This document shows, piece after piece, positions 1-64,000 of a stretch of DNA of 64,000 nucleotides. Numbering within the stretch: the first letter of the stretch is position 1; each line of letters starts with the position of its first letter. Origin of the DNA: a virus (Duplodnaviria; Caudoviricetes); the IMG/VR virus record IMGVR_UViG_3300023435_000009; one strand, written 5' to 3'. Below the pieces are notes generated by a model. That model ran no database searches. It was given only the letters and a program-made list of their open reading frames with translations, and was not told the origin of the DNA. A program made the position numbers and the translations under genes.

Positions 1-2
1 CT

Positions 3-599
3 CCGGGCGAGACTACGGGACCACACACAATCGTTCCCGACAGGGCGGACAACAGTACGATCCCAGGGGTCGTGTTGGCGTTTGGCAGGCGAAATGAGAA
101 GGGCGACCGACTCGCCGTTGTTGTTGACAGCCTCCGTCGTCCGGCGGCGTTGGAGTACGGTGGTAAGTGGGATCTGTCCCTGGACTTCGATGTGTCCTCC
201 CGTGACGTTTATGTTCAACAGGAGATTGCGGATCAGACTGTTGTGTACCTCTGGGGTGTGTTGCGTCCGTTCCTGTCGTCTGAGGGTATGGAGATGATCG
301 ACCTGTCCCTGGGTGGGGAGGCCGAAGAGCCCTACGATGAGAACGGGGACGACTACTTCTACACGTCGAACTTTTCCATGACGGTGGAGACAGATTGGTC
401 TATCCATGTGCCCCTTGGTGTGTTCCTCCGCCAAGCGGCCCCCCTTACGGTGGAACAGGCTCGGTTGGTGGCACAGATGACGGACGAGCAGCTTGACGGC
501 TGGCAGGGGAACATCCAGATGTTGGAGAGCCTGGGATTGGAGACGATCACGGATCCATTCTTCTCAGGACGGAACAGTACATACGAGACTATTCGCTAA
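3..599 (+). CDS. 5'-truncated gene, probable tail completion/terminator-type protein
   Basis: Frame 3 is open from position 3 (PGETTGPHTIVPDR...) into the listed 72..599 ORF, so the gene starts upstream of the window. Product inferred from position before the sheath and a beta/alpha pattern (WDLSLDFDVSSRDVYVQQEIAD). Confidence 0.55.
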   Translation, partial: PGETTGPHTIVPDRADNSTIPGVVLAFGRRNEKGDRLAVVVDSLRRPAALEYGGKWDLSLDFDVSSRDVYVQQEIADQTVVYLWGVLRPFLSSEGMEMIDLSLGGEAEEPYDENGDDYFYTSNFSMTVETDWSIHVPLGVFLRQAAPLTVEQARLVAQMTDEQLDGWQGNIQMLESLGLETITDPFFSGRNSTYETIR

Positions 600-609
600 G
601 AGGTGCGCT

Positions 610-1047
610 TTGCCCCTTTACACCTATCAGTGCCAGTGTGGAATTCAATTCGAGGGTCACGCTTCGGTGAAGCACCGCCTGCTCCCCAAGAAGTGTCAGT
701 GTGGGGAGGAGGCGGAGCGGATGATCCCCGAGGACGTGACCGGCAGCTTCCATCAGGATGTGAGTGGCCCGGTCCCACAAAATACGGGTGTCTCGCAGTA
801 CGATCTAGAAGCCGACCGAGCTATTGGAGCTTCCGCCCAGCAAGGGTGGGAGGTTGCAGACCAGCGGTTGCAGGAGAAACGAACCATCCTTGGTCATCAC
901 CCTGAGGCTTCCGGGTATGACCTCTCCCGGAATCCTGATGGGACGTACCGGGTGCTGACCGCTGAGGAGCGGGCTGTTCATGACCGAGCGCTTGCCATCA
1001 ATGACAAAGCGATGAACCAGGACAAGGAAGAAGAACCTCCCAAGTAG
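610..1047 (+). CDS. FmdB-family-like zinc-ribbon protein
   Basis: True start likely TTG at 610 (AAGAGG at 598-603), giving MPLYTYQCQCGIQFE...KKCQCGEEAER, which matches the MPxYxYxCxxCG...C N-terminus of FmdB-type Zn ribbons. The listed 493 start overlaps the previous gene. Confidence 0.75.
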   Translation: MPLYTYQCQCGIQFEGHASVKHRLLPKKCQCGEEAERMIPEDVTGSFHQDVSGPVPQNTGVSQYDLEADRAIGASAQQGWEVADQRLQEKRTILGHHPEASGYDLSRNPDGTYRVLTAEERAVHDRALAINDKAMNQDKEEEPPK

Positions 1048-1071
1048 CCTTCTCTTTTCTCAGTGCCATCC

Positions 1072-1086
1072 CGTTTTTGCTTCAAT
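1072..1086 (+). promoter_or_regulatory. putative late-promoter motif CGTT-N8-AAT
   Basis: CGTT tttgcttc AAT in the intergenic region before the sheath; same spacing as six other copies in the window. Confidence 0.4.
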
Positions 1087-1191
1087 AACCAGGACTCATT
1101 AGAAAGGGCATAAGCCATTCCCGGTTTTGACCGTGGCTAAATGTGTCGATTTTTTGGGCTGAACATTGAAGAGAACATGTGAGGTGGACAG

Positions 1192-4100
1192 ATGCCATTT
1201 CCTGGTCAAAATTATGCTCCTCCGGGCGTTTTCACGACGACACTATTTGAAAACCCTTTGGCATCGGCTCTGGAGAGCCTCAAGATTCCCATCATCATTG
1301 GTGAGGGAAATGAGAACCTCATCCAGCAAGACCTGGAGATCGTCCGTGGTTCCTCTTCCACGGTGGATCAGCGGGTTGTCGGTGAGGACGAGTCTCTTCG
1401 TGCTGTCGTGGTTGAGTCTGCCACAGGTCAGATCACCCTGGGTGCCTGGGACGGAGTCCTGGACAAGCTCCAGGTGGTAAACTACCCCATCGTCACTGGT
1501 GACGGTACGGGCACTACGACCACAAGCCGCACTGACGTGACCGTGACCATCAATAACGAGGTCATCGCCGTCCGTTCCGTGGCCGGGTCCACCGGACTTG
1601 TACAGCTTGCAACCGTTCCCTCGCCCGGAGACGTCGTCCGCTGTACCTACTACTTCGATCGCACGGACACCCTGCTGACCGATGACGTGTCGGAACAGGT
1701 GCCCAACCGTCTGGCGACCGTGAAGGCTCTCTCGGGTCTCGCAGACGTGGACGCCCCGAACTCCACCAGTGCCGTCCTGGACATCCACGGCGATATCACG
1801 GTGGGTGGTGTGGTTGTGGATGCGGCCAACAACGTTGTCAACCTGGTGGTTGACAGTGTGGCCCGTTCCATTGCCCTTCCGGCACGCAGCACCTACACGA
1901 TGGCTCAGATTGCAGCAGCGATCACAGCGGCCCGTGCGGGGACGCTGACGGCCACCACCTTCGTGAACAGCTACGGACACTCTACGCTGTCCCTGCTGGC
2001 CACCTATAGCGTGTCTGTAGCGGATGGGAGTGCCAACGGGCTGCTCGGCCTCATCGCTGGGCTGGCTGATAACCGGGTCTCCACCTTCTACACCTTCCAA
2101 GGTCCCATCGTGGACGGTTCCGGCGGTGGTGTGACCACGACCGACCCCTCCCACGTTGTGGTGCGGGTGGATGGTGTCCAGGTCATCCCCTCGTCCGTGG
2201 ACGGTGCCTCCCGTGCAGTGACCCTGTCTCGGGCACCCAAAGCGGGTGCGGTGATGTCCATCCAGTACTACTGGAACACCTGGCAGGATACGTTCGATTA
2301 CCTGGCTCACATCGCCGTCACATCGGTGACTCAGTGCGGTTCGGTGCCAGGCGTCAGCGACTACACCCAGGGTGCCGACTTCATCCTTGAGGATGATCGC
2401 ATCATGTGGGGCACGGCAGCCACGGTGATTGCGGGGATCAATACGGTCGGATCGGAGCCGTTCGATGACACCCAGATCGGTCTGTCCCTGGTGGACAACC
2501 GGACCTTCCTCGGGGCATGCACCCCGGTGGTGTCCGCTGCTGGTGGTGTGTCCACGGACTCCCGCCTCAGCTTCCAGCTTCCCGTGAGTCCTACGCTGGG
2601 AAACGGGCGGGATACACCGCTCGGTCAGAGCCTCTACCAGACCATCAGCAACAATCGGATCGACGTGGCAACCAACCGTCCTGATGTCGTGTGGGCCTAC
2701 TGGGGCTACGACGTCCAGGATGCGATGGCACGGGGCAAGGTTGAAGTGCTGAAGGTTGAAGGTTCCGTCCTCACCTTGGCGGAGGCCGTTCCTCCGGGTG
2801 CCTCGGTGTGGGCAACCGTGTACTACAACGTTCTCACCGACGCCACCTACACCATCGCCAACGAGGCAGCGGGTGCCTCGGGTGTTGGTCAGTACGCCGT
2901 GAAGAACGCCCTGGGCGCTTCCATCTTCGGTGCCTCAATCACCGCAGGGAGTAAGGGTGCGGCTCTTGTAGGAGTCACTGTGGAATTCCCCTCCGGTTCC
3001 GAGTTGAACCCGGACTTCCACTATGAGTCCGTGAGTGGCGACTTCTTCACGGGGCCTGTTGACGAGATCGTTACGGTCCAGTTTGCAGCCCGGAAGGCAT
3101 CCCCGGCCAAGTATGGCCTCTCCGGTGCCGGACCCTATGCCTTCATCGATGGTCAGTCCGACCACCTCCGTGTCCAGGTACATGGGATTGAGGCAACCTC
3201 GACGGCGGGCCTCGATCTGGCATCCCCCTCGGCGGTCCTCACCCACACGGGTGGCTTCTTCGCCTCCCTCGTCGGAACTGAACTGGCATACGAAGGCGGC
3301 GTTGGTTCCGTGGAGGGTGAGAGCGTTACGATCACGGCGGATGAGACCCTCACACTGATTGTGGACGACGTCAGCATCCCGGTGGTGTTGCCCCCGGCGA
3401 CTGCCGTGGATGCCACCTACTTTGCAGACCGTATTAATGAGCATGCCAGCGGGCACGGCGGGCTGGCTCAGGGTGGATCCATTGCAAGTACCCTCGTGTT
3501 GAGCGCTACCGCTACGCCCCCCGCAGCGGCGACCTCGGACGACTACTACAACGGCTGGGTCATTGTAGTCGGCAACGGTGGTGCAGGCACCGCCGGTCAG
3601 GCTGTGACCGTGACGGACTACGACGGCGTCACCCAGACGGCGACGGTGACCCCCGTATGGGCCGCAGCGTCTCCGATTGTCACGGATCCCTACTTCATCT
3701 ACAACCCCAACACGGTGGCGCTCTATACAGGAGCCACCAAGTTCGACGGTCCCGTCACACTGGCGGTTGGCCTGCATGATAAGATGCGTATGGTCTACAC
3801 AGGCGACGTGTCCGGTGCGCTGGTGTTTACCGCTGGCAACACGGTGGATCTGGGTGATGGCCCCTTCGCCACGGCAGCGCTTCTCGCCGCCGAGGTCACC
3901 TCACAGACCGCTGTTCAGGTCACAGCCCTCGCCTCGGTAGCGCACGCAGGACTGATCATTACCTGTGCAGCGAACGCCGATGGGCAGTTGCAGTTCAGCA
4001 TGCAGCTTCCGGGCGTGGACACTGCCGGATCTTTGCAGTTCCTCGACGCAGCAACCGCCGCTGAGGACTTCGCAATCCTGGCGGGTCTTGACACAGGGGC

Positions 4101-6501
4101 TGCCGCTGCCGGTGGTCAGGCTGCCCTGGTACAGGGTCCGATTGCTCGGGCCTACGAGTGCCCCGTGACCGGCGAGTACAAGCCCTATGACCGGATCATC
4201 CTCCGCAACCGCTTCCTGCCAGGTGGTGGCGGAAGCATGGCTGCCGACTTCGTGGTGTCCCAGACCGAATTGGGGGTCCAGGTCGGAAACGACATCGTTG
4301 GGCTGGCTACGGGAGACACCGGATACGCCGGGTCCGCCGCTGTTGTTCACCCCGCTACGATGTACGGGAACGTGGGCATCATTGGTGGTCAGGATGCAGT
4401 CACGGCAGAGCCTGCGGTTCTGTTCTATGACGGTACGGGCACCCAGGGAGCGAACGACGACTTCCTCTTTGAGTTGGACGGTACCCCGGTAGAGGTGAAC
4501 TTCACCGCTACCCCCACGGGAACGTCCACGGCGCTGGGTCCGATCACGGCTGTCGCCTCGGTTCTCGGTCAGATCGTTGCAGCGATGGCAGCCGTTCCGG
4601 GCGCACCCTGGGGCAACGCAGCCGCAGTCATCGCTGCCGGGCTGGTTATCCAGGAAGGTGCAGGCACCCGCCTCAAGGGTGTCCTGACGAACGAGCAGGC
4701 CAAGATCGTTATCGGGTCTGGGAACGCCAACGGCTCCATCGGGTTCGGTTCCGGTGCCGCAGCATTCCGCTCCCTGGTGGAGACCAAGAAACTGGCATCT
4801 GCTCTGATGAGTCACCAGATTGCCACTTTCAACGACTGGACTTTGGATCCCACCGCCGTCCCCGGTGGTGGAACCCACACCTTCGTCCGTTATGGATTCG
4901 CTACGGTGGTCCTGGACGAGACCGACGCTGAGTTCCTGTACATCCAGGACGCTCCGGCACTGACGGCTTCCTTGGGGAGCGCATCCAGCGTGACCGTCAG
5001 GGATCCCAGCCCGAACGTGCAGAGCGCTCTGTTCTACGGCACGGGCCTCACCTCCGAGGACGGCGACGGTGCGGTGGGTGACCCGGCACTGGATGGCTAC
5101 TTCGTCATTTCCAGCAACAGCGCTGGGTCCGGTTCCGTTGCCACCTCGGTGCTCAACAACGGTACGGGCCAGGACGGTGTGGTCGGACAGACCTACATCG
5201 ATGACGTGACCGGCCTGACCTTCACGATCCTCCCGAGGAACTGGAGCACGGATAAGGTCGGTCCCTGGATCAGCTATCCCACGGGTGCCACGGCAATCTT
5301 CCGGGTCGCCTGTTCCACGACGTTCACCTGTGACGCCAACATCCCGGTCCGGGTTATTCCCGGTGTGGAGATGAAGGTGGCCAACACTGTGAACGTGGCT
5401 GTCGATGATACGGCGACGGTGAAGACCTACGAGCGTGCGGGCAACGAGCCCTCCATCGGTGACCTGTACTACGCCAGCTACATCTACACGAAGCAGGACT
5501 TCACGACTCAGTTCTACACCAAGATGTCCTCGGTGGAGGCAGCCTACGGCTCCCCCATCCCGGACAACCCGGTGTCCCTCGCCACCTACCTGGCGATGTT
5601 GAATGGTGCGGTCCTGGTCGGAGTGAAGCAGGTCCAGAAGGAAGGGACTGGTGAGCAGGCCAGTGTCGCCTCCTACACCGCAGCGATTGCGGAGATGGAA
5701 GGTGTGCTGCCCGGCTTCGTGACCCCCGATATCATCACGCCGATGCGGGGTGATTCGACGGACATGTACCAGATCCTCCGTCGCTCCTGTGACAAGATGA
5801 GCAGCATCCGGTACAAGTCCGAACGGACGGCCATCGTCGGTACGGTCTCGGGAACGCTTCCCACGGATGCAATCTCGCTGGCCCAGACCCTGGGTAGCAC
5901 CCGTATGCGGCTGGTGTACCCGGACATGGCAACCCTCACCGTTCAGGACAACCTGAACAATGTGCGGGAGTATCTGGTGGACGGACCCTTCCTGGCCGCA
6001 GCTCTTGCAGGCTCGGTTGTGTCCCCGAACCTTGATGTGGCGACTCCCTGGACGGGGCGTCGGCTGACCGGGTTCACCCAGCTTGCCCGCCTGCTCGACC
6101 CGGTCGAGGCCAATCAGGTGGCACAGAAGGGTGTGACGATCCTCGAAGACAAGCCTCCGTTCCTGCGGGTGCGGCACGGTCTGACCACGGACATGTCCAA
6201 CATCCTGACCAAGCTGCCGACGATCATCATGATCGCAGACGAGGTGCAGCGGCAGGCCCGGAACGTCCTGGAGAACTTCGTTGGGATCAAGTTCCTGCCC
6301 GGTGTCGTGAGCCAGATCGAGGGTCGGTTGGCGATGATGCTCAAGCGGCTCGTTGCCGCCCAGATCATCAGTGCCTACACCGGAGTCAAGGCCAACATCT
6401 CAGCCGACGATCCCACAATCGCAGAGATAGAGGCGTACTATTCCCCAGTATTCCCACTATTATACCTAATTCTCACCTTTCATTTGAGGTCAAGTTTGTA
6501 G
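1192..6501 (+). CDS. contractile tail sheath protein, very large (1769 aa) with inserted domains
   Basis: N-terminal YAPPGVF motif. C-terminal sheath domain (DEVQRQARNVLENFVGIKF...MLKRLVAAQIISAY...AEIEAYYSPVFPLLYLILTFHL). GAGGTG SD before the ATG; strong GC3 bias. Confidence 0.92.
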   Translation: MPFPGQNYAPPGVFTTTLFENPLASALESLKIPIIIGEGNENLIQQDLEIVRGSSSTVDQRVVGEDESLRAVVVESATGQITLGAWDGVLDKLQVVNYPIVTGDGTGTTTTSRTDVTVTINNEVIAVRSVAGSTGLVQLATVPSPGDVVRCTYYFDRTDTLLTDDVSEQVPNRLATVKALSGLADVDAPNSTSAVLDIHGDITVGGVVVDAANNVVNLVVDSVARSIALPARSTYTMAQIAAAITAARAGTLTATTFVNSYGHSTLSLLATYSVSVADGSANGLLGLIAGLADNRVSTFYTFQGPIVDGSGGGVTTTDPSHVVVRVDGVQVIPSSVDGASRAVTLSRAPKAGAVMSIQYYWNTWQDTFDYLAHIAVTSVTQCGSVPGVSDYTQGADFILEDDRIMWGTAATVIAGINTVGSEPFDDTQIGLSLVDNRTFLGACTPVVSAAGGVSTDSRLSFQLPVSPTLGNGRDTPLGQSLYQTISNNRIDVATNRPDVVWAYWGYDVQDAMARGKVEVLKVEGSVLTLAEAVPPGASVWATVYYNVLTDATYTIANEAAGASGVGQYAVKNALGASIFGASITAGSKGAALVGVTVEFPSGSELNPDFHYESVSGDFFTGPVDEIVTVQFAARKASPAKYGLSGAGPYAFIDGQSDHLRVQVHGIEATSTAGLDLASPSAVLTHTGGFFASLVGTELAYEGGVGSVEGESVTITADETLTLIVDDVSIPVVLPPATAVDATYFADRINEHASGHGGLAQGGSIASTLVLSATATPPAAATSDDYYNGWVIVVGNGGAGTAGQAVTVTDYDGVTQTATVTPVWAAASPIVTDPYFIYNPNTVALYTGATKFDGPVTLAVGLHDKMRMVYTGDVSGALVFTAGNTVDLGDGPFATAALLAAEVTSQTAVQVTALASVAHAGLIITCAANADGQLQFSMQLPGVDTAGSLQFLDAATAAEDFAILAGLDTGAAAAGGQAALVQGPIARAYECPVTGEYKPYDRIILRNRFLPGGGGSMAADFVVSQTELGVQVGNDIVGLATGDTGYAGSAAVVHPATMYGNVGIIGGQDAVTAEPAVLFYDGTGTQGANDDFLFELDGTPVEVNFTATPTGTSTALGPITAVASVLGQIVAAMAAVPGAPWGNAAAVIAAGLVIQEGAGTRLKGVLTNEQAKIVIGSGNANGSIGFGSGAAAFRSLVETKKLASALMSHQIATFNDWTLDPTAVPGGGTHTFVRYGFATVVLDETDAEFLYIQDAPALTASLGSASSVTVRDPSPNVQSALFYGTGLTSEDGDGAVGDPALDGYFVISSNSAGSGSVATSVLNNGTGQDGVVGQTYIDDVTGLTFTILPRNWSTDKVGPWISYPTGATAIFRVACSTTFTCDANIPVRVIPGVEMKVANTVNVAVDDTATVKTYERAGNEPSIGDLYYASYIYTKQDFTTQFYTKMSSVEAAYGSPIPDNPVSLATYLAMLNGAVLVGVKQVQKEGTGEQASVASYTAAIAEMEGVLPGFVTPDIITPMRGDSTDMYQILRRSCDKMSSIRYKSERTAIVGTVSGTLPTDAISLAQTLGSTRMRLVYPDMATLTVQDNLNNVREYLVDGPFLAAALAGSVVSPNLDVATPWTGRRLTGFTQLARLLDPVEANQVAQKGVTILEDKPPFLRVRHGLTTDMSNILTKLPTIIMIADEVQRQARNVLENFVGIKFLPGVVSQIEGRLAMMLKRLVAAQIISAYTGVKANISADDPTIAEIEAYYSPVFPLLYLILTFHLRSSL
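6446..6460 (+). promoter_or_regulatory. putative late-promoter motif CAGT-N8-TAT embedded in the sheath 3' end
   Basis: CAGT attcccac TAT lies within the A/T-rich terminal codons of the sheath gene. Confidence 0.45.
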
Positions 6502-6538
6502 GGCAGCCACTATTCAGCGTAAAAGAGCCTAGTAATCC

Positions 6539-6567
6539 TTGACGACCTCCTGATTTCCCGGTATCGT
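6539..6567 (+). promoter_or_regulatory. sigma70-type promoter for the endonuclease gene
   Basis: TTGACG (6539-6544), 17 nt, TATCGT (6562-6567), followed by AGGAGG and ATG at 6587. Confidence 0.65.
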
Positions 6568-6586
6568 GGATTTAGGAGGTGGCTCA

Positions 6587-8557
6587 ATGGGTGGACCAAG
6601 ATCTAAAGCAACTCAGGAAGAAATCCTAGACCCTTTTGCGACGACGGAGCCTTTCAAAGCTGTTGCTCGTCGTTTGGGCATGAGTCCCAACACTTTACGA
6701 GTTAAATGGAAGGCCGCTTTTGGGGAAGATGCCTTTGTCGCACGTGGCAAAAAGCTCCAGGCTGCTGCGGCTGCCAAAACATGTCGGGCTACGGCTAACT
6801 CTCGTGTGTACAAGGACGTTACAGTGGCATGTTCAAAGTGTCATAGTCCTGTCGTTCTGAAAGCTAATCAGACGGCACACATGGAGTTAACAACTTTCGT
6901 CTGTGAAAATTGCCGTTGTGATCGTGCTTGTCCTGTGTGTGGCTTACAGGTAGTTGGGGAAGGGGGTCTGGCGGGACATTTCGGACGTCGTAGAAAGGCG
7001 GGGGACGAGGCGCACATTCGTTATCAGGATGCCCAAAGGGAAGCCCGTTGGGCTAGTGTCACACAGGGGGTTGACTACGTCGTCTGCCTTGTCTGTGGTC
7101 ATCGTTCGAAGTCTTTGGCTCGACATTTGAAAGCGGCACATGGGATTACGGCGGATCAGTACCGTGCTCAGTATGGTCGAGATGTTCAGATTCGTTCCCT
7201 AAAGGTTGAACGGGCAATGTCTGACGCTGCTAGGACTAGGGATGGTGGACATGGTACAGGCGAGGTTAAGTCCGTCACCTGTCCGGGGTGTGGTACGCCC
7301 CATGACGTTTCCAAGTTTTTGGGTTGGATGCATGACAGTCGTTGTCCCTCCTGCCAACAGAAAGCCGAGGATACCAGATGGGCTGACAAGTTCGAACCTG
7401 AGGATTACGTGACTTGTTTAGAGTGTGGGTACAGAGCGGAGAACCTAACTAGCCACATACAGAACGCTCATCCTGGGTACCGACAGCAACACCCAAAAGC
7501 CTTAATGGTAGCTTTGTCATCAGCAATACGGGACAAGTCTGTATTACGAGGGCGACGACTGTCGGATGAAACCCGACAGAAGATGTCCGAGAATGCCGGG
7601 CGTTGGAACAAGGGACTAACCAAGGAGGACCATCCGAGCATCGCCCGGAGTTCCAAAAAAATGTTAGGACGGCCTTCTTGGAGTAAAGGATTGACAGCAG
7701 CAGAGGATCCTCGTTTGGCGGAAACTGCCCGGAAGTTGAAATTCTATACTGGAGAGAACCGTCCTTGGGATAATGGGTTGGCTGCTAATTTAACCCTGAA
7801 GGATTTCGAACCCTTTATGGATGCTGATGGCTGTGTTGATCATCATCGGGTGACGGAAGTTACGGGGGTCTCTTGGATCACTGTGCGAAAGTATATCGTG
7901 GACCTGGGGTTGGCTCAGACTCGGCGGTACGTCAGGAACGCTGCTGATGACCGGACGATCCGGTTGGATAAGGCATTACTGGAACAGTTCAAACTGAAGA
8001 ACGGGAAGGTTTCCATTGGTAAAGCGATGTCCGTGACGGGGCATCATTACCCCGTTATCAAGAGGGAGTGTGACCGGCATGGCCTGCCTACCTTTCATCG
8101 GCATATCCGACAAATTCTTTGTTTGGACGCTGTTAGTAAGGCTTTGGGTGACGTGCCCTATGAGATGGAATGGTCCTCCATGAGATATACCAACCCTCCG
8201 ACTGGACGTCGTTTCCGTTTCGATGGTCATTTCCTTCTCCCTGACGCTACCCACCTAATAGTTGAATTCCAGGGTCATCAGCATTACACGTTCCCTAACG
8301 CTTTTATGATTGACGAGTCCTATTTGCCTGAATATGAGGCACTACGGGAGCGTGACCGGATTAAGCGGGAGATGGTCCAGGCTTCGTCCGGATTCCATTA
8401 CCTGGAGGTTACTGAGGATGAGCCCTACCGAGACGTGTCCTATCTACAGGGACGGTTAGTTTCCCTCGGTGTTCTTGAAGCGAAGGCACAGGGTCTTTGG
8501 TTAGGGACGAGGTTGATTTGTCCCGCTCAGGATCAAACTGAGATTAGCCGACCTTGA
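6587..8557 (+). CDS. free-standing homing-endonuclease-like protein (HTH, multiple Zn fingers, NUMOD3-like repeats, C-terminal Vsr/DUF559-like nuclease)
   Basis: ATG 6587 follows AGGAGGT. Contains CxxC pairs, two C2H2-like fingers (CLVCGHRSKSLARHLKAAH; CLECGYRAENLTSHIQNAH), SDETRQKMSE and WNKGLT/WSKGLT repeats, and RFRFDG...VEFQGHQH...RERDRIKR. Lower GC3 than the neighbouring structural genes. Confidence 0.75.
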   Translation: MGGPRSKATQEEILDPFATTEPFKAVARRLGMSPNTLRVKWKAAFGEDAFVARGKKLQAAAAAKTCRATANSRVYKDVTVACSKCHSPVVLKANQTAHMELTTFVCENCRCDRACPVCGLQVVGEGGLAGHFGRRRKAGDEAHIRYQDAQREARWASVTQGVDYVVCLVCGHRSKSLARHLKAAHGITADQYRAQYGRDVQIRSLKVERAMSDAARTRDGGHGTGEVKSVTCPGCGTPHDVSKFLGWMHDSRCPSCQQKAEDTRWADKFEPEDYVTCLECGYRAENLTSHIQNAHPGYRQQHPKALMVALSSAIRDKSVLRGRRLSDETRQKMSENAGRWNKGLTKEDHPSIARSSKKMLGRPSWSKGLTAAEDPRLAETARKLKFYTGENRPWDNGLAANLTLKDFEPFMDADGCVDHHRVTEVTGVSWITVRKYIVDLGLAQTRRYVRNAADDRTIRLDKALLEQFKLKNGKVSIGKAMSVTGHHYPVIKRECDRHGLPTFHRHIRQILCLDAVSKALGDVPYEMEWSSMRYTNPPTGRRFRFDGHFLLPDATHLIVEFQGHQHYTFPNAFMIDESYLPEYEALRERDRIKREMVQASSGFHYLEVTEDEPYRDVSYLQGRLVSLGVLEAKAQGLWLGTRLICPAQDQTEISRP

Positions 8558-8960
8558 TGTCGACGGGCTGGACCTTGGCGGTCTTCCTGAAGGGGATCCT
8601 CACGGTCAGGACACCGTTCACACACTTGGCGTCGATCTTGGCCGTGTCGTACTTCTCATCGAGCAGTACACTGGCGGAGAAGGTGTGTTCCTTGCCGCCT
8701 TGTATGAGAGGGAGCTTGTAGGTGACGTCGATCTGAAGCGACCCCTTCTCGACCTTGATGGTCACATCCTCACGGGTGGCTCCGGGGATGAGCGCCTGGT
8801 ACGTGGACCCCGTGTCATCGTGGACGATCCCATGTACTCCTACCTCGGTGCTTTTCCACTCGGGGGTGTCCTTCCCGAAGAGATCGTCCAGTTTCCTGAA
8901 CATCTCATCGAACCGGGGGCCGAAGATGTTGTCCCCATCGAATCCGCATCTGTCCTTCAT
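8544..8960 (-). CDS. hsp20: small heat-shock protein (Hsp20/alpha-crystallin)
   Basis: IPGATREDVTIKVEKGSLQI...DTAKIDAKCVNGVLTVRIP is the alpha-crystallin domain signature; AAGGAGG SD upstream on the minus strand. Confidence 0.92.
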   Translation of the reverse strand: MKDRCGFDGDNIFGPRFDEMFRKLDDLFGKDTPEWKSTEVGVHGIVHDDTGSTYQALIPGATREDVTIKVEKGSLQIDVTYKLPLIQGGKEHTFSASVLLDEKYDTAKIDAKCVNGVLTVRIPFRKTAKVQPVDIKVG

Positions 8961-8990
8961 TGTGGCCTCCTTTTGCTGCCTACAACCCTG

Positions 8991-9018
8991 AAGGTAACAG
9001 GGCTATGCCTCCTGTCAA
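8991..9018 (-). promoter_or_regulatory. sigma70-type promoter for hsp20
   Basis: Minus strand: TTGACA (9018-9013), 16 nt, TACCTT (8996-8991), preceded by TGn (extended -10). Confidence 0.55.
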
Positions 9019-9051
9019 GATGAAACCTCTGAAAAATCTTTTTTGACAAAC

Positions 9052-9080
9052 TTGACAGCGGGAAGTTGACAGCCTACTCT
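9052..9080 (+). promoter_or_regulatory. sigma70-type promoter for the MerR/VIT-vWA operon
   Basis: TTGACA (9052-9057), 17 nt, TACTCT (9075-9080); extra TTGACA copies at 9043 and 9066. Confidence 0.6.
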
Positions 9081-9103
9081 AGCGAGCAAGGACGGGGGTA
9101 GGA

Positions 9104-9829
9104 ATGCAGCACTACATCTATTTTTTAGAGGACGCAAAAAATGAGGCCATTAAGATAGGGACATCCACAAACCCTCGGGACCGAGCATCTGCTATTCAGG
9201 TGTCCACACCGTCTAATGTGGTTCTTTTGCGTTATGTCCCGGTCAAGGCTCCCTATGATGTGGAGGAGTTTCTGCACCGGCAGTTTCAACATCTTTATAT
9301 CAGGGGGGAGTGGTTTCGGAATGTCCCGGAACTCAAGGAGTTCGCTCTGAGGGGGGACGTTCCGCAGTTTGTTCCTCAGGGTCAAAGGTCATCTTGTGCA
9401 GTAGCCTTGGACACGGATGACAAATGGTCTCTGCCCCAACTCTCAGAATTGGTGGGGGTCTCCGCCCGAACTATCAGGTACTACATCTCCATTTACCTTT
9501 TGCCTGGTCCTTGTCGTTCTGGACCGGGGGCCTACTACACCGAAAAACATCGGGTGATGCTTCTTTTTATCTCTGAGAAGAGGGCACAGCGGCTGAGTCT
9601 CACTGAGATCCGCTCTTTGTTGGAAAAGTCACTGCCCACAGAAACCAGATCTTTACCCCAAACTCCGGCTCAAAAGGAGATCGTGTATGCTGTTTCCGAT
9701 GATGTGATTGTACGCATTCCAGAGAGACTTTCCCCTTGGAGAAAAAACCGCATCCTTTCTGGTTTGGCTCAGTTTGAGCGAGACATTCAAAAGATCCCGG
9801 ATATTGCAGACGAAAACGAGGAGATTTGA
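9104..9829 (+). CDS. T5orf172 (GIY-YIG-like) domain fused to a MerR-type HTH
   Basis: N-terminus YIYFL...IKIGTSTNP...R...VEEFLHRQF...IRGEWF; C-terminal half WSLPQLSELVGVSARTIRYY...YYTEKH...LSLTEIRSLL. Confidence 0.8.
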   Translation: MQHYIYFLEDAKNEAIKIGTSTNPRDRASAIQVSTPSNVVLLRYVPVKAPYDVEEFLHRQFQHLYIRGEWFRNVPELKEFALRGDVPQFVPQGQRSSCAVALDTDDKWSLPQLSELVGVSARTIRYYISIYLLPGPCRSGPGAYYTEKHRVMLLFISEKRAQRLSLTEIRSLLEKSLPTETRSLPQTPAQKEIVYAVSDDVIVRIPERLSPWRKNRILSGLAQFERDIQKIPDIADENEEI

Positions 9830-9831
9830 CG

Positions 9832-12414
9832 ATGAGAGGCATGGCACAGGAACTCGGAAACGTATTGGTGAATCCGCACACGCACGTCCCAGTGCCCCTG
9901 GCGATGGAGAAGATGGAGATGACAGGTCAGGTCACTCCTGCGGGTGGGTTGATGACCATCGTCCACAGCTTCAAGTGCGCCGGGGACCAGCCCATGGAGG
10001 CGCTGTACATCTTCCAGCTTCCCCGTGGTGGGGCCGTCCGGCGGTACAAGGTGAAGGGAAAGGACTTCGAGGTGGACTCCCAGCTTACCCCGAGGGAGGA
10101 CGCCCGGAAGGAGTACGAGGCTGGCGTGGAGGCCGGTCACCTGTCCACCCTGGCGGAGACTAGCCTGGACGGGGTCGTAACCATCATGGTGGGACAGGTC
10201 CAGCCCGATGAGACGGTCACGGTCGCTGTTGATGTGATCGGTGGGGTGGAACTGCAGGACGGGCGGTACCGCTTCCGGTTCCCCTTTACCCTGGCCCCCA
10301 GCTATCACAGCATTGCCCGCATCACGCCCACTTCTGGTGGTTCCAAGATGGAATTGCCTCAGGACATCTTCGATGAGTTGGTCCTGCCCGAGTGGAAGGA
10401 CAACGCCGAGGAGTTGCACGAGATCAGTTTCAGGCTTCACCTGGAGGCCGCTGGTTTGGTCGGTACCGTGTCCTCCCCCTCTCACAACGTGACGATGCAG
10501 CAGAACATCAATGGTTCCGCTGACGTTTGGCTGGCGGGCCTCTCCTCGTCCCCGGATCGGGATCTGGTCATCGACGTGTCCACCCGTGAGGTGGCCCCGG
10601 TGGTGTTTGCCGATCAGTCCATAGTGAAGGGGAAGCCATCTAAGGGCAAAAAAGGTCATCCCCGGTGGATGGTCGCCCTCCCCTCCGAACTCGTCCCACA
10701 GGCCACCCAGGTGCCCAGGAAGGTGATTTTCATGGTGGATCGCTCCGGCTCCATGCGGGGGAAGAGGATCGAGCAGGCCCTGGTGTCCGTGAAGGCGTGT
10801 CTTTCCGGGTTGGCTCCGGAGGATCAGTTTGGTCTGCTCCGGTTCGACAGTATGACGGAGACCTTCCATAAGAGCTTGGCGCAGGCTACCGATGACAATC
10901 GTGCTCGTGCGGCCCGCTGGTTGCAGGGGACACACTCTCAGGGTGGGACGCAGTTGGCTACGGCCTTGTCGGAGGCTCTGACGATCCTGGATGGTGATGG
11001 AGACATTTTCCTGATCACGGACGGTGAGGTGTGGGAGACCGGCCCCATCGTGGAGTCCATGGCTGCTTCCGGGAGCCGTGTCCATGTGCTGGGGATCGGG
11101 GGTGCTGCCCAGGATCGCTTCCTGGCCCAGCTTGCCCGGCGTACCGGCGGCGTCCAGAAGATGCTGAACCCCTCGGAGAACGTGCTCGCAGGGGCTATGG
11201 AACTGTTCAACGCCGTCAAGTGCCCCCGTCATTCCGACGTGAAGGTGCTGGTGGAGATGAACGGTTCGGCCAAGCCTCAGATGCACGAGGTCGGGGACGT
11301 GTGGGACGGTCGGCCTGTGTTCATCACGGACAACGGTGGGTCCAAGAACGGTTCCTACCCCGTCAGGATGGGCCTTGTTGGGATGAGTGTGGTGGTGGAC
11401 GTACCCACCCAGCGGGAGCTTTCAGAGGGTGCTGTGAGCCTTTTGTGGGCTGGGCGGCAGGTTGAGGATCTGGAAACCGCCATCGATATGGCTGGGAGTG
11501 GCCCGGCTCGGGTGGCAATGGAGACCAGCCTTAAGAAGATCTCGGTCGATTTTGGTATCGCCAGTCGGGTGATGTCCCTTTGTGCTATCGTCAAACGGGT
11601 CGGGGATCAGGCCGGGGTGACCCCGGAGCAGCGGGTGGTACCCACGGGTGTCCCCTACGACAAGGTGTTGGGCAGCGTACTTCGGAGTGCCAGCCCCAAC
11701 GACATCATGGTGAACCATTGTTTCGCTGCCTCCGCAGCATCTCACGAGCCCCCTACGTTTGGCGGTGTCCTCCATGCGATGTCCCCGGACACCTACGGGT
11801 CCACCGGGATGAATATCCGTCGTTCCTCTGTGAGGGGTTCGTCCATTGGTGCCTCCACGAAGGGATCTTCTGGCACTTGGGCAGATAGTTCTGGCACCTG
11901 GGCGGATAGTTCTGGCACCTGGGCGGATGATGTGGGAGTCGCCACTACGGGGGACAAGGACTACGGCTCGGACGGTTTGGGAGTGGAACTGCTCTTCGAT
12001 CAGGATCCGGGTGAGACTACCCCTTCGGTGAACACCTTGGGCCAGTCCCCTGTTGTATCCAGTACCCTGGGTGCCATTGTGCAGCATATGACCCTGCTGG
12101 CCCAGATCCAGTCCGATGGTGGATTGCCTGGGGCAACCCACGAGATCAGGGTGGCCAAGACTTTGCTCCTGGCACTCAAGTTGCTCCAGACTACGGTGCT
12201 GACGCAGACGAGCATGTATAAGGCGCACCTCACCCGGATGGCTGATTTCCTGGAGGCGGTGGGGTCGATTTACGACTTCCTGCCCCCTCTGGCCAAGAGG
12301 CTCAGGGCTGCATCTTCCCAGGTGCCGGGGGAGTGGGTACCGCAGGGTAACCTGGACGGTGCGGCGGCTCAGGCCACTATCGCTTCCGTCCAGATGGCCT
12401 TCCTTTCCAGGTGA
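9832..12414 (+). CDS. VIT (vault/inter-alpha-trypsin) plus von Willebrand factor A domain protein
   Basis: VIT segment (MEALYIFQLPRGGAVRRY...AGHLSTL...VGQVQPDETVTV), intact MIDAS (DRSGSM, GGT, LITDGE). ATG 9832 is 8 nt after GAGGAG and is preferred over TTG 9826. Confidence 0.88.
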   Translation: MRGMAQELGNVLVNPHTHVPVPLAMEKMEMTGQVTPAGGLMTIVHSFKCAGDQPMEALYIFQLPRGGAVRRYKVKGKDFEVDSQLTPREDARKEYEAGVEAGHLSTLAETSLDGVVTIMVGQVQPDETVTVAVDVIGGVELQDGRYRFRFPFTLAPSYHSIARITPTSGGSKMELPQDIFDELVLPEWKDNAEELHEISFRLHLEAAGLVGTVSSPSHNVTMQQNINGSADVWLAGLSSSPDRDLVIDVSTREVAPVVFADQSIVKGKPSKGKKGHPRWMVALPSELVPQATQVPRKVIFMVDRSGSMRGKRIEQALVSVKACLSGLAPEDQFGLLRFDSMTETFHKSLAQATDDNRARAARWLQGTHSQGGTQLATALSEALTILDGDGDIFLITDGEVWETGPIVESMAASGSRVHVLGIGGAAQDRFLAQLARRTGGVQKMLNPSENVLAGAMELFNAVKCPRHSDVKVLVEMNGSAKPQMHEVGDVWDGRPVFITDNGGSKNGSYPVRMGLVGMSVVVDVPTQRELSEGAVSLLWAGRQVEDLETAIDMAGSGPARVAMETSLKKISVDFGIASRVMSLCAIVKRVGDQAGVTPEQRVVPTGVPYDKVLGSVLRSASPNDIMVNHCFAASAASHEPPTFGGVLHAMSPDTYGSTGMNIRRSSVRGSSIGASTKGSSGTWADSSGTWADSSGTWADDVGVATTGDKDYGSDGLGVELLFDQDPGETTPSVNTLGQSPVVSSTLGAIVQHMTLLAQIQSDGGLPGATHEIRVAKTLLLALKLLQTTVLTQTSMYKAHLTRMADFLEAVGSIYDFLPPLAKRLRAASSQVPGEWVPQGNLDGAAAQATIASVQMAFLSR
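11869..11928 (+). repeat. 21-bp tandem repeat, about 3 copies, encoding (SGTWADS)n
   Basis: tctggcacttgggcagatagt / tctggcacctgggcggatagt / tctggcacctgggcggat. Confidence 0.95.
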
Positions 12415-12528
12415 CTCTTAGGGGGCCTTTCCGGTAAAGTGATTTAATGGAGGTGCCCCATGCCCGAGTGTCCGCCTCTACCACGAAACAGTCTCTGATC
12501 CTCCTTTAGGCCAGCCGCAGACCCTCAT

Positions 12529-12543
12529 CGTTTTTCCGGTTAT
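12529..12543 (+). promoter_or_regulatory. putative late-promoter motif CGTT-N8-TAT
   Basis: CGTT tttccggt TAT, about 60 nt before the tail tube start. Confidence 0.55.
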
Positions 12544-12603
12544 ATTAGACTCTGAGTGAGGACGGATACCGTCTTACGACCTCGTGTGTAACGGGAGGAG
12601 CGC

Positions 12604-13452
12604 ATGGCTGCTAACAACATGGACAACAACCCCTCTAACGGTGTGGGTGGGTCGTCGTACCTGTACGATTTCGGAACCAGCCCCAACACCCGGACGGCGG
12701 TGTCTCAGAAGGTGCGTATCCTGACACCGCACTATGGGAACAACGCTGCGATGCACCAGATGGGTGTGATCAGTTCGTTCAACCCCACGGAGAGCCGGAC
12801 GATTGAGCCGGTTCGTGGTGTGGGGTTCGGGGACAAGATCGCAGAGTTGGTCCCGTCCGTCACGGAACCGATGACGGGTTCCTTCGAACGAGCCCTTCTG
12901 TACCTCTGTAATCTTTGGCAGGCTTCCGGGTATGCTGGCGGCGTGGACGGTCCCGTCCGTAGCCTCTCGCATCACAAGTGGCCGTTCGACATCGAGCAGC
13001 AGCTTGTGTTCTCAACCCTGGCGGACATCGATATGGGTGCGCCCAACGTCGGTACACAGGGGAAGAGTGGTCAGTTCGACGGTGGTGTGAAGCGGACCCA
13101 GTTCCCTCAGGTCACATCCGATGGTTCCGTGAGTCCCGGATTGGATCCCAGCCAGAGAGGCCATTCCGCTGTCATCACCATCTACGAGGCGTGCTGGTTC
13201 ACGTCCTGGTCTGCTACCTTCGCTAAGGACTCCGGGATGATTATGGAGACCGGCGACGTGACCATCTCTGATGTTCACGACTTCGCCTCCGTGTACGGTG
13301 AGTTCCTGGCCACGGGTAACGACCCCACCATCGGTCAGCTTGGGTCCATCCGTTTCGCTGAGTCCTCAGAGGGCTACACGATTGCCCAGGCGGGCGGCAA
13401 CATCGGTGGCGGTGACACTGCGTCCGCCTACGATCTGAACCTGGATATCTAG
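12604..13452 (+). CDS. tail tube protein
   Basis: GGAGGAG SD; 282 aa; beta-rich pattern (SSFNPTESRTIEPVRGVGFGDKIAELVP...YEACWFTSWSATF...METGDVTISD); lies between the sheath and the chaperone/tape measure genes. Confidence 0.8.
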   Translation: MAANNMDNNPSNGVGGSSYLYDFGTSPNTRTAVSQKVRILTPHYGNNAAMHQMGVISSFNPTESRTIEPVRGVGFGDKIAELVPSVTEPMTGSFERALLYLCNLWQASGYAGGVDGPVRSLSHHKWPFDIEQQLVFSTLADIDMGAPNVGTQGKSGQFDGGVKRTQFPQVTSDGSVSPGLDPSQRGHSAVITIYEACWFTSWSATFAKDSGMIMETGDVTISDVHDFASVYGEFLATGNDPTIGQLGSIRFAESSEGYTIAQAGGNIGGGDTASAYDLNLDI

Positions 13453-13459
13453 TGTCTCC

Positions 13460-13477
13460 GCCCGTGTGAGCACGGGT
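13460..13477 (+). terminator. hairpin after the tube gene (possible terminator or processing stem)
   Basis: gCCCGTG-tgag-CACGGGt; no strong U-tract follows. Confidence 0.3.
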
Positions 13478-13486
13478 TGGTATGAT
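13478..13486 (+). promoter_or_regulatory. extended -10 element upstream of the chaperone-tape measure genes
   Basis: TGgTATGAT at 13478-13486; no recognisable -35. Confidence 0.45.
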
Positions 13487-13699
13487 GAGATGAGGAAACA
13501 GTCCCTGGCGGCCTAAACAAAGCCGATGGACAGATGTGGATGCTCCTGTTGTGCTTTTTTCCCCTCCCTCGGGAGGTGGTCAGATTGAGATGGGTTCAAA
13601 TGTCCACGGATGTTTCATTGTGTGCTGTCAATGGCCTACCACCTGCTGTTTCCCCTTAAGGACTACGCCCTTTGACGGGCGAATTGACGTGAGGGAAAT

Positions 13700-14935
13700 A
13701 TGCAGATCTCTTTTGAAGCCTTAGAGAAAGCTCTAGCTCCTATCAAGGACATCGGACAGGGGGAACTGACTTTCCCGGTTGGAGGTGTGGACATCACTCT
13801 CCAGGTGCTAACACCTGAACAGGAGGTCGACGTCCAGAGGTATGCTGGTGAGGCTATCCAAGGGGATGAAGACGAGAACATCTCGACCACTGCTGACTAC
13901 CTGGAGCGATTCAAGGTCGCAGTTCTTTCCCACGCCATCATTGCCGTTGGGGACCAGGATCTCCGGGACGTGGATGTCGTAGAGACGGATGAGAAGCTTC
14001 CTAATGGCCAGTCCGTCAAACTTCCCAAAGTCCAGGCTTTGCGAAAAATGCTTCTTCAGTGGACTGGAACAGTTCGGATTAGTATTTTTCGTAAGTATGG
14101 TGAGTTGCTGGAAAAGGTGGAGCGCCGAGCCGAGTCGGCCATTACCTTTGAGCCTGCGGATTTGGGTACGGAGATAGAGAGGGTCGAGCAACGTCTGAAG
14201 ACACTTCAGGAGGAGAAGAAAAAGCAGGGCAAGGATGCGGAGGACGGGGTTTCCTCTCAGGTTGCCAAGCTGGCCAAATCCTTGGCTCGTCAGGGGGTGC
14301 AGGATCAAGCCGAGTATAGGGAACATGTAGACCAGGCAGCGGCGGCGAGAGTCGGCGTTACCTCTGAGGAAGGAGCGGAGGTCCCCCCTGAGGCCCCTGC
14401 ACCGTCCGAGAGCCCCGTTCCCCGGCAGTCTATCCTCCCCCCCTCTGCGCCTCCCCCCGGCGCTGTGAAGCCTAACGTAGCAGTACCGCCCCCGGAACCC
14501 ACTCCACCCCCGGAGACCGCTCCTGATGTTGCTCGGGCACCAGAGCCGTTGCCCGAGGAGGATTCCTTTGTGGATGCCGGAGATTCCGAGGCTATGGACG
14601 CAGCGGTGGATGCGGAGAACCGGCGTCTAATCGAAATCCGACGTCGGGCCATTGAGCAGCATCGGGCTGGGGAGGTACCGCAACAGCCCCATGGGATGCG
14701 ACCACCTCCTCATCGGGCCGCACAGGATGTTCCGAGCACCGATTACAACCCGGAGGACTTTGACGATTCCCAACTGAAGGTGAGCAAGGCTCCGGACGGT
14801 GCGCCCGCTGTCCAGATGCAGCCTACGGAAGAACTGTCACAGACCAAAGGATCTCGGGGGGGACGTGTTCCTCTCAATCAAGCCGCAGCGCCCAAAGGTT
14901 CAGGGAATCCACGGTTCAAGCCCCCTCAGAAGTGA
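13700..14935 (+). CDS. probable tail assembly chaperone with a Pro/Ala-rich C-terminal extension
   Basis: Position between tube and tape measure; N-terminal ~160 aa (ITLQVLTPEQEVDV...VAVLSHAII...IFRKYGELL) has a chaperone-like pattern; GAGGGA SD. Confidence 0.6.
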   Translation: MQISFEALEKALAPIKDIGQGELTFPVGGVDITLQVLTPEQEVDVQRYAGEAIQGDEDENISTTADYLERFKVAVLSHAIIAVGDQDLRDVDVVETDEKLPNGQSVKLPKVQALRKMLLQWTGTVRISIFRKYGELLEKVERRAESAITFEPADLGTEIERVEQRLKTLQEEKKKQGKDAEDGVSSQVAKLAKSLARQGVQDQAEYREHVDQAAAARVGVTSEEGAEVPPEAPAPSESPVPRQSILPPSAPPPGAVKPNVAVPPPEPTPPPETAPDVARAPEPLPEEDSFVDAGDSEAMDAAVDAENRRLIEIRRRAIEQHRAGEVPQQPHGMRPPPHRAAQDVPSTDYNPEDFDDSQLKVSKAPDGAPAVQMQPTEELSQTKGSRGGRVPLNQAAAPKGSGNPRFKPPQK

Positions 14936-14947
14936 TGAGAGTGGTGG

Positions 14948-16144
14948 ATGAATGTCTCCCTCCCAAGGTCTACCCCGAAACAACGACTGCCTCTTTATGA
15001 GGACGTCGAAACGCTGATCTCCCCCGGTTTTCTAACCCACTCTGTTTCTGTTGGTTCAGTTAAGTTGGCTGTCCGGTCGTTAGGGCCAGGGGACTTGTTT
15101 CTTCTTCGTTCCCGTGTCGGGTATGGGTCAGACAACGAGTGGAAGATGTGGGCCTTGGCTTCGGCTGTGTGGGTGGTGAATGGTGCGGTGGTGTTGGGGG
15201 AGGCCAACGCTGCAACCGCTATCATTCCTGTTCTTCGTAACCTCCCCTCTGAGGCTATAGCAAAACTGTTTTCGGTGTTGCTGGGCTTGTTTGCCCGTCA
15301 GACGAAGGCTCTGCATGCAGTGGAGTCCTTTTGTTATGAGGGTTCTTCTCGTTACATTTGGAAGAGTTACGGGGGCCATCATCCCACAGCCCACTCGGGA
15401 ATAGAGGGTGCCTCAACGCTGGGGTCCAACGGGGTCCAACGGATGTGGGCCTTTTTTAACTCCGTTGAAGATCAGCGCCTACGAGACGAAACGATGTGGG
15501 AAGGTTTCAAACTGACCACATCGGCTCAAGCTCCCAAGGGTGTCAAAAAAATCGATGAAAGGGACAAACGAACTCATCAACAAGAGCAGGATCGAAGGCA
15601 GGAACTACAGGACAGGTTTTACTATGAGACCTTGGGCCTTATAAAACCGAAGGGGGAAGAAACTGACGGTGACGCCCCTGTAGCCAAGCTGGGCAGTAAG
15701 TCCCCGGATGATCTGGCGGACGAGATGTACCGTTGGGTGGTGGGGGATGAGGACCAACACGATGCCATCGTCAACGCCTACAAGAAACAGGTCACAGAAC
15801 GCTATGAACAGGAGAAAAGAGTCAGGGCAGAACGCAGGCGAGCTATACAGGAGAGGGAATTGGGTACAGGCTCTGAGGATTCGCCAATGGCTTTGGTGGG
15901 GTACACACCGGAACAACTGCAGGAGATTCTGAAGGGGCGTGGGGCTGGCGCTCCGGGGGTCAAACAGATCATGGACGAGGGTGGTTCCCGAGATTACCTT
16001 TATAATCGCTATCTAGAGAGGGATCCCGACTCGGGTGTGCTGAAGCCGGAAAGTGGACGGCTTGAACCGGCGGAGGGAAGGGATCTGACGGAAACCCTGG
16101 CCAATCGCAGGGTGCCGTTCACGACTGAGGAGACTGAAAGCTGA
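14948..16144 (+). CDS. second chaperone-like/pre-tape-measure protein
   Basis: 398-aa ORF abutting the tape measure gene (TGATG overlap); N-terminus (KLAVRSLGPGDL...ALASAVWVVNG...AIAKLFSVL) loosely parallels the previous gene. Confidence 0.5.
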   Translation: MNVSLPRSTPKQRLPLYEDVETLISPGFLTHSVSVGSVKLAVRSLGPGDLFLLRSRVGYGSDNEWKMWALASAVWVVNGAVVLGEANAATAIIPVLRNLPSEAIAKLFSVLLGLFARQTKALHAVESFCYEGSSRYIWKSYGGHHPTAHSGIEGASTLGSNGVQRMWAFFNSVEDQRLRDETMWEGFKLTTSAQAPKGVKKIDERDKRTHQQEQDRRQELQDRFYYETLGLIKPKGEETDGDAPVAKLGSKSPDDLADEMYRWVVGDEDQHDAIVNAYKKQVTERYEQEKRVRAERRRAIQERELGTGSEDSPMALVGYTPEQLQEILKGRGAGAPGVKQIMDEGGSRDYLYNRYLERDPDSGVLKPESGRLEPAEGRDLTETLANRRVPFTTEETES

Positions 16145-19100
16145 TGGCACAAGCGAACGACACCGCCCTCAGAGTTATGATTGACCCTGACCTGAAGGGG
16201 TTGAAGCCGTTTAAGACCGGGTTGGTGAAGGTGGTTGCTGAGGCTACTACCACAATGACCAAAAACATGGCCACCAAGATCGCCACGGCAATGAAGGGGC
16301 AGTACAAGGAACTGGAGATGTCCGCTCGTAAGGTTGTGGCCATCGAAACGGCACTTAGGACCAAGAACTTCTCGGTGGAAAGGAAGGCCCGGCTTCAGCT
16401 TCAACTGGATGAGCACAAAGTCCGAACAGGACTGCTTGAAAAGAACTTCAAGAAGGAACTTCGGCAGGAGGGCCTCATCCAGAAGCGGCGCACCAAGTCG
16501 CTTGAGAAGGTCATGTCCTCCCAGGCGGTCACCAGGAAAGCGGGAGAGCTGGGGGAGAAATTTGGGACCGAGATCCAAAGTGCCTTCGAGGATCTGACGT
16601 CGAAGGATCTCTCTCGGATGATGAAAGGTCCGTTGACTCAGTTAGGTACCCTCACACAGAAGGCTGGTGAGGGAATGGTGAAGAAGGGCAAGGACGGTGG
16701 CGCTATGGGGGGGGTAGGCAAAATCCTCGCCCAGCTTGGTCCGGCTCTCATCGCCATCGGGAGTATCGCTGCGGGGTTCGCTGCCATAGTGGCTATCCTT
16801 CTGATGGTAGACTCCCATGCCAAGGAGTTGCACCACACTATTCTAGAGTCGGGGGTGGCGGCAGGGGAGTTGACGGGTAAGTTCGGGGAGTTAGACACAC
16901 AACTTGGTCATGTCCGAGAAACCTTCACCTTAGCTTCCGACTTTAATCGGATCTGGGGCACCACAGCCAAGGACCACCTGGAGGTGTTGGGAGCCTACGC
17001 TGAGGCCGGTCTGACTTTCCGGGAGATCCGGGGCAACGTCAAAAACGTTCGGGAGGAGATGGAGAAGCTTCGGGACGCTACCCAATTGACCATGGTCTAC
17101 TCCAAGCTATTCGGGCAGGGGACTCAGGTCATGGCGGGGAACATTGCTACCTGGATGGAGGAGTTGGGCGCTGATTTCAAAACGGTGCAGGAGGGGTTGA
17201 GCGCTATTCATATCGCAGCCCGAGACTCGGGTTTCGGGATTAAACGGTTCTACGGAATGGTGTTACAGGCCACCTCCGGCATGTCCATGTACAATGTCCG
17301 ATTGAATGAAACTGCTGGGATGCTTATGACGCTCGGCAAAATCCTGGGTGCCTCCAAGGCTGGTGAGTATATCCAGGGCCTGACGAAGGGTTTCACTGAC
17401 GAGTCGATGACGGATAGGATTGTTCGGGTGAAAACAACAGGTGCAAGAAAAACGCAGCAGATCATCGGTGGTTCTGCCGAGGACATTTCCCGAGATTTCA
17501 TGGAGAAATTGATTAATCAGTCTGCAGCGGGTGGTGCTGAGGTTGCTGGTCTCCTTAAGGGGATTGGGGTCGATCTGGATCCCACAAATCTAGCCAAGAT
17601 GTCTAAGGCCCACAGGGCAGCGGCGGCGGACGAATTGGTAGACAAACTCAGTAAAATGTCGGAGGACAAACTGACGGATTTGTTGACTGACGCTGCTTTG
17701 AGCGGGAATGAAGATCTGGTTCGGCAGTTGACTAATCTACAACAGGTTGCTGGGGGCGTAGGTGGTGATGAGTTTGCGATGGCCAAGGCCCTGGGGGGTT
17801 TAGACATAGGTGGCAAGCTGGCGATGACGTTGGCTCAAGGTCAGTCCTTCATTGGTAAACCCCTCCACGAGATGGGGCTAAAACAGCTCATCGCCTTTGA
17901 GAAGATGTCAGGGATTACTGGTGAGTCGCTTCAGCAGTTGATTCGGATTGACCGCACGATGCATGGCAACTGGGAAAAACTAGACAAGCAGGCAAAAGAG
18001 GGGCAGCAGCTTTCTAGAGACGATATGGAGGACCAGATCAAGGCATACGGTGCTGCTGTCAAGGATGGCGCTGTGTACTCAGCGCACTTGGCAGAGAATG
18101 GTACCATCCAATGGGGTGAGAAACTGGATAACATGGCGGATTACATCCAGGGCCAGGGTGACATTTTTGCCCAGGCGGCTAAGGATGGACTGGCCCCGGA
18201 CATCCAATTGGCCCAGGACATTGCCCGCAACACCACTGAGATCGCTAAAGTCCTGGAGCAAGGTGTCGAATACTGGCTGGAGAAGATCCATCATGGTGTT
18301 GAGGACATCGTCAATTGGCTTGGCGGTGGAGATGATAAGGCCGTTCGTGGTGCCGTGTCTGATAAGATAAACAAGGAACTGGAGAAGAACCGGGACGAGC
18401 AAGGAGAGTTGTCAAAAAAGATTTCGAAGTGGCAGTCCGAAATCCCTACAGAAACTGCTGAGGGGAAGGATGCGTTGCGGGCCAAGATTGGTGCCGCCGA
18501 AATGACGCTTACCCGACAAAGGACAAAGGCTGCCGTCCTGGACAAGGATCTTCGAACGTTGTCTCGACAGACGTCACGAGGGCTTTTCACACCTGGCCGT
18601 ACCGAAGAGGAGGTGAGGTCACAACTTCATTTGGGCGCTCCAGACGCAACACAGACACGAGCCATCCCTACCAGTGCCCGAAAGGCCGGAATGAAGGAAG
18701 CCTTGGCTGCGGCTGCGAAGGCTTCTGAGGTGGCCCAAGCAGCGAAGCCCTACCCAACAACTCGGGATGCTGCCGATGTAGCAGAGAGGCGACTCGACAA
18801 ACGTACCCAGCTTGCTCAGTACTGGACAAAAAGGAAGATGACGGCGGAGACCGGTGGCGGAACTTTTGCCAAACCGGATACTTCGGAGGGGCAGACGATT
18901 GACGGCACGTATTATATGCCTTCGCAGATGGAGGAAGCTTGGGAGGATGTTCAAAAAGCGAACACCGAGGACATCATCTCCCAAATGGAAGCCGACACAG
19001 CGAAGCAGAACCAGACCCTCAAGGATCAAACGAGAGTGCTGGAGGTCGCTGATGACAAGTTCTTCACTAAGGGTTACGCCAAGTCCCGTGCCGCAGAACT

Positions 19101-19575
19101 GGCCACGGAGATTGTGAAGCAGGGCAGGGCTGACAAACGGAAAGAGCAAGTAGAAAACATCACCAGTTACCTGCGGCAGACAGGGATGAGTAAGACCTCG
19201 GCTGAGGGTGGAGCGGAGGCGCTCGTTAGTGGCAAGGGGGTGGGGTCGCAGGCAGGGCTGAAGGATCGAGCGGCACTGATCCTCCGAGACCTGGGCGATT
19301 CAGAATCTCTTTCCCCCGCTGCTGCTTTGCAGTTGAATGAGTGGCTGGACAAACCCAAGGCTGAGGACTTTGTCATGCAGGTGGGTCGGGGCGGCATCAA
19401 GTTTGCCCAGCGGGTGGACGCTAACGACGTGGGGGTCTTCTCGAAGCCTGGTGGGGCCTTGAGTCAAGCGGGTAAAGGCGGCGGTAAGGGGTCGAATACT
19501 TTCCATCTCTACGGTGAAGGTCCAGGGGTTCTGAGCATGATCACCAGGGCACAGGATGCGGGGCTGTTGAGTTAA
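16144..19575 (+). CDS. tape measure protein
   Basis: 1143 aa, helical, Ala/Gly/Lys/Glu-rich, one hydrophobic segment (LGPALIAIGSIAAGFAAIVAILLMV); canonical position. Confidence 0.85.
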   Translation: MAQANDTALRVMIDPDLKGLKPFKTGLVKVVAEATTTMTKNMATKIATAMKGQYKELEMSARKVVAIETALRTKNFSVERKARLQLQLDEHKVRTGLLEKNFKKELRQEGLIQKRRTKSLEKVMSSQAVTRKAGELGEKFGTEIQSAFEDLTSKDLSRMMKGPLTQLGTLTQKAGEGMVKKGKDGGAMGGVGKILAQLGPALIAIGSIAAGFAAIVAILLMVDSHAKELHHTILESGVAAGELTGKFGELDTQLGHVRETFTLASDFNRIWGTTAKDHLEVLGAYAEAGLTFREIRGNVKNVREEMEKLRDATQLTMVYSKLFGQGTQVMAGNIATWMEELGADFKTVQEGLSAIHIAARDSGFGIKRFYGMVLQATSGMSMYNVRLNETAGMLMTLGKILGASKAGEYIQGLTKGFTDESMTDRIVRVKTTGARKTQQIIGGSAEDISRDFMEKLINQSAAGGAEVAGLLKGIGVDLDPTNLAKMSKAHRAAAADELVDKLSKMSEDKLTDLLTDAALSGNEDLVRQLTNLQQVAGGVGGDEFAMAKALGGLDIGGKLAMTLAQGQSFIGKPLHEMGLKQLIAFEKMSGITGESLQQLIRIDRTMHGNWEKLDKQAKEGQQLSRDDMEDQIKAYGAAVKDGAVYSAHLAENGTIQWGEKLDNMADYIQGQGDIFAQAAKDGLAPDIQLAQDIARNTTEIAKVLEQGVEYWLEKIHHGVEDIVNWLGGGDDKAVRGAVSDKINKELEKNRDEQGELSKKISKWQSEIPTETAEGKDALRAKIGAAEMTLTRQRTKAAVLDKDLRTLSRQTSRGLFTPGRTEEEVRSQLHLGAPDATQTRAIPTSARKAGMKEALAAAAKASEVAQAAKPYPTTRDAADVAERRLDKRTQLAQYWTKRKMTAETGGGTFAKPDTSEGQTIDGTYYMPSQMEEAWEDVQKANTEDIISQMEADTAKQNQTLKDQTRVLEVADDKFFTKGYAKSRAAELATEIVKQGRADKRKEQVENITSYLRQTGMSKTSAEGGAEALVSGKGVGSQAGLKDRAALILRDLGDSESLSPAAALQLNEWLDKPKAEDFVMQVGRGGIKFAQRVDANDVGVFSKPGGALSQAGKGGGKGSNTFHLYGEGPGVLSMITRAQDAGLLS

Positions 19576-19576
19576 G

Positions 19577-20206
19577 ATGGCACTAGGTTCAGGCAAAACG
19601 AGTCCCATTTTCAGGTCGGCATTCAAGTCGGCACAGGATGAGTTTGACCCGAGCCTTGCCGTCCGGCCTTTTGTTTTTGACATCCTCGGCCCGGACATGG
19701 AGACCAGCATCCTACCCGAGAGCCTGAAGCTCCTCCTTCACGTCCCCCCTCAGTCCGTGGAGTTCAATTACGCCAAACAGATCGAGCGCATCCAGACCCG
19801 AGGGGGTTTCGTAGAGCAGCACTGGGGGGAGGGTGCCCGAACCATCAATTTCAACATGGTCACGGGTGGCTTCATGCGGGCTTACTCTGGGTTGTCCAAC
19901 ATCACAGGTGGCCCCGGAAGTTTTGACACCGGAGGCACCCGGCGGGAGACCATTGCCTACGACAAGTATCTAGACCTGTTGGCCCTGTTCCACAACAACG
20001 GAAGCATCTACGACGTTGCTGGTAAAATCGTGTTCCAGGGTATCATCAAGGTGACCTTCGACGGGGGTGTCCATCTGGGTTGGTTCTCTGCCTTTACTGT
20101 GTCAGAGGACGCTGCGGAACCATTCCAGTTTCAGCTTACGGCGAACTTCACGATTGACCGAGAGGTGCTACGCTTCCGGTCTCGTGTTCCCGGCCTGGTC
20201 GGGTAG
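19577..20206 (+). CDS. tail tube initiator/baseplate centre protein (gp48/gp54-like)
   Basis: Directly after the tape measure gene; LHVPPQSVEFNYAKQIERIQTRGGFVEQHWGEG...GWFSAFTVSEDAAEPFQFQLTANF is a tube-like fold pattern. Confidence 0.65.
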   Translation: MALGSGKTSPIFRSAFKSAQDEFDPSLAVRPFVFDILGPDMETSILPESLKLLLHVPPQSVEFNYAKQIERIQTRGGFVEQHWGEGARTINFNMVTGGFMRAYSGLSNITGGPGSFDTGGTRRETIAYDKYLDLLALFHNNGSIYDVAGKIVFQGIIKVTFDGGVHLGWFSAFTVSEDAAEPFQFQLTANFTIDREVLRFRSRVPGLVG

Positions 20207-20214
20207 GGGGGCGC

Positions 20215-21966
20215 ATGCCTTTTGATGACCCATGGGCATTGGCTGATGAGCTAGAGCAACGAGACTACCAGGACACATTGGTCAAGCAGCGAAATGAGGC
20301 TTACAAGAAGGAACAGAAGGAGTTAGCGAAAAAGGGATGGGCGCTGGTAAAGGAGTGGTGGCAGGAAGATTCCGGGGTTTTCCATCATGAGGAATTCCCA
20401 GACAACTCACAGGCTCAGTCAATCCCTGGAAGCACTACTGCAAAGTCGGGATCAGGGTCTAAGCCAAAGGCACCGGCACCCCCACAGGCTCAGGTGTACG
20501 ATCCGGCCAAGCCTGACGCCGCAGTTCCTGATGATCCTGGCCTTTCCACACAGGAGAACCTGGGTGCTCTCCAGCAGGACTATGAGGATCATTTAGGGGG
20601 CTTGGACCCTAGCGACCGCTTCGGCAGTACTGACCCTGGGGACAGGCTGAACCTGTACAATCGCAGCAGGGACGAACTGGTGGCCCAATCAGTAAAGACT
20701 CCGCCTGCACCCGCTGAGTTCCTGCCCCTTCAGGTCGGCCCCGAGGTGGGGATCGAGGTAGAGAACTCGTTGCTGCCCTCCCCCGAGGCGTCTCAGGCGC
20801 TTCTTCGTCAGTTGTCCCCCTTCATGTTCCAGGTGGAACCCCCGCTGCCTTTCGGTGAGGACGGTGGATTTCTGGCAAGACAGGGGAACAACATCAGCCT
20901 GGATGCCTTTGCCAATGCAATGTCGGGCTACAAGGGTTACGAGGCCGCTCGGACAGCGGTGGCTCAGTCTGCCTTGGCTGTAGGAGTCAACGGGAAGACT
21001 GGATCCCTCCAGGGTTTCATTCAGGCCAACTCCCAGAAGGAGCATCTGACCTGGGGGGAGGTCCAGCCCACCACAAGCCAAACGAACCTTGGAGAACCCG
21101 CCATCGCTGATATGCTGGCGGCGGTTGATATCGCCCGACAGGTTTCAGGGATCATGCAGATCCCACCGCTGGTGATGCTCATCAACCCTGCGTCTCTTTC
21201 TATGGATTACACGAAGATCCAACAGTTCCAGGAGCGGACCCGGTACGGGTTCGTATTCCATGCCTGGGGCGAGGAGCAGCCGACGCTTTCCATCTCGGCT
21301 CGTTGCGGTGCCTTTGTGTCCGGGGGCCGGGGGGTCCAGTACGCCAGCAAGCGGGACTCCCTTTCCTGGCAGAACCTGATGAACGCTTTTCACCTCTACA
21401 AGAGCAACGGGTATATCTATGACACCATTGGCAAGTCCAACGCCCACCATTTCGTTGGGGCCTTGTCGATTCATTATGACCAGTGGGTCTACTATGGACA
21501 CATCGAGAGTTTCAACTGGACCTATGATGAGGGTAATGAGCTTGGTGGTGTGGAGTTTTCCATTGAATTCACCGTGTCGGCAATGGCGGATATGGCACAG
21601 CAGCCTTTCGTAGTCATGCCCATGAAGTCCCCGACGCTCAGTCCAAGTGATCCTCGGTACTATGGAGAAGCAAATCAGGCCCAGAACCAGCCAGGAAATT
21701 ACTCGGTTGGGTTAGGTCCTGATGGGAAGCCTCGGGTGACAACTCAGGGACACATTGCCACCGGAGATGATTTCGGGGTTTTGGTGCCTGGTGGTTTGGA
21801 GTCCCCCTTGGAAAAAGGAACGGGGTTCACCAAGTCAGGAGGAGGCACTGGTGGGACTCCTGTGGGTTCCGGTGGTTTTGAGGACCCCAAAGTTAATGAA
21901 CCCCTTGGGCAACGTATCGTGACGACAGAGGCCACGCAGTTTTCCGGGCCTTTTGGACTGAGGTAA
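20215..21966 (+). CDS. second tube-initiator-like protein with a long N-terminal extension
   Basis: Internal domain LINPASLSMDYTKIQQFQERTRYGFVFHAWGEE...GHIESFNWTYDE...EFSIEF is paralogous by eye to 19577..20206. Confidence 0.6.
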   Translation: MPFDDPWALADELEQRDYQDTLVKQRNEAYKKEQKELAKKGWALVKEWWQEDSGVFHHEEFPDNSQAQSIPGSTTAKSGSGSKPKAPAPPQAQVYDPAKPDAAVPDDPGLSTQENLGALQQDYEDHLGGLDPSDRFGSTDPGDRLNLYNRSRDELVAQSVKTPPAPAEFLPLQVGPEVGIEVENSLLPSPEASQALLRQLSPFMFQVEPPLPFGEDGGFLARQGNNISLDAFANAMSGYKGYEAARTAVAQSALAVGVNGKTGSLQGFIQANSQKEHLTWGEVQPTTSQTNLGEPAIADMLAAVDIARQVSGIMQIPPLVMLINPASLSMDYTKIQQFQERTRYGFVFHAWGEEQPTLSISARCGAFVSGGRGVQYASKRDSLSWQNLMNAFHLYKSNGYIYDTIGKSNAHHFVGALSIHYDQWVYYGHIESFNWTYDEGNELGGVEFSIEFTVSAMADMAQQPFVVMPMKSPTLSPSDPRYYGEANQAQNQPGNYSVGLGPDGKPRVTTQGHIATGDDFGVLVPGGLESPLEKGTGFTKSGGGTGGTPVGSGGFEDPKVNEPLGQRIVTTEATQFSGPFGLR

Positions 21967-21969
21967 CGG

Positions 21970-24900
21970 ATGGGCTTAATGCACAGACCTTATGTTGGCA
22001 CCTGGAGGTTGGGCCAGCGCAAAGTTGTCCAGCACACACCTGATGCCCTCGTGTACATCAACGGGGACATCTCTCTTCCTGGTTGCCAGAAGTGCCATAG
22101 CGCAATCAACATCCAGCAGTTTGTGACATCGGTGTCAGTGGACGCTGGTTGTGACGCAGCGGGGGCGTCAGGTAACTTTACATTGAGCGTTCCGGTCCAC
22201 CACATAGATTCGTTCGCTCGTGATGCCCAGTTCCTCCTGCACCCAGGGTTGGAGGTTCACATCTACATGCGGGGGTACTTCCCTGTGAAGGGGCTGTATT
22301 CCAATCTGGGAACAGCCATGAACAACCCCGAGATCACGTTTGAAGCCTCGGGTGAGTCTAACATCGACTACAGCAACACCACGTACAGCGGGCACATGGA
22401 GTCCACCCTGGGCGAGACACCGATCCTCATTCCTGGGGTGGACCTGAAAAAGAATGTCCAACTGGAGGCTTACGCAGCGCAGTTGGATCAACTGTGGGCC
22501 TTGGAGGGGCCTCAGACAATCCAAGATTTTCCTCGGGAACGGGTTCTCTACATTGCGATGGCAGCGTCCGAGGAAACGGGGGTTCCCCTAGAGTGGCTGC
22601 TGGGCAATCTGATGCGGGAGAGCAAAATCCTGCCAGCGGGTCGGAATCAAGAGAAGAAGGATTCGGAAACGGAACCGGACACTAACACGGCTTTCGGGTC
22701 CACTCAGGTTTTAAGTAAGTGGTTTGACAACTTTGCCGAAGATCCCCGGATCACTTGGGAACATTCCGATTTGATTGACCCCCGGTTGGCTACCTGGACG
22801 ATGGCTTACACATACCAGAACGCCATGAAGGGCAAGGATTCTGACACGTTGACGGATCTGTGGGCTGGGGAGTTGTGGAGGGGGAAAAACGTCGGTCTTG
22901 ATGGTTCCAATGCACCCGCAGAACAGCGTGCTAAAACTATTGGGGAGTTTAAGGATCACCTGGCATACTGGAAGGGCGAGGCAGCAGGGGTGACTACTGA
23001 CGATTATGCACCGGGTTCTGAGCCGGTCTCAGCCCCTGTTGTGACACCCACACCGGGGTCCACCGTCAACCCCTCGGATGTGTCGTGGGGTGACTCTTTG
23101 GTGAACGAGGCCGGATTGTCCGGGGTTGAGCTTGAGAACATGTTGGCCTACCCCTACTACCACACCTTCCACGGGGTGGTGACGTCGGTGGCACACTCCT
23201 GGAGCGCTGGATCACAGAACATCACCATCCAGTGCGCCTCAATGCTCCATTTCTGGCAGTATCACCAGATGAGCACCAATGCTTCCCTCTTCGGGGCACG
23301 CCCTCAAAACTCTAAAGCCCGTGTGTCCATGGTTGGGCACAATTTCACGGGGATGCACCCCTACGAGATCATGTACACGCTGCACAATGACACCGCTGGG
23401 GCGGCTGGTGGTGTCGCCTATGCTTTGTCCAAGAAGACGAACCAGACTGCTCGTTCACCAATTACGGGGGAGAGCCTTTTCAGTTTGAACCTGAGATACT
23501 GGCAGCACCGTTTCAATCAGCGGGAAACGAAGCTCCGTCTCCACGGTGCTTCAGGGTCGTTGTTCAACTCGGCACAGGCCACCTTCCTGAGTCGTCTTAA
23601 GGGTTCAGAGCTTACCCGGTTACTGAAAAGTCGCTTCCAGGACAAGGGTACAAGTCGGTCGGGTGACATTTTTTCTGCTGCATTGACATTAGGGCTGCTG
23701 AGACCTTCTAGCGAGGACCGCCGGAAGCAGATGATTGAGGCCCTGAAGTTCGCACGATCGAACCCGAACAACCCTGATTCTCCTACTCCGTCATTCGAGT
23801 TGAACCTGGCCGAAATGATTGCTTTCGTGAACAACATCTCCCAATGGGGCCAGGTGCAGCTTTTCGAGAGCACCTACGAGTCCAAACTGGACATCGCACA
23901 GAAGGTGTGTGAGGTCACGGGGTTCGAGTTCTACCAGGATGTGGATGGGGACTTCGTCTTCAAGCCCCCAATGTACAATCTGGACACCTCCGGCAGTCGT
24001 GTGTACCGGCTGGAGGACATCGACATCATCTCCATCAACTTTGACGAGAAGGAACCCCAGGTCACCTACATGACCGTGAAGGGGACGTTCACCAAAAACA
24101 TCGTGGGGCATGGGGTCGAGGGGGAGTGGGGGGTTCAGGGCCAGTATATCGACTACCGTTTGGTCGCACAATTTGGGTGGCGTCCAGGAAATTATGAAAC
24201 GGCGTATTTCAATGACACCAAGTCGATGTTCTTCTCCGCCATCAACCGCATGGACATAATGAACGCTCCTGCCAACTCCGCTTCGGTAACGATCCCGATG
24301 CGTCCTGAGTTGCGTCCTGGGTATCCCGTGTACATCCCCTATCTGGACTGTTTCTACTACTGCAACAGTTTCGCTCACGCCTATCAGGTGGGTGGCCAGT
24401 GTACCACCACGCTACAACTTATTGGGAAGCGGGCCAAGTTCTATGCTCCGGGGGATCCAGCGCAAGTGGAGACCCTGGGGACGAACCCCGTGTTGTCCGG
24501 CATCGATGCTATTAAGTTGGATTATCCAGCCTTCCCACCCACTCCGCTTGAGGTACAGGGAAAGGACGGGAGACCACAGTTGTCGGGGTTCCCCAACGTG
24601 GTGATGGCCCTTGACCCGGAACAGTTCAATCCGTTGTTCTTCCTTGTTGGATCCGATATCGACTCCTTGGACTCCTACCAGTCTCTCTTTGGGCTTCTCA
24701 AGATGGGGGTGGATCTCAACATCCTCACGGTGACGGATAAGGGAAATCCAGGACCGCTGTTCACGATGTCCGCTGATGATGGGAACACAATCAGTTTCTG
24801 GTACCCCACGGACCCGTCGCAACCAAATGAGCTGGGGGGGATCCCCATCAAGGTGGTTGCTGCAATGTATCAGGACAGGCAGGCAAAGTTCACAATAAAC

Positions 24901-27015
24901 CAGGTACAATTGCGGAAGGACTTTGAAAAAGCCAACAGGGCACTGGGAGTGGCCCAAAATAAACAGTCTGATTTGAACAAAAACGATGTGCAGTCCACTG
25001 CGAAGGACAAAACAAAGGCACAGGCAGCGGTGACTGCGGCTGAGGCCAAGGTTGCTAAAGTCAGAGCCCAGTTCGACTCAGCAATAACTGCCTTTGATGA
25101 AAGCCTGGGGGACTCATCCGACACCGCCTCGGTAGGCTATTTCGTGGAGCTTATCCGAAGGACAGGGAATCGGTTCCTCAAGGACGCACAGTTCGGGACA
25201 GCCTACAAGGATCCCAACGCCACCACGACCCTCCTGGACCTGTTGGGGGACAAGAAGGCGTCTCTTTCCAATGGTTCACTGCCTGGGATGTACCGTTACT
25301 ACTCGGCGTCACATCCTCAGAAAGAGTACCAAGGGCAACCCGTAAAGAAGATCAAAAAAACGGACACCGGAACTAGCAGCGATACACTGACGCCCAATGA
25401 CATGGCGGGGAAAACACTGCCCGTGCCGACGTTCCTGCCCTCCAATGAGATCGAGATCCAGCCTAATGGGGTACTGCCCCAGGCGCAGTTGGGGGCACGA
25501 GTTCCCATCTGGGGGATCAAGGTGTTGACCAACAGGATAGCGGGGGGTGAGTTCGTTCCTACCAACGAGATCCGGGAGATGATGTTTAGTCCCGTAGAGG
25601 TCACATTGTCACGGGGGAAGTCCAAGACTATAAAGCGTTCCTGGAGTTTGGAGTTTGGGGGCGGGTTCCTTTCCAAGGTGGAAAGTCAGATTGTGACCCT
25701 GGCTGCCAAAGCGACTCTGGAGCAAACACCGCAAAGCCTGTTCTCGGTGTGGTTGACCCTATTCAATAGTACGGGTCTCGTGCTGGCTGCTCTTGCAGCA
25801 AACGCTCATGGCACAGCGCCGATTGCAGATCTTTCCACATTTGTTGTGATTCCCGACGCTTTTTATGCCTTTGGTGCCGTGTGGCCAAGTACCACCCCAC
25901 TCAGCACCTACAAACTGGCGGACAACCCCAGTGCCTCCAAGAAATTGTTTCGGGGTTCCTCTACCAGGAATTCCATCGATGTGTGGAAGAACGTGGCTCA
26001 GTGGTTCGCTGGGAATGTGCAGGAGCAGGTGCGAGCCATTAAGGACCAGTGGTTGGAGAGCACCGTAGCCCAAGAAACCAGCCACCAGACCACAATGGAG
26101 AGATTGGACCTTTTTGTGAAAACTTTGGCCGGTCCCTACGGTGACACGGTCCCCAAGAAGTTTTCTGAATCATGGACGGTCAGGACACCCATCACGGTGT
26201 TAGCGTACCCTCCTGTGTTCCCCGTGTCCGACGCTCGTGGCTACACCGTGATCGGCTCCTATCGTTACGGGCGGGACGTGGACACAGACCCCGGTGGTGT
26301 CCTGGATCAGTTGACCAGGCAGGACCCTCTCTCCCTGTTGAGCCAAGATCTGGTGGAGGACATTGTAGACGTCATCACCCTGGGTAAAGGTGATGATTCC
26401 GTGAAGGAGGTTGAGCGCAAGGTTTTGCAAAGCCTCCGAGACAACTTGACGGATGAGCAGATCCTGGACCTGGGGTTGGCCCGAACGACTGGTGACCCCA
26501 CGGAGCTACAGATCAATCTTATCAACTTCCTGACGGACAAGGCCAAGGATGGGGTCCACAAGATCCCGTTGGTGAATGCTGGGTATTCACTGGCTGAACT
26601 GACATCAGGACTCAAGACGACGACCTGCACCTGTAAGGCAGCGGAGGCTGACATCCTGTTGGACATTGCGGGGCATGCTGATTTTATCCAGGTGGACACT
26701 CCCGGATCCCCGACTAGTTCCCCGTTGCCGTTGGCCTTGGGGGAACAGGGACTGGATGATGTGACCAGATTGCTGATGTCCTCATCGATGGGTCCGGCCT
26801 TGGATTGGGAGATGTCCCAGGAGGCTCTGCGGGGTTCCCTTCCGGACATGAAGCCCAGCAGTGTCGTGAGGACCATCAAGGATCTTAAAAAGACCTATGA
26901 GGACTTCGCCGCCCAGCAGAAGGCAGCGGCGGACAACCTGAAAAGCACTAGCAAAAACGTCATCGGTCAGGCCAACGAGGGCGTAGTAGACGCTTTCACG
27001 GGTGAGGAGAACTAA
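21970..27015 (+). CDS. baseplate hub protein (gp27/VgrG-N-like) with an inserted lytic transglycosylase-like domain
   Basis: Hub motifs (IAQKVCEVTGFEFYQDVDGDFVFKPP; SASVTIPMRPELRPGYPVYI) plus an SLT-like insert (AASEETGVPLEWLLGNLMRES...AFGSTQV). Confidence 0.75.
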   Translation: MGLMHRPYVGTWRLGQRKVVQHTPDALVYINGDISLPGCQKCHSAINIQQFVTSVSVDAGCDAAGASGNFTLSVPVHHIDSFARDAQFLLHPGLEVHIYMRGYFPVKGLYSNLGTAMNNPEITFEASGESNIDYSNTTYSGHMESTLGETPILIPGVDLKKNVQLEAYAAQLDQLWALEGPQTIQDFPRERVLYIAMAASEETGVPLEWLLGNLMRESKILPAGRNQEKKDSETEPDTNTAFGSTQVLSKWFDNFAEDPRITWEHSDLIDPRLATWTMAYTYQNAMKGKDSDTLTDLWAGELWRGKNVGLDGSNAPAEQRAKTIGEFKDHLAYWKGEAAGVTTDDYAPGSEPVSAPVVTPTPGSTVNPSDVSWGDSLVNEAGLSGVELENMLAYPYYHTFHGVVTSVAHSWSAGSQNITIQCASMLHFWQYHQMSTNASLFGARPQNSKARVSMVGHNFTGMHPYEIMYTLHNDTAGAAGGVAYALSKKTNQTARSPITGESLFSLNLRYWQHRFNQRETKLRLHGASGSLFNSAQATFLSRLKGSELTRLLKSRFQDKGTSRSGDIFSAALTLGLLRPSSEDRRKQMIEALKFARSNPNNPDSPTPSFELNLAEMIAFVNNISQWGQVQLFESTYESKLDIAQKVCEVTGFEFYQDVDGDFVFKPPMYNLDTSGSRVYRLEDIDIISINFDEKEPQVTYMTVKGTFTKNIVGHGVEGEWGVQGQYIDYRLVAQFGWRPGNYETAYFNDTKSMFFSAINRMDIMNAPANSASVTIPMRPELRPGYPVYIPYLDCFYYCNSFAHAYQVGGQCTTTLQLIGKRAKFYAPGDPAQVETLGTNPVLSGIDAIKLDYPAFPPTPLEVQGKDGRPQLSGFPNVVMALDPEQFNPLFFLVGSDIDSLDSYQSLFGLLKMGVDLNILTVTDKGNPGPLFTMSADDGNTISFWYPTDPSQPNELGGIPIKVVAAMYQDRQAKFTINQVQLRKDFEKANRALGVAQNKQSDLNKNDVQSTAKDKTKAQAAVTAAEAKVAKVRAQFDSAITAFDESLGDSSDTASVGYFVELIRRTGNRFLKDAQFGTAYKDPNATTTLLDLLGDKKASLSNGSLPGMYRYYSASHPQKEYQGQPVKKIKKTDTGTSSDTLTPNDMAGKTLPVPTFLPSNEIEIQPNGVLPQAQLGARVPIWGIKVLTNRIAGGEFVPTNEIREMMFSPVEVTLSRGKSKTIKRSWSLEFGGGFLSKVESQIVTLAAKATLEQTPQSLFSVWLTLFNSTGLVLAALAANAHGTAPIADLSTFVVIPDAFYAFGAVWPSTTPLSTYKLADNPSASKKLFRGSSTRNSIDVWKNVAQWFAGNVQEQVRAIKDQWLESTVAQETSHQTTMERLDLFVKTLAGPYGDTVPKKFSESWTVRTPITVLAYPPVFPVSDARGYTVIGSYRYGRDVDTDPGGVLDQLTRQDPLSLLSQDLVEDIVDVITLGKGDDSVKEVERKVLQSLRDNLTDEQILDLGLARTTGDPTELQINLINFLTDKAKDGVHKIPLVNAGYSLAELTSGLKTTTCTCKAAEADILLDIAGHADFIQVDTPGSPTSSPLPLALGEQGLDDVTRLLMSSSMGPALDWEMSQEALRGSLPDMKPSSVVRTIKDLKKTYEDFAAQQKAAADNLKSTSKNVIGQANEGVVDAFTGEEN

Positions 27016-29444
27016 TGGCCCCATCAGACACCAGTTCCAGACGTCCAGGTGGTGCCCCCTCTGTTACCCGTGGGCAGATGCGGTCCACAACCACGAAGGC
27101 CCAGCAGGATCTGAAGAAGGCTTCCCCTGACCAGAATTACGGGTTGGGGATCGCCAAGGTCACTAACTTGGACTACGAGGGCCACCTCGCTACGCTCCGT
27201 ACCGTAGCGGGTGCCTCGGGCACCTATGAGCGTGTGCCTGTTCCCCTTACCTTCCCAGGGGCCGGTGCCCGCCACTTCCTCGGGGCGATGCCCCAGATCG
27301 GGGATTTCTGCATCATCGGTTGGATGGTGCAGGAGAGTGCCACATCGGACGTGGGGGAGAGTACCAAGACTCCTGTGATTCTGGGTTGGATGGTTCCGGG
27401 CATCTGGCCAGGCCGGAACTGGGTAACAACGGCGGAAACGACCGCCGACGAATACGAACTGGGACCGGGAGAAGAGAAATTCTGGGAGGGTTCCTATGAT
27501 CGCACCCGGCACAAGCTCCGGCACATCCAACCCGGCAACATCGTAGGCTCCTCTGCCCAGGGTTCAGACCTTGTGCTGGATGAGAGTGTGACACTGTCCA
27601 ACAGGCGGGGGAACGAGTTCCGCCTACGGGACCAGGACCAGGCTGCCGTACTCCGGGCGTTGCAGAGTTTCCAAGCGCTGGCTGGTGCCCGTGTCTACGC
27701 CGGGATGGTGCAGCGGGATGCCACATTCCTTCCTCCCACCATGGTGTCCGATGGAAAGATCTGGGATGATGGACTTCAGGCGGGGCTGGGACGCCCACTG
27801 ACGGACAAGTCACTCCCCTCAAGTCTGAGTGAAACCCAGGGGTTCCTGACACCATCAGCGAACTTGGCTAAGAGCACTGAGGATTCGACGCTCACTCGAA
27901 GCTATCTTGCCCCGGACCCGTACCTGGATCCCCTCCAGTTTCTTCGGTACGGGGGTTTCATCAACGAATTCGGGCAGGTCGTAGATGATAAGCATAAAAC
28001 CGATGCAATCTACGGGGCGAAGTCCCTGTTCCGTGTGTCCAATCAGAGCAAGGGAAATGCTGTCACCAACCCGGATGCCCGGACGTTGACGGAGTACCGT
28101 ATTGAGGTTACCCACACCTCGGATGGGATTTTGCCCGTCACCGAGCAGACGGACATGCTCGATGTAGACCGGATCCCGGAGAACGACCCGAAGACGGGGT
28201 CCACGACACCGAACGTCAACGCTCCGTACATAGAGTGGGTGCTGGGATCCGTGGTCGGGAACGACCCTTTCTCAATTGCCGGGAGGAAGAGCTACGGGCT
28301 TCCTCTGGTGGCCTCCGTTTTTGACGGGGACACTCCCGCACCAGGGATAGAACCTGCCAACATTACATTCGTTGGGGGTGGGGCCAGTTCAACCCCCATC
28401 TTGGAGCAAGCCGCTACGCTGTTCCGGTTGACACCCCCTACTGGAGGTGTGTCCGAGACGTTCGTGTCCTACAACAAGCAAGGGCAACTCAGGGCCAGCA
28501 TCGGAGGCGACCCGAAAGGCAACGCAGTGGAAGCGTTCCTGAGGGGTGGCCTCAAATTGGGCGTTGCAGGAAAGTTCCAACTGCTGCTCGATGGGCACAC
28601 CGAGTTCGGAACCACTGGAACGAACAGCCTGGCCTTCACGGCGCAGGAGGGCTCAGTTCGCATTTTCGGTGGGGGACCTATCAAGTCACACGAAGCTGAG
28701 ATGGAGGCCGTGTTGGGCACGGGGCGGGGCGCAGGGGACGTTCCTGCGGTAGACATTGAGGCCCGAACCAACCTTCGCCTCCTTGCGGGCAAAAAGGTGC
28801 TCATCCATGGGCACCAGACCGAGGTCAGTGCGACCTCCGTGCAGATCACTGGGCATGAGGATTTGAGCCTCGACGGAGTCAAGAGGACATCCATTTCCTC
28901 CGAAAACTTCCAGATCACTGTGGGTGGGAAATGCCAGGAGTCCTACGGTGGTCCCAAGTACGGTCTCCCCACGAATTTCCCCCTCCACGAGCGGACTTAC
29001 GCCCCTACGGTGCCAGGTTTCGTCTGTGAGAAGGTGACCTATGTGGCGGGGGATCGTGAGGAAACCTTCAACCTGGGGAATCACAAGACTTCCATCAAAG
29101 TCGGTAACATGACCTATGAGACCCTGGTGGGTGTGTGGAAGGCCAAGGCTGCTACCAGCACCTTGACGATGAGCCCTGCTGGGATCAACGCCACGGCAAG
29201 TGTTGGCCCCCTCTCCCTTACGGCCTCGGCGGGCACGGCAACAATGACAGGCACGGCGGCTGCTTTCCTTGTAGCGACTGCGGGGGTGGCGACTGTGAGA
29301 GGATCCTCGGGCGTGTTGCTGGCAGGGCCGATTTTTGGAACGGACAGTGGCCCAATTCTCTGCGCCGGTTCTCTGGAACCCTTCACGGGGCTGCCGTTCG
29401 GAACTTGGGGTATCGGGGCCAAGGGCCATCTGATCGCTAGTTAG
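27015..29444 (+). CDS. central spike protein (gp5/gpV-like: OB fold plus beta-helix)
   Basis: N-terminal OB-fold (GIAKVTNLDYE...AMPQIGDFCIIGW); C-terminal short beta repeats rich in Thr/Ser/Ala/Gly; follows the hub with a TAATG overlap. Confidence 0.75.
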   Translation: MAPSDTSSRRPGGAPSVTRGQMRSTTTKAQQDLKKASPDQNYGLGIAKVTNLDYEGHLATLRTVAGASGTYERVPVPLTFPGAGARHFLGAMPQIGDFCIIGWMVQESATSDVGESTKTPVILGWMVPGIWPGRNWVTTAETTADEYELGPGEEKFWEGSYDRTRHKLRHIQPGNIVGSSAQGSDLVLDESVTLSNRRGNEFRLRDQDQAAVLRALQSFQALAGARVYAGMVQRDATFLPPTMVSDGKIWDDGLQAGLGRPLTDKSLPSSLSETQGFLTPSANLAKSTEDSTLTRSYLAPDPYLDPLQFLRYGGFINEFGQVVDDKHKTDAIYGAKSLFRVSNQSKGNAVTNPDARTLTEYRIEVTHTSDGILPVTEQTDMLDVDRIPENDPKTGSTTPNVNAPYIEWVLGSVVGNDPFSIAGRKSYGLPLVASVFDGDTPAPGIEPANITFVGGGASSTPILEQAATLFRLTPPTGGVSETFVSYNKQGQLRASIGGDPKGNAVEAFLRGGLKLGVAGKFQLLLDGHTEFGTTGTNSLAFTAQEGSVRIFGGGPIKSHEAEMEAVLGTGRGAGDVPAVDIEARTNLRLLAGKKVLIHGHQTEVSATSVQITGHEDLSLDGVKRTSISSENFQITVGGKCQESYGGPKYGLPTNFPLHERTYAPTVPGFVCEKVTYVAGDREETFNLGNHKTSIKVGNMTYETLVGVWKAKAATSTLTMSPAGINATASVGPLSLTASAGTATMTGTAAAFLVATAGVATVRGSSGVLLAGPIFGTDSGPILCAGSLEPFTGLPFGTWGIGAKGHLIAS

Positions 29445-29489
29445 CCTATTTGTCCTTCTGGTATAGGGAAGATAGGGTTGGGGGCGGAA

Positions 29490-30269
29490 ATGCCAAAGCG
29501 AGCAACTTTCCAAGTCGGTCAGCGGTACGGGCGTTTGGTGATCACTGGTGATGCCCCTCGTGCCCCCCATGGGCAAACTCAGGTGCAATGCCTCTGCGAC
29601 TGTGGCACCGTCGTGGTCAAAGTCCTGCACAAAATGATGTCGGGACACACCCGTAGTTGCGGGTGTCTTCGGGGGGTTTCACACGGGGTTACTTCCGAAA
29701 CGTCTATGTTGGGACAAAGGTTTGGGCGACTCACTGTGACCGGCAGAAACAGGAACAATACACGGGAGGGTGGTACTCAATGGGACTGCCTCTGTGATTG
29801 TGGTCACCCCACCACTGTGCCACTGAATCGCCTTCGTACTGGCATCACACGTAGTTGTGGTTGTCTTCACCACGATAATGCCGTTTCCATGGGGAAGTCG
29901 AACAAAGGCAAACGGGCGCACAACTGGAAAGGTGTCGGTGAAATTTCCGGTTGTTTTTGGAAGCAAATCCTGGCAGGGGCGGAGCAACGAGGATTGTCCG
30001 TCACTGTCACACACCAGGAGATTTGGCAGCTTTATCAGAGGCAAAACGGAAGATGTGCCCTAACGGGATTTGCACTGACCTTTGACAGGATTGGCGTTCG
30101 GTCAAGCGGGAATGCATCGCTTGACCGCATCGACAGCACTAAGGGTTACGAGATAGATAACATCCAATGGGTAGAGAAACGGGTGCAACAGATGAAGTGG
30201 GATATGGCCCAGGCTGAATTGGTTTTCTTGTGTAAAGCTGTTGTAACGCACAGTGCCCGAAGGGACTGA
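29490..30269 (+). CDS. HNH/His-Me-finger-type free-standing endonuclease with two N-terminal CxCG...SCGC repeats
   Basis: GQRYGRL...CLCDCG...HTRSCGCL occurs twice; C-terminal CALTG...SLDRIDSTKGYEIDNIQWV...MK; lower GC3; TGgTATAGG extended -10 at 29459-29467. ATG 29490 preferred to TTG 29478. Confidence 0.8.
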   Translation: MPKRATFQVGQRYGRLVITGDAPRAPHGQTQVQCLCDCGTVVVKVLHKMMSGHTRSCGCLRGVSHGVTSETSMLGQRFGRLTVTGRNRNNTREGGTQWDCLCDCGHPTTVPLNRLRTGITRSCGCLHHDNAVSMGKSNKGKRAHNWKGVGEISGCFWKQILAGAEQRGLSVTVTHQEIWQLYQRQNGRCALTGFALTFDRIGVRSSGNASLDRIDSTKGYEIDNIQWVEKRVQQMKWDMAQAELVFLCKAVVTHSARRD

Positions 30270-30270
30270 T

Positions 30271-30888
30271 ATGGCCCTGACCCCAAACCAGCTCTACCAG
30301 ACCCTGGCCCAGAATAGGGCTTCGGGTGGTTTCCCCTTCGGGGGTGTTCCTTATGATGGTCTCGCACAGGGGATTGCTTCGGGCGTGATCCAGTGGGGCA
30401 TCAACCAACCGACGAACTTGGCGCTCAAAGGGGTGGCTACGGGACAGCCCGGTATGGGTGTGATCGAGGCTGCGAGCAGCAAACTGGTCGTTCCTCCGAC
30501 TGTGGACGTGGTGGTATCTGCCCTATCAGGAGCGGGGATGCAGGGGCCTTTGTCCCTCTCTCTGGCGACGGCGGTGACCATGGGGATCTCGCAAGGATTT
30601 AGCAGTTATGGACAGTATTCCGGTGTCGCTGCTGGGATTAGCGTGGGGCAGGATGTCTCTAAGGTCATCGTGGCGAACGGTCCTGCTCTGGTGGGTATCT
30701 TACAGGGTACCTTAAGGGCCTCGCTTGGTGCTGGAGCGGCACTTTCGATGATGGCTCAAGGTCTTGGGATCGGGATAGCCTCGTTGCTTCTGTTGGGAGT
30801 CGGGACGGCCTCTGTGACGCTGCCTGCGACTCCCCCCGTTGTGGCGGGAGTTCCTGTCCCTGGCACTACGAACTCGGTGGTGGTGTAA
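30271..30888 (+). CDS. small Gly/Ala-rich baseplate- or spike-associated protein
   Basis: ATG 30271 follows AAGGGA; TAATG coupling to the next gene; function inferred from position only. Confidence 0.5.
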   Translation: MALTPNQLYQTLAQNRASGGFPFGGVPYDGLAQGIASGVIQWGINQPTNLALKGVATGQPGMGVIEAASSKLVVPPTVDVVVSALSGAGMQGPLSLSLATAVTMGISQGFSSYGQYSGVAAGISVGQDVSKVIVANGPALVGILQGTLRASLGAGAALSMMAQGLGIGIASLLLLGVGTASVTLPATPPVVAGVPVPGTTNSVVV

Positions 30889-33800
30889 TGGGTTTCAGTT
30901 TCGACGGTCATGTATTGCGGGGGGCACGGATCGCTCCCAGTAACGCTGTTACCTCAGGGGAGCCCGTCACGGGGGTCATCCGTGATCCACGCTCTGTCCC
31001 CACGGCATACACATTAAAGGTCGGGTCACCCCTGGGTGAGCCTCCGACCTTTGTGGACGCAGCGGCTGATAAGTACAGGGCCGGAATCCTAGATGCACCG
31101 GGCACAACTCCGGTTGAGTATCTGGTATGGGCGCAGAACACGGCATCCCTGTCATGGGTGGATGACCCATCTTGGTGGCTGGAAACGGGAACAGCGACAT
31201 ACCCCACGGGTACCCTGAGCGTGACCGACGTCGTAGCGGGTGAGACTTGGACGGATGGGGCAGCCCACCTTGTGGTTACGGACGAGGGGAACAGGAGCCT
31301 CAGTCGCATCCTGGCGGTTGTTGTCGCTCGGGGCGATCAGGACTACGACGATGACGGTTGGATCGATCCTGACGATGTGAACCCAGCCAACCATCCGGGG
31401 GGCCAGCCCCGTAAGGGCAACGCCCCCTACGTCACCCTCTATTTCGAGGCCGACGAGCAGAGTCCGACCCTTGGGATGGCCTATCTCACGGACGTACAGC
31501 AGACCGCTCTCGCCGGGGGCCTGTCCCTTCGCAGAGGGGACTACGTGGTGGCCGTCCACTACACACTGGCGTCGTCCCGCTTCTGGTGGACGAGGAACGA
31601 CCGCTACGAGACCCGGTTCGGGTGGGACGGACAGGCTCGGCGTTGGGCACCATACAAGGGCACGGCAGTCAAGAATCTGGGTGCAATGGTGCTAGACCTG
31701 GATTACACGATGAGCCCTAAGGTCAACAACCTGCCCGTGGGGACCTTCCTACCGGGTTCTTCGGCAGCCCCTGACCAGTACTCGATGATCCGGGTGGGGT
31801 CCGTACCGGGGGCCACAGGGACGCCTGTGGGGTCTGTCCGTGTGGTGGCAGACAGTGACTTCGAGGACTATGACTTCGCAGCAAACCCTTGCAATGCTGT
31901 AATGGGTCAGACGGGTGGGAAGCTCGCTTTTAACCCGGAATTTGCGACGGCCCATGCTGGTGAGACCATCTGGTACTCCTACAAGGGCTACAGCCCAACC
32001 TCGGACGGAATCGTGGGTCCGATGCGGCTTGCAGATGCCACACCCCTGTACTTGGCCCCGATCCCTGGTCCGACTGATCACCCCTTCATCCATTTTGGGA
32101 GTCGGAATCCTCTGACCCCTATTTTGGTCACCACTGATGCGGCTCTGGCATCAATCAACACAGTGGACCCCGGTACGGTTGCCGTGTCTCTTTCGACCGG
32201 GAAGTTGCGTTTTGCCCCCGAAGACGTACAGCGGGCTGATCCCTCAACCCCCCTGTTTGACAAGTACTTCCTGGGAGAGGACGTCATTTACAAGGGGGTG
32301 GCTCTTAACAGCCAGCCCCAGCCTACTCGTGCTCCTGTGGCACTCGTGGATGAAGCGGGCGCTGTGGCTACGGCACAGGATGACCCGTTGTACATCCCGG
32401 ACGCAGTAGAACTGCCCACCGAGTTTGCGCTGGACGACCCCCGAAGAGGACTCGGGGTTTCGGGCATCCTCGACGCCCCGGACGGTACAGGGGGTCTTCC
32501 CTCCCAGCCCGGTGTTGCAGCCACGGTACGTCCGGGGGGCGACACCATCGGGGCACAGAACTTGGGTCGGATCCGTCAGGTAGACGACGGGGTTGGAGAA
32601 TCCATCTTGTTCTCCCGTGAAGGGGCCATCATCACGTTGGAGGAGGTGACTCTGGAGGCTGACCTCCCGACCATGGGCTTCAAGGTCAAGGCCAGCAAAG
32701 CCTATGTAGCAAGGGAACGGGGTGTAGAGGGATCTCTGGTGGTGCTGGGCCGAAGTGATCGGAAGAGCTTCGGGGATAACGCTGTCTACTTCCTTCAGTC
32801 GTCACTGACTCCAGCGACCTTCACTACGGACGCTGTGGTCTACTCCAGGGGACGGGACATCTTCAGGTTCACTGGTGATGAGGTGTTCTACTATGCCGTG
32901 GACGGTACGGCATACCTGTGGACACCCACTCTGCTGTTGGCAGCCTACCCTAACAACAGTTATTTCACACCCGAGATGGTCGCCGCATCCCTTCAGTCTG
33001 ACACTCTTCCGTTGCCTCCCGCCGGGACGGCCACCGCTGTGAGCGGTCGTGTTGCAATCCGAGGAGCGACCTCGGTGGAGATCGGTTTCGGGACGGACGG
33101 GGAAAAGGATCTTTCCGGTTGCACTGCCTTGGGCCTTATGCCTGGGTGGCGTGCCGTGAACGGGGTCCAGAACTGGCTTCCTGACTCAGGGGTCACTTTG
33201 GGACTCCCTCGCAGCCCCTCCAACATGGACCGCAGCAGTGCCACCCCGGACTACGCCGCAGTCGACCGGGTCGAGAACATCATCCTGTCCGAGAGTGTTC
33301 CTCCCAGCCCCTTCACGTTCCTGGACAATGTGCCATTGCAGGACATCGCTGGGTATGACGACGGGGTCTTCTTCACCCTCCAGTACCTTGCCCTTAATGG
33401 GGACGAGATCGAGGTGGTCAACAAGCCCCTCCTGCACTACGAGGACATCATTCACAGGTTTGGGCAGCGGAAGTTTGACTGGGTGGAGGACAGCATCGCC
33501 TTGGGTGTCGTGGACAAAACGACCACGACCCTGAACTTGGGTGTTCCCAGCCTGGTGCCGGAGACCCTGCTGGGGATCCCTGAAATTGCCGCAGGGCTGC
33601 TGGTGGCCCCTGATGGTGGTGTTTACATCTTTCAGGATCCTGACACGGACTTCGTTCTGCCCCAGGACGGGGTGTCCGGGAACGTGATCCTGGTCGAGCG
33701 GTTTGGTTCCTTGGTGACCTATGGGTCCAAGGGTGCCCGCCTGACCGACCCCACTCACTTTGAGGATCAGTCCGCTGACTTCACCCAGGCCAAGGTTGGC

Positions 33801-36800
33801 TACCGCCTGAAGATCACCTCCGGGGATAACACCGGCTCCTATCTTGTGGAGGAGATCCTTTCGTCTACACAAGTGCGATTGGCACCTGCGATCCCAGAGG
33901 AGTCCCAGATTTGGATGACGTGGGAGCTTTTCACGGGACACACCTCGGATGTGTATGACCCGGCGCTTGTCGCTGACATGGTCTACAAGGACTTCCAGCT
34001 TCTCCCTGAGGAGCCTTTCATCATCAGGATACTGCATCTGGCCGGGCTTGTGCCTGCAACCCCAGCGGAGCAGGAGGCCAACCGACTTCAGGTGGACATG
34101 GGCGAAGCGGTGGAACTTGATCGTCCTATCAGCCTCCGGTTCGGTTTGGAGGCAGTCAACCTTACGAATGAGGCGACACTGACGGCCCTCAGGAAAGTCC
34201 CCATGGGGACGATGGCCAACAACCTGCTGACGCTCCCCGATGTGAACAGTTCCCGTTTCTCCACGGAGGCGTTCTCCGTTCAGGTGGGGAGGGCAACTTT
34301 TAGCCACGGGGCCGGTGATCTGGTGGGGGTTGCGTCCTTCAGTTCGGATCCGTCAGGAATTGAGTACCTGACCGCTGACATTGTTGTTGGCGGTGTGACG
34401 ACACCGAAGGGGCGTCTCAAGTTTGGCACCACTGTGTTGACTTCACTGACGGGGGCCAAGGTCTACTACCAGGAGGAGTTCCTGGGTGCAGCCCTGCTCG
34501 TCAGTGGAGAGGCGGAGTTTGACCCCTCAGACGGTTGGTTCAACTTGTCCTCCGCTGACCTGACGGTACACGCTGGGAAGAGGCTCTATTTTGTGGAGCA
34601 GTTGGAGACCGAAGGGCACAGGGATGTTTCCATCAATCCAATGCTGGGTGCCTTCTCCCCCAACGTGCCCCTCCCGAGGGGGGCGGTGGTGGAGGTTCTT
34701 TACTGGCGGGCGGACCTTGAGGGGCGGCGGATCGGTGACCAAGTGGTCGAGTTCCTTCCCGTTTTCGTGCGGAAAGAACAGGCGCAGTTGGTTGCCCCCA
34801 ACATCTACAAGTTCAACCATGCTCTTGAAGACACCGTGTTCCAAGACATCGAACCTTCCGTGTGGATCGGTGCGATGATGCAGAACTTCGGGCAGGTCGA
34901 CTGTGTTGTCGATTACCCCGAGGATTGGAACGGAGCCGGGCGTGTCACGTTCGTGAGTAAAACAGTGGACGCCACGGACCCCGTGACCGTGACCTTTGCC
35001 GTGTACGAAGCCCAGGGCGGGGAGCGTTCTTACGAGGCCAGTCAGAAAAACATCTATCGTCCACCCTTTTTCATCAAGGCGAACCAGAGCCGGTTTGGGC
35101 TCAGGACGGATAGGACAGCAGAGTTCGAACCGGGCCAGATGATTCGGATTGGTGAGGACTGCTTCTACATCCGCTCCCTGAAGTACTTTCCGCTCGAAAC
35201 CGATGGCAGCGGGGATGTGACCGAGGTCAACATCTTCCCCTCTACCATAAACGAGGTGGGCAGCAGGGCTCCTGGTAACGATCTGCTGAACTACATTACG
35301 GACAAGCCCCTCACGACGGTGGTGGACCCCGATGGGCCGACTCCTGTGCCCACAACGGCAGCCGCTGGGTTTATGTCAGCTATTGATCTGACACAGTTTC
35401 CTTTTGAGTCTGTGGTGCGAGGCCAGAAGGTTGTCATCTTCAGAGGTGACCTTACGGAGTTCGCTGTGCCGGGCCATGTTATCGAGATCGGGGGCGCACC
35501 CTACACCATCGGTAGTTCCGAGATCACGGAGGATGGGACACGCACGAAGATCACGGTGACGGGGAGCTTCCATCGGGCCTTCGACATACTGGCAGCCCCC
35601 ATCGTCAAAATCTCCTACCGTCCGGTGTACCCTCCGAACTTCATGGAGTTCGTGGGCGTGGGTCCGGTTCTGGACTCTGAGACGGTGGAACTTGTCCTGT
35701 TCGGGGAGACCCTGAGCAACGGTGAGGAGGCACCGGGGCGGACCCTGGTGCCTGACGTGGAGTACCATCTGGACTACACGTCAGGGGCTGTGCAGCTTCT
35801 GTGGCCTCCGCAAGCTGGTCTGCAGCCCAACCAGTGGCTCCTTCTGACCTTCACCAAGCTGCGGACCCTCCAACCCTATCTCAAGGATGAGGTGCTGGTG
35901 GAGCCTCGGTTCCAGGCGTCGTTCTTGTCCGTCACGACACCCAGCGAAGCGAATGACAGACTGGGTGCAACCCTCGCTGCGACGTTCACCTTTTCCAGCC
36001 CGGACTCATTCTACTTCCGAGCCGTGGAGTTGACCCAATTCCTCAGCGAGGCAGCCCAGGAGGCTATCCGGGACATCAACGCCACGTCTCCCGCTGGGGG
36101 TTCCATTCAGATCTCCGCCGGAGGGACCGACAACTGGCAGCAGGGGCGTTTTGGGTTGATGGGGGAGAAGGCACACCTCTCGGACCTGGATCGGGCAGCC
36201 AGGACGTTCCTGGGCTTCTACAATGACACTGTCGTGGCCTTCGAACAGATCCAGGAGACCATCTCGGGAGGTTTCGTCGGGGATCGGGATGGGAAGTTCC
36301 GGTTCTGGGTGGGCTACGGGAAGGACTACCCCACGCCTGGGTACGAGGACGCCATCTCAGGTGGTCTCCTGTCAAGGTTTGTGTGGGCGGACGCAGTAAA
36401 TTCTGAACGGGTGCTGGGCGCTCCAGCATTCCTGACCCTGGACGATTGGGTGGTGGCTCCTGACTCCGTCACGTTGGAGGATGCTGAGATCAGTGGTTCT
36501 TTCCTGGGTCCAAACACGCTGAATATAATGCAGACCATCCAGGGTGCATTGGTTCAGAATGATGTGGACGACGTCGTTCTCCTCAAGCTCGGAAAGACGC
36601 ACATTACAGGGACGGGGGCGGATCCCTATTACCACTTCAAGGCCAAGGGTGTCTTCGGGCGCATGTCCGATCAGCATCAGTTCTCCCGCATCTTCCCCAC
36701 CCGGACCAAGGCATTCTTCCGTCTGTACCCCGGCGCAGGGGCACAGATGGAGCCGGGAGCCTTCAACCCTGGCGTCTACACGGCAGGACGGGACATCAAC

Positions 36801-39800
36801 GGGGAATGGCTGAAGACCACGGGTGAGCAGATTGGCCAGATCAGTAATCCCGTGCTGGGGGACATCCAGGGTGTAGATTCCATCGATCTGGTCGAGAGAC
36901 GGGCGAGGGGTCGCATCTGGGGGTACTTTCCGGATGGGCTACCTGGTGGTCTTTTCGACGGGGGTGCTTCTCCTCCGGTCCCTGTTGCCTGCATCATCGT
37001 GACGCCGCTCCTTTTAAGGGACGTGCCCGTGGATCCTGAGACGGGCTACCCTGATGACACACGATTCCTCTCCACAGTGCCTCCTGGGGATCTGGGCGAC
37101 GCCGTTGCTGGTGACCCAGAACTGGCCGTGCCCGGTTTCGAGGCAGGAGATCAGTTGGGCTGGGGGAAGCCGGACGGAACAGAACTCGGTGCCTTCTGTC
37201 CCACAACTGTCCTGATGTGGGGTGCCACGGAACCCACGGGCCTCTTCGTCAGAGAAGTCCTATACGGGTGCGTGATTACCTTCCAGGACTACTTGGCCGC
37301 CCCGATGGCGCTCCCTGAGGAAGTCCTTGTGGTGGACACACCCGCCCACGAGTACCCCTTGGAGCGGGGCGACACACTGATGGTGGTTTCGCCCTCAGGG
37401 GTGGCGATGCAGGCTCCTCAGGTGCCAGACCTGACCACGGCTCCCACCTTCCAGACGTTCGCTGACAGTACGGTGCTGGCCGGACTGTATCGGGATGGCT
37501 ATGACTTGGGGACCAAGTCAGACGGACAAGTCATCGACAAGTCCCTCCCCTCCCTTCAGGACCACGCCTACATCCCGTTGAAGGAGTTGGCGGGACAGAA
37601 TGTGCCTGAGCCCACCTCCTCGGTGGAGGGTATTCTGGAGTTCCTTTACATGAACCAGAACCCACTCAAAGTTCCGGCTTTGCTTGGGGGTTGGGTGGAC
37701 GACTCGGGGGACTTCTCGGTCCCATACATCCGCACGGGCAACACAGAGATCGATCGCTTCGAGGACATCTCCGTTGTGGTGTCCGAGGCGATCTCAGCCA
37801 GGTCCGACACGGTGCCAACCGAGGCGGTGTACCCGGACGAAATCCTGAGCCTGAACGGCGTGGTGAACGTCGTTGGGGACACTCCTGCGTCCCTAGATGT
37901 GGATGCGGACCTGTTCCCCGTGGTGCCTGGTCCCATCGTTCCTGGGATCGGGAATGCCCGACCCTACGACCTGATCTTGGTTCAGGAACCAGCCTTGTTT
38001 GAAGACTCTGACTTCACCACGTTAGCAGGGTACACGTTGGGGCCGCACGGCATCCTGTCCATAGGACGAGCGGAGACCATCCCCGGTGGGACGGCGGTTG
38101 AACCCCCGAGGTTCGTCACCCACACGGCAGCCCCGCCCGCCGGACTCAGCCCCGTGACGGGAGATGCCGTCAGATACAATCTGACCAATGCAATGGTGTT
38201 CGTGGATGGTATCTATCCGCCGGATCCCCAGGTGGGGGTACCGCCAGCGGGTGTTGCGGTCTTTGAGGACACACTGGCTGGGATCACGGTGTTGGACTTC
38301 ACCTCTGTTCCCATGGCCCTGAACGATGGGATCACCCGAGGGGTGGGGAACCTGAACGACGTTTACTTTGCGGGCAACCCGATTACCATCAGGATGATTG
38401 CCCGCCCAGACCCGAACGTAGTTGCGGGGCCGGTTGGACCGAACCCACTGCCCTCGTTGACGGGCGGTGTGGAGGCTCTCCGAATTACTCTCTGGCAGGG
38501 TATGGCCTTCGTGTGGACCTATCAGGACGACTTCAACCTGGCACCTCCTATCGGTGTGGCGCTGGGTGGTCCTCCCATCTTTGGGGACAATGTCGTTCCG
38601 GTGCTCCCCGTTTCAGACAACCGCCAGATCATCATTCCTGGCCTCGGCATCATCCCCTGGGGTGCTGTCCCACCGAACACATGGTTCCTGCCTCACACGC
38701 TGACACCGGGGCCGCTGTATACGATGATCTACGGGTTCGAGTACAGCTTTGACATCGACGCCAGAGGGTTCTTGCACTGGGCACCCGCAGCGCCGATCTG
38801 GGGATCCCTGACAGCCTGGGTGGATGAGGACCGCCTCACCTTCCACGAGACCTGCGACCTGCGTTACGCATCAGAGCGGGGTTTTGTGCATCCTCTTAAT
38901 CCCGCTTTGGACCTTGAGACCCAACTCACCGTGGACGAGGTCCGGCTTGGGCGGGATGCAGCCACTTGGTACTGGTCCGACGTTAACGCCAGGGCCAACG
39001 GTTGGACAGGTGCCCCGATTCCCTTCACGTTCTTGATGCGAGTTCCACCCTACGTGGGTGAATGGCAGATGGCGGCTGGTACCGTCAGCGAGCGGGGGTC
39101 TATCCGGGTGATGGCTTTTGAGGGGCATGACAACGTCCCCATTGAAGGGGTGACTGTTGCTTCGGCCACTGTGCCTTCCTGTGACTACCCACCCAACCAG
39201 ACCGCTGAGATCTGCTCCGGCGTAGGGGTCACATCCAGCAGGCTCAACACCTGGCTCACCCCGGCGGAGGTCGAAAGTTCAGACTGTCGCCTCACGGCCA
39301 TCACCCCAAGCTCAGGTTCCGTAGGGGCCGTTGAGAAGGGTGACGTGCTCGTCATCAATGGTTCCAGTAATCTGACATATCCGGGCACCCTGTACGCTGG
39401 GACGTACCTTGTCCGGCATGCAGTGGAGACCTTGGGTGGTTCCTACCGAGCGGTGGCTCCTACGTCCACCACGGGGGTAGGGACGGGTTGGTGCCCAGTG
39501 GTCTATCCCACGGTGTTGGGGTACGACAATGTCACCAATGAACTGACGGTCTCCGATTTGGCCCCCGCAGCGGGAGGACCCCTTGTGGGTGGTGTCAATG
39601 TCGGGTTCCCTCTCCCTGCGGCAGGCACCCGAGTCTTTGTGTTGATTAGTCCTGCAGGGTTGGCTTCATTCGATGAGTTGACTTTCCGTGGGTCTGTGAT
39701 CAGTGCCGAGTACTCTGGGATGGCGATGGTGGCTGGACGGGGCGTCTTCACGGTAGCCAACTGGCAGGATGCAATGGGGACGGTGATCACGGAGGCTGAG

Positions 39801-42302
39801 TTCGAGCTTTCCGCCACCGTAGGAACGAAGATCTCGGGGATGCAGTTCCTTCCCGTACAGGTTTCCGGGGCCGAGTACGGTTTGCCCCATGACAACTGCG
39901 TGGGCGTTGATGATGCAGCCCTTTCCATCTATGGGTTCCGGCGGCTGACCTTCAGGCCGCCCACGTCGTTGACTCATTTCCCTGCCGCCCCGGATAACGC
40001 TCAACCTGTGGTGTTCAACTCTGCGGGGGCACCCGGCGTGACGGACGGGGCCTTGGACAGGGTTGCGGGGTTCAACACCTTGATCCCCATGGTCTCTGCC
40101 CCGGAACCGGGGCATGAGTTCCTGCCCAGTCCAGCGACTCCGGTCTACCACTGGGTCGCACACACGTTGGACGTGCAGGCGTTTAACAGCCTGCTTCAGC
40201 TTTGGGACACCCTGAATGTGGCTGGTGGCTCCTACGGCGGCATCCATGGTGCGACGGGAGTCCGGTGCATCCTCCCTGGGACCGAGATGGCTATGACCAG
40301 TGAAAATGTCGGGGTGATGCTCCCAGGCTTCCGTGCCCAGGCAGGGATCTTCCTGGAGCCCTCCGTGCCTCGTGCCGGGTTGGATCTGGTTCCGGCAGTC
40401 AGTCACGTTCGGGTTGTTGACCAGGACCACAGTCTTCCTGACCCCACTCTTGCGGCAACGGATGATGTGCGAGAGATCTGGATGAGGAACGCTCATGACT
40501 ACTACCTGGGAGGTGGTGCTTCTACGCAACCGAACATCCCGGAAGAGGTCACCTTCATTGTGAGACGCATCCGTCGTTTTCACAACGTCGGGGGTTCTCC
40601 TACGAACCTGATGCCCCTGCGATATGCCTACGAGATCCGCCGAGGAATGATCACTGATTACACTGTGATGCCCAGCCAGATGTGCATCGTGCAGGCCAAC
40701 TCTTTCACAATGAACTGGGAATCGATCAAGCCCGCAGGGTCACCCAAAGCGAACGACGCTTGGAATGACGGTGCCACCTACCTGGGAACCAACCTGGGGC
40801 CGTTCAACAACGAGGACGTGAACGCCCACGCCGGGGACACCTTCCGGCTCCTGGATCGTTTCGGGGACGTAGTGGAGGAAGCCGAGATCAGTTCCGTGAG
40901 GGAAGGACATGAGTTGGTTCTTGTTCCTCCAGGGTTGCAACTCTATGACCCCTCTAACGGGACCGTGCGGTTCGAGATTTTCCTCCGGCACGCTCCGGTG
41001 CCCCATGAGCAGACCAACGAGCAACTCCTGGATGTCATTACTTCTCGGGCTGTCACACGCACGGACGCTACCTGGGGTGTGGCCTCAGAGTTGGGTGGTT
41101 ACGTCCCAGAGGTCACAGGTGGGGCCACCTATGCTGGTAATGTCAACAAGCTCTACGACGACCTGAACGCCCCAGGAACCGGGGGCCAGACCTTCGGGGC
41201 GTTGGGGGTACAGAAGGGTGATATCGTTGTGGTGGATCCCATCGGGTTGATTCCTCAGAACTTAGCGGGCGATCCCACAACGCAAGAGTTGGCGATGCGT
41301 CCGGTGGGGGACGATTCTGTAGACGTCAGGATCGGTGCCGGAGTGTATGTGCCTGGACGCCCGAACCCTCTGGATGACAACAGGGGCTTCTACAGGGTTC
41401 TCCAGGTGGTCGATTCGGTGACACCCCCCTACTTGCTGGTGAATCCGGTTACGGAATTCACGGGGACAGATGTCGCTCCCGTTGTGTTCGATCCTACGGA
41501 TGACACCCGAGCGTATGCGGTGTACCCCTCGATCCACGACTCTTCTTTGGCTGCGACTGGCGAGGAGGGGCAGATGGATCTTCGTCCGACGAGGGCGAGG
41601 AATCCTGCGAATGGTTCCTTCAAGAACTACCCCAGCGGACTCAGCAACCACTCGGTAAGGCCCTTCTCTTATCAGGTGATTCGTCCGACGCAGTTCTTCA
41701 CGGACGCCACCATTGACTTGGTCCTGTCCACTCGGGAACGGATGCTCTCCCTCATCGCTTTGATCAATCAAATTGGGCACACCAAGGGTGGCAGTTATTT
41801 CATCTTCCAACGGGACACCCACCTGTACGATGTGGGCAGCCCGACCGACCCGGAGTTGGGCCTCGGTGTGGCCTCTAACGACTACCTCATGTCCGTGGTG
41901 GGCCGGGTGGATGTGATGCCCTATGCCAATAACACGACCTGCTTGTCCCTTCTGGACAGGAGGTTCTGGATCCTGGACGAGAAGCTGGACTTCCTGACGT
42001 ATGATGCAGCCAGCGGGACGGGGATGAGAAGGGCGGGTCCAGGGGACACCCCATACACTGAGTACTCTACAGTGACGGGGAGCATGGTCCGCCCTGTGCT
42101 GCCAGACTTGGTAGACGATGTGCTGGATCAGTCTGAGAGGCTCCGGGACGTGCGGTACGTCTGGTTGGCCTACCGGACTCATCAGGTTCTGGGCACGCTT
42201 GCCTCACTGAGCCGCTTTGACGCTGAGTTACCCAAACGTCTTCAGGAACAGGAGCAGTATCTGCTCCTGAAGGAATCGATGGAGAAGGTCTCTGAAACTT
42301 GA
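30888..42302 (+). CDS. giant (3804 aa) virion structural protein, probably baseplate/fibre-anchoring
   Basis: Uninterrupted 11.4-kb ORF with phage-type GC3 bias, beta-rich composition, located in the baseplate module. Confidence 0.7.
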   Translation: MGFSFDGHVLRGARIAPSNAVTSGEPVTGVIRDPRSVPTAYTLKVGSPLGEPPTFVDAAADKYRAGILDAPGTTPVEYLVWAQNTASLSWVDDPSWWLETGTATYPTGTLSVTDVVAGETWTDGAAHLVVTDEGNRSLSRILAVVVARGDQDYDDDGWIDPDDVNPANHPGGQPRKGNAPYVTLYFEADEQSPTLGMAYLTDVQQTALAGGLSLRRGDYVVAVHYTLASSRFWWTRNDRYETRFGWDGQARRWAPYKGTAVKNLGAMVLDLDYTMSPKVNNLPVGTFLPGSSAAPDQYSMIRVGSVPGATGTPVGSVRVVADSDFEDYDFAANPCNAVMGQTGGKLAFNPEFATAHAGETIWYSYKGYSPTSDGIVGPMRLADATPLYLAPIPGPTDHPFIHFGSRNPLTPILVTTDAALASINTVDPGTVAVSLSTGKLRFAPEDVQRADPSTPLFDKYFLGEDVIYKGVALNSQPQPTRAPVALVDEAGAVATAQDDPLYIPDAVELPTEFALDDPRRGLGVSGILDAPDGTGGLPSQPGVAATVRPGGDTIGAQNLGRIRQVDDGVGESILFSREGAIITLEEVTLEADLPTMGFKVKASKAYVARERGVEGSLVVLGRSDRKSFGDNAVYFLQSSLTPATFTTDAVVYSRGRDIFRFTGDEVFYYAVDGTAYLWTPTLLLAAYPNNSYFTPEMVAASLQSDTLPLPPAGTATAVSGRVAIRGATSVEIGFGTDGEKDLSGCTALGLMPGWRAVNGVQNWLPDSGVTLGLPRSPSNMDRSSATPDYAAVDRVENIILSESVPPSPFTFLDNVPLQDIAGYDDGVFFTLQYLALNGDEIEVVNKPLLHYEDIIHRFGQRKFDWVEDSIALGVVDKTTTTLNLGVPSLVPETLLGIPEIAAGLLVAPDGGVYIFQDPDTDFVLPQDGVSGNVILVERFGSLVTYGSKGARLTDPTHFEDQSADFTQAKVGYRLKITSGDNTGSYLVEEILSSTQVRLAPAIPEESQIWMTWELFTGHTSDVYDPALVADMVYKDFQLLPEEPFIIRILHLAGLVPATPAEQEANRLQVDMGEAVELDRPISLRFGLEAVNLTNEATLTALRKVPMGTMANNLLTLPDVNSSRFSTEAFSVQVGRATFSHGAGDLVGVASFSSDPSGIEYLTADIVVGGVTTPKGRLKFGTTVLTSLTGAKVYYQEEFLGAALLVSGEAEFDPSDGWFNLSSADLTVHAGKRLYFVEQLETEGHRDVSINPMLGAFSPNVPLPRGAVVEVLYWRADLEGRRIGDQVVEFLPVFVRKEQAQLVAPNIYKFNHALEDTVFQDIEPSVWIGAMMQNFGQVDCVVDYPEDWNGAGRVTFVSKTVDATDPVTVTFAVYEAQGGERSYEASQKNIYRPPFFIKANQSRFGLRTDRTAEFEPGQMIRIGEDCFYIRSLKYFPLETDGSGDVTEVNIFPSTINEVGSRAPGNDLLNYITDKPLTTVVDPDGPTPVPTTAAAGFMSAIDLTQFPFESVVRGQKVVIFRGDLTEFAVPGHVIEIGGAPYTIGSSEITEDGTRTKITVTGSFHRAFDILAAPIVKISYRPVYPPNFMEFVGVGPVLDSETVELVLFGETLSNGEEAPGRTLVPDVEYHLDYTSGAVQLLWPPQAGLQPNQWLLLTFTKLRTLQPYLKDEVLVEPRFQASFLSVTTPSEANDRLGATLAATFTFSSPDSFYFRAVELTQFLSEAAQEAIRDINATSPAGGSIQISAGGTDNWQQGRFGLMGEKAHLSDLDRAARTFLGFYNDTVVAFEQIQETISGGFVGDRDGKFRFWVGYGKDYPTPGYEDAISGGLLSRFVWADAVNSERVLGAPAFLTLDDWVVAPDSVTLEDAEISGSFLGPNTLNIMQTIQGALVQNDVDDVVLLKLGKTHITGTGADPYYHFKAKGVFGRMSDQHQFSRIFPTRTKAFFRLYPGAGAQMEPGAFNPGVYTAGRDINGEWLKTTGEQIGQISNPVLGDIQGVDSIDLVERRARGRIWGYFPDGLPGGLFDGGASPPVPVACIIVTPLLLRDVPVDPETGYPDDTRFLSTVPPGDLGDAVAGDPELAVPGFEAGDQLGWGKPDGTELGAFCPTTVLMWGATEPTGLFVREVLYGCVITFQDYLAAPMALPEEVLVVDTPAHEYPLERGDTLMVVSPSGVAMQAPQVPDLTTAPTFQTFADSTVLAGLYRDGYDLGTKSDGQVIDKSLPSLQDHAYIPLKELAGQNVPEPTSSVEGILEFLYMNQNPLKVPALLGGWVDDSGDFSVPYIRTGNTEIDRFEDISVVVSEAISARSDTVPTEAVYPDEILSLNGVVNVVGDTPASLDVDADLFPVVPGPIVPGIGNARPYDLILVQEPALFEDSDFTTLAGYTLGPHGILSIGRAETIPGGTAVEPPRFVTHTAAPPAGLSPVTGDAVRYNLTNAMVFVDGIYPPDPQVGVPPAGVAVFEDTLAGITVLDFTSVPMALNDGITRGVGNLNDVYFAGNPITIRMIARPDPNVVAGPVGPNPLPSLTGGVEALRITLWQGMAFVWTYQDDFNLAPPIGVALGGPPIFGDNVVPVLPVSDNRQIIIPGLGIIPWGAVPPNTWFLPHTLTPGPLYTMIYGFEYSFDIDARGFLHWAPAAPIWGSLTAWVDEDRLTFHETCDLRYASERGFVHPLNPALDLETQLTVDEVRLGRDAATWYWSDVNARANGWTGAPIPFTFLMRVPPYVGEWQMAAGTVSERGSIRVMAFEGHDNVPIEGVTVASATVPSCDYPPNQTAEICSGVGVTSSRLNTWLTPAEVESSDCRLTAITPSSGSVGAVEKGDVLVINGSSNLTYPGTLYAGTYLVRHAVETLGGSYRAVAPTSTTGVGTGWCPVVYPTVLGYDNVTNELTVSDLAPAAGGPLVGGVNVGFPLPAAGTRVFVLISPAGLASFDELTFRGSVISAEYSGMAMVAGRGVFTVANWQDAMGTVITEAEFELSATVGTKISGMQFLPVQVSGAEYGLPHDNCVGVDDAALSIYGFRRLTFRPPTSLTHFPAAPDNAQPVVFNSAGAPGVTDGALDRVAGFNTLIPMVSAPEPGHEFLPSPATPVYHWVAHTLDVQAFNSLLQLWDTLNVAGGSYGGIHGATGVRCILPGTEMAMTSENVGVMLPGFRAQAGIFLEPSVPRAGLDLVPAVSHVRVVDQDHSLPDPTLAATDDVREIWMRNAHDYYLGGGASTQPNIPEEVTFIVRRIRRFHNVGGSPTNLMPLRYAYEIRRGMITDYTVMPSQMCIVQANSFTMNWESIKPAGSPKANDAWNDGATYLGTNLGPFNNEDVNAHAGDTFRLLDRFGDVVEEAEISSVREGHELVLVPPGLQLYDPSNGTVRFEIFLRHAPVPHEQTNEQLLDVITSRAVTRTDATWGVASELGGYVPEVTGGATYAGNVNKLYDDLNAPGTGGQTFGALGVQKGDIVVVDPIGLIPQNLAGDPTTQELAMRPVGDDSVDVRIGAGVYVPGRPNPLDDNRGFYRVLQVVDSVTPPYLLVNPVTEFTGTDVAPVVFDPTDDTRAYAVYPSIHDSSLAATGEEGQMDLRPTRARNPANGSFKNYPSGLSNHSVRPFSYQVIRPTQFFTDATIDLVLSTRERMLSLIALINQIGHTKGGSYFIFQRDTHLYDVGSPTDPELGLGVASNDYLMSVVGRVDVMPYANNTTCLSLLDRRFWILDEKLDFLTYDAASGTGMRRAGPGDTPYTEYSTVTGSMVRPVLPDLVDDVLDQSERLRDVRYVWLAYRTHQVLGTLASLSRFDAELPKRLQEQEQYLLLKESMEKVSET

Positions 42303-42327
42303 TAAGTGTTCAACGGTGCTTTAAGAT
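42299..42327 (+). promoter_or_regulatory. sigma70-type promoter in the element left end
   Basis: TTGATA (42299-42304), 17 nt, TAAGAT (42322-42327); GTCAT-gtgc-ATGAC hairpin at 42332-42345. Confidence 0.65.
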
Positions 42328-42368
42328 GTTGGTCATGTGCATGACTATCACGCAGGCAGAGGGGAAAA

Positions 42369-43577
42369 GTGCTTCTAGCTCATGAAATAAGGCTCCGTCC
42401 CTCCCGAACGCAGGAGGAATACTTTCGTCATGCCTGTGGTGTGGCGAGGTTCACGTACAACTGGGCGTTGGAACATTGGAAAAGCGCCTACGAGGCGGGA
42501 GAAAAACCTTCTGGATCTTCTCTCAAGAAACAGTTCAATGCTATCCGTCGTGAGAAGTTTCCCTGGACTTATGAAGTTCACAGGGACTGTACAGCCCAGT
42601 CTTTCACGCAACTCCAAAAGGCGTTCACGCATTTTTTCCATCGTATGAAAGCGGGTCGAAAACCAGGCTACCCCAAGTTTAAAAAACGAGGTGGGTGCAA
42701 GGACTCTTTCTACATAGCTAATGACCGATTCCGATTAGACAACAAACGTATCCACTTACCCAAAATAGGATGGGTCAGGTTGCGTGAAGTCCTACGTTTC
42801 GAGGGTATGATCACCAGTGCTATCGTCAAGCGTGTAGCTGACGCCTGGTTCGTTGTAGTACAGGTCGATGTCGGTGACTATCGACGTGACCGCATTGCCA
42901 ATAGTGAGGTCGGTGTCGATTTGGGTATCAGATCCTCTGCTACACTCTCCACCGGGGAGCATATTCAAGGACCAAAGGCCTTGAAAAAGAACCTGAGGAA
43001 GTTGCAACGGGAGTCCCGTTGGCATTCCCGCAAACAGAAGGGATCAGCAAATCGCCGTAAATCGACAATGAAATTGGCTCGATTGCACCGTCGGATCGGT
43101 TACGTCCGATCCGACTATCTGCACAAACTGAGTACAAGGCTCTGTCGTGAGAACCAAGCGATAGGGATCGAGGATTTGGCTGTACAGAACATGGTTCGTA
43201 ATAGGCGGTTGAGCCGCCACATCGTGGATGAGGGATGGGGGGGGTTTCGACGGCAGATCAATTATAAGGCGGTCATCTTTGATGACGTGGTCGTTGTTCA
43301 TGATCGTTTTTACGCTTCGTCGAAGACCTGTTTTTTGTGTTGTGAAAAGAGGGCTAAGTTAAGCCTATCCGAGCGTACCTTCAAGTGCGCCTGCGGTTGG
43401 GAAATTGACAGAGATGTCAATGCCGCTTTGAACTTACTACCGTGGGTTACACGGGAAGTTACGCTTGTGGAGAAGGAAGCGCTGGTTTTGGCATTAGCTG
43501 AAACGAAACTGCCTTTGATGAAGCAGGAACTAACCCCTACGCCTTTGTGCGTGGGGGAAAGGTATCAGAAGGCCTAG
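42369..43577 (+). CDS. tnpB: RNA-guided endonuclease TnpB
   Basis: N-terminal HTH (AHEIRLRP...ARFTYNWAL), RuvC-I VGVDLG, RuvC-II IGIEDL, Zn finger CxxC...CxCG, RuvC-III DRDVNAALNL; all three catalytic acidic residues present. Confidence 0.95.
   Translation: MLLAHEIRLRPSRTQEEYFRHACGVARFTYNWALEHWKSAYEAGEKPSGSSLKKQFNAIRREKFPWTYEVHRDCTAQSFTQLQKAFTHFFHRMKAGRKPGYPKFKKRGGCKDSFYIANDRFRLDNKRIHLPKIGWVRLREVLRFEGMITSAIVKRVADAWFVVVQVDVGDYRRDRIANSEVGVDLGIRSSATLSTGEHIQGPKALKKNLRKLQRESRWHSRKQKGSANRRKSTMKLARLHRRIGYVRSDYLHKLSTRLCRENQAIGIEDLAVQNMVRNRRLSRHIVDEGWGGFRRQINYKAVIFDDVVVVHDRFYASSKTCFLCCEKRAKLSLSERTFKCACGWEIDRDVNAALNLLPWVTREVTLVEKEALVLALAETKLPLMKQELTPTPLCVGERYQKA
43441..43572 (+). ncRNA. putative omegaRNA scaffold overlapping the tnpB 3' end (5' boundary approximate)
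   Basis: Follows the DVNAALNL codons; hairpins GTTTTGGC-atta-GCTGAAAC (43485-43504) and CCCCTACGC-ctttgt-GCGTGGGGG (43534-43557); 84% identical over 92 nt to the non-coding copy at 54578-54668. Confidence 0.7.
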
Positions 43578-43804
43578 TGGAGATCCCTAAAGAAATTCAG
43601 GACTTGCTGGACAAACTCGGGGTGGACCCTGGGGCCTGGGGTGAGATGGAAGGGCACGCTGCCACTCCTCCCCTGATGCAGCGTCAGGCTGAAACTCTCG
43701 TCAAGCTCCGCACCTTCCTGGAGACTATGGTGGCCCAGGATCAGGCCGCATTGTCGGGGCTGCATGAACAGTTGGCCCGACTGAAACACGGTGGGGGATC
43801 CTGA
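43577..43804 (+). CDS. small hypothetical coiled-coil protein
   Basis: GTG at 43577 overlaps the TAG stop (TAGTG); the listed start at 43547 lies inside the omegaRNA and is unlikely. Confidence 0.6.
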   Translation: MEIPKEIQDLLDKLGVDPGAWGEMEGHAATPPLMQRQAETLVKLRTFLETMVAQDQAALSGLHEQLARLKHGGGS

Positions 43805-46698
43805 TGGCGAACTCGTGGGGAACACTGACGTTTGAGATCCCGGACTTTCTGGATGACATCCGAAACGCAATCAACAGCGTGGCCGAATGGATGGTTGCGG
43901 TGTTGGACATCGCCCTGCTCGCTCTGAACTTCATCAAGGCGTTTCTGGTTGGCTTCCTCGATCCAATTATTGCATTGGTGCAGGCCCTCATTGATGAGAT
44001 CAACGCTCTTCTCCGGGACTTGAGGCAGTTAGGGTTATACCTGACGGGGGATTGGAACCTCTTGGAGGATCCCGACACGTTGAAGGGCGGCTTCCAGGAG
44101 TATGAGCGGAGGATGATCGCCCGCCTCACGGATAGGACGGATCCGTCACGCCCTGACGTTTCCGCAGCGACCACCGTCCTGTCCATGTTCTTCTATGTGT
44201 CCGTGGACCTGTCCGAGTGGGAGCGGCTTGACCGCACCATCAGGATGTTGCTCGCCTACTTCAAGCAGTTCCCCGCCCTGGCTAGTTCTCATCCTGCCGT
44301 AGCAATCACGGAGGTTCTGTACGGGGCATCCGCAGCGAATTTGATGGACTTCGGAGACATTGGGGCCTTTTTCACGAAGGAGAGTACACCTCCTGCACTG
44401 GCTCTGGTGAAGTGGCGGGTCGACAAAGCCTTCAAGGGTGATGCGTTTTTGCCCCCGATCTCCATTCCTCCAGGCGGCTTCATCGTTACGGTGTCCACGG
44501 TGCCCGAGGGCATCCCCATCGTGTATGACCGTCCTCAGGGGGACCAGGATAAGAAGAAGGTGCCGGGCACATCCACGTTGGCGCAGCCCCGAGAGTATGG
44601 GCCGGTGCTGATGTCCGATGGTCGTCCCCTCATTCTGTACGGTGGGGGGGAGATGATCTATCCGGTCCCTGCCTCTATGACTTACAACTGGGGGATCAAA
44701 GACGGGGCGTTGGTTGATGGGGCAACCCGAGTTTATGGTCTGCTGGGATCGGGGAGGACACCAATCCCAATCGACCTCCTGAAGAACGGGGACGACTACT
44801 ATCTCCAGCGGACCTTCTGGGTGTCCCCCAAGGCCGTTGGAGGGGCCTTTGCTACCGGGGAGTACTCCATCCTTCTGAAGGGTGAGGAAATGCCACGTGC
44901 AGCCCATGTCGTAGCCGACTCGGGTGGGGAACTTCAGTTCGTGGATGATGGCCCTGCTGCGACCCTTTACGTCCGGGTGGCGACCTGTTCCAAGGCCGTG
45001 GCCAACTCCGGGGCCTTCCGATATCAGTTTCAGGAGGGGACGAAGAGCATCACGGGGCAACCCATTCAGGTGGGGGTCAGTTCTGATGGGGTGGAGGAGG
45101 GCAAATCTCCCACGGATATCGGATCCTTCAGCAATCCCCAGCAGATCGTGTTTGCGAACACCAACACCAAGGAGTACCTGGATGCTCTGCGGGTGGCCCT
45201 CCTGGTGCTTGTGTTGGTGCGCCCCGACCTACAGCCGCTGGATGAGATTGAGGGGACGGTGTCTACCGAGACCTTCGAAAACCTCAAGTCCAGCAAAGTC
45301 ATCACCGAGGGGTTGGCCCTCGGCTACTGCGGGTTGGAGTCAGTTCAGCATCTGACGGGTGTGGTCTATGACCAGAAACTGTCCTACGCTGATGCCATGA
45401 AGGTGTCGGACGCTACCGTGTTGACTTTCCGTCAGGATCTCATTGCTCGGATCAACCTGGCAGCCCATGACATCTACAGCAAGACTGGCCCAATGCCCGA
45501 CGTTGAGGCTACCGTAGTCAGTGGAACCAAGTTCCTCCGCACGGCAACGTGGGGGGACATCCTAGATGCAGTTCATCCTGAGGTGACATCTGATGGGAAA
45601 CCTAGCGGCTGGGCTGCTTTCCTGGATCTGACACTGTGGGAGTCTCTGGAGAGTTCCGATCCGAAGATTGGTGTTGCTCGGAACCCTCTGTCCGTTCTTG
45701 GGGGGCTTGAGGATGTGGCACGGAGTCTGATGGGTAACCCCGATGTTACCCTGGATCGGGATCCCCACATGCAGGACGGGCTGGTAGATGCAAACGCTGG
45801 GAAGTGGGACAATTACAAATTCATGGAGATGGCTTTCGGGTCCAAGGAGGAACTCCAGACCTTCTTGAAGGAGTGCCCACCAGGGCTGCGGAGCATTTAC
45901 GAGCAGTGTGTCGTGCAACCTGACAATAAGGACATTGCCGTACCCGACGATTGGTTCCACCGGGTGGATACATCAGACATGGCTGAGAGGCACGTAGGTT
46001 CAGCGGATCTTTCCCCTGTGTTCTTTTATGGTCCCCCTATCCCCGACAAGATGATGTACTGTCGAGGGTTGTTCGTCAAATCAGATCTCGTGACGGCACA
46101 GGATGCCAGCAAGGGAAGAATCCTCCAACAGGCATCTCTTGCCCTGCGTGTGGCGGGGGCGGCAATTCGCAGACCCCTGTCCGATGGGGAGTGGCTGTTC
46201 GTTCGGTGGTTTGACACGATGCCCGGTTTGGAAGACTTCCTGGCTTCCCTGGCAAACTGGATGGAGGCAATCAGGGCATCCCTTCAGTCCATTATAGATA
46301 CGATCCGAAAGTACATCGAGTACCTTGAGGCCCGAATCGTGGACCTACAGCAGTTGATCCGGCGGATCAATGCACTGCTTCAGTCTATCCTGGGTTTCAC
46401 CTTCCAGATCCCCTCATGTTCCGTGTTGACGATGGTGTCCAATGGGACGGGCGGGGTTTTGTCTGACCTGATCACGGCGGACAACAAACCCAGCGACACG
46501 CCGTTGGCCTACGGGGGTGGTGTCGCAGTGGTGATTCCTCTGTTCCCCAGTTTCGTCCTGTTAGATTTGTTGTTGGCCTTTTGGCACCCCAAATCAGGGA
46601 AGCCAGATGGTCCCATGGGTGAGGATCCGACAACCGTGGAGGGGATCAACGGTGTTCCTGTTGTCCCATCAGATCCTGTTGTTCCTGATGTTTTGTAG
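43804..46698 (+). CDS. hypothetical virion-associated protein (964 aa) with terminal amphipathic helices
   Basis: TGATG coupling, phage codon bias, baseplate module; no family recognised. Confidence 0.6.
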   Translation: MANSWGTLTFEIPDFLDDIRNAINSVAEWMVAVLDIALLALNFIKAFLVGFLDPIIALVQALIDEINALLRDLRQLGLYLTGDWNLLEDPDTLKGGFQEYERRMIARLTDRTDPSRPDVSAATTVLSMFFYVSVDLSEWERLDRTIRMLLAYFKQFPALASSHPAVAITEVLYGASAANLMDFGDIGAFFTKESTPPALALVKWRVDKAFKGDAFLPPISIPPGGFIVTVSTVPEGIPIVYDRPQGDQDKKKVPGTSTLAQPREYGPVLMSDGRPLILYGGGEMIYPVPASMTYNWGIKDGALVDGATRVYGLLGSGRTPIPIDLLKNGDDYYLQRTFWVSPKAVGGAFATGEYSILLKGEEMPRAAHVVADSGGELQFVDDGPAATLYVRVATCSKAVANSGAFRYQFQEGTKSITGQPIQVGVSSDGVEEGKSPTDIGSFSNPQQIVFANTNTKEYLDALRVALLVLVLVRPDLQPLDEIEGTVSTETFENLKSSKVITEGLALGYCGLESVQHLTGVVYDQKLSYADAMKVSDATVLTFRQDLIARINLAAHDIYSKTGPMPDVEATVVSGTKFLRTATWGDILDAVHPEVTSDGKPSGWAAFLDLTLWESLESSDPKIGVARNPLSVLGGLEDVARSLMGNPDVTLDRDPHMQDGLVDANAGKWDNYKFMEMAFGSKEELQTFLKECPPGLRSIYEQCVVQPDNKDIAVPDDWFHRVDTSDMAERHVGSADLSPVFFYGPPIPDKMMYCRGLFVKSDLVTAQDASKGRILQQASLALRVAGAAIRRPLSDGEWLFVRWFDTMPGLEDFLASLANWMEAIRASLQSIIDTIRKYIEYLEARIVDLQQLIRRINALLQSILGFTFQIPSCSVLTMVSNGTGGVLSDLITADNKPSDTPLAYGGGVAVVIPLFPSFVLLDLLLAFWHPKSGKPDGPMGEDPTTVEGINGVPVVPSDPVVPDVL

Positions 46699-46707
46699 GA
46701 GATAATC

Positions 46708-47589
46708 ATGCCCAGCTTTTCCAAGTTGTGTGTGTGGCCGCTCGGGTATTTCCGAGCTTACTCAAGCTGGTTGCTTAAAAACCGCCGCACTGTGTCACAG
46801 CGGATCAATGTCATCAATGCCGAGGTTGAACGGATCGGGGTGGTCAAAGTCACATACAGGGCCGTGGAAGCAAACGGAGAGGTTCGTCGGACGGAGGAAC
46901 GGACTGGCCTCTATGTGACTCCCGGCTCGGCCTTGGGCAAATTGTTTCGAGCCTACGTTGCTCAGGGGGGTGATCCTCTTAGCATCTCGCCCTTTACTTA
47001 TCCTGAGACCAATGACATGACGCAGGGGAATTCCGAGCAGGATGCGGTGGTGCAGGAGGAATACCCCTTTGGCGGAGTCGTAGCCCCTCAATCGGCAGCC
47101 CCCAACGATCCGATTTCCTCTGATCAATCCCCTGGTTGGGGTGGTCATCCCGGAGGTTATCTCCAGTCAGATGCCTACTACCCGGCTCGCCAAGGTGGCC
47201 GGATCGACCCCGGTTCTTATGACCATGAGGGGGTCGTGAAATCGATGCGGCAGATGCGGGAGTGGGCTAATCAAGATTTGAAGGAACGCCAGGATCTGGA
47301 GTGGCGGATTGTCAAGCTCTGTGACCTCAGAGAGCAGCTTGTGAAGGAGCGGGACGAGGTGCTCGTTCAGGCCTTCGGTGGTGCTCTGGGTGGGGTGGGG
47401 CCGTTCGACCCGACCCGGTTTGACGAGACGTTGATGGTGCAAAACGTCATTCAGGACATGTATCAGATTCTGTACCAGTCAGATGAGACGGGGCGGGTCA
47501 CTTTTGAACCCAGCGACGAAATGCCCTTTCTCCAGTTCACCTTCCCGAATGAAGCGTCAGAGGTGGGGAGGGACATGTTGGGTTGTTAG
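46708..47589 (+). CDS. hypothetical protein (293 aa)
   Basis: AGGAGA SD; phage codon bias; no family recognised. Confidence 0.6.
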   Translation: MPSFSKLCVWPLGYFRAYSSWLLKNRRTVSQRINVINAEVERIGVVKVTYRAVEANGEVRRTEERTGLYVTPGSALGKLFRAYVAQGGDPLSISPFTYPETNDMTQGNSEQDAVVQEEYPFGGVVAPQSAAPNDPISSDQSPGWGGHPGGYLQSDAYYPARQGGRIDPGSYDHEGVVKSMRQMREWANQDLKERQDLEWRIVKLCDLREQLVKERDEVLVQAFGGALGGVGPFDPTRFDETLMVQNVIQDMYQILYQSDETGRVTFEPSDEMPFLQFTFPNEASEVGRDMLGC

Positions 47590-47590
47590 G

Positions 47591-47605
47591 CGGTGTTTCC
47601 TCTAT
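47591..47605 (+). promoter_or_regulatory. putative late-promoter motif CGGT-N8-TAT
   Basis: CGGT gtttcctc TAT, 35 nt before the gp25-like start. Confidence 0.55.
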
Positions 47606-47639
47606 ATTTTAGATCCTGTGGCACCTTGATGGAGAGAGC

Positions 47640-48791
47640 ATGTCCCAAGATTTCCAACTGGCCTGGCCTTGTCCGCATCTGACTGTAGAGGAGTACATTC
47701 CTCTTGGACCGGATCGGAGATCTTTGGCCACCAAGCAGCCTGTGGCTAACACAGGCACCATCAGGATCCTTGCCAACGACGAGTTCTACATCCCCAACTC
47801 AGGGATGTTTTCACAAGCCGAGTTGATGAGTGCTGTGTCCGGTCCTTATGACATCATCCCCGGTGAGAACAGTTTCACGGTAGAGACCTCGGCGGGTTCC
47901 CAGACGTTCGTTTTTGCTGTTCAGGCAGTGACAAGGTATACGGCGAAACAAGTTGAGGCGTTGTTCCAGAAGGTTAGCACCGGAACCGTCCTCATTGGGA
48001 CAAGCAACAGCCACCTTTCCTTCACGGACACTGCTGCGATTGGGGATGCCTCCTACGTGGCCGTCAGCGGGACCGCTGCAGGCGCTTTGGGGTTCGGGGC
48101 GGCGGGGGTCAACTCCTACCAGCGGCGGGCCATAGGACGGCGTTTGTTTCCCTCCTGGAACATTTACACACCAGGCGGAGCAATCACGGCCAGGTACCCC
48201 CGGTTCACGTCACCTATCACAATGGGTGACCCCGTGTTTAAGGTGACGTATTCGATGCCGGGTAACCGCTGCCTCAGGTGTGGCGCTACCTATGTCGAGA
48301 ACGACATCCGGTTCGCAGCCAGCGGTCAAAGCCTGATGGTGGCTAATGAGGATCTGCTCTATCAAGCGGCCCTCAAGATTCTACTGACGGACAAGGGTTC
48401 TAATCCCTACCATCCCTGGTACGGAACGGACCTTCGTTCTCGGATTGGTTCGAAGACCGTTTCCGGTGTGGCGACCTTGATTAATGAGGACGTGCGGAAA
48501 GCGTTGGCCAAGTATCAGTCCCTCCAGACGGAGCAGGCCAAGTTCCAGCAGGTCACCTACAAGGAACGTCTCTACTCCGTGACCAATGTGACGGTCTCTC
48601 CGCACACGCAGGACCAGACCACCTTCATGATCGACGTGACAGTTCAGAACGCTTCTTCTGACCCAATCCATCTGAACATCGTCTACACGGTGCCTGGAGT
48701 GGTGGCTCTGATGGGATCCAACGGGTTAATGTTAGGGGCAAAGACCGCAGGACTTGAGAACCAGCCCAACCCGTTTTCAGGAGGCAACTGA
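47640..48791 (+). CDS. baseplate wedge/sheath initiator, gp25 (GPW)-like, N-terminally extended
   Basis: C-terminal NEDLLYQAALKILLTDKGSNPYHPWYGTDL...IDVTVQN is the gp25 pattern; precedes the J-like gene. Confidence 0.85.
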   Translation: MSQDFQLAWPCPHLTVEEYIPLGPDRRSLATKQPVANTGTIRILANDEFYIPNSGMFSQAELMSAVSGPYDIIPGENSFTVETSAGSQTFVFAVQAVTRYTAKQVEALFQKVSTGTVLIGTSNSHLSFTDTAAIGDASYVAVSGTAAGALGFGAAGVNSYQRRAIGRRLFPSWNIYTPGGAITARYPRFTSPITMGDPVFKVTYSMPGNRCLRCGATYVENDIRFAASGQSLMVANEDLLYQAALKILLTDKGSNPYHPWYGTDLRSRIGSKTVSGVATLINEDVRKALAKYQSLQTEQAKFQQVTYKERLYSVTNVTVSPHTQDQTTFMIDVTVQNASSDPIHLNIVYTVPGVVALMGSNGLMLGAKTAGLENQPNPFSGGN

Positions 48792-51700
48792 TGGCGACAA
48801 CTCCCAAGTTCCTGGCCCCCGATGGGCAGTATCGGGAGAACTACGTTTTCACCACAGACGTCTCCTACCGCTTCTTCTCGGGGCAGATGGATGCGGACAC
48901 GGCGGACATGCAGGTTTCGCTTCGGGGCGGGGCCTTTTCGTCTAATCCTGATTACATCCAGTTCGAAGGTACGACCTTCACGATCCCGAATCCTTCAGCC
49001 TTCCCGGACGGACTCCAGCTTCTTCAGGGTGCCAACGTCATCGATGTCAAATCGGTATTGACGACGGGAGAGACGACAGCGGCGGGTGTCATTCGGGCGA
49101 ACCTGGCGGTTGACCGGGATGTGAAGGCTGAGGTGCTGGCTCCTTCCGGGATTTTCATCGAGCGTTTGGACCGCACAGTAAAGATCACGGTCACGGGTTT
49201 GGAGGACGAGGAGGTGACGGGGTACAACTTCTACGCCTCCGCCTTTCCCGGAGGCGGGATCACCGGGTACAAGAGGGTCAGCATCCAGCCTGTCATCTCC
49301 TATGACACAGAGGAGGTCTTGTCTCTTATCGGCATCCTAGACGTGGACATGGATGTGCCTCTGAACGATGATGGCACACCCCTAGCCAATCCTCTGCTTT
49401 TCCGCACCATGGGGATGCAGGTGAATCTTGCGGGCGACATCCTCCAGTCGGACTTTGACGAGAGTATTCGGATACCGGACAGCACGACCCATTTCCGCAC
49501 CTCTGTTGGGATAGACTCAGTTTCTCTCGTGAAGAAGTTCTCCTTCACACACAATCGAGCGGCACTGCCTACGGATGCGAAAAATCCAGCGGTTCCATAC
49601 AATGACTTCCAGGCCCTCCCCGATGAGGATCCCCTGTACTATGCGGTCACTGCCATCTACCTCATCGATGGTGTGGAGTACGAATCTCAGGTGTCCCAGG
49701 AGGTTGCGGGGGCACCTCTCATCGTGACCCCCCAGGTAGCGAACCTCCCGGCTGTTTCCCGGCAGCAGGTCGTGCGAGACACCACACTGGCGATCTTCCG
49801 GTCCCACCCCGAAGTGGACGTGAAGCCCGGCTCTTACCTCAGGGACACCTTCATCGACCCCTTCTCTACGGAGGCGGAACGTATCCGTTTCATCGTGGGG
49901 TTCCTCCAGGCGGGGCAGAGCTTCACCACGCTGCTGGCTATCGATGACCCCACTGGGTCGGGTACGTCGCTACCTGTGACACAGAGTCCGTACAAGATTG
50001 CCCTCAAGCAGGCGTTCTACCTGCAAGACACGGCATCGGTACAGAACCTGGTGGACAATGCTTTCGACCATCTGGCAGCCAGGCGAGGGGTTCAGCGGCG
50101 GGCTGGGTACCGTGCCCATGGTGAGGTGCTCTTCTATGTGACCAACCGACCGACCTCTACCCGCTTTATCCCGATTGGGACGATTGTGACGAGCGGTTCA
50201 GTGAGGTTCCGCACTACGTCCGCAGCCCGTATCTCACCCACAGGGACAGGGACGACCTACAGTCCTGCCACCGGACGCTGGACGACCCGAGCCTACGTCC
50301 AGGCGCTGGAGGCGGGGGAAGCAGGGAACCTGACGAGAGATCAGATCCGCACCGTTCAGAATGGCCCCACCGATGTACAGGTCACGAACCCGAACAACAC
50401 CTTCGGTGGTCGAAACACGGAGTCCAACTACGCCCTTGCGATTCGTGCAGACGGCGTATTGGCTTCGGTGGATTCGGGGACGTACAGGGGTCTCACTCAG
50501 GATGCCTCGGATGTGCCTGGGGTGCGTCAGGTGAACGTGGTAGAGGCAGGGCACACCCTCATGATGAGGGACTTGGATGTCACAACAGGCAGGCACTGGG
50601 GCGGCAAGGTGGATGTGTGGACCCGTGGAGACAGTAGTGCCACGCTCACCGACTCCTTTGCCTTCTCGTTCGAGTCGGTAATCGACGGACAGTTCGAGGC
50701 AGTGGGGGACATCGGAAACCTCAAGTTCCGGGCGATCAACTCCCGTGTGACCGAGGACTTCCCCATCATTGAGATGCTCAACATCCCTGACTGGGAGTTG
50801 GAGTTCAGGGACGAAACGAAGGGGACTGTGCTGGACCTGAGGGACGCTGAGATCATCCGACCGGATGGGTTGCAGCTTTCCGCCACCTACAATGATCCGA
50901 CGCTGTTGCACTATCTGGACGTGTTCCGAGGCTCCTACCGCTTCCGCACGAGTAACAAGTTCGTGTTCAGCCGTCAGCCCGTGGGCGAGATCAACTCCTT
51001 CTACAAGCTGCTGGCCTCGGGTGACAAGAGCGTCGTCAGCACCTCGGCATACAAGCTATTCCATCCAGGCGACCCAATGGTGCTGGGACGGTCCACAGAG
51101 GCTGGGGACTACATCCAGGTGGTGGAGCCTCTGGACGGGACACCTCCTGTGAACATTCCCTCCGGTGACCCCATCGTGATCACGGGGGAGAGTCACGTAC
51201 TCCTCTCCGGGCCTGAGTATCTGGAGAACCTCGGGATTAACCCATACACGGTCCACGTCTACAACTTTGACCGTTCCATCGAGTACAACGGTCCCTTCCA
51301 CTCTTCCTCAGTCAAGGATTACACCCTGGTAGAGGAGGTGGATGAGACTCCCGTTGCCTTTGTCCCGGTTACGGGCGGGCGGTTGTTGGAAGGGATGCAA
51401 GTCATCGTTGACTATCAGCACGACGAAAACTACTCGGTGGAGTACATGATCAACGCCGTGGTTCAGGCCGTGCAGAACGCAGTGGACCTGAGCAGGCACG
51501 CCACCGCTGACGTGGTGTCCAAGGAGTCCATCCCGGCGGGTGTGAATATTTCCGGGACGGTTGTCATCCTCAGGAACCAGCAGTCCTCGGTGGTGGACGG
51601 CAACATCCGCACAGAGTTGGGTCGAGTGTTCGGGGCAATGACCCTGGCCCAGCCTCTCCGTCAGAGCGACGTCATCAGTGCAATCGAAACGGTGCAGGGA

Positions 51701-52258
51701 GTGTCCTACGCTGTAGTTCCTCTGACCCATCTGGCCAGGCAGGACGGTTCTACTGTGGTGCGGGAAGAGGTTGTGACCTCGCAGGGAGGCACAGATTGGG
51801 TAGACATTTCCTCCGTTTCAACTCACGCCTGGCATGACGATGCTGTGACGATCTACTTGGTCACCAACCCCCTGTACAGTAACACCACGGATGGGGGCGG
51901 CGACTACAACGAATTCCGAGGCGTTTTCATTGACGACGTTCCCCAGACCCTCTTTGACGTTGTGCCTCAATTCGACGGGGCACCGCTTAAGGGCGTGGCC
52001 AACGGGGCGTGCATCATCGGTGACGATGGGATGAGCATCCCAGGGTACCTTGGGGCCACGGCCAACAGGATCTTGCTGGCACTCCCTACGGGGGTGAATC
52101 CTTCGGACGGTACCTTGAAGGTGACCTACATTGCCATGGACGACAGCGGGGTGAAGAACATCGAACCGGGGCCTGCGGAGTATCTGGTGTTGGGTGACCT
52201 GGAGTTTACCTATGATGAGGACCGGGACTTCTCGGCTCTGGTGACAGGGCGGAGCTAA
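48791..52258 (+). CDS. baseplate J-like (gp6-like) wedge protein
   Basis: DVKPGSYLRDTFIDP, FDHLAARRGVQRR, ALEAGEAGNL, TFGGRNTESNYAL and VPGVRQVNVV are Baseplate_J-type motifs. Confidence 0.88.
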   Translation: MATTPKFLAPDGQYRENYVFTTDVSYRFFSGQMDADTADMQVSLRGGAFSSNPDYIQFEGTTFTIPNPSAFPDGLQLLQGANVIDVKSVLTTGETTAAGVIRANLAVDRDVKAEVLAPSGIFIERLDRTVKITVTGLEDEEVTGYNFYASAFPGGGITGYKRVSIQPVISYDTEEVLSLIGILDVDMDVPLNDDGTPLANPLLFRTMGMQVNLAGDILQSDFDESIRIPDSTTHFRTSVGIDSVSLVKKFSFTHNRAALPTDAKNPAVPYNDFQALPDEDPLYYAVTAIYLIDGVEYESQVSQEVAGAPLIVTPQVANLPAVSRQQVVRDTTLAIFRSHPEVDVKPGSYLRDTFIDPFSTEAERIRFIVGFLQAGQSFTTLLAIDDPTGSGTSLPVTQSPYKIALKQAFYLQDTASVQNLVDNAFDHLAARRGVQRRAGYRAHGEVLFYVTNRPTSTRFIPIGTIVTSGSVRFRTTSAARISPTGTGTTYSPATGRWTTRAYVQALEAGEAGNLTRDQIRTVQNGPTDVQVTNPNNTFGGRNTESNYALAIRADGVLASVDSGTYRGLTQDASDVPGVRQVNVVEAGHTLMMRDLDVTTGRHWGGKVDVWTRGDSSATLTDSFAFSFESVIDGQFEAVGDIGNLKFRAINSRVTEDFPIIEMLNIPDWELEFRDETKGTVLDLRDAEIIRPDGLQLSATYNDPTLLHYLDVFRGSYRFRTSNKFVFSRQPVGEINSFYKLLASGDKSVVSTSAYKLFHPGDPMVLGRSTEAGDYIQVVEPLDGTPPVNIPSGDPIVITGESHVLLSGPEYLENLGINPYTVHVYNFDRSIEYNGPFHSSSVKDYTLVEEVDETPVAFVPVTGGRLLEGMQVIVDYQHDENYSVEYMINAVVQAVQNAVDLSRHATADVVSKESIPAGVNISGTVVILRNQQSSVVDGNIRTELGRVFGAMTLAQPLRQSDVISAIETVQGVSYAVVPLTHLARQDGSTVVREEVVTSQGGTDWVDISSVSTHAWHDDAVTIYLVTNPLYSNTTDGGGDYNEFRGVFIDDVPQTLFDVVPQFDGAPLKGVANGACIIGDDGMSIPGYLGATANRILLALPTGVNPSDGTLKVTYIAMDDSGVKNIEPGPAEYLVLGDLEFTYDEDRDFSALVTGRS

Positions 52259-52488
52259 TGACAATCATCACCGTCAGATGGCGGGAAGGTGGCGAACGCA
52301 TGGAGAAGGCCGTGGAGAGGCTGCCCTGGACGGGTCACATCCTGGACGAGGTGATCTTTCACCGACCCCCCACCGTTTTGGAGTTGGCTGCCTTGACGCA
52401 GCATCTCAGGGGGCCGAGGACCCGTTGGAAGATGCTGACGGATAAGGGGTGGCGTGGGGGCTCAATCTGGGGGGCACGGGATGGCTGA
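52258..52488 (+). CDS. small hypothetical ORF between the J-like and I-like genes
   Basis: Fills the gap exactly (TAATG overlap with J, 8-nt overlap with the next gene); no family recognised. Confidence 0.45.
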   Translation: MTIITVRWREGGERMEKAVERLPWTGHILDEVIFHRPPTVLELAALTQHLRGPRTRWKMLTDKGWRGGSIWGARDG

Positions 52489-53899
52489 TCCTACGGACAA
52501 AAACCTCCTGCCAGGACTGCTGGCGCAGAATCCGTCCCTCTGGGAAAAGGACTCCCAGGATCATAAACGGAAGGTGCAGGAGCAGGTAGAGCGGGTGATG
52601 ACGGTGTTCCGCCAACTCATCCCCAGCAACTATGTTAGCAATGTGCCTGGTCCTTTCTACATGACGCAGTTCCAGTCGGCAGCGGAGCAGATTGCCGACT
52701 TCCAGATCACGGCCCAAGAGGTCTTTGCTGACTCGTTCTATGATTTCACCCGTTCCGAGGTGCTCTATCAGATCCTTGGTGATCTGGTGTTCCCCGACGC
52801 CCGGACCTATGGGTATCCTGAGCTTGAGGGCGACCTGACCTACAGAGTGTTCCTCCAACGGATGGTGGTCCTTCTCCTTCGGGGAGCCACGACCTCGGTG
52901 CAGAAGGACGGTGTAGAGTTGCTCACGACTGCCACCGTCCAGGTGTTGGAGCGGGGCATAGAGGCCCGCAAACTCCTTGTGAGGGATGCGGACGGCACAC
53001 TTCGCCCGACCTCCGCCTGGGCTGAAGCCGACGCTTTCACTTTTGAGATCAATATCAGCCAAGTGGCCGGAACTGTTGAGATTGACGGGGTCTCCGTTCC
53101 GCTGTACGGCTTCCCTGAGGACCCCTTCAAACTCCAGCGGAACGTCTATCTGGTGCTCCGGGCGCTGAAACCCGCCCACGCCCTTTATGACTATCGCCAT
53201 CTCTTCCTGGACACCTTCGGGGAGATGTTCTCTGATGTTCACCGGGTCGACATGTCCTCCTACTACTACCAGGACTTCAGGCGGTACTGTCTCGGGGCCA
53301 AGAGGGTAGCAGGAACGGCGGGGATCACCTGGGCGAACAAGACCCTGTTCAGCGATCACCAGAGGGACTTCACGGGGATTGATCCCACGGCAATGCTGAC
53401 TATCCTCTCCGGTCTGAACTCAATCCATGTTGGGGGCACTGAAGGGACACCCGCTTCCCAGGATATGTGCCACGTCGGTCGGTACGAGGTTCTGGAAGTT
53501 AAGTTTTTTGTTCAGGACGATCAGGTTGCCCGGCAGTACACCACGTTTCCCACGGGGCTGACGGGGTCGGCAACGGTGTCCGGGGACGAATTAGAGGACA
53601 CGGCGCAGCTTTCCTGGCACACGATCCAGGAGGGTGAAATTCTGACCCTCCTGAGTGGCCCCAATGCAGGCTCCTATCGACTCAAGACTGTGTTGGGACA
53701 GTACGGGGGACCAGCGGGTAGCACATTGATAGCAGCACCGGCTACAGGGGTGAAGGTTGCCCCCAGCATCCTCCGGCTTCGTCGTCGGATGGGGGTCAGT
53801 GCTACTGGGCAGTCCTATGAGGTTCAGGTGGACAGGTTGGGAGTGCAGGAACCTCGTTTGGCTAGTCAGGAAGATGCCACCGTACAGTTTCTCATCTAA
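52481..53899 (+). CDS. baseplate wedge/tail protein I-like (gp7-like)
   Basis: Follows J; FYDFTRSEVLYQILG...YRVFLQRMVVLLLRGAT...VLRALKPAHALY resembles the P2 gpI/gp7 N-domain. ATG 52481 preferred to GTG 52454. Confidence 0.7.
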   Translation: MADPTDKNLLPGLLAQNPSLWEKDSQDHKRKVQEQVERVMTVFRQLIPSNYVSNVPGPFYMTQFQSAAEQIADFQITAQEVFADSFYDFTRSEVLYQILGDLVFPDARTYGYPELEGDLTYRVFLQRMVVLLLRGATTSVQKDGVELLTTATVQVLERGIEARKLLVRDADGTLRPTSAWAEADAFTFEINISQVAGTVEIDGVSVPLYGFPEDPFKLQRNVYLVLRALKPAHALYDYRHLFLDTFGEMFSDVHRVDMSSYYYQDFRRYCLGAKRVAGTAGITWANKTLFSDHQRDFTGIDPTAMLTILSGLNSIHVGGTEGTPASQDMCHVGRYEVLEVKFFVQDDQVARQYTTFPTGLTGSATVSGDELEDTAQLSWHTIQEGEILTLLSGPNAGSYRLKTVLGQYGGPAGSTLIAAPATGVKVAPSILRLRRRMGVSATGQSYEVQVDRLGVQEPRLASQEDATVQFLI

Positions 53900-53905
53900 G
53901 CCGTC

Positions 53906-53920
53906 CATTGATGCGCCTAT
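53906..53920 (+). promoter_or_regulatory. putative late-promoter motif CATT-N8-TAT
   Basis: CATT gatgcgcc TAT, just after the I-like stop codon. Confidence 0.5.
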
Positions 53921-53991
53921 AAATTCGGTAGGGTGAGGTCTAGTCTGAAAGAAGTTGGGTTTGGGGTTACAGACTGTGGAGAGGGGACACA

Positions 53992-54516
53992 ATGGTTTTA
54001 CGTGAGAAAGTGCTCAAGTTGGCCCACGACCGGCCAGAATTTCGGAAGTACCTTGTTCCTTTGTTGAGAAGGTGTGCTGCTTCGACTCCCTCCTACCAGG
54101 AGTACGTGGACAAGAAGAGACAGAAGAATGAGCGTCCTCTCTCCAAGGATAAGTGGGAGAGGAGGGTGCTGCGCAACCGGGGGATCTCTGAGGGCCACGA
54201 AGAGTGGAAGAAGGACGAAGCGGCCAAGAAGGACCTGAAGAAGACGGATAAGTCCGACACCAAACGGAAGGACCGAAAGGAATTGTCCGATAAAGTTGTG
54301 AAATCCAGGGGTCTCAAGGATAAGGATCTTGAAGAAGTTCAGGCCTATCAGAAGAAGAATGTGAAGCCGGGTCAGAAGGGCAAATTGAAGCCCTGGGAAC
54401 TCAAAGCTAAGTTCTTGGCAAAGGCCAGCCCTGAAACGAAAGAACGGATGAAGGGGCTGAACAACCAGGAGTTCATGGCGGTTCTCAATGCTATCATGGA
54501 TGAGGACGAGGGTTAA
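53992..54516 (+). CDS. small highly charged (Lys/Glu/Arg-rich) hypothetical protein
   Basis: GGAGAGGGG SD; 174 aa; N-terminal LREKVLKLAHDRPEFRKYLVPLL helix. Confidence 0.7.
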   Translation: MVLREKVLKLAHDRPEFRKYLVPLLRRCAASTPSYQEYVDKKRQKNERPLSKDKWERRVLRNRGISEGHEEWKKDEAAKKDLKKTDKSDTKRKDRKELSDKVVKSRGLKDKDLEEVQAYQKKNVKPGQKGKLKPWELKAKFLAKASPETKERMKGLNNQEFMAVLNAIMDEDEG

Positions 54517-54518
54517 CC

Positions 54519-54533
54519 CAGTTTTTAGCCAAT
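54519..54533 (+). promoter_or_regulatory. putative late-promoter motif CAGT-N8-AAT
   Basis: CAGT ttttagcc AAT directly upstream of the AGGAG RBS that the mini-element displaced. Confidence 0.45.
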
Positions 54534-54545
54534 GAGGTAGGAGAA

Positions 54546-54668
54546 CGTTTCTAGGGTTCTTGACAGTGTGTAACGGGGCGCTGGTTTCGGCATTAGCTGA
54601 AACGAAACTGTCCTCGTTGGAGTAGGGGCTAATTCCTACGTTTTTGTGCGTGGGGAAAGGTAGCAGAA
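54546..54668 (+). mobile_element. 123-bp non-autonomous miniature derivative of a TnpB/IS607-like element (left end plus 3' omegaRNA/right end)
   Basis: 54541-54579 aligns to the TnpB left end 42282-42319; 54578-54668 aligns to 43479-43570 (77/92 identical); flanked by AGGTAGGAGAA and AGGTAGCAGAA. Confidence 0.85.
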
Positions 54669-54671
54669 GCC

Positions 54672-57600
54672 ATGGCAGCGGTAATCGTCAGTAAACTATA
54701 CACCTCTCCGGTTGGCCCCCAGGTTGGACCCACCGAGACGGGGATCAGCAGGAACGATCTACAAAAGGGCTACCGTGTGGTCTGTGAGTCACTTAACGTG
54801 GCGACGACCTACAGTTGGTCCCTTGTGTTCACTCCGGATTCCCCTGGCCCCACAGCGGCCTCTGGGAACGACTTCACAGGTACTCCGTCCACTGCGGGCC
54901 TGCTGCCCCCCGAGGGTAGCACGTCGGCCACGTGCAAGTTTGATGTAGACTGGGACGGTTCCTACCTCATCCGTCTCATCACTGATGCGGGCACGGTAGA
55001 CGAGGACTCTCAGTTCATCCGGCTTCGATTGATGACTACCTTCGGTGATCTGAAGCTCATCGCCGCCGGGGAGCGTCGGGACCAAGGTGGTGTGGTTCCT
55101 GTGGACGCAGCGACCGAAGGGTGGTCGGATGTCCAGAACCAGAACATCCAGCGGCTGATGCTGATGGTGCGCCGGGGAATGACTACGGGCCGGACGCTCT
55201 ACGTTGATCCCAACAGGGGGCGGACCTTCCTTACCTCTCAGGCGTCCGACGATACTACAAATATCGTGCGTGTCCCCGGACCGGACTCCGCAGCGAGAGA
55301 TGAGAGTGGGATGCGGATGTCGGCGGTAGGGTGTGGGGACTTCTCCTCCATCTCTGAAGCCATCAGCTACGCTTCCGCTGCTGTCGCCAGGGGGGAACCG
55401 GCCTTGGCTGCAGGGGATCCCTACATCATCAATGTGGCCCCTGGGACTTACAATGAGGACTTAGCGCTGGTCCCCTTCGTTTATTTGATGGGGGCTGGGG
55501 GGTACTACAATCGGGTCACTACAGTTGATGCCACCACTACAGGTTCCCACACGTTTACGGCAACAGGTCCCGGTGACCTCTGTGTTTTGATAGGGATGCA
55601 CCTGACGAATAGTCTCGTTACAACCGGGGCGGTTCTGGAAAACAACGGTGGTATTCTCATCCTTCAGGACGTTGCAGTCCAGCAGGAAGGTGTTTCCGGA
55701 ACGCAGGGGCCTGCTCTTCATGTTGATCAGGCTTTTGAGTCTACGGTCTGGGCTGACCAATGTCTCTTGAGTTCAGAGGGCTCTCCTGCAACTCAATATG
55801 CGCTCGTCCTTGAGAACCTTGCTGGAGCAGTCACCTTTACAGGGGGGATGATCGTTGGGCCATCCGCTGTGTTCTGTCTCTCGGATCCTGTCGCAGGAGC
55901 ATCTACGCTGGCTGTAGACATCCGCAGTGCTGTGATTACAGCAGGGGTCGGAGGTACTGCCTATCAGGGATACCCCAGCAGTACGACGTTTGCTACCTCT
56001 GAGATTGGGGGGCCTGTGGTGCTTAGTTCCGGGGCTTACGGGGTGGGGGCCTACACCCACGATGTGGAACTGGAACTCAACGCTGTTTCCTTTGATGTAG
56101 CTCTGCTGGTTGCCCCTGTGTCAGTGACCCCGACTGGTACGACCGGATCCTGCACTTTCAACCACGGGGACGTTGTTGTCCGTGGAGCTACCGCAGGGGA
56201 TTATCTGGATGTCCCCACGGCCCCTGGAAACGTGCCTACGGTGGAGCCCAGTTCTCAGAGCTACGCCAACTATTTTGACAACAACTTCACCAACCCTCTG
56301 ACGACGCTTTCGCTGAACAGTCTTCAGCAGATCCCGGTGGGTAACGTCCAGGAGGCCCTTACGCTCCTGACTCGTTACGTGCTGCCCGTCACGGGAGCAC
56401 CGTTCTACTCCCTGGAGTCTGCATATAACGGCCTCGCTTCCTTGAACCCCCCGGTAGCGGGTGATGGGTTGGGCCGGACCATCGAGGCGGGTGCCGGAGC
56501 TGTTCAGATCACGGCGGCACTTGCCCCGGTGGTACCCTACGAGCCGCTCCTGTTGGGCGGTCTTCAGGTAGAGGGTCAGGTTGATATAGGCCCCCTGATG
56601 GGGGATGGCCTGGGCTCCGAGTTTACGGTCGACCCCAACACCTTTGGGATGGGTGTGATCCTTAAGATGGGTCGCAATGTCTTCCCCAACGTGACGGGGC
56701 TGAATTCGTTGGCTCTGGTTCAGGTGGGTTCCGATCCTTCTTTGCCTTTCGACTACACTGTCCACACGAGGAACAGTGCTGGTCTACTCCTCAGGCCGGG
56801 GGCTGCAAGTCTGGTTGCAGGATCCGGGGTAGGGGCACTTGGCCCTGGGGGCGGTGACGTTCATCTACAAGCGGGTTCCGCAGGAAACCCCGCACCCACT
56901 ACGGGTTCTGTGTGGGTTGCCCCCGGTGCCCACACTGTTACTAACGGACGTCTAGAGTTGGCGGACCCCTCAACGGCGACGGCCCCCACTTTGTTGGCTG
57001 CCGGACCTTTTGTTCCTGGTCCCGCCACAGGCACCTTCTACATTCAGACCATCAATGGTGTGGAGGAGCACACGATCCTGGCGGCGGACACCATTGGCAC
57101 TTTGGTGGCCCGAATCAACACCACTTCCCTGAGTTTGGCGGCTACAGCCGTCATGGGGACCACACTAAGACTCACGGGTCTGAACACGGGGCCGACCGCC
57201 TTCATCCTCTACATGACGGATGATCAGGGCGGGGCACTCAACACAATGATGGGAGACTTGGTCCCCCCGGCGGCGACATATGTTGCAGGGAGCTACGTCA
57301 ATCATGTGGGTCTGAGTTGCATTGGAGCCAATCTGTTCCATGTTCACGGTACAGTCTCGGCAGATGTGCCCATTATTGCCGTTCCTGGTGGCTATCAGCC
57401 AATGCTCAATCCTGGAGCGCTTGTTGGACCAGGAATCGCTATTGTTGGGGTGGATAACACGGCAGGTACTGTTACGGTGACACTTCCAGTAGCTCCTGCT
57501 GTGGCGACACAGCTTACGGTCAAGCACGAGGCGGGTGTGTTGGCTCCACTTACTCCTGTGAACATCGTTCCGGGGGCAGCCAATATCGACGGTGTCGCTG

Positions 57601-57686
57601 GACCCCGTGTCTACAACAACCCGTTGGACCACCAGTTCAGCCTGACAATGTACTTTAGCGGTGCCGCTGGTTGGTTCATCATCTAA
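54672..57686 (+). CDS. tail fibre/tailspike-like protein (Ig/PKD-like N-terminus, parallel beta-helix, C-terminal fibre-tip domain)
   Basis: TYSWSL...YLIRLIT (PKD-like); RTLYVD...FSSISEAI...INVAPGTYNEDL (pectin-lyase-like beta-helix start); C-terminal VDNTAGTVTVTLP...IDG...GWFII. Confidence 0.7.
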   Translation: MAAVIVSKLYTSPVGPQVGPTETGISRNDLQKGYRVVCESLNVATTYSWSLVFTPDSPGPTAASGNDFTGTPSTAGLLPPEGSTSATCKFDVDWDGSYLIRLITDAGTVDEDSQFIRLRLMTTFGDLKLIAAGERRDQGGVVPVDAATEGWSDVQNQNIQRLMLMVRRGMTTGRTLYVDPNRGRTFLTSQASDDTTNIVRVPGPDSAARDESGMRMSAVGCGDFSSISEAISYASAAVARGEPALAAGDPYIINVAPGTYNEDLALVPFVYLMGAGGYYNRVTTVDATTTGSHTFTATGPGDLCVLIGMHLTNSLVTTGAVLENNGGILILQDVAVQQEGVSGTQGPALHVDQAFESTVWADQCLLSSEGSPATQYALVLENLAGAVTFTGGMIVGPSAVFCLSDPVAGASTLAVDIRSAVITAGVGGTAYQGYPSSTTFATSEIGGPVVLSSGAYGVGAYTHDVELELNAVSFDVALLVAPVSVTPTGTTGSCTFNHGDVVVRGATAGDYLDVPTAPGNVPTVEPSSQSYANYFDNNFTNPLTTLSLNSLQQIPVGNVQEALTLLTRYVLPVTGAPFYSLESAYNGLASLNPPVAGDGLGRTIEAGAGAVQITAALAPVVPYEPLLLGGLQVEGQVDIGPLMGDGLGSEFTVDPNTFGMGVILKMGRNVFPNVTGLNSLALVQVGSDPSLPFDYTVHTRNSAGLLLRPGAASLVAGSGVGALGPGGGDVHLQAGSAGNPAPTTGSVWVAPGAHTVTNGRLELADPSTATAPTLLAAGPFVPGPATGTFYIQTINGVEEHTILAADTIGTLVARINTTSLSLAATAVMGTTLRLTGLNTGPTAFILYMTDDQGGALNTMMGDLVPPAATYVAGSYVNHVGLSCIGANLFHVHGTVSADVPIIAVPGGYQPMLNPGALVGPGIAIVGVDNTAGTVTVTLPVAPAVATQLTVKHEAGVLAPLTPVNIVPGAANIDGVAGPRVYNNPLDHQFSLTMYFSGAAGWFII

Positions 57687-57698
57687 AACGGGGGCATC

Positions 57699-60600
57699 GT
57701 GCCTGGACCCTTTACATATCCTCTGCCTCATCCTGCAGGAGCCGGTTACGGTGGTGTAGGATGGAGTCCCCGTGCCGGGGACGGAACGTTCGATCCCCAG
57801 AACGTGGCCTATGGCTACGGTGAGGACTCCTATGGAGCCATCGATTTCCCCGCCCCGCCGATTGCCGTCGATGGGGGTTATGGTGGTGACCCCTATGGGA
57901 CAGGACCCTATGGTGGGATCGAGCTAGTACCCCCTCGTTTGTCTTCCGCTGTTAGCTTGAACGGTTGGGAGATCGAGGTGTTCTTCTCTGAGGAGATGGA
58001 TCCCAATGATCTTTCGCTGGTGGATCCCCTTTCCTATCTGTTGACTCCCGTGGATGCTGCCGCCTCCGAGGTGCTTTCGGTACGAATTGAAAAGTTGGGC
58101 AGCATCTCTCTGCACGATCACTTCCAGGGTGTCTTGTCCGTCATCATCACACACACGGGAACCACTCTGGGTGGGACCTATGAAGTGTGGGCCACGGGAC
58201 CGACCGACGTCTCAGGGAACCCCATCCTAGACATCCCCTTTGAATTGTTGACCATCGGGGAAGCTCCCGTTTACACCGTCTCCGCTGCCAGCGGGAACGA
58301 ACTGCTGTTCCAGTTCAGCCATGCGATGCTCTCGGCGGCGGATGAACCTGCCGGATCTCCAGGTATCACGAACCCTGCCTCGTACCAATTCACGTCTGAC
58401 CCAGACTATCCGATCACCTTGACACCTGTCATCATCACTCACCCATATAATGGAGACGCCTCCCAGGTGCATCAAGAAGTGCAGGGGATGACGTCGGTGC
58501 AGTACAACTGTACGATCAGCCCCGCAACCGAGATTGAGTACGACGGGACGATCCTGCCGAGCGAGGCCACGACTTTTACCGGGACCGAGGTGTTCCCTGG
58601 TAACGGTCAGTCCCTCATCACAGGGGGCAAACTCATTCTTAATAAGGCTAAGGTTCTCAGCTACGGTTGGGACTTCCTGGTCTTGGGTGGAACGATCCCC
58701 GCTGACTCTACGTTCCGTGCAGACGTGATCGTCAATGCGGGAGCAGCGATCTATGCCCCTCCGTTGGCAGCCTTTACGACGTTGAACCTGGGACAGGCCA
58801 TCTTTGCCACAGGTCCTGTGGGGATGGGCACACAGGCGACGGTGACACTTCAGAAGGTGGCTGGTAATCAGGATCGTATCCATATCCAGAGTGGGGTCTG
58901 GATCACAACGGTGATGGCCACCTGGAGTTCCGGGGACATCACACTCTCGATGGTGCGGAACAGGAAGGCGGGTTTCATCACCTTCCTTCTCGGAGGCGTG
59001 CCCCTCGTTACAGTGCCTACAGCCACCATTTCGGAACCCTCCACGCTGGCTGGGGCAGGGGTGCGGTGGTTGCTCTCGCCGTCCCTCACGAACATTTCGG
59101 GGTTTCAACTCCTGGACGTGTCGTTCGAGCAGACCGAGACGGTGTGGTCCGCAGCGTGGAACTTCCTGCATAACATGATGGGCCTCTTCCAGGGATCCGC
59201 AGCGCACACACGGCCCTGGCTTCTGACTCAGCGAGGTCCCTTGGTGAAGGACTGGGGGGACATGACTCCCGCCACCAAGCAGGACGTAGCACTGTGGGTC
59301 AATGGTGGTGAAGTCGATGTTTCCGATGTGAATCCCTATTGGGGAAAGGTCACACCGACGATTCCCATTCCGTTGCTCCCACCGGGCGACCCTCAAGCCG
59401 ACGTCAAAATAGACTATCACTGGATGGCCACACCAATCATGCCTTTGGCGGGGTTGAACGTAGAAGGGGCTGTTCTGAACAAGTGGGACCGGGCAACCGG
59501 ACACCACGATCCCGCCTTCCACGGCGAGCAGATCCAGGACGCCACCCACGCCAAGGGGGCACCCGACATCAGCCGTTTCCCGATGGGTGTGGTGATTGGA
59601 CCCCCAGATTACCCCGAACCGCTCTTGGTCAGCCATCGGTACATGGGGTTCGAGAAGGACGCTTCGGCGCTCCTCAACAGTCCTACCACGATGATCCTGA
59701 ATCAGGATCCCCGTGTCTCCCAGGTTCCGGCCTTTGAGTCGCCCACCGAGGGCACGACACGGGCTTTTGAGGGTGCCCAGAGTCCTACACTGGACGACCC
59801 CCCTTGGACGTTAGAGGGGCAAGACACGGGTTCAGCGGTCAACGGCATTTATACTGTCATTGACAGCCAGTCGGGAGCCTTTAATCCTGACGACCCCAAG
59901 GTTGCGATGTACTGGGGGGAGATCGACCTTAATTTCCCCTCTAACCTCTATCTGGTTGGGAAGTTTTCGGTGCCCAAAGATCCCGTGACAGAGGTGGCTT
60001 CCGTGTCACCCCACGGAGTCTTCACGGGTGTTGGGTTCGGTGTCCACGACAATCACCACCTGTACCTGGCCGGAGCTATTCAGCTAGGCACAACGGATAT
60101 TATTCGTCACGTCGGGATACTCAAAGATCCAACGATGATGCATCTGTTGGACGGGTGGGATCTGGGACCGAAGGCCACCATCAGCATCATCTCCTCTACC
60201 GTGTGTACCGCAGCTTCCTCCAGTGTGCCTACGGGATTCACTACAGGCGGTCGGTTCAATATTCTGAGTGGCTCCCAGGCGGGTGTCTACACGGCTTCCT
60301 CCGTGATCCGCCACAGTACGGGAACGACCGAGATTACGGTGACCCCCGGCTTCCCCGCCAATCCCAAGCTGTACGATAACAAGTACTTCGATGCGATCTT
60401 TGAGGTGGACTGGGTGGAGGATTCATCCACCTACCGGATGGTGGTGGACCCAGAGCAGCGGACGGCAACGCTTGACATTTCGGGTAGACTCTCCGGGCGG
60501 GTTGCGACGTTGGACGGTACCGTGGCGCACATGCCTCAGCCTGCCCAGACGTCCCTTTTGTTGAGCACCGAGTACGAAGGCCAGGTCTTTTGGGGGTCGC

Positions 60601-63600
60601 TGGACTCCTTCGCCGTGTCACATTCCTCCTGGTCCTTCCTCCGCTACGGTATCGTTCCTGACCAAACGTCTTTGCGAGGATACGTTCAAGTCGTGAACAC
60701 GGAGATGGGGGATCTTCCCGAAGAGGACCCCAACGAAGAGTGGTTCCTCACTGAGCCGTTTGGAACGTCCGAGATCCTGATGACCGGGGGGATGCAGCTT
60801 AAGAGCACTGCCGGAAGCGACGCCTATAATCTGGTCTACGGATACAGCCGGATCGAGCCCTTCCTGTTCCCTGACGCCAACGTAGACCTCCGGGCCTTTT
60901 TCGGGGTGGACTCCGCCGTGCTCGGGGCCGGGGATGCTGAGATTGTCCTCCAGGATGGGGTGCGGGTGATCCGCTTGGCGACCCTGATGTACTACGAGGG
61001 CGACGACCCTTGGCGGCAACTTGTGGAGATGCCCTCCGTGAGTTGTGCTGGGTTCATGTCCCCTGACCAACAGGGCTGGGACTACAGCGGGGATGTTGGG
61101 AATGATGGGCTGTCCGAGGGGCCAGACTTCACCCTCACTGTGCCTGCGGGTGAGACCACCCGTTACCGAGCAACAGCGGACACGACGGGACTCGTTTGCG
61201 GTGACCCTGGTGACCGGATTGGCGAGGTGCTGGTGGCCTCTGATGCTGCAGGCTACTTGTTCACCCTGGCATCTCCCTCGGGGCACAGCATCCAGTTCTG
61301 GCTCCGTGAGGGTGCGACCCCTGGGGTAGAGCTTAGGACTGAGGCGGGGGTGATTGTCCAAGCCTACGACTTCGACTGGACCGATGATGCGCTGCACGCC
61401 TATAGGTTGATCGCTTCTAGCGGGGTTGCATCACTTCTCATCGACAACACCCTCCAGCTTCCGACCGTTGGGATGGGGCCGTTCGCCTCCGGTGGTAGCA
61501 GCCAGTTCCTCTTCGGATCTGTCGCCCCCACATCGGACATGACCACCAGATGGCGGTCGGTGTCCTATTCGGTGATCCCGCCTGCCACAGTGAAACGGAC
61601 CTTCGGGATCTGGCTTGGCGGGAACAAGGACGACATCGATCAGTGGCAGATTCCTCGGACGGACAGCACGACGGCGAAGAATTCCGATGAGATTGGCCCC
61701 GTTGTGGAAGAGATGGACTGGCGGACCCCCATGGAGGTGCGCCTGCTACGGACCCCCGAGTGGGGCGTCACAATGCTCCGTCCGGACCTTCCGATGCCTC
61801 CCTACTACGTTCCTGAGACTCCGGGCGTTCCTGGCAGTGGGTACGCCACCCAGACGGCGGTCCCCTCCGCTGGGTGGATCAACGTAGAGGATGCGGAGAT
61901 CCCCAAACTGCCAGCCATTTTTGGGAGCATCTCGTTCGGGGCCTTGGATCAGCGATCCGTGACCCAGCAACATTGGGATTGGGTCCGGTACAAGATCTTC
62001 AAAACGATCACGGAGGAGCACAAGTCCCCGGACCACATGGTGCTCAACCAGAACAACGTCCTCACCAGCGGTGACTGGTTGTTGGACAGGACGCTGGAGA
62101 CGGCAACTCTCCAGGTTGCCAGTATCAATTCGCTGGCCCTGGCCCCGCTCCATATGGTAGCCGAGGGTGTCTACAAGGTGGTGGATGGCTCGACGGTTTA
62201 TGCCCGGACGGACTGGACATTTGATGCCAACCAGCAGACGCTGGTGCTGGACAAGGGACTGAACTTCTCCTCCGCTACGGCAACCGTCACGGTCTTGTTC
62301 TACCCAGGCAAACCCATCACCGACACCTACCTCCTGGGCCAACCCGTCCAGGATGGGATGACGCTTCTGAACGAGGGTACACCCCCTGTTCCGATGAGCC
62401 AGGGTGTAGGAGCCACGCACGAAGAGATCCACGGGTCGTTCCTGAACGACCCTGCCCACATTCTGAACGAGAATCCGGGCTTCACCTTGAACGACCCCTA
62501 CAATGTCCTGGTTTTCGTGGATGACGCCGAAGCCCTCTACGAGAATATGAAGTTCATGGAGGTGGACAACAGCGGTGATACGGGCCTGATCTCCACCCCC
62601 TGCGAGGGTACTCTGCCACAAGGTTTCTCTGGGCATTCGCCGGATGAGGGTGAGGAAGTGTACTCCAAGACGGGTACGGGAGCCTCCCTGGGTGGCGTTG
62701 GCCAGAGTGCTGGCCTCAAGGCAACCGGGACGAAGGTGGGAGAAGCCGTTGGTGCCCACGTCTTGGGGTTCAAAGGCACTAAGTTCTGGGAGAAGATGAC
62801 ATCACCGAAGCCCAGCCCGTTCGAGCAAGGCGGTGGGATGCCGGGCAAAACCTTGTTTGCATCTGGAGGCAACTATCTTGGCCCAGTGGTGGATCTGGGT
62901 GGACAAATCATCGACATGAAGCCCCTTGGCGGGACGCTCGGGCCGGGAACGGCTGTTCTGTACCCGAACTTCGTAGAGGGTGCTGCTAAACCGGGGACCG
63001 GGATCAAAGGGATCTACCGCCGCACTGATTGGTTCCTCCGATTGCACGCTGTCATAGGGCAGAACCAGCAAGAGAAGCAACTCATCGAGATCATGTCCCT
63101 GGACAGTGCAGACAACACGCCACCCACCACACCGTACCGTTGGGCTGTCAACCCCTCGGGGACGCCCCCAGTCAATGGTTATGGGGCTTGCCTGGCGGAG
63201 TATACGGGAGCAGGAGAGTATTCGCACACGGGGCCTTGGGGTGGACTGTCAGCATTGGAAGCGGCCCAGGACTTCGGAATCCTGGAGTTCCTTGGGCTGA
63301 CGGTTCCCGTGGGCACTACAGCAGAGGTACGGAGCGATGCAGGCTGGTCCGTTGTTTTCACGGCAGTGGCTGTTCCGGTTCTCCCCACGGAATTTGCAGC
63401 GGCCCCGACGCCGCATCTCAGTTTGGCTGACGCCATCAACAACCACGCCGTCACCCGGAACTGGGTGGAGGCGGTGGCTGGTTTGACTTGGTGGGGAAGC
63501 CGTGCGGTGACGGTGGAGTCCTTGTCCCCCGTAGTGGTTGGGAATCTGGTTAGCATCTGGGGCACGCCCCCGCAGATTGTGGTGCAGGATGTCCTGGGGA

Positions 63601-63791
63601 CGGAGGCCGGAGGTATCTTGACTGGGGGGGCGAAGATCAATCAGTCATCGGTGTTGGCCGGGGGTTGGCAGACGGTTAACCCTGTCGGACCAGGAGAACA
63701 TGATCCGCTTCTCGGTTTTGTGTGTCAGGGCGGTGCCCTCCTTCCCGTGGGCGGTACAGTGATTGAGGTTTTGTCGTCTCCAGCGGTGTGA
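57699..63791 (+). CDS. large virion structural protein (2030 aa) with YG-rich N-terminus and Ig-like domains
   Basis: GTG start; GYGG/AYGYGEDSYG/GGYGGDPYGTGPYGG repeats, then Ig-like segments (PRLSSAVSLNGWEIEVFFSEEM); phage codon bias. Confidence 0.7.
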   Translation: MPGPFTYPLPHPAGAGYGGVGWSPRAGDGTFDPQNVAYGYGEDSYGAIDFPAPPIAVDGGYGGDPYGTGPYGGIELVPPRLSSAVSLNGWEIEVFFSEEMDPNDLSLVDPLSYLLTPVDAAASEVLSVRIEKLGSISLHDHFQGVLSVIITHTGTTLGGTYEVWATGPTDVSGNPILDIPFELLTIGEAPVYTVSAASGNELLFQFSHAMLSAADEPAGSPGITNPASYQFTSDPDYPITLTPVIITHPYNGDASQVHQEVQGMTSVQYNCTISPATEIEYDGTILPSEATTFTGTEVFPGNGQSLITGGKLILNKAKVLSYGWDFLVLGGTIPADSTFRADVIVNAGAAIYAPPLAAFTTLNLGQAIFATGPVGMGTQATVTLQKVAGNQDRIHIQSGVWITTVMATWSSGDITLSMVRNRKAGFITFLLGGVPLVTVPTATISEPSTLAGAGVRWLLSPSLTNISGFQLLDVSFEQTETVWSAAWNFLHNMMGLFQGSAAHTRPWLLTQRGPLVKDWGDMTPATKQDVALWVNGGEVDVSDVNPYWGKVTPTIPIPLLPPGDPQADVKIDYHWMATPIMPLAGLNVEGAVLNKWDRATGHHDPAFHGEQIQDATHAKGAPDISRFPMGVVIGPPDYPEPLLVSHRYMGFEKDASALLNSPTTMILNQDPRVSQVPAFESPTEGTTRAFEGAQSPTLDDPPWTLEGQDTGSAVNGIYTVIDSQSGAFNPDDPKVAMYWGEIDLNFPSNLYLVGKFSVPKDPVTEVASVSPHGVFTGVGFGVHDNHHLYLAGAIQLGTTDIIRHVGILKDPTMMHLLDGWDLGPKATISIISSTVCTAASSSVPTGFTTGGRFNILSGSQAGVYTASSVIRHSTGTTEITVTPGFPANPKLYDNKYFDAIFEVDWVEDSSTYRMVVDPEQRTATLDISGRLSGRVATLDGTVAHMPQPAQTSLLLSTEYEGQVFWGSLDSFAVSHSSWSFLRYGIVPDQTSLRGYVQVVNTEMGDLPEEDPNEEWFLTEPFGTSEILMTGGMQLKSTAGSDAYNLVYGYSRIEPFLFPDANVDLRAFFGVDSAVLGAGDAEIVLQDGVRVIRLATLMYYEGDDPWRQLVEMPSVSCAGFMSPDQQGWDYSGDVGNDGLSEGPDFTLTVPAGETTRYRATADTTGLVCGDPGDRIGEVLVASDAAGYLFTLASPSGHSIQFWLREGATPGVELRTEAGVIVQAYDFDWTDDALHAYRLIASSGVASLLIDNTLQLPTVGMGPFASGGSSQFLFGSVAPTSDMTTRWRSVSYSVIPPATVKRTFGIWLGGNKDDIDQWQIPRTDSTTAKNSDEIGPVVEEMDWRTPMEVRLLRTPEWGVTMLRPDLPMPPYYVPETPGVPGSGYATQTAVPSAGWINVEDAEIPKLPAIFGSISFGALDQRSVTQQHWDWVRYKIFKTITEEHKSPDHMVLNQNNVLTSGDWLLDRTLETATLQVASINSLALAPLHMVAEGVYKVVDGSTVYARTDWTFDANQQTLVLDKGLNFSSATATVTVLFYPGKPITDTYLLGQPVQDGMTLLNEGTPPVPMSQGVGATHEEIHGSFLNDPAHILNENPGFTLNDPYNVLVFVDDAEALYENMKFMEVDNSGDTGLISTPCEGTLPQGFSGHSPDEGEEVYSKTGTGASLGGVGQSAGLKATGTKVGEAVGAHVLGFKGTKFWEKMTSPKPSPFEQGGGMPGKTLFASGGNYLGPVVDLGGQIIDMKPLGGTLGPGTAVLYPNFVEGAAKPGTGIKGIYRRTDWFLRLHAVIGQNQQEKQLIEIMSLDSADNTPPTTPYRWAVNPSGTPPVNGYGACLAEYTGAGEYSHTGPWGGLSALEAAQDFGILEFLGLTVPVGTTAEVRSDAGWSVVFTAVAVPVLPTEFAAAPTPHLSLADAINNHAVTRNWVEAVAGLTWWGSRAVTVESLSPVVVGNLVSIWGTPPQIVVQDVLGTEAGGILTGGAKINQSSVLAGGWQTVNPVGPGEHDPLLGFVCQGGALLPVGGTVIEVLSSPAV

Positions 63792-63806
63792 CGGTAGAGC
63801 CTCTAT
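63792..63806 (+). promoter_or_regulatory. putative late-promoter motif CGGT-N8-TAT
   Basis: CGGT agagcctc TAT, 25 nt before the next start. Confidence 0.55.
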
Positions 63807-63831
63807 TTTAGGGCAAGGGTAAGGAGCCGGG

Positions 63832-64000
63832 ATGCTACATAGAGACAAAGCACGTAAGATCCAGCAGGGGGTGAAAATGGGCCTCGATATGGGAACCTTC
63901 CTGGAAAAGGGGGGCATTACCGCCGCAGTGGGAGGCGTTTTCATCCTCGAAATGCGAGATGCCACTACCGGGGAAGTTCTGGAGTATTGGGAAAAGAAAA
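63832..64000 (+). CDS. 3'-truncated gene, probably a tail-fibre-attachment/baseplate protein (not in the ORF track)
   Basis: AAGGAG SD at 63821-63826, ATG 63832, open to the window end: MLHRDKARKIQQGVKMGLDMGTFLEKGGITAAVGGVFILEMRDATTGEVLEYWEKK. Confidence 0.6.
   Translation, partial: MLHRDKARKIQQGVKMGLDMGTFLEKGGITAAVGGVFILEMRDATTGEVLEYWEKK

Follow-up and report, generated by a model that had tools for sequence, protein, structure and literature searches.

Among described systems, the ISFba1-type IS607 TnpB and its guide RNA are among the nearest comparisons for the locus studied here. Their RNA derives from RAGATH-18, the known guide-RNA core of IS607 TnpBs (PMC11061315). The TnpB of ISDra2, which belongs to a different clade, uses an omegaRNA that overlaps the 3' end of tnpB, takes its guide from the flank beyond the right end of the element, and is built from hairpins and long-range pairings (PMC10097598). 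In the solved TnpB-RNA complexes, the protein contacts the 5' stem, the triple helix, and the pseudoknots (PMC10097598, PMC11061315). Disruption of a pseudoknot abolishes cleavage, and the RNA that can be removed lies only outside the scaffold or in a disordered stem (PMC10097598, PMC11061315); in ISDra2, stem 3b and the sequence 5' of the 116-nt scaffold are the only parts for which dispensability was demonstrated (PMC10097598). A further point of reference is provided by the PATE-like, protein-less mini-elements of the IS200/IS605 type, which are short and non-coding, carry transposon-end and guide-RNA sequence, and need TnpB in trans (Meers et al., PMC10055086). The idea of mini-element guides that are used in trans has already been published for PATEs.

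We analyzed a 64,000-nt stretch of phage DNA, here called the window, which is part of a 109-kb IMG/VR record covering ~21% of a phage seen as 521-528 kb contigs (~520 kb). The window holds a full TnpB element and, just ahead of the gene for a 1004-aa virion protein, a 113-base leftover of a TnpB element (54557-54669), referred to below as the mini copy (Table 1). The mini copy is a new, degraded instance of a mini-element in a very large phage. Our preferred reading is that it is a decayed deletion derivative, probably an inert relic rather than a guide RNA that TnpB can load.

The full element resembles the IS607/ISFba1 system (PMC11061315) in the RuvC triad and zinc finger of its TnpB, in the linkage of its homologues to a TnpA with MerR-HTH and serine-resolvase parts, in an end at GG and a position behind a G-rich, Shine-Dalgarno-like motif, and in the RNA-core boxes CCUGUGGAG ... 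GAUGAAGCAGGAA, which are common to both. It differs in that it lacks TnpA, in that its RNA overlaps the 3' end of tnpB whereas the ISFba1 RNA is separate, and in that the Rfam score falls below threshold at the window locus and at all 20 homologous loci tested. The overlap with tnpB, the origin of the guide in the right flank, and the mixture of hairpins and long-range pairings are shared with ISDra2, although clade and fold are different and the deletion in the mini copy cuts into the scaffold itself. PATEs keep both ends and the whole scaffold and occur in several copies (PMC10055086), whereas the mini copy is of IS607 type, is missing the first third of its scaffold, and carries mutations in the core. 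In place of the several dispersed copies of a PATE- or MITE-like family, the 109 kb contain one truncated copy.

Table 1. Features of the full TnpB element and of the mini copy, in window coordinates.
Feature	Position	Strand	Evidence
Full element, non-autonomous IS607-type: left end, tnpB, guide RNA/right end	42289-43572	+	Empty sites in three related phages
tnpB, 402 aa	42369-43577	+	Pfam HTH_OrfB_IS605, OrfB_IS605, Cas12f1-like_TNB
Full element's omegaRNA (guide-RNA) scaffold, complete	43433-43568	+	R1 covariance model, 144.1 bits
Flank supplying the full element's guide, CCTAGTGGAG...	43573-43592	+	Empty-site reconstruction; family conservation stops at CAG
Possible left-end stub, TTCTTGACAGTGTGTAACGGG, after a GG	54557-54577	+	16/19 match to full left end; weak
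Mini copy: last two thirds of guide RNA and right end	54578-54669	+	Repeat family D1, alignment, R1 46.3 bits
Variable hairpin, retained; 8 bp with an ATTA loop and a single U-G to C-G change	54584-54603	+	Fold, family covariation
Orphaned 3' strands of deleted long-range helices	54609-54630	+	8/14 substitutions here
Retained terminal hairpin, 9 bp, three G-U pairs	54633-54656	+	Fold, family covariation
Conserved tail AAGGTAGCAG and AAG	54657-54669	+	Family alignment
Would-be guide CCATGGCAGCGGTAATCGTC	54670-54689	+	Homology to mapped right boundary of full element
Predicted junction of an empty allele, TTTCTAGGG/(AGAAG)CCATGGCAGC			

The boundaries of the full element were mapped using empty sites. 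In three related phages (L190, L191, and L192), the small gene follows directly after the giant ORF, without tnpB, and joining the window flanks at AGAAGG/CC gives the C-terminus SMEKA followed by a stop, equal to that of L190. The element therefore spans 42289-43572, with both boundaries free to shift within the 6-nt repeat AGAAGG, which occurs at 42283-42288 and 43567-43572. Its guide possibly starts up to 4 nt earlier than listed, at AAGG, and would then run from about 43569-43592. The guide flank spans the GTG start of a 75-aa gene, and the element as a whole separates the start codon of that gene from its Shine-Dalgarno motif. Because the right end recreates AGAAGG at an unchanged distance from the GTG, translation coupling (TAGTG) is kept. 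In the close homologues L175, L178, and L181, the element end likewise lies ~6-17 nt ahead of the start of the next gene.

Judged from its sequence, the TnpB looks catalytically intact. The RuvC residues D184, E268, and D349 and the zinc-finger cysteines C321, C324, C340, and C342 are all present, in columns that are invariant in the homologue alignment. There is no transposase gene beside tnpB and no gene between the giant ORF and tnpB, and no resolvase was found in the 109-kb record. Homologous TnpB loci (37-47% identity) have a TnpA with MerR-HTH and serine-resolvase parts directly upstream; the TnpA motif was detected in 16 homologous loci and confirmed by Pfam in 5 of 5. Since the homologues carry TnpA upstream and the window copy does not, we assign the clade to the IS607 type and consider the window copy non-autonomous. 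Insertion after GG, a GG end, and scarless empty sites, as found for the full element, are features of the IS607 type. Upstream of a TnpB with 59% identity (L015:2360-2500), only the MerR-HTH-like end of a TnpA-like frame is present, without the resolvase part, and this sequence suggests a truncated transposase.

A family alignment of the guide RNA was made from the region after the RuvC motif of close and distant homologues, in which conserved boxes alternate with variable hairpins. The fold was derived with RNAalifold and then with a covariance model, R1 (136 positions, 34 pairs). Its outer parts are a 5' hairpin, a variable terminal hairpin, and the tail GAAAGGUAGCAG; its core consists of three nested long-range helices (CCUGU/GCAGG, GAAG/CUUU, and a 2-bp helix) that enclose a variable hairpin. 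R1 matches at the 3' end of tnpB at well over 100 loci. Across 66 distinct sequences, 93.6% of cells in the seven helices are paired, compared to 36-42% with slid partners, and compensatory changes occur at all 34 pairs, although these statistics come from an alignment fitted to R1 itself and are hence biased in its favor. In Rfam, RAGATH-18 (RF03064) aligned to positions 43464-43529 of the full copy with 24 bits (E 0.015-0.022), compared to a gathering threshold of 44.9 that was reached by none of the 20 homologous loci. The core of the full copy resembles RAGATH-18 weakly, and this likeness is not membership. Together, the analysis provides a covariance-supported fold for a phage-borne IS607-type guide RNA as well as mapped element boundaries that are supported by empty sites in related phages.

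A first-pass annotation of the window had described a repeat between this guide RNA and the region ahead of the virion gene, and the repeat is real. The mini copy from 54578 to 54669 is ~83% identical by alignment to the last ~92 nt of the full element's guide RNA and right end, with homology beginning at GCGCTGG (54578). Of the 14 substitutions between 43479-43574 and 54578-54671, 12 are transitions; the two sequences also differ by two 1-nt indels. The family model, run with filters off, detected no copies of the ~95-nt repeat in the window beyond these two, and a simple DNA search detected no others in the 109-kb record. The hypervariable hairpins are nearly identical in the mini and full copies, which places both in one element lineage.

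The flanks of the repeat were also compared with the full element. A left-end remnant containing a TTGACA hexamer had been proposed upstream of the repeat, and this is plausible: the 19 nt before the repeat match the full left end at 16 positions, including the promoter-like hexamer (TTGATA/TTGACA), and the closest homologues, L178 and L181, have the start of the left end, TAAGTG..AA.GG, in conserved form. The signal is weak, however, as 71 of 500 shuffles (14%) equalled it, so the match is not significant alone. A consensus scan found no promoter in the mini copy. The guide position that had been assigned to the mini copy is correct to within a few bases of GCCATGG, as judged by empty-site homology and by uniqueness in the window: the flank CCATGGCAGCGGTAAT abutting the 3' end of the scaffold occurs once there, next to the conserved tail AAGGTAGCAG. 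The would-be guide possibly starts up to 3 nt earlier (54667 to 54670) and overlaps the ATG (54672) of the 1004-aa gene. Within the tail, the full and presumably active copy has a T at position 43565 (TATCAG), and the mini copy and 5 of 6 outgroups have a G (TAGCAG).

The three stems that had been read as conserved between the copies fared differently against the family fold. Stem 1, GTTT(T/C)GGC-atta-GCTGAAAC (54584-54603), is a covarying family hairpin, with a U-G to C-G change that is one-sided. The 9-bp terminal stem (54633-54656) folds in both copies and covaries in the family, but the wobble pairs said to have preserved it may be ancestral: its 5' strand has three C/T differences, and for two of them some or most outgroups share the T of the mini copy, so the full copy may be the one that changed. 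The supposed compensatory change from T-A to C-G in a middle stem rests on correctly read letters, but the family fold contains no such helix. There, the bases fall in the 3' strand of a long-range helix and in an invariant box that is unpaired, and do not pair with each other; the change thus says nothing for conservation of structure. A covariance model, which the annotation had named as a check, was built here from homologous loci; it contains the two hairpins and the tail but not the middle stem, and its core is absent from the mini copy.

The mini copy had been said to lack ~40 nt of 5' scaffold, which we confirmed (~40-45 nt, 43437-43478). With this segment the mini copy lost the 5' hairpin as well as the 5' strand of each of helices 1-3 in the family fold, including those of the two main covarying long-range helices. 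The R1 score is 144.1 bits for the full copy and 46.3 for the mini copy. Among columns conserved at ≥90%, the full copy keeps 11/11 and the mini copy 4/11, and among those conserved at ≥75%, 25/26 and 11/26, respectively. Rfam produced no match to the mini copy at E up to 10, RAGATH-18 included. The family-invariant box GAAGCAGGAA reads GGAGTAGGGG in the mini copy (54619-54628), with four mini-only changes at 54620, 54623, 54627, and 54628; at the corresponding columns (92, 95, 99, and 100), six of six outgroups share the base of the full copy. Substitutions are concentrated in the 22 nt of orphaned 3' strands (8/22 versus 7/68, Fisher p = 0.008), and 12 of the 14 fall within repeat positions 34-65, forming one contiguous patch. 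Compared to a working scaffold of this clade, the mini copy has a guide-capable flank but neither the full set of covarying helices nor most of the conserved nucleotides. Given the contacts seen in the solved complexes, an RNA without the first third of the scaffold and with a mutated invariant box is unlikely to load on TnpB.

A related phage, L189, encodes a protein 57% identical to the 1004-aa protein and has only 61 nt between the two neighboring genes, a spacer in which we found neither an R1 match nor a 174-aa ORF. Its GAAGG Shine-Dalgarno motif aligns to TAGGG in the window (54552-54556), just ahead of the putative left-end stub, and AGATGCCATG in L189 aligns to AGAAGCCATG at the right end of the mini copy. 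From this alignment, the mini copy is an insertion of ~108-113 nt that separates the ATG from the ribosome-binding site, like the full element at its own site. Both loci, full and mini, are identical to the window in every contig of the phage read, and no empty allele is therefore visible in the population. The mini copy is fixed in the contigs read; of 20 similar places, two were sampled and both were identical to it. Single-protein scans of viral contigs for TnpB and the 1004-aa protein, together with a search for the exact mini DNA pattern, detected no close relatives, and the mini region had no match among annotated phage records.

A 174-aa ORF (53992-54516) beside the mini copy is not present in L189. 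A TGAGGT repeat lies on either side of it (53934-53939 and 54533-54538), and the sequences beyond the repeat are contiguous in L189; the region 53940-54538 is therefore a separate insertion or deletion. The 174-aa protein belongs to no Pfam family, and its sole distant homologue (37%) is non-syntenic. The possibility that it is a TnpB relative was considered and ruled out, as the two are unrelated.

We propose that the mini copy arose from a sister copy of the transposase-less IS607-type element, which entered directly behind the GG in the Shine-Dalgarno motif of the 1004-aa virion gene. This sister copy would then have lost ~1.17 kb, comprising tnpB together with most of its left end and the initial ~45 nt of its guide RNA. 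The mini copy is co-oriented with the virion-gene operon and so would be transcribed in that message. It can still form two self-contained hairpins, while formation of the 5' hairpin and of the two main long-range helices is impossible. Its persistence may have two reasons, namely that no transposase capable of its clean removal was detected in the 109 kb, and that its 3' end would now provide the spacer and the ribosome-binding region before the start codon of an essential gene. The evidence points to decay into a fragment, as is usual for elements of this kind.

Several observations nevertheless count against a relic. The hairpins and tail of the mini copy are better conserved than its middle, and every change in a stem kept the pairing, which could reflect selection on structure. 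The guide-adjacent tail is closer to the family consensus in the mini copy than in the full copy, and the orphaned 3' strands can still pair with the 5' strands of the full copy at 8 of 9 positions. In addition, the region folded in its context reaches -57.6 kcal/mol with the observed substitutions, a stability above that of 99.5% of randomly simulated substitution sets, compared to -49.7 kcal/mol for the same context with the sequence of the full copy, which this test takes as the ancestor.

Alternatively, the remnant could have been co-opted as a cis-acting structured leader of the 1004-aa gene, affecting mRNA stability, attenuation, or translation start, with its hairpins retained for that role. 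The increased predicted stability is in line with this reading. The mini copy lies immediately 5' of the ATG, where it displaced the native ribosome-binding site that is kept in the relative; the extended region has a fold z of -3.9, and seven mini-specific changes jointly create a terminator-like hairpin with a U-run (54622-54639). However, one terminator-like site is what shuffled sequences are expected to contain, the stability test depends on the full copy being ancestral, a duplex control with real windows was not significant, and the single contiguous patch of differences can be explained by a mosaic or gene-conversion history without selection. We regard a role as a leader as possible but unlikely. 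The suggestion that the stems were instead kept for transposase recognition, leaving the mini copy mobilizable as a MITE-like element, is compatible with the plausible left-end stub, the right end, and the known mobilization of mini-elements in trans (PMC10055086). It is a poor fit to a clade with a serine-recombinase (IS607) TnpA, which, unlike the hairpin-reading Y1 enzyme, does not read single-strand hairpins; with no resolvase in the 109-kb record and a single mini copy showing no sign of spread, we consider it highly improbable.

The first-pass annotation had proposed a second guide in trans: a transcript of the mini copy would be loaded by the TnpB encoded 11 kb upstream and direct cleavage of mini-less genomes, so that one phage nuclease maintains two loci. 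Retention of the hairpins, the tail, and the guide-like position of the flank is in line with this proposal, as are the apparently intact TnpB and the published discussion of mini-elements that need guide RNAs to be used in trans (PMC10055086). A predicted 9-bp closing helix in the native context (54529-54537 with 54612-54620) might also replace the lost ones. We rejected this helix as a candidate replacement: shuffles gave p ~0.01-0.05, but 23% of real 61-nt windows of the phage pair equally well. The loss of the 5' hairpin and of the 5' strands of two covarying core helices, the mutated box, the drop from 144 to 46 bits, and the absence of a RAGATH-18 signal leave the proposal unsupported. 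Furthermore, the contigs read show no empty allele that such a guide could cut, and the nearest relative's site mismatches it at 5 of 20 positions. Loading in trans is in our view improbable. An active mini copy would imply that an omegaRNA can work without its 5' third, with a bearing on the origin of split CRISPR guides. An argument against trans use from a TAM mismatch was dropped, because the boundary between scaffold and guide can slide within AGAAGG, giving would-be TAMs of GAAGG/TAGGG or TGGAG/GGGAG. We also considered a re-scaffolded or split guide, in which the closing helices are replaced by the upstream pairing or, in trans, by the 5' part of the full RNA, and TnpB loads the mini copy to home to or defend the second locus. 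This would represent a natural step toward a split resembling tracrRNA and crRNA, and it appears very unlikely. The decayed relic remains the reading that we prefer for the mini copy.

A third R1 match in the same phage (38.1 bits) was located at L186:1501-1638, on the - strand of that locus (G000:C1:103778-103915), ~8.3 kb before the window start and in the orientation of the window + strand. This scaffold is complete, with the 5' hairpin and the core helices present. No TnpB similarity was detected within 1.5 kb on either side, neighboring ORFs had no Pfam match, and homology to the left end was not significant (24 of 300 shuffles). As a complete scaffold without a TnpB, it is a better candidate than the mini copy for a guide used in trans. 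A viral contig of 17.9 kb, unrelated to this phage, carries two complete scaffolds that are nearly identical and spaced by 412 nt (L088:5607-5708 and L088:6019-6120; also L089:5607-5708). Neither adjoins a tnpB ORF, and both are downstream of a TnpB gene with an RNA of its own at 3851-3952.
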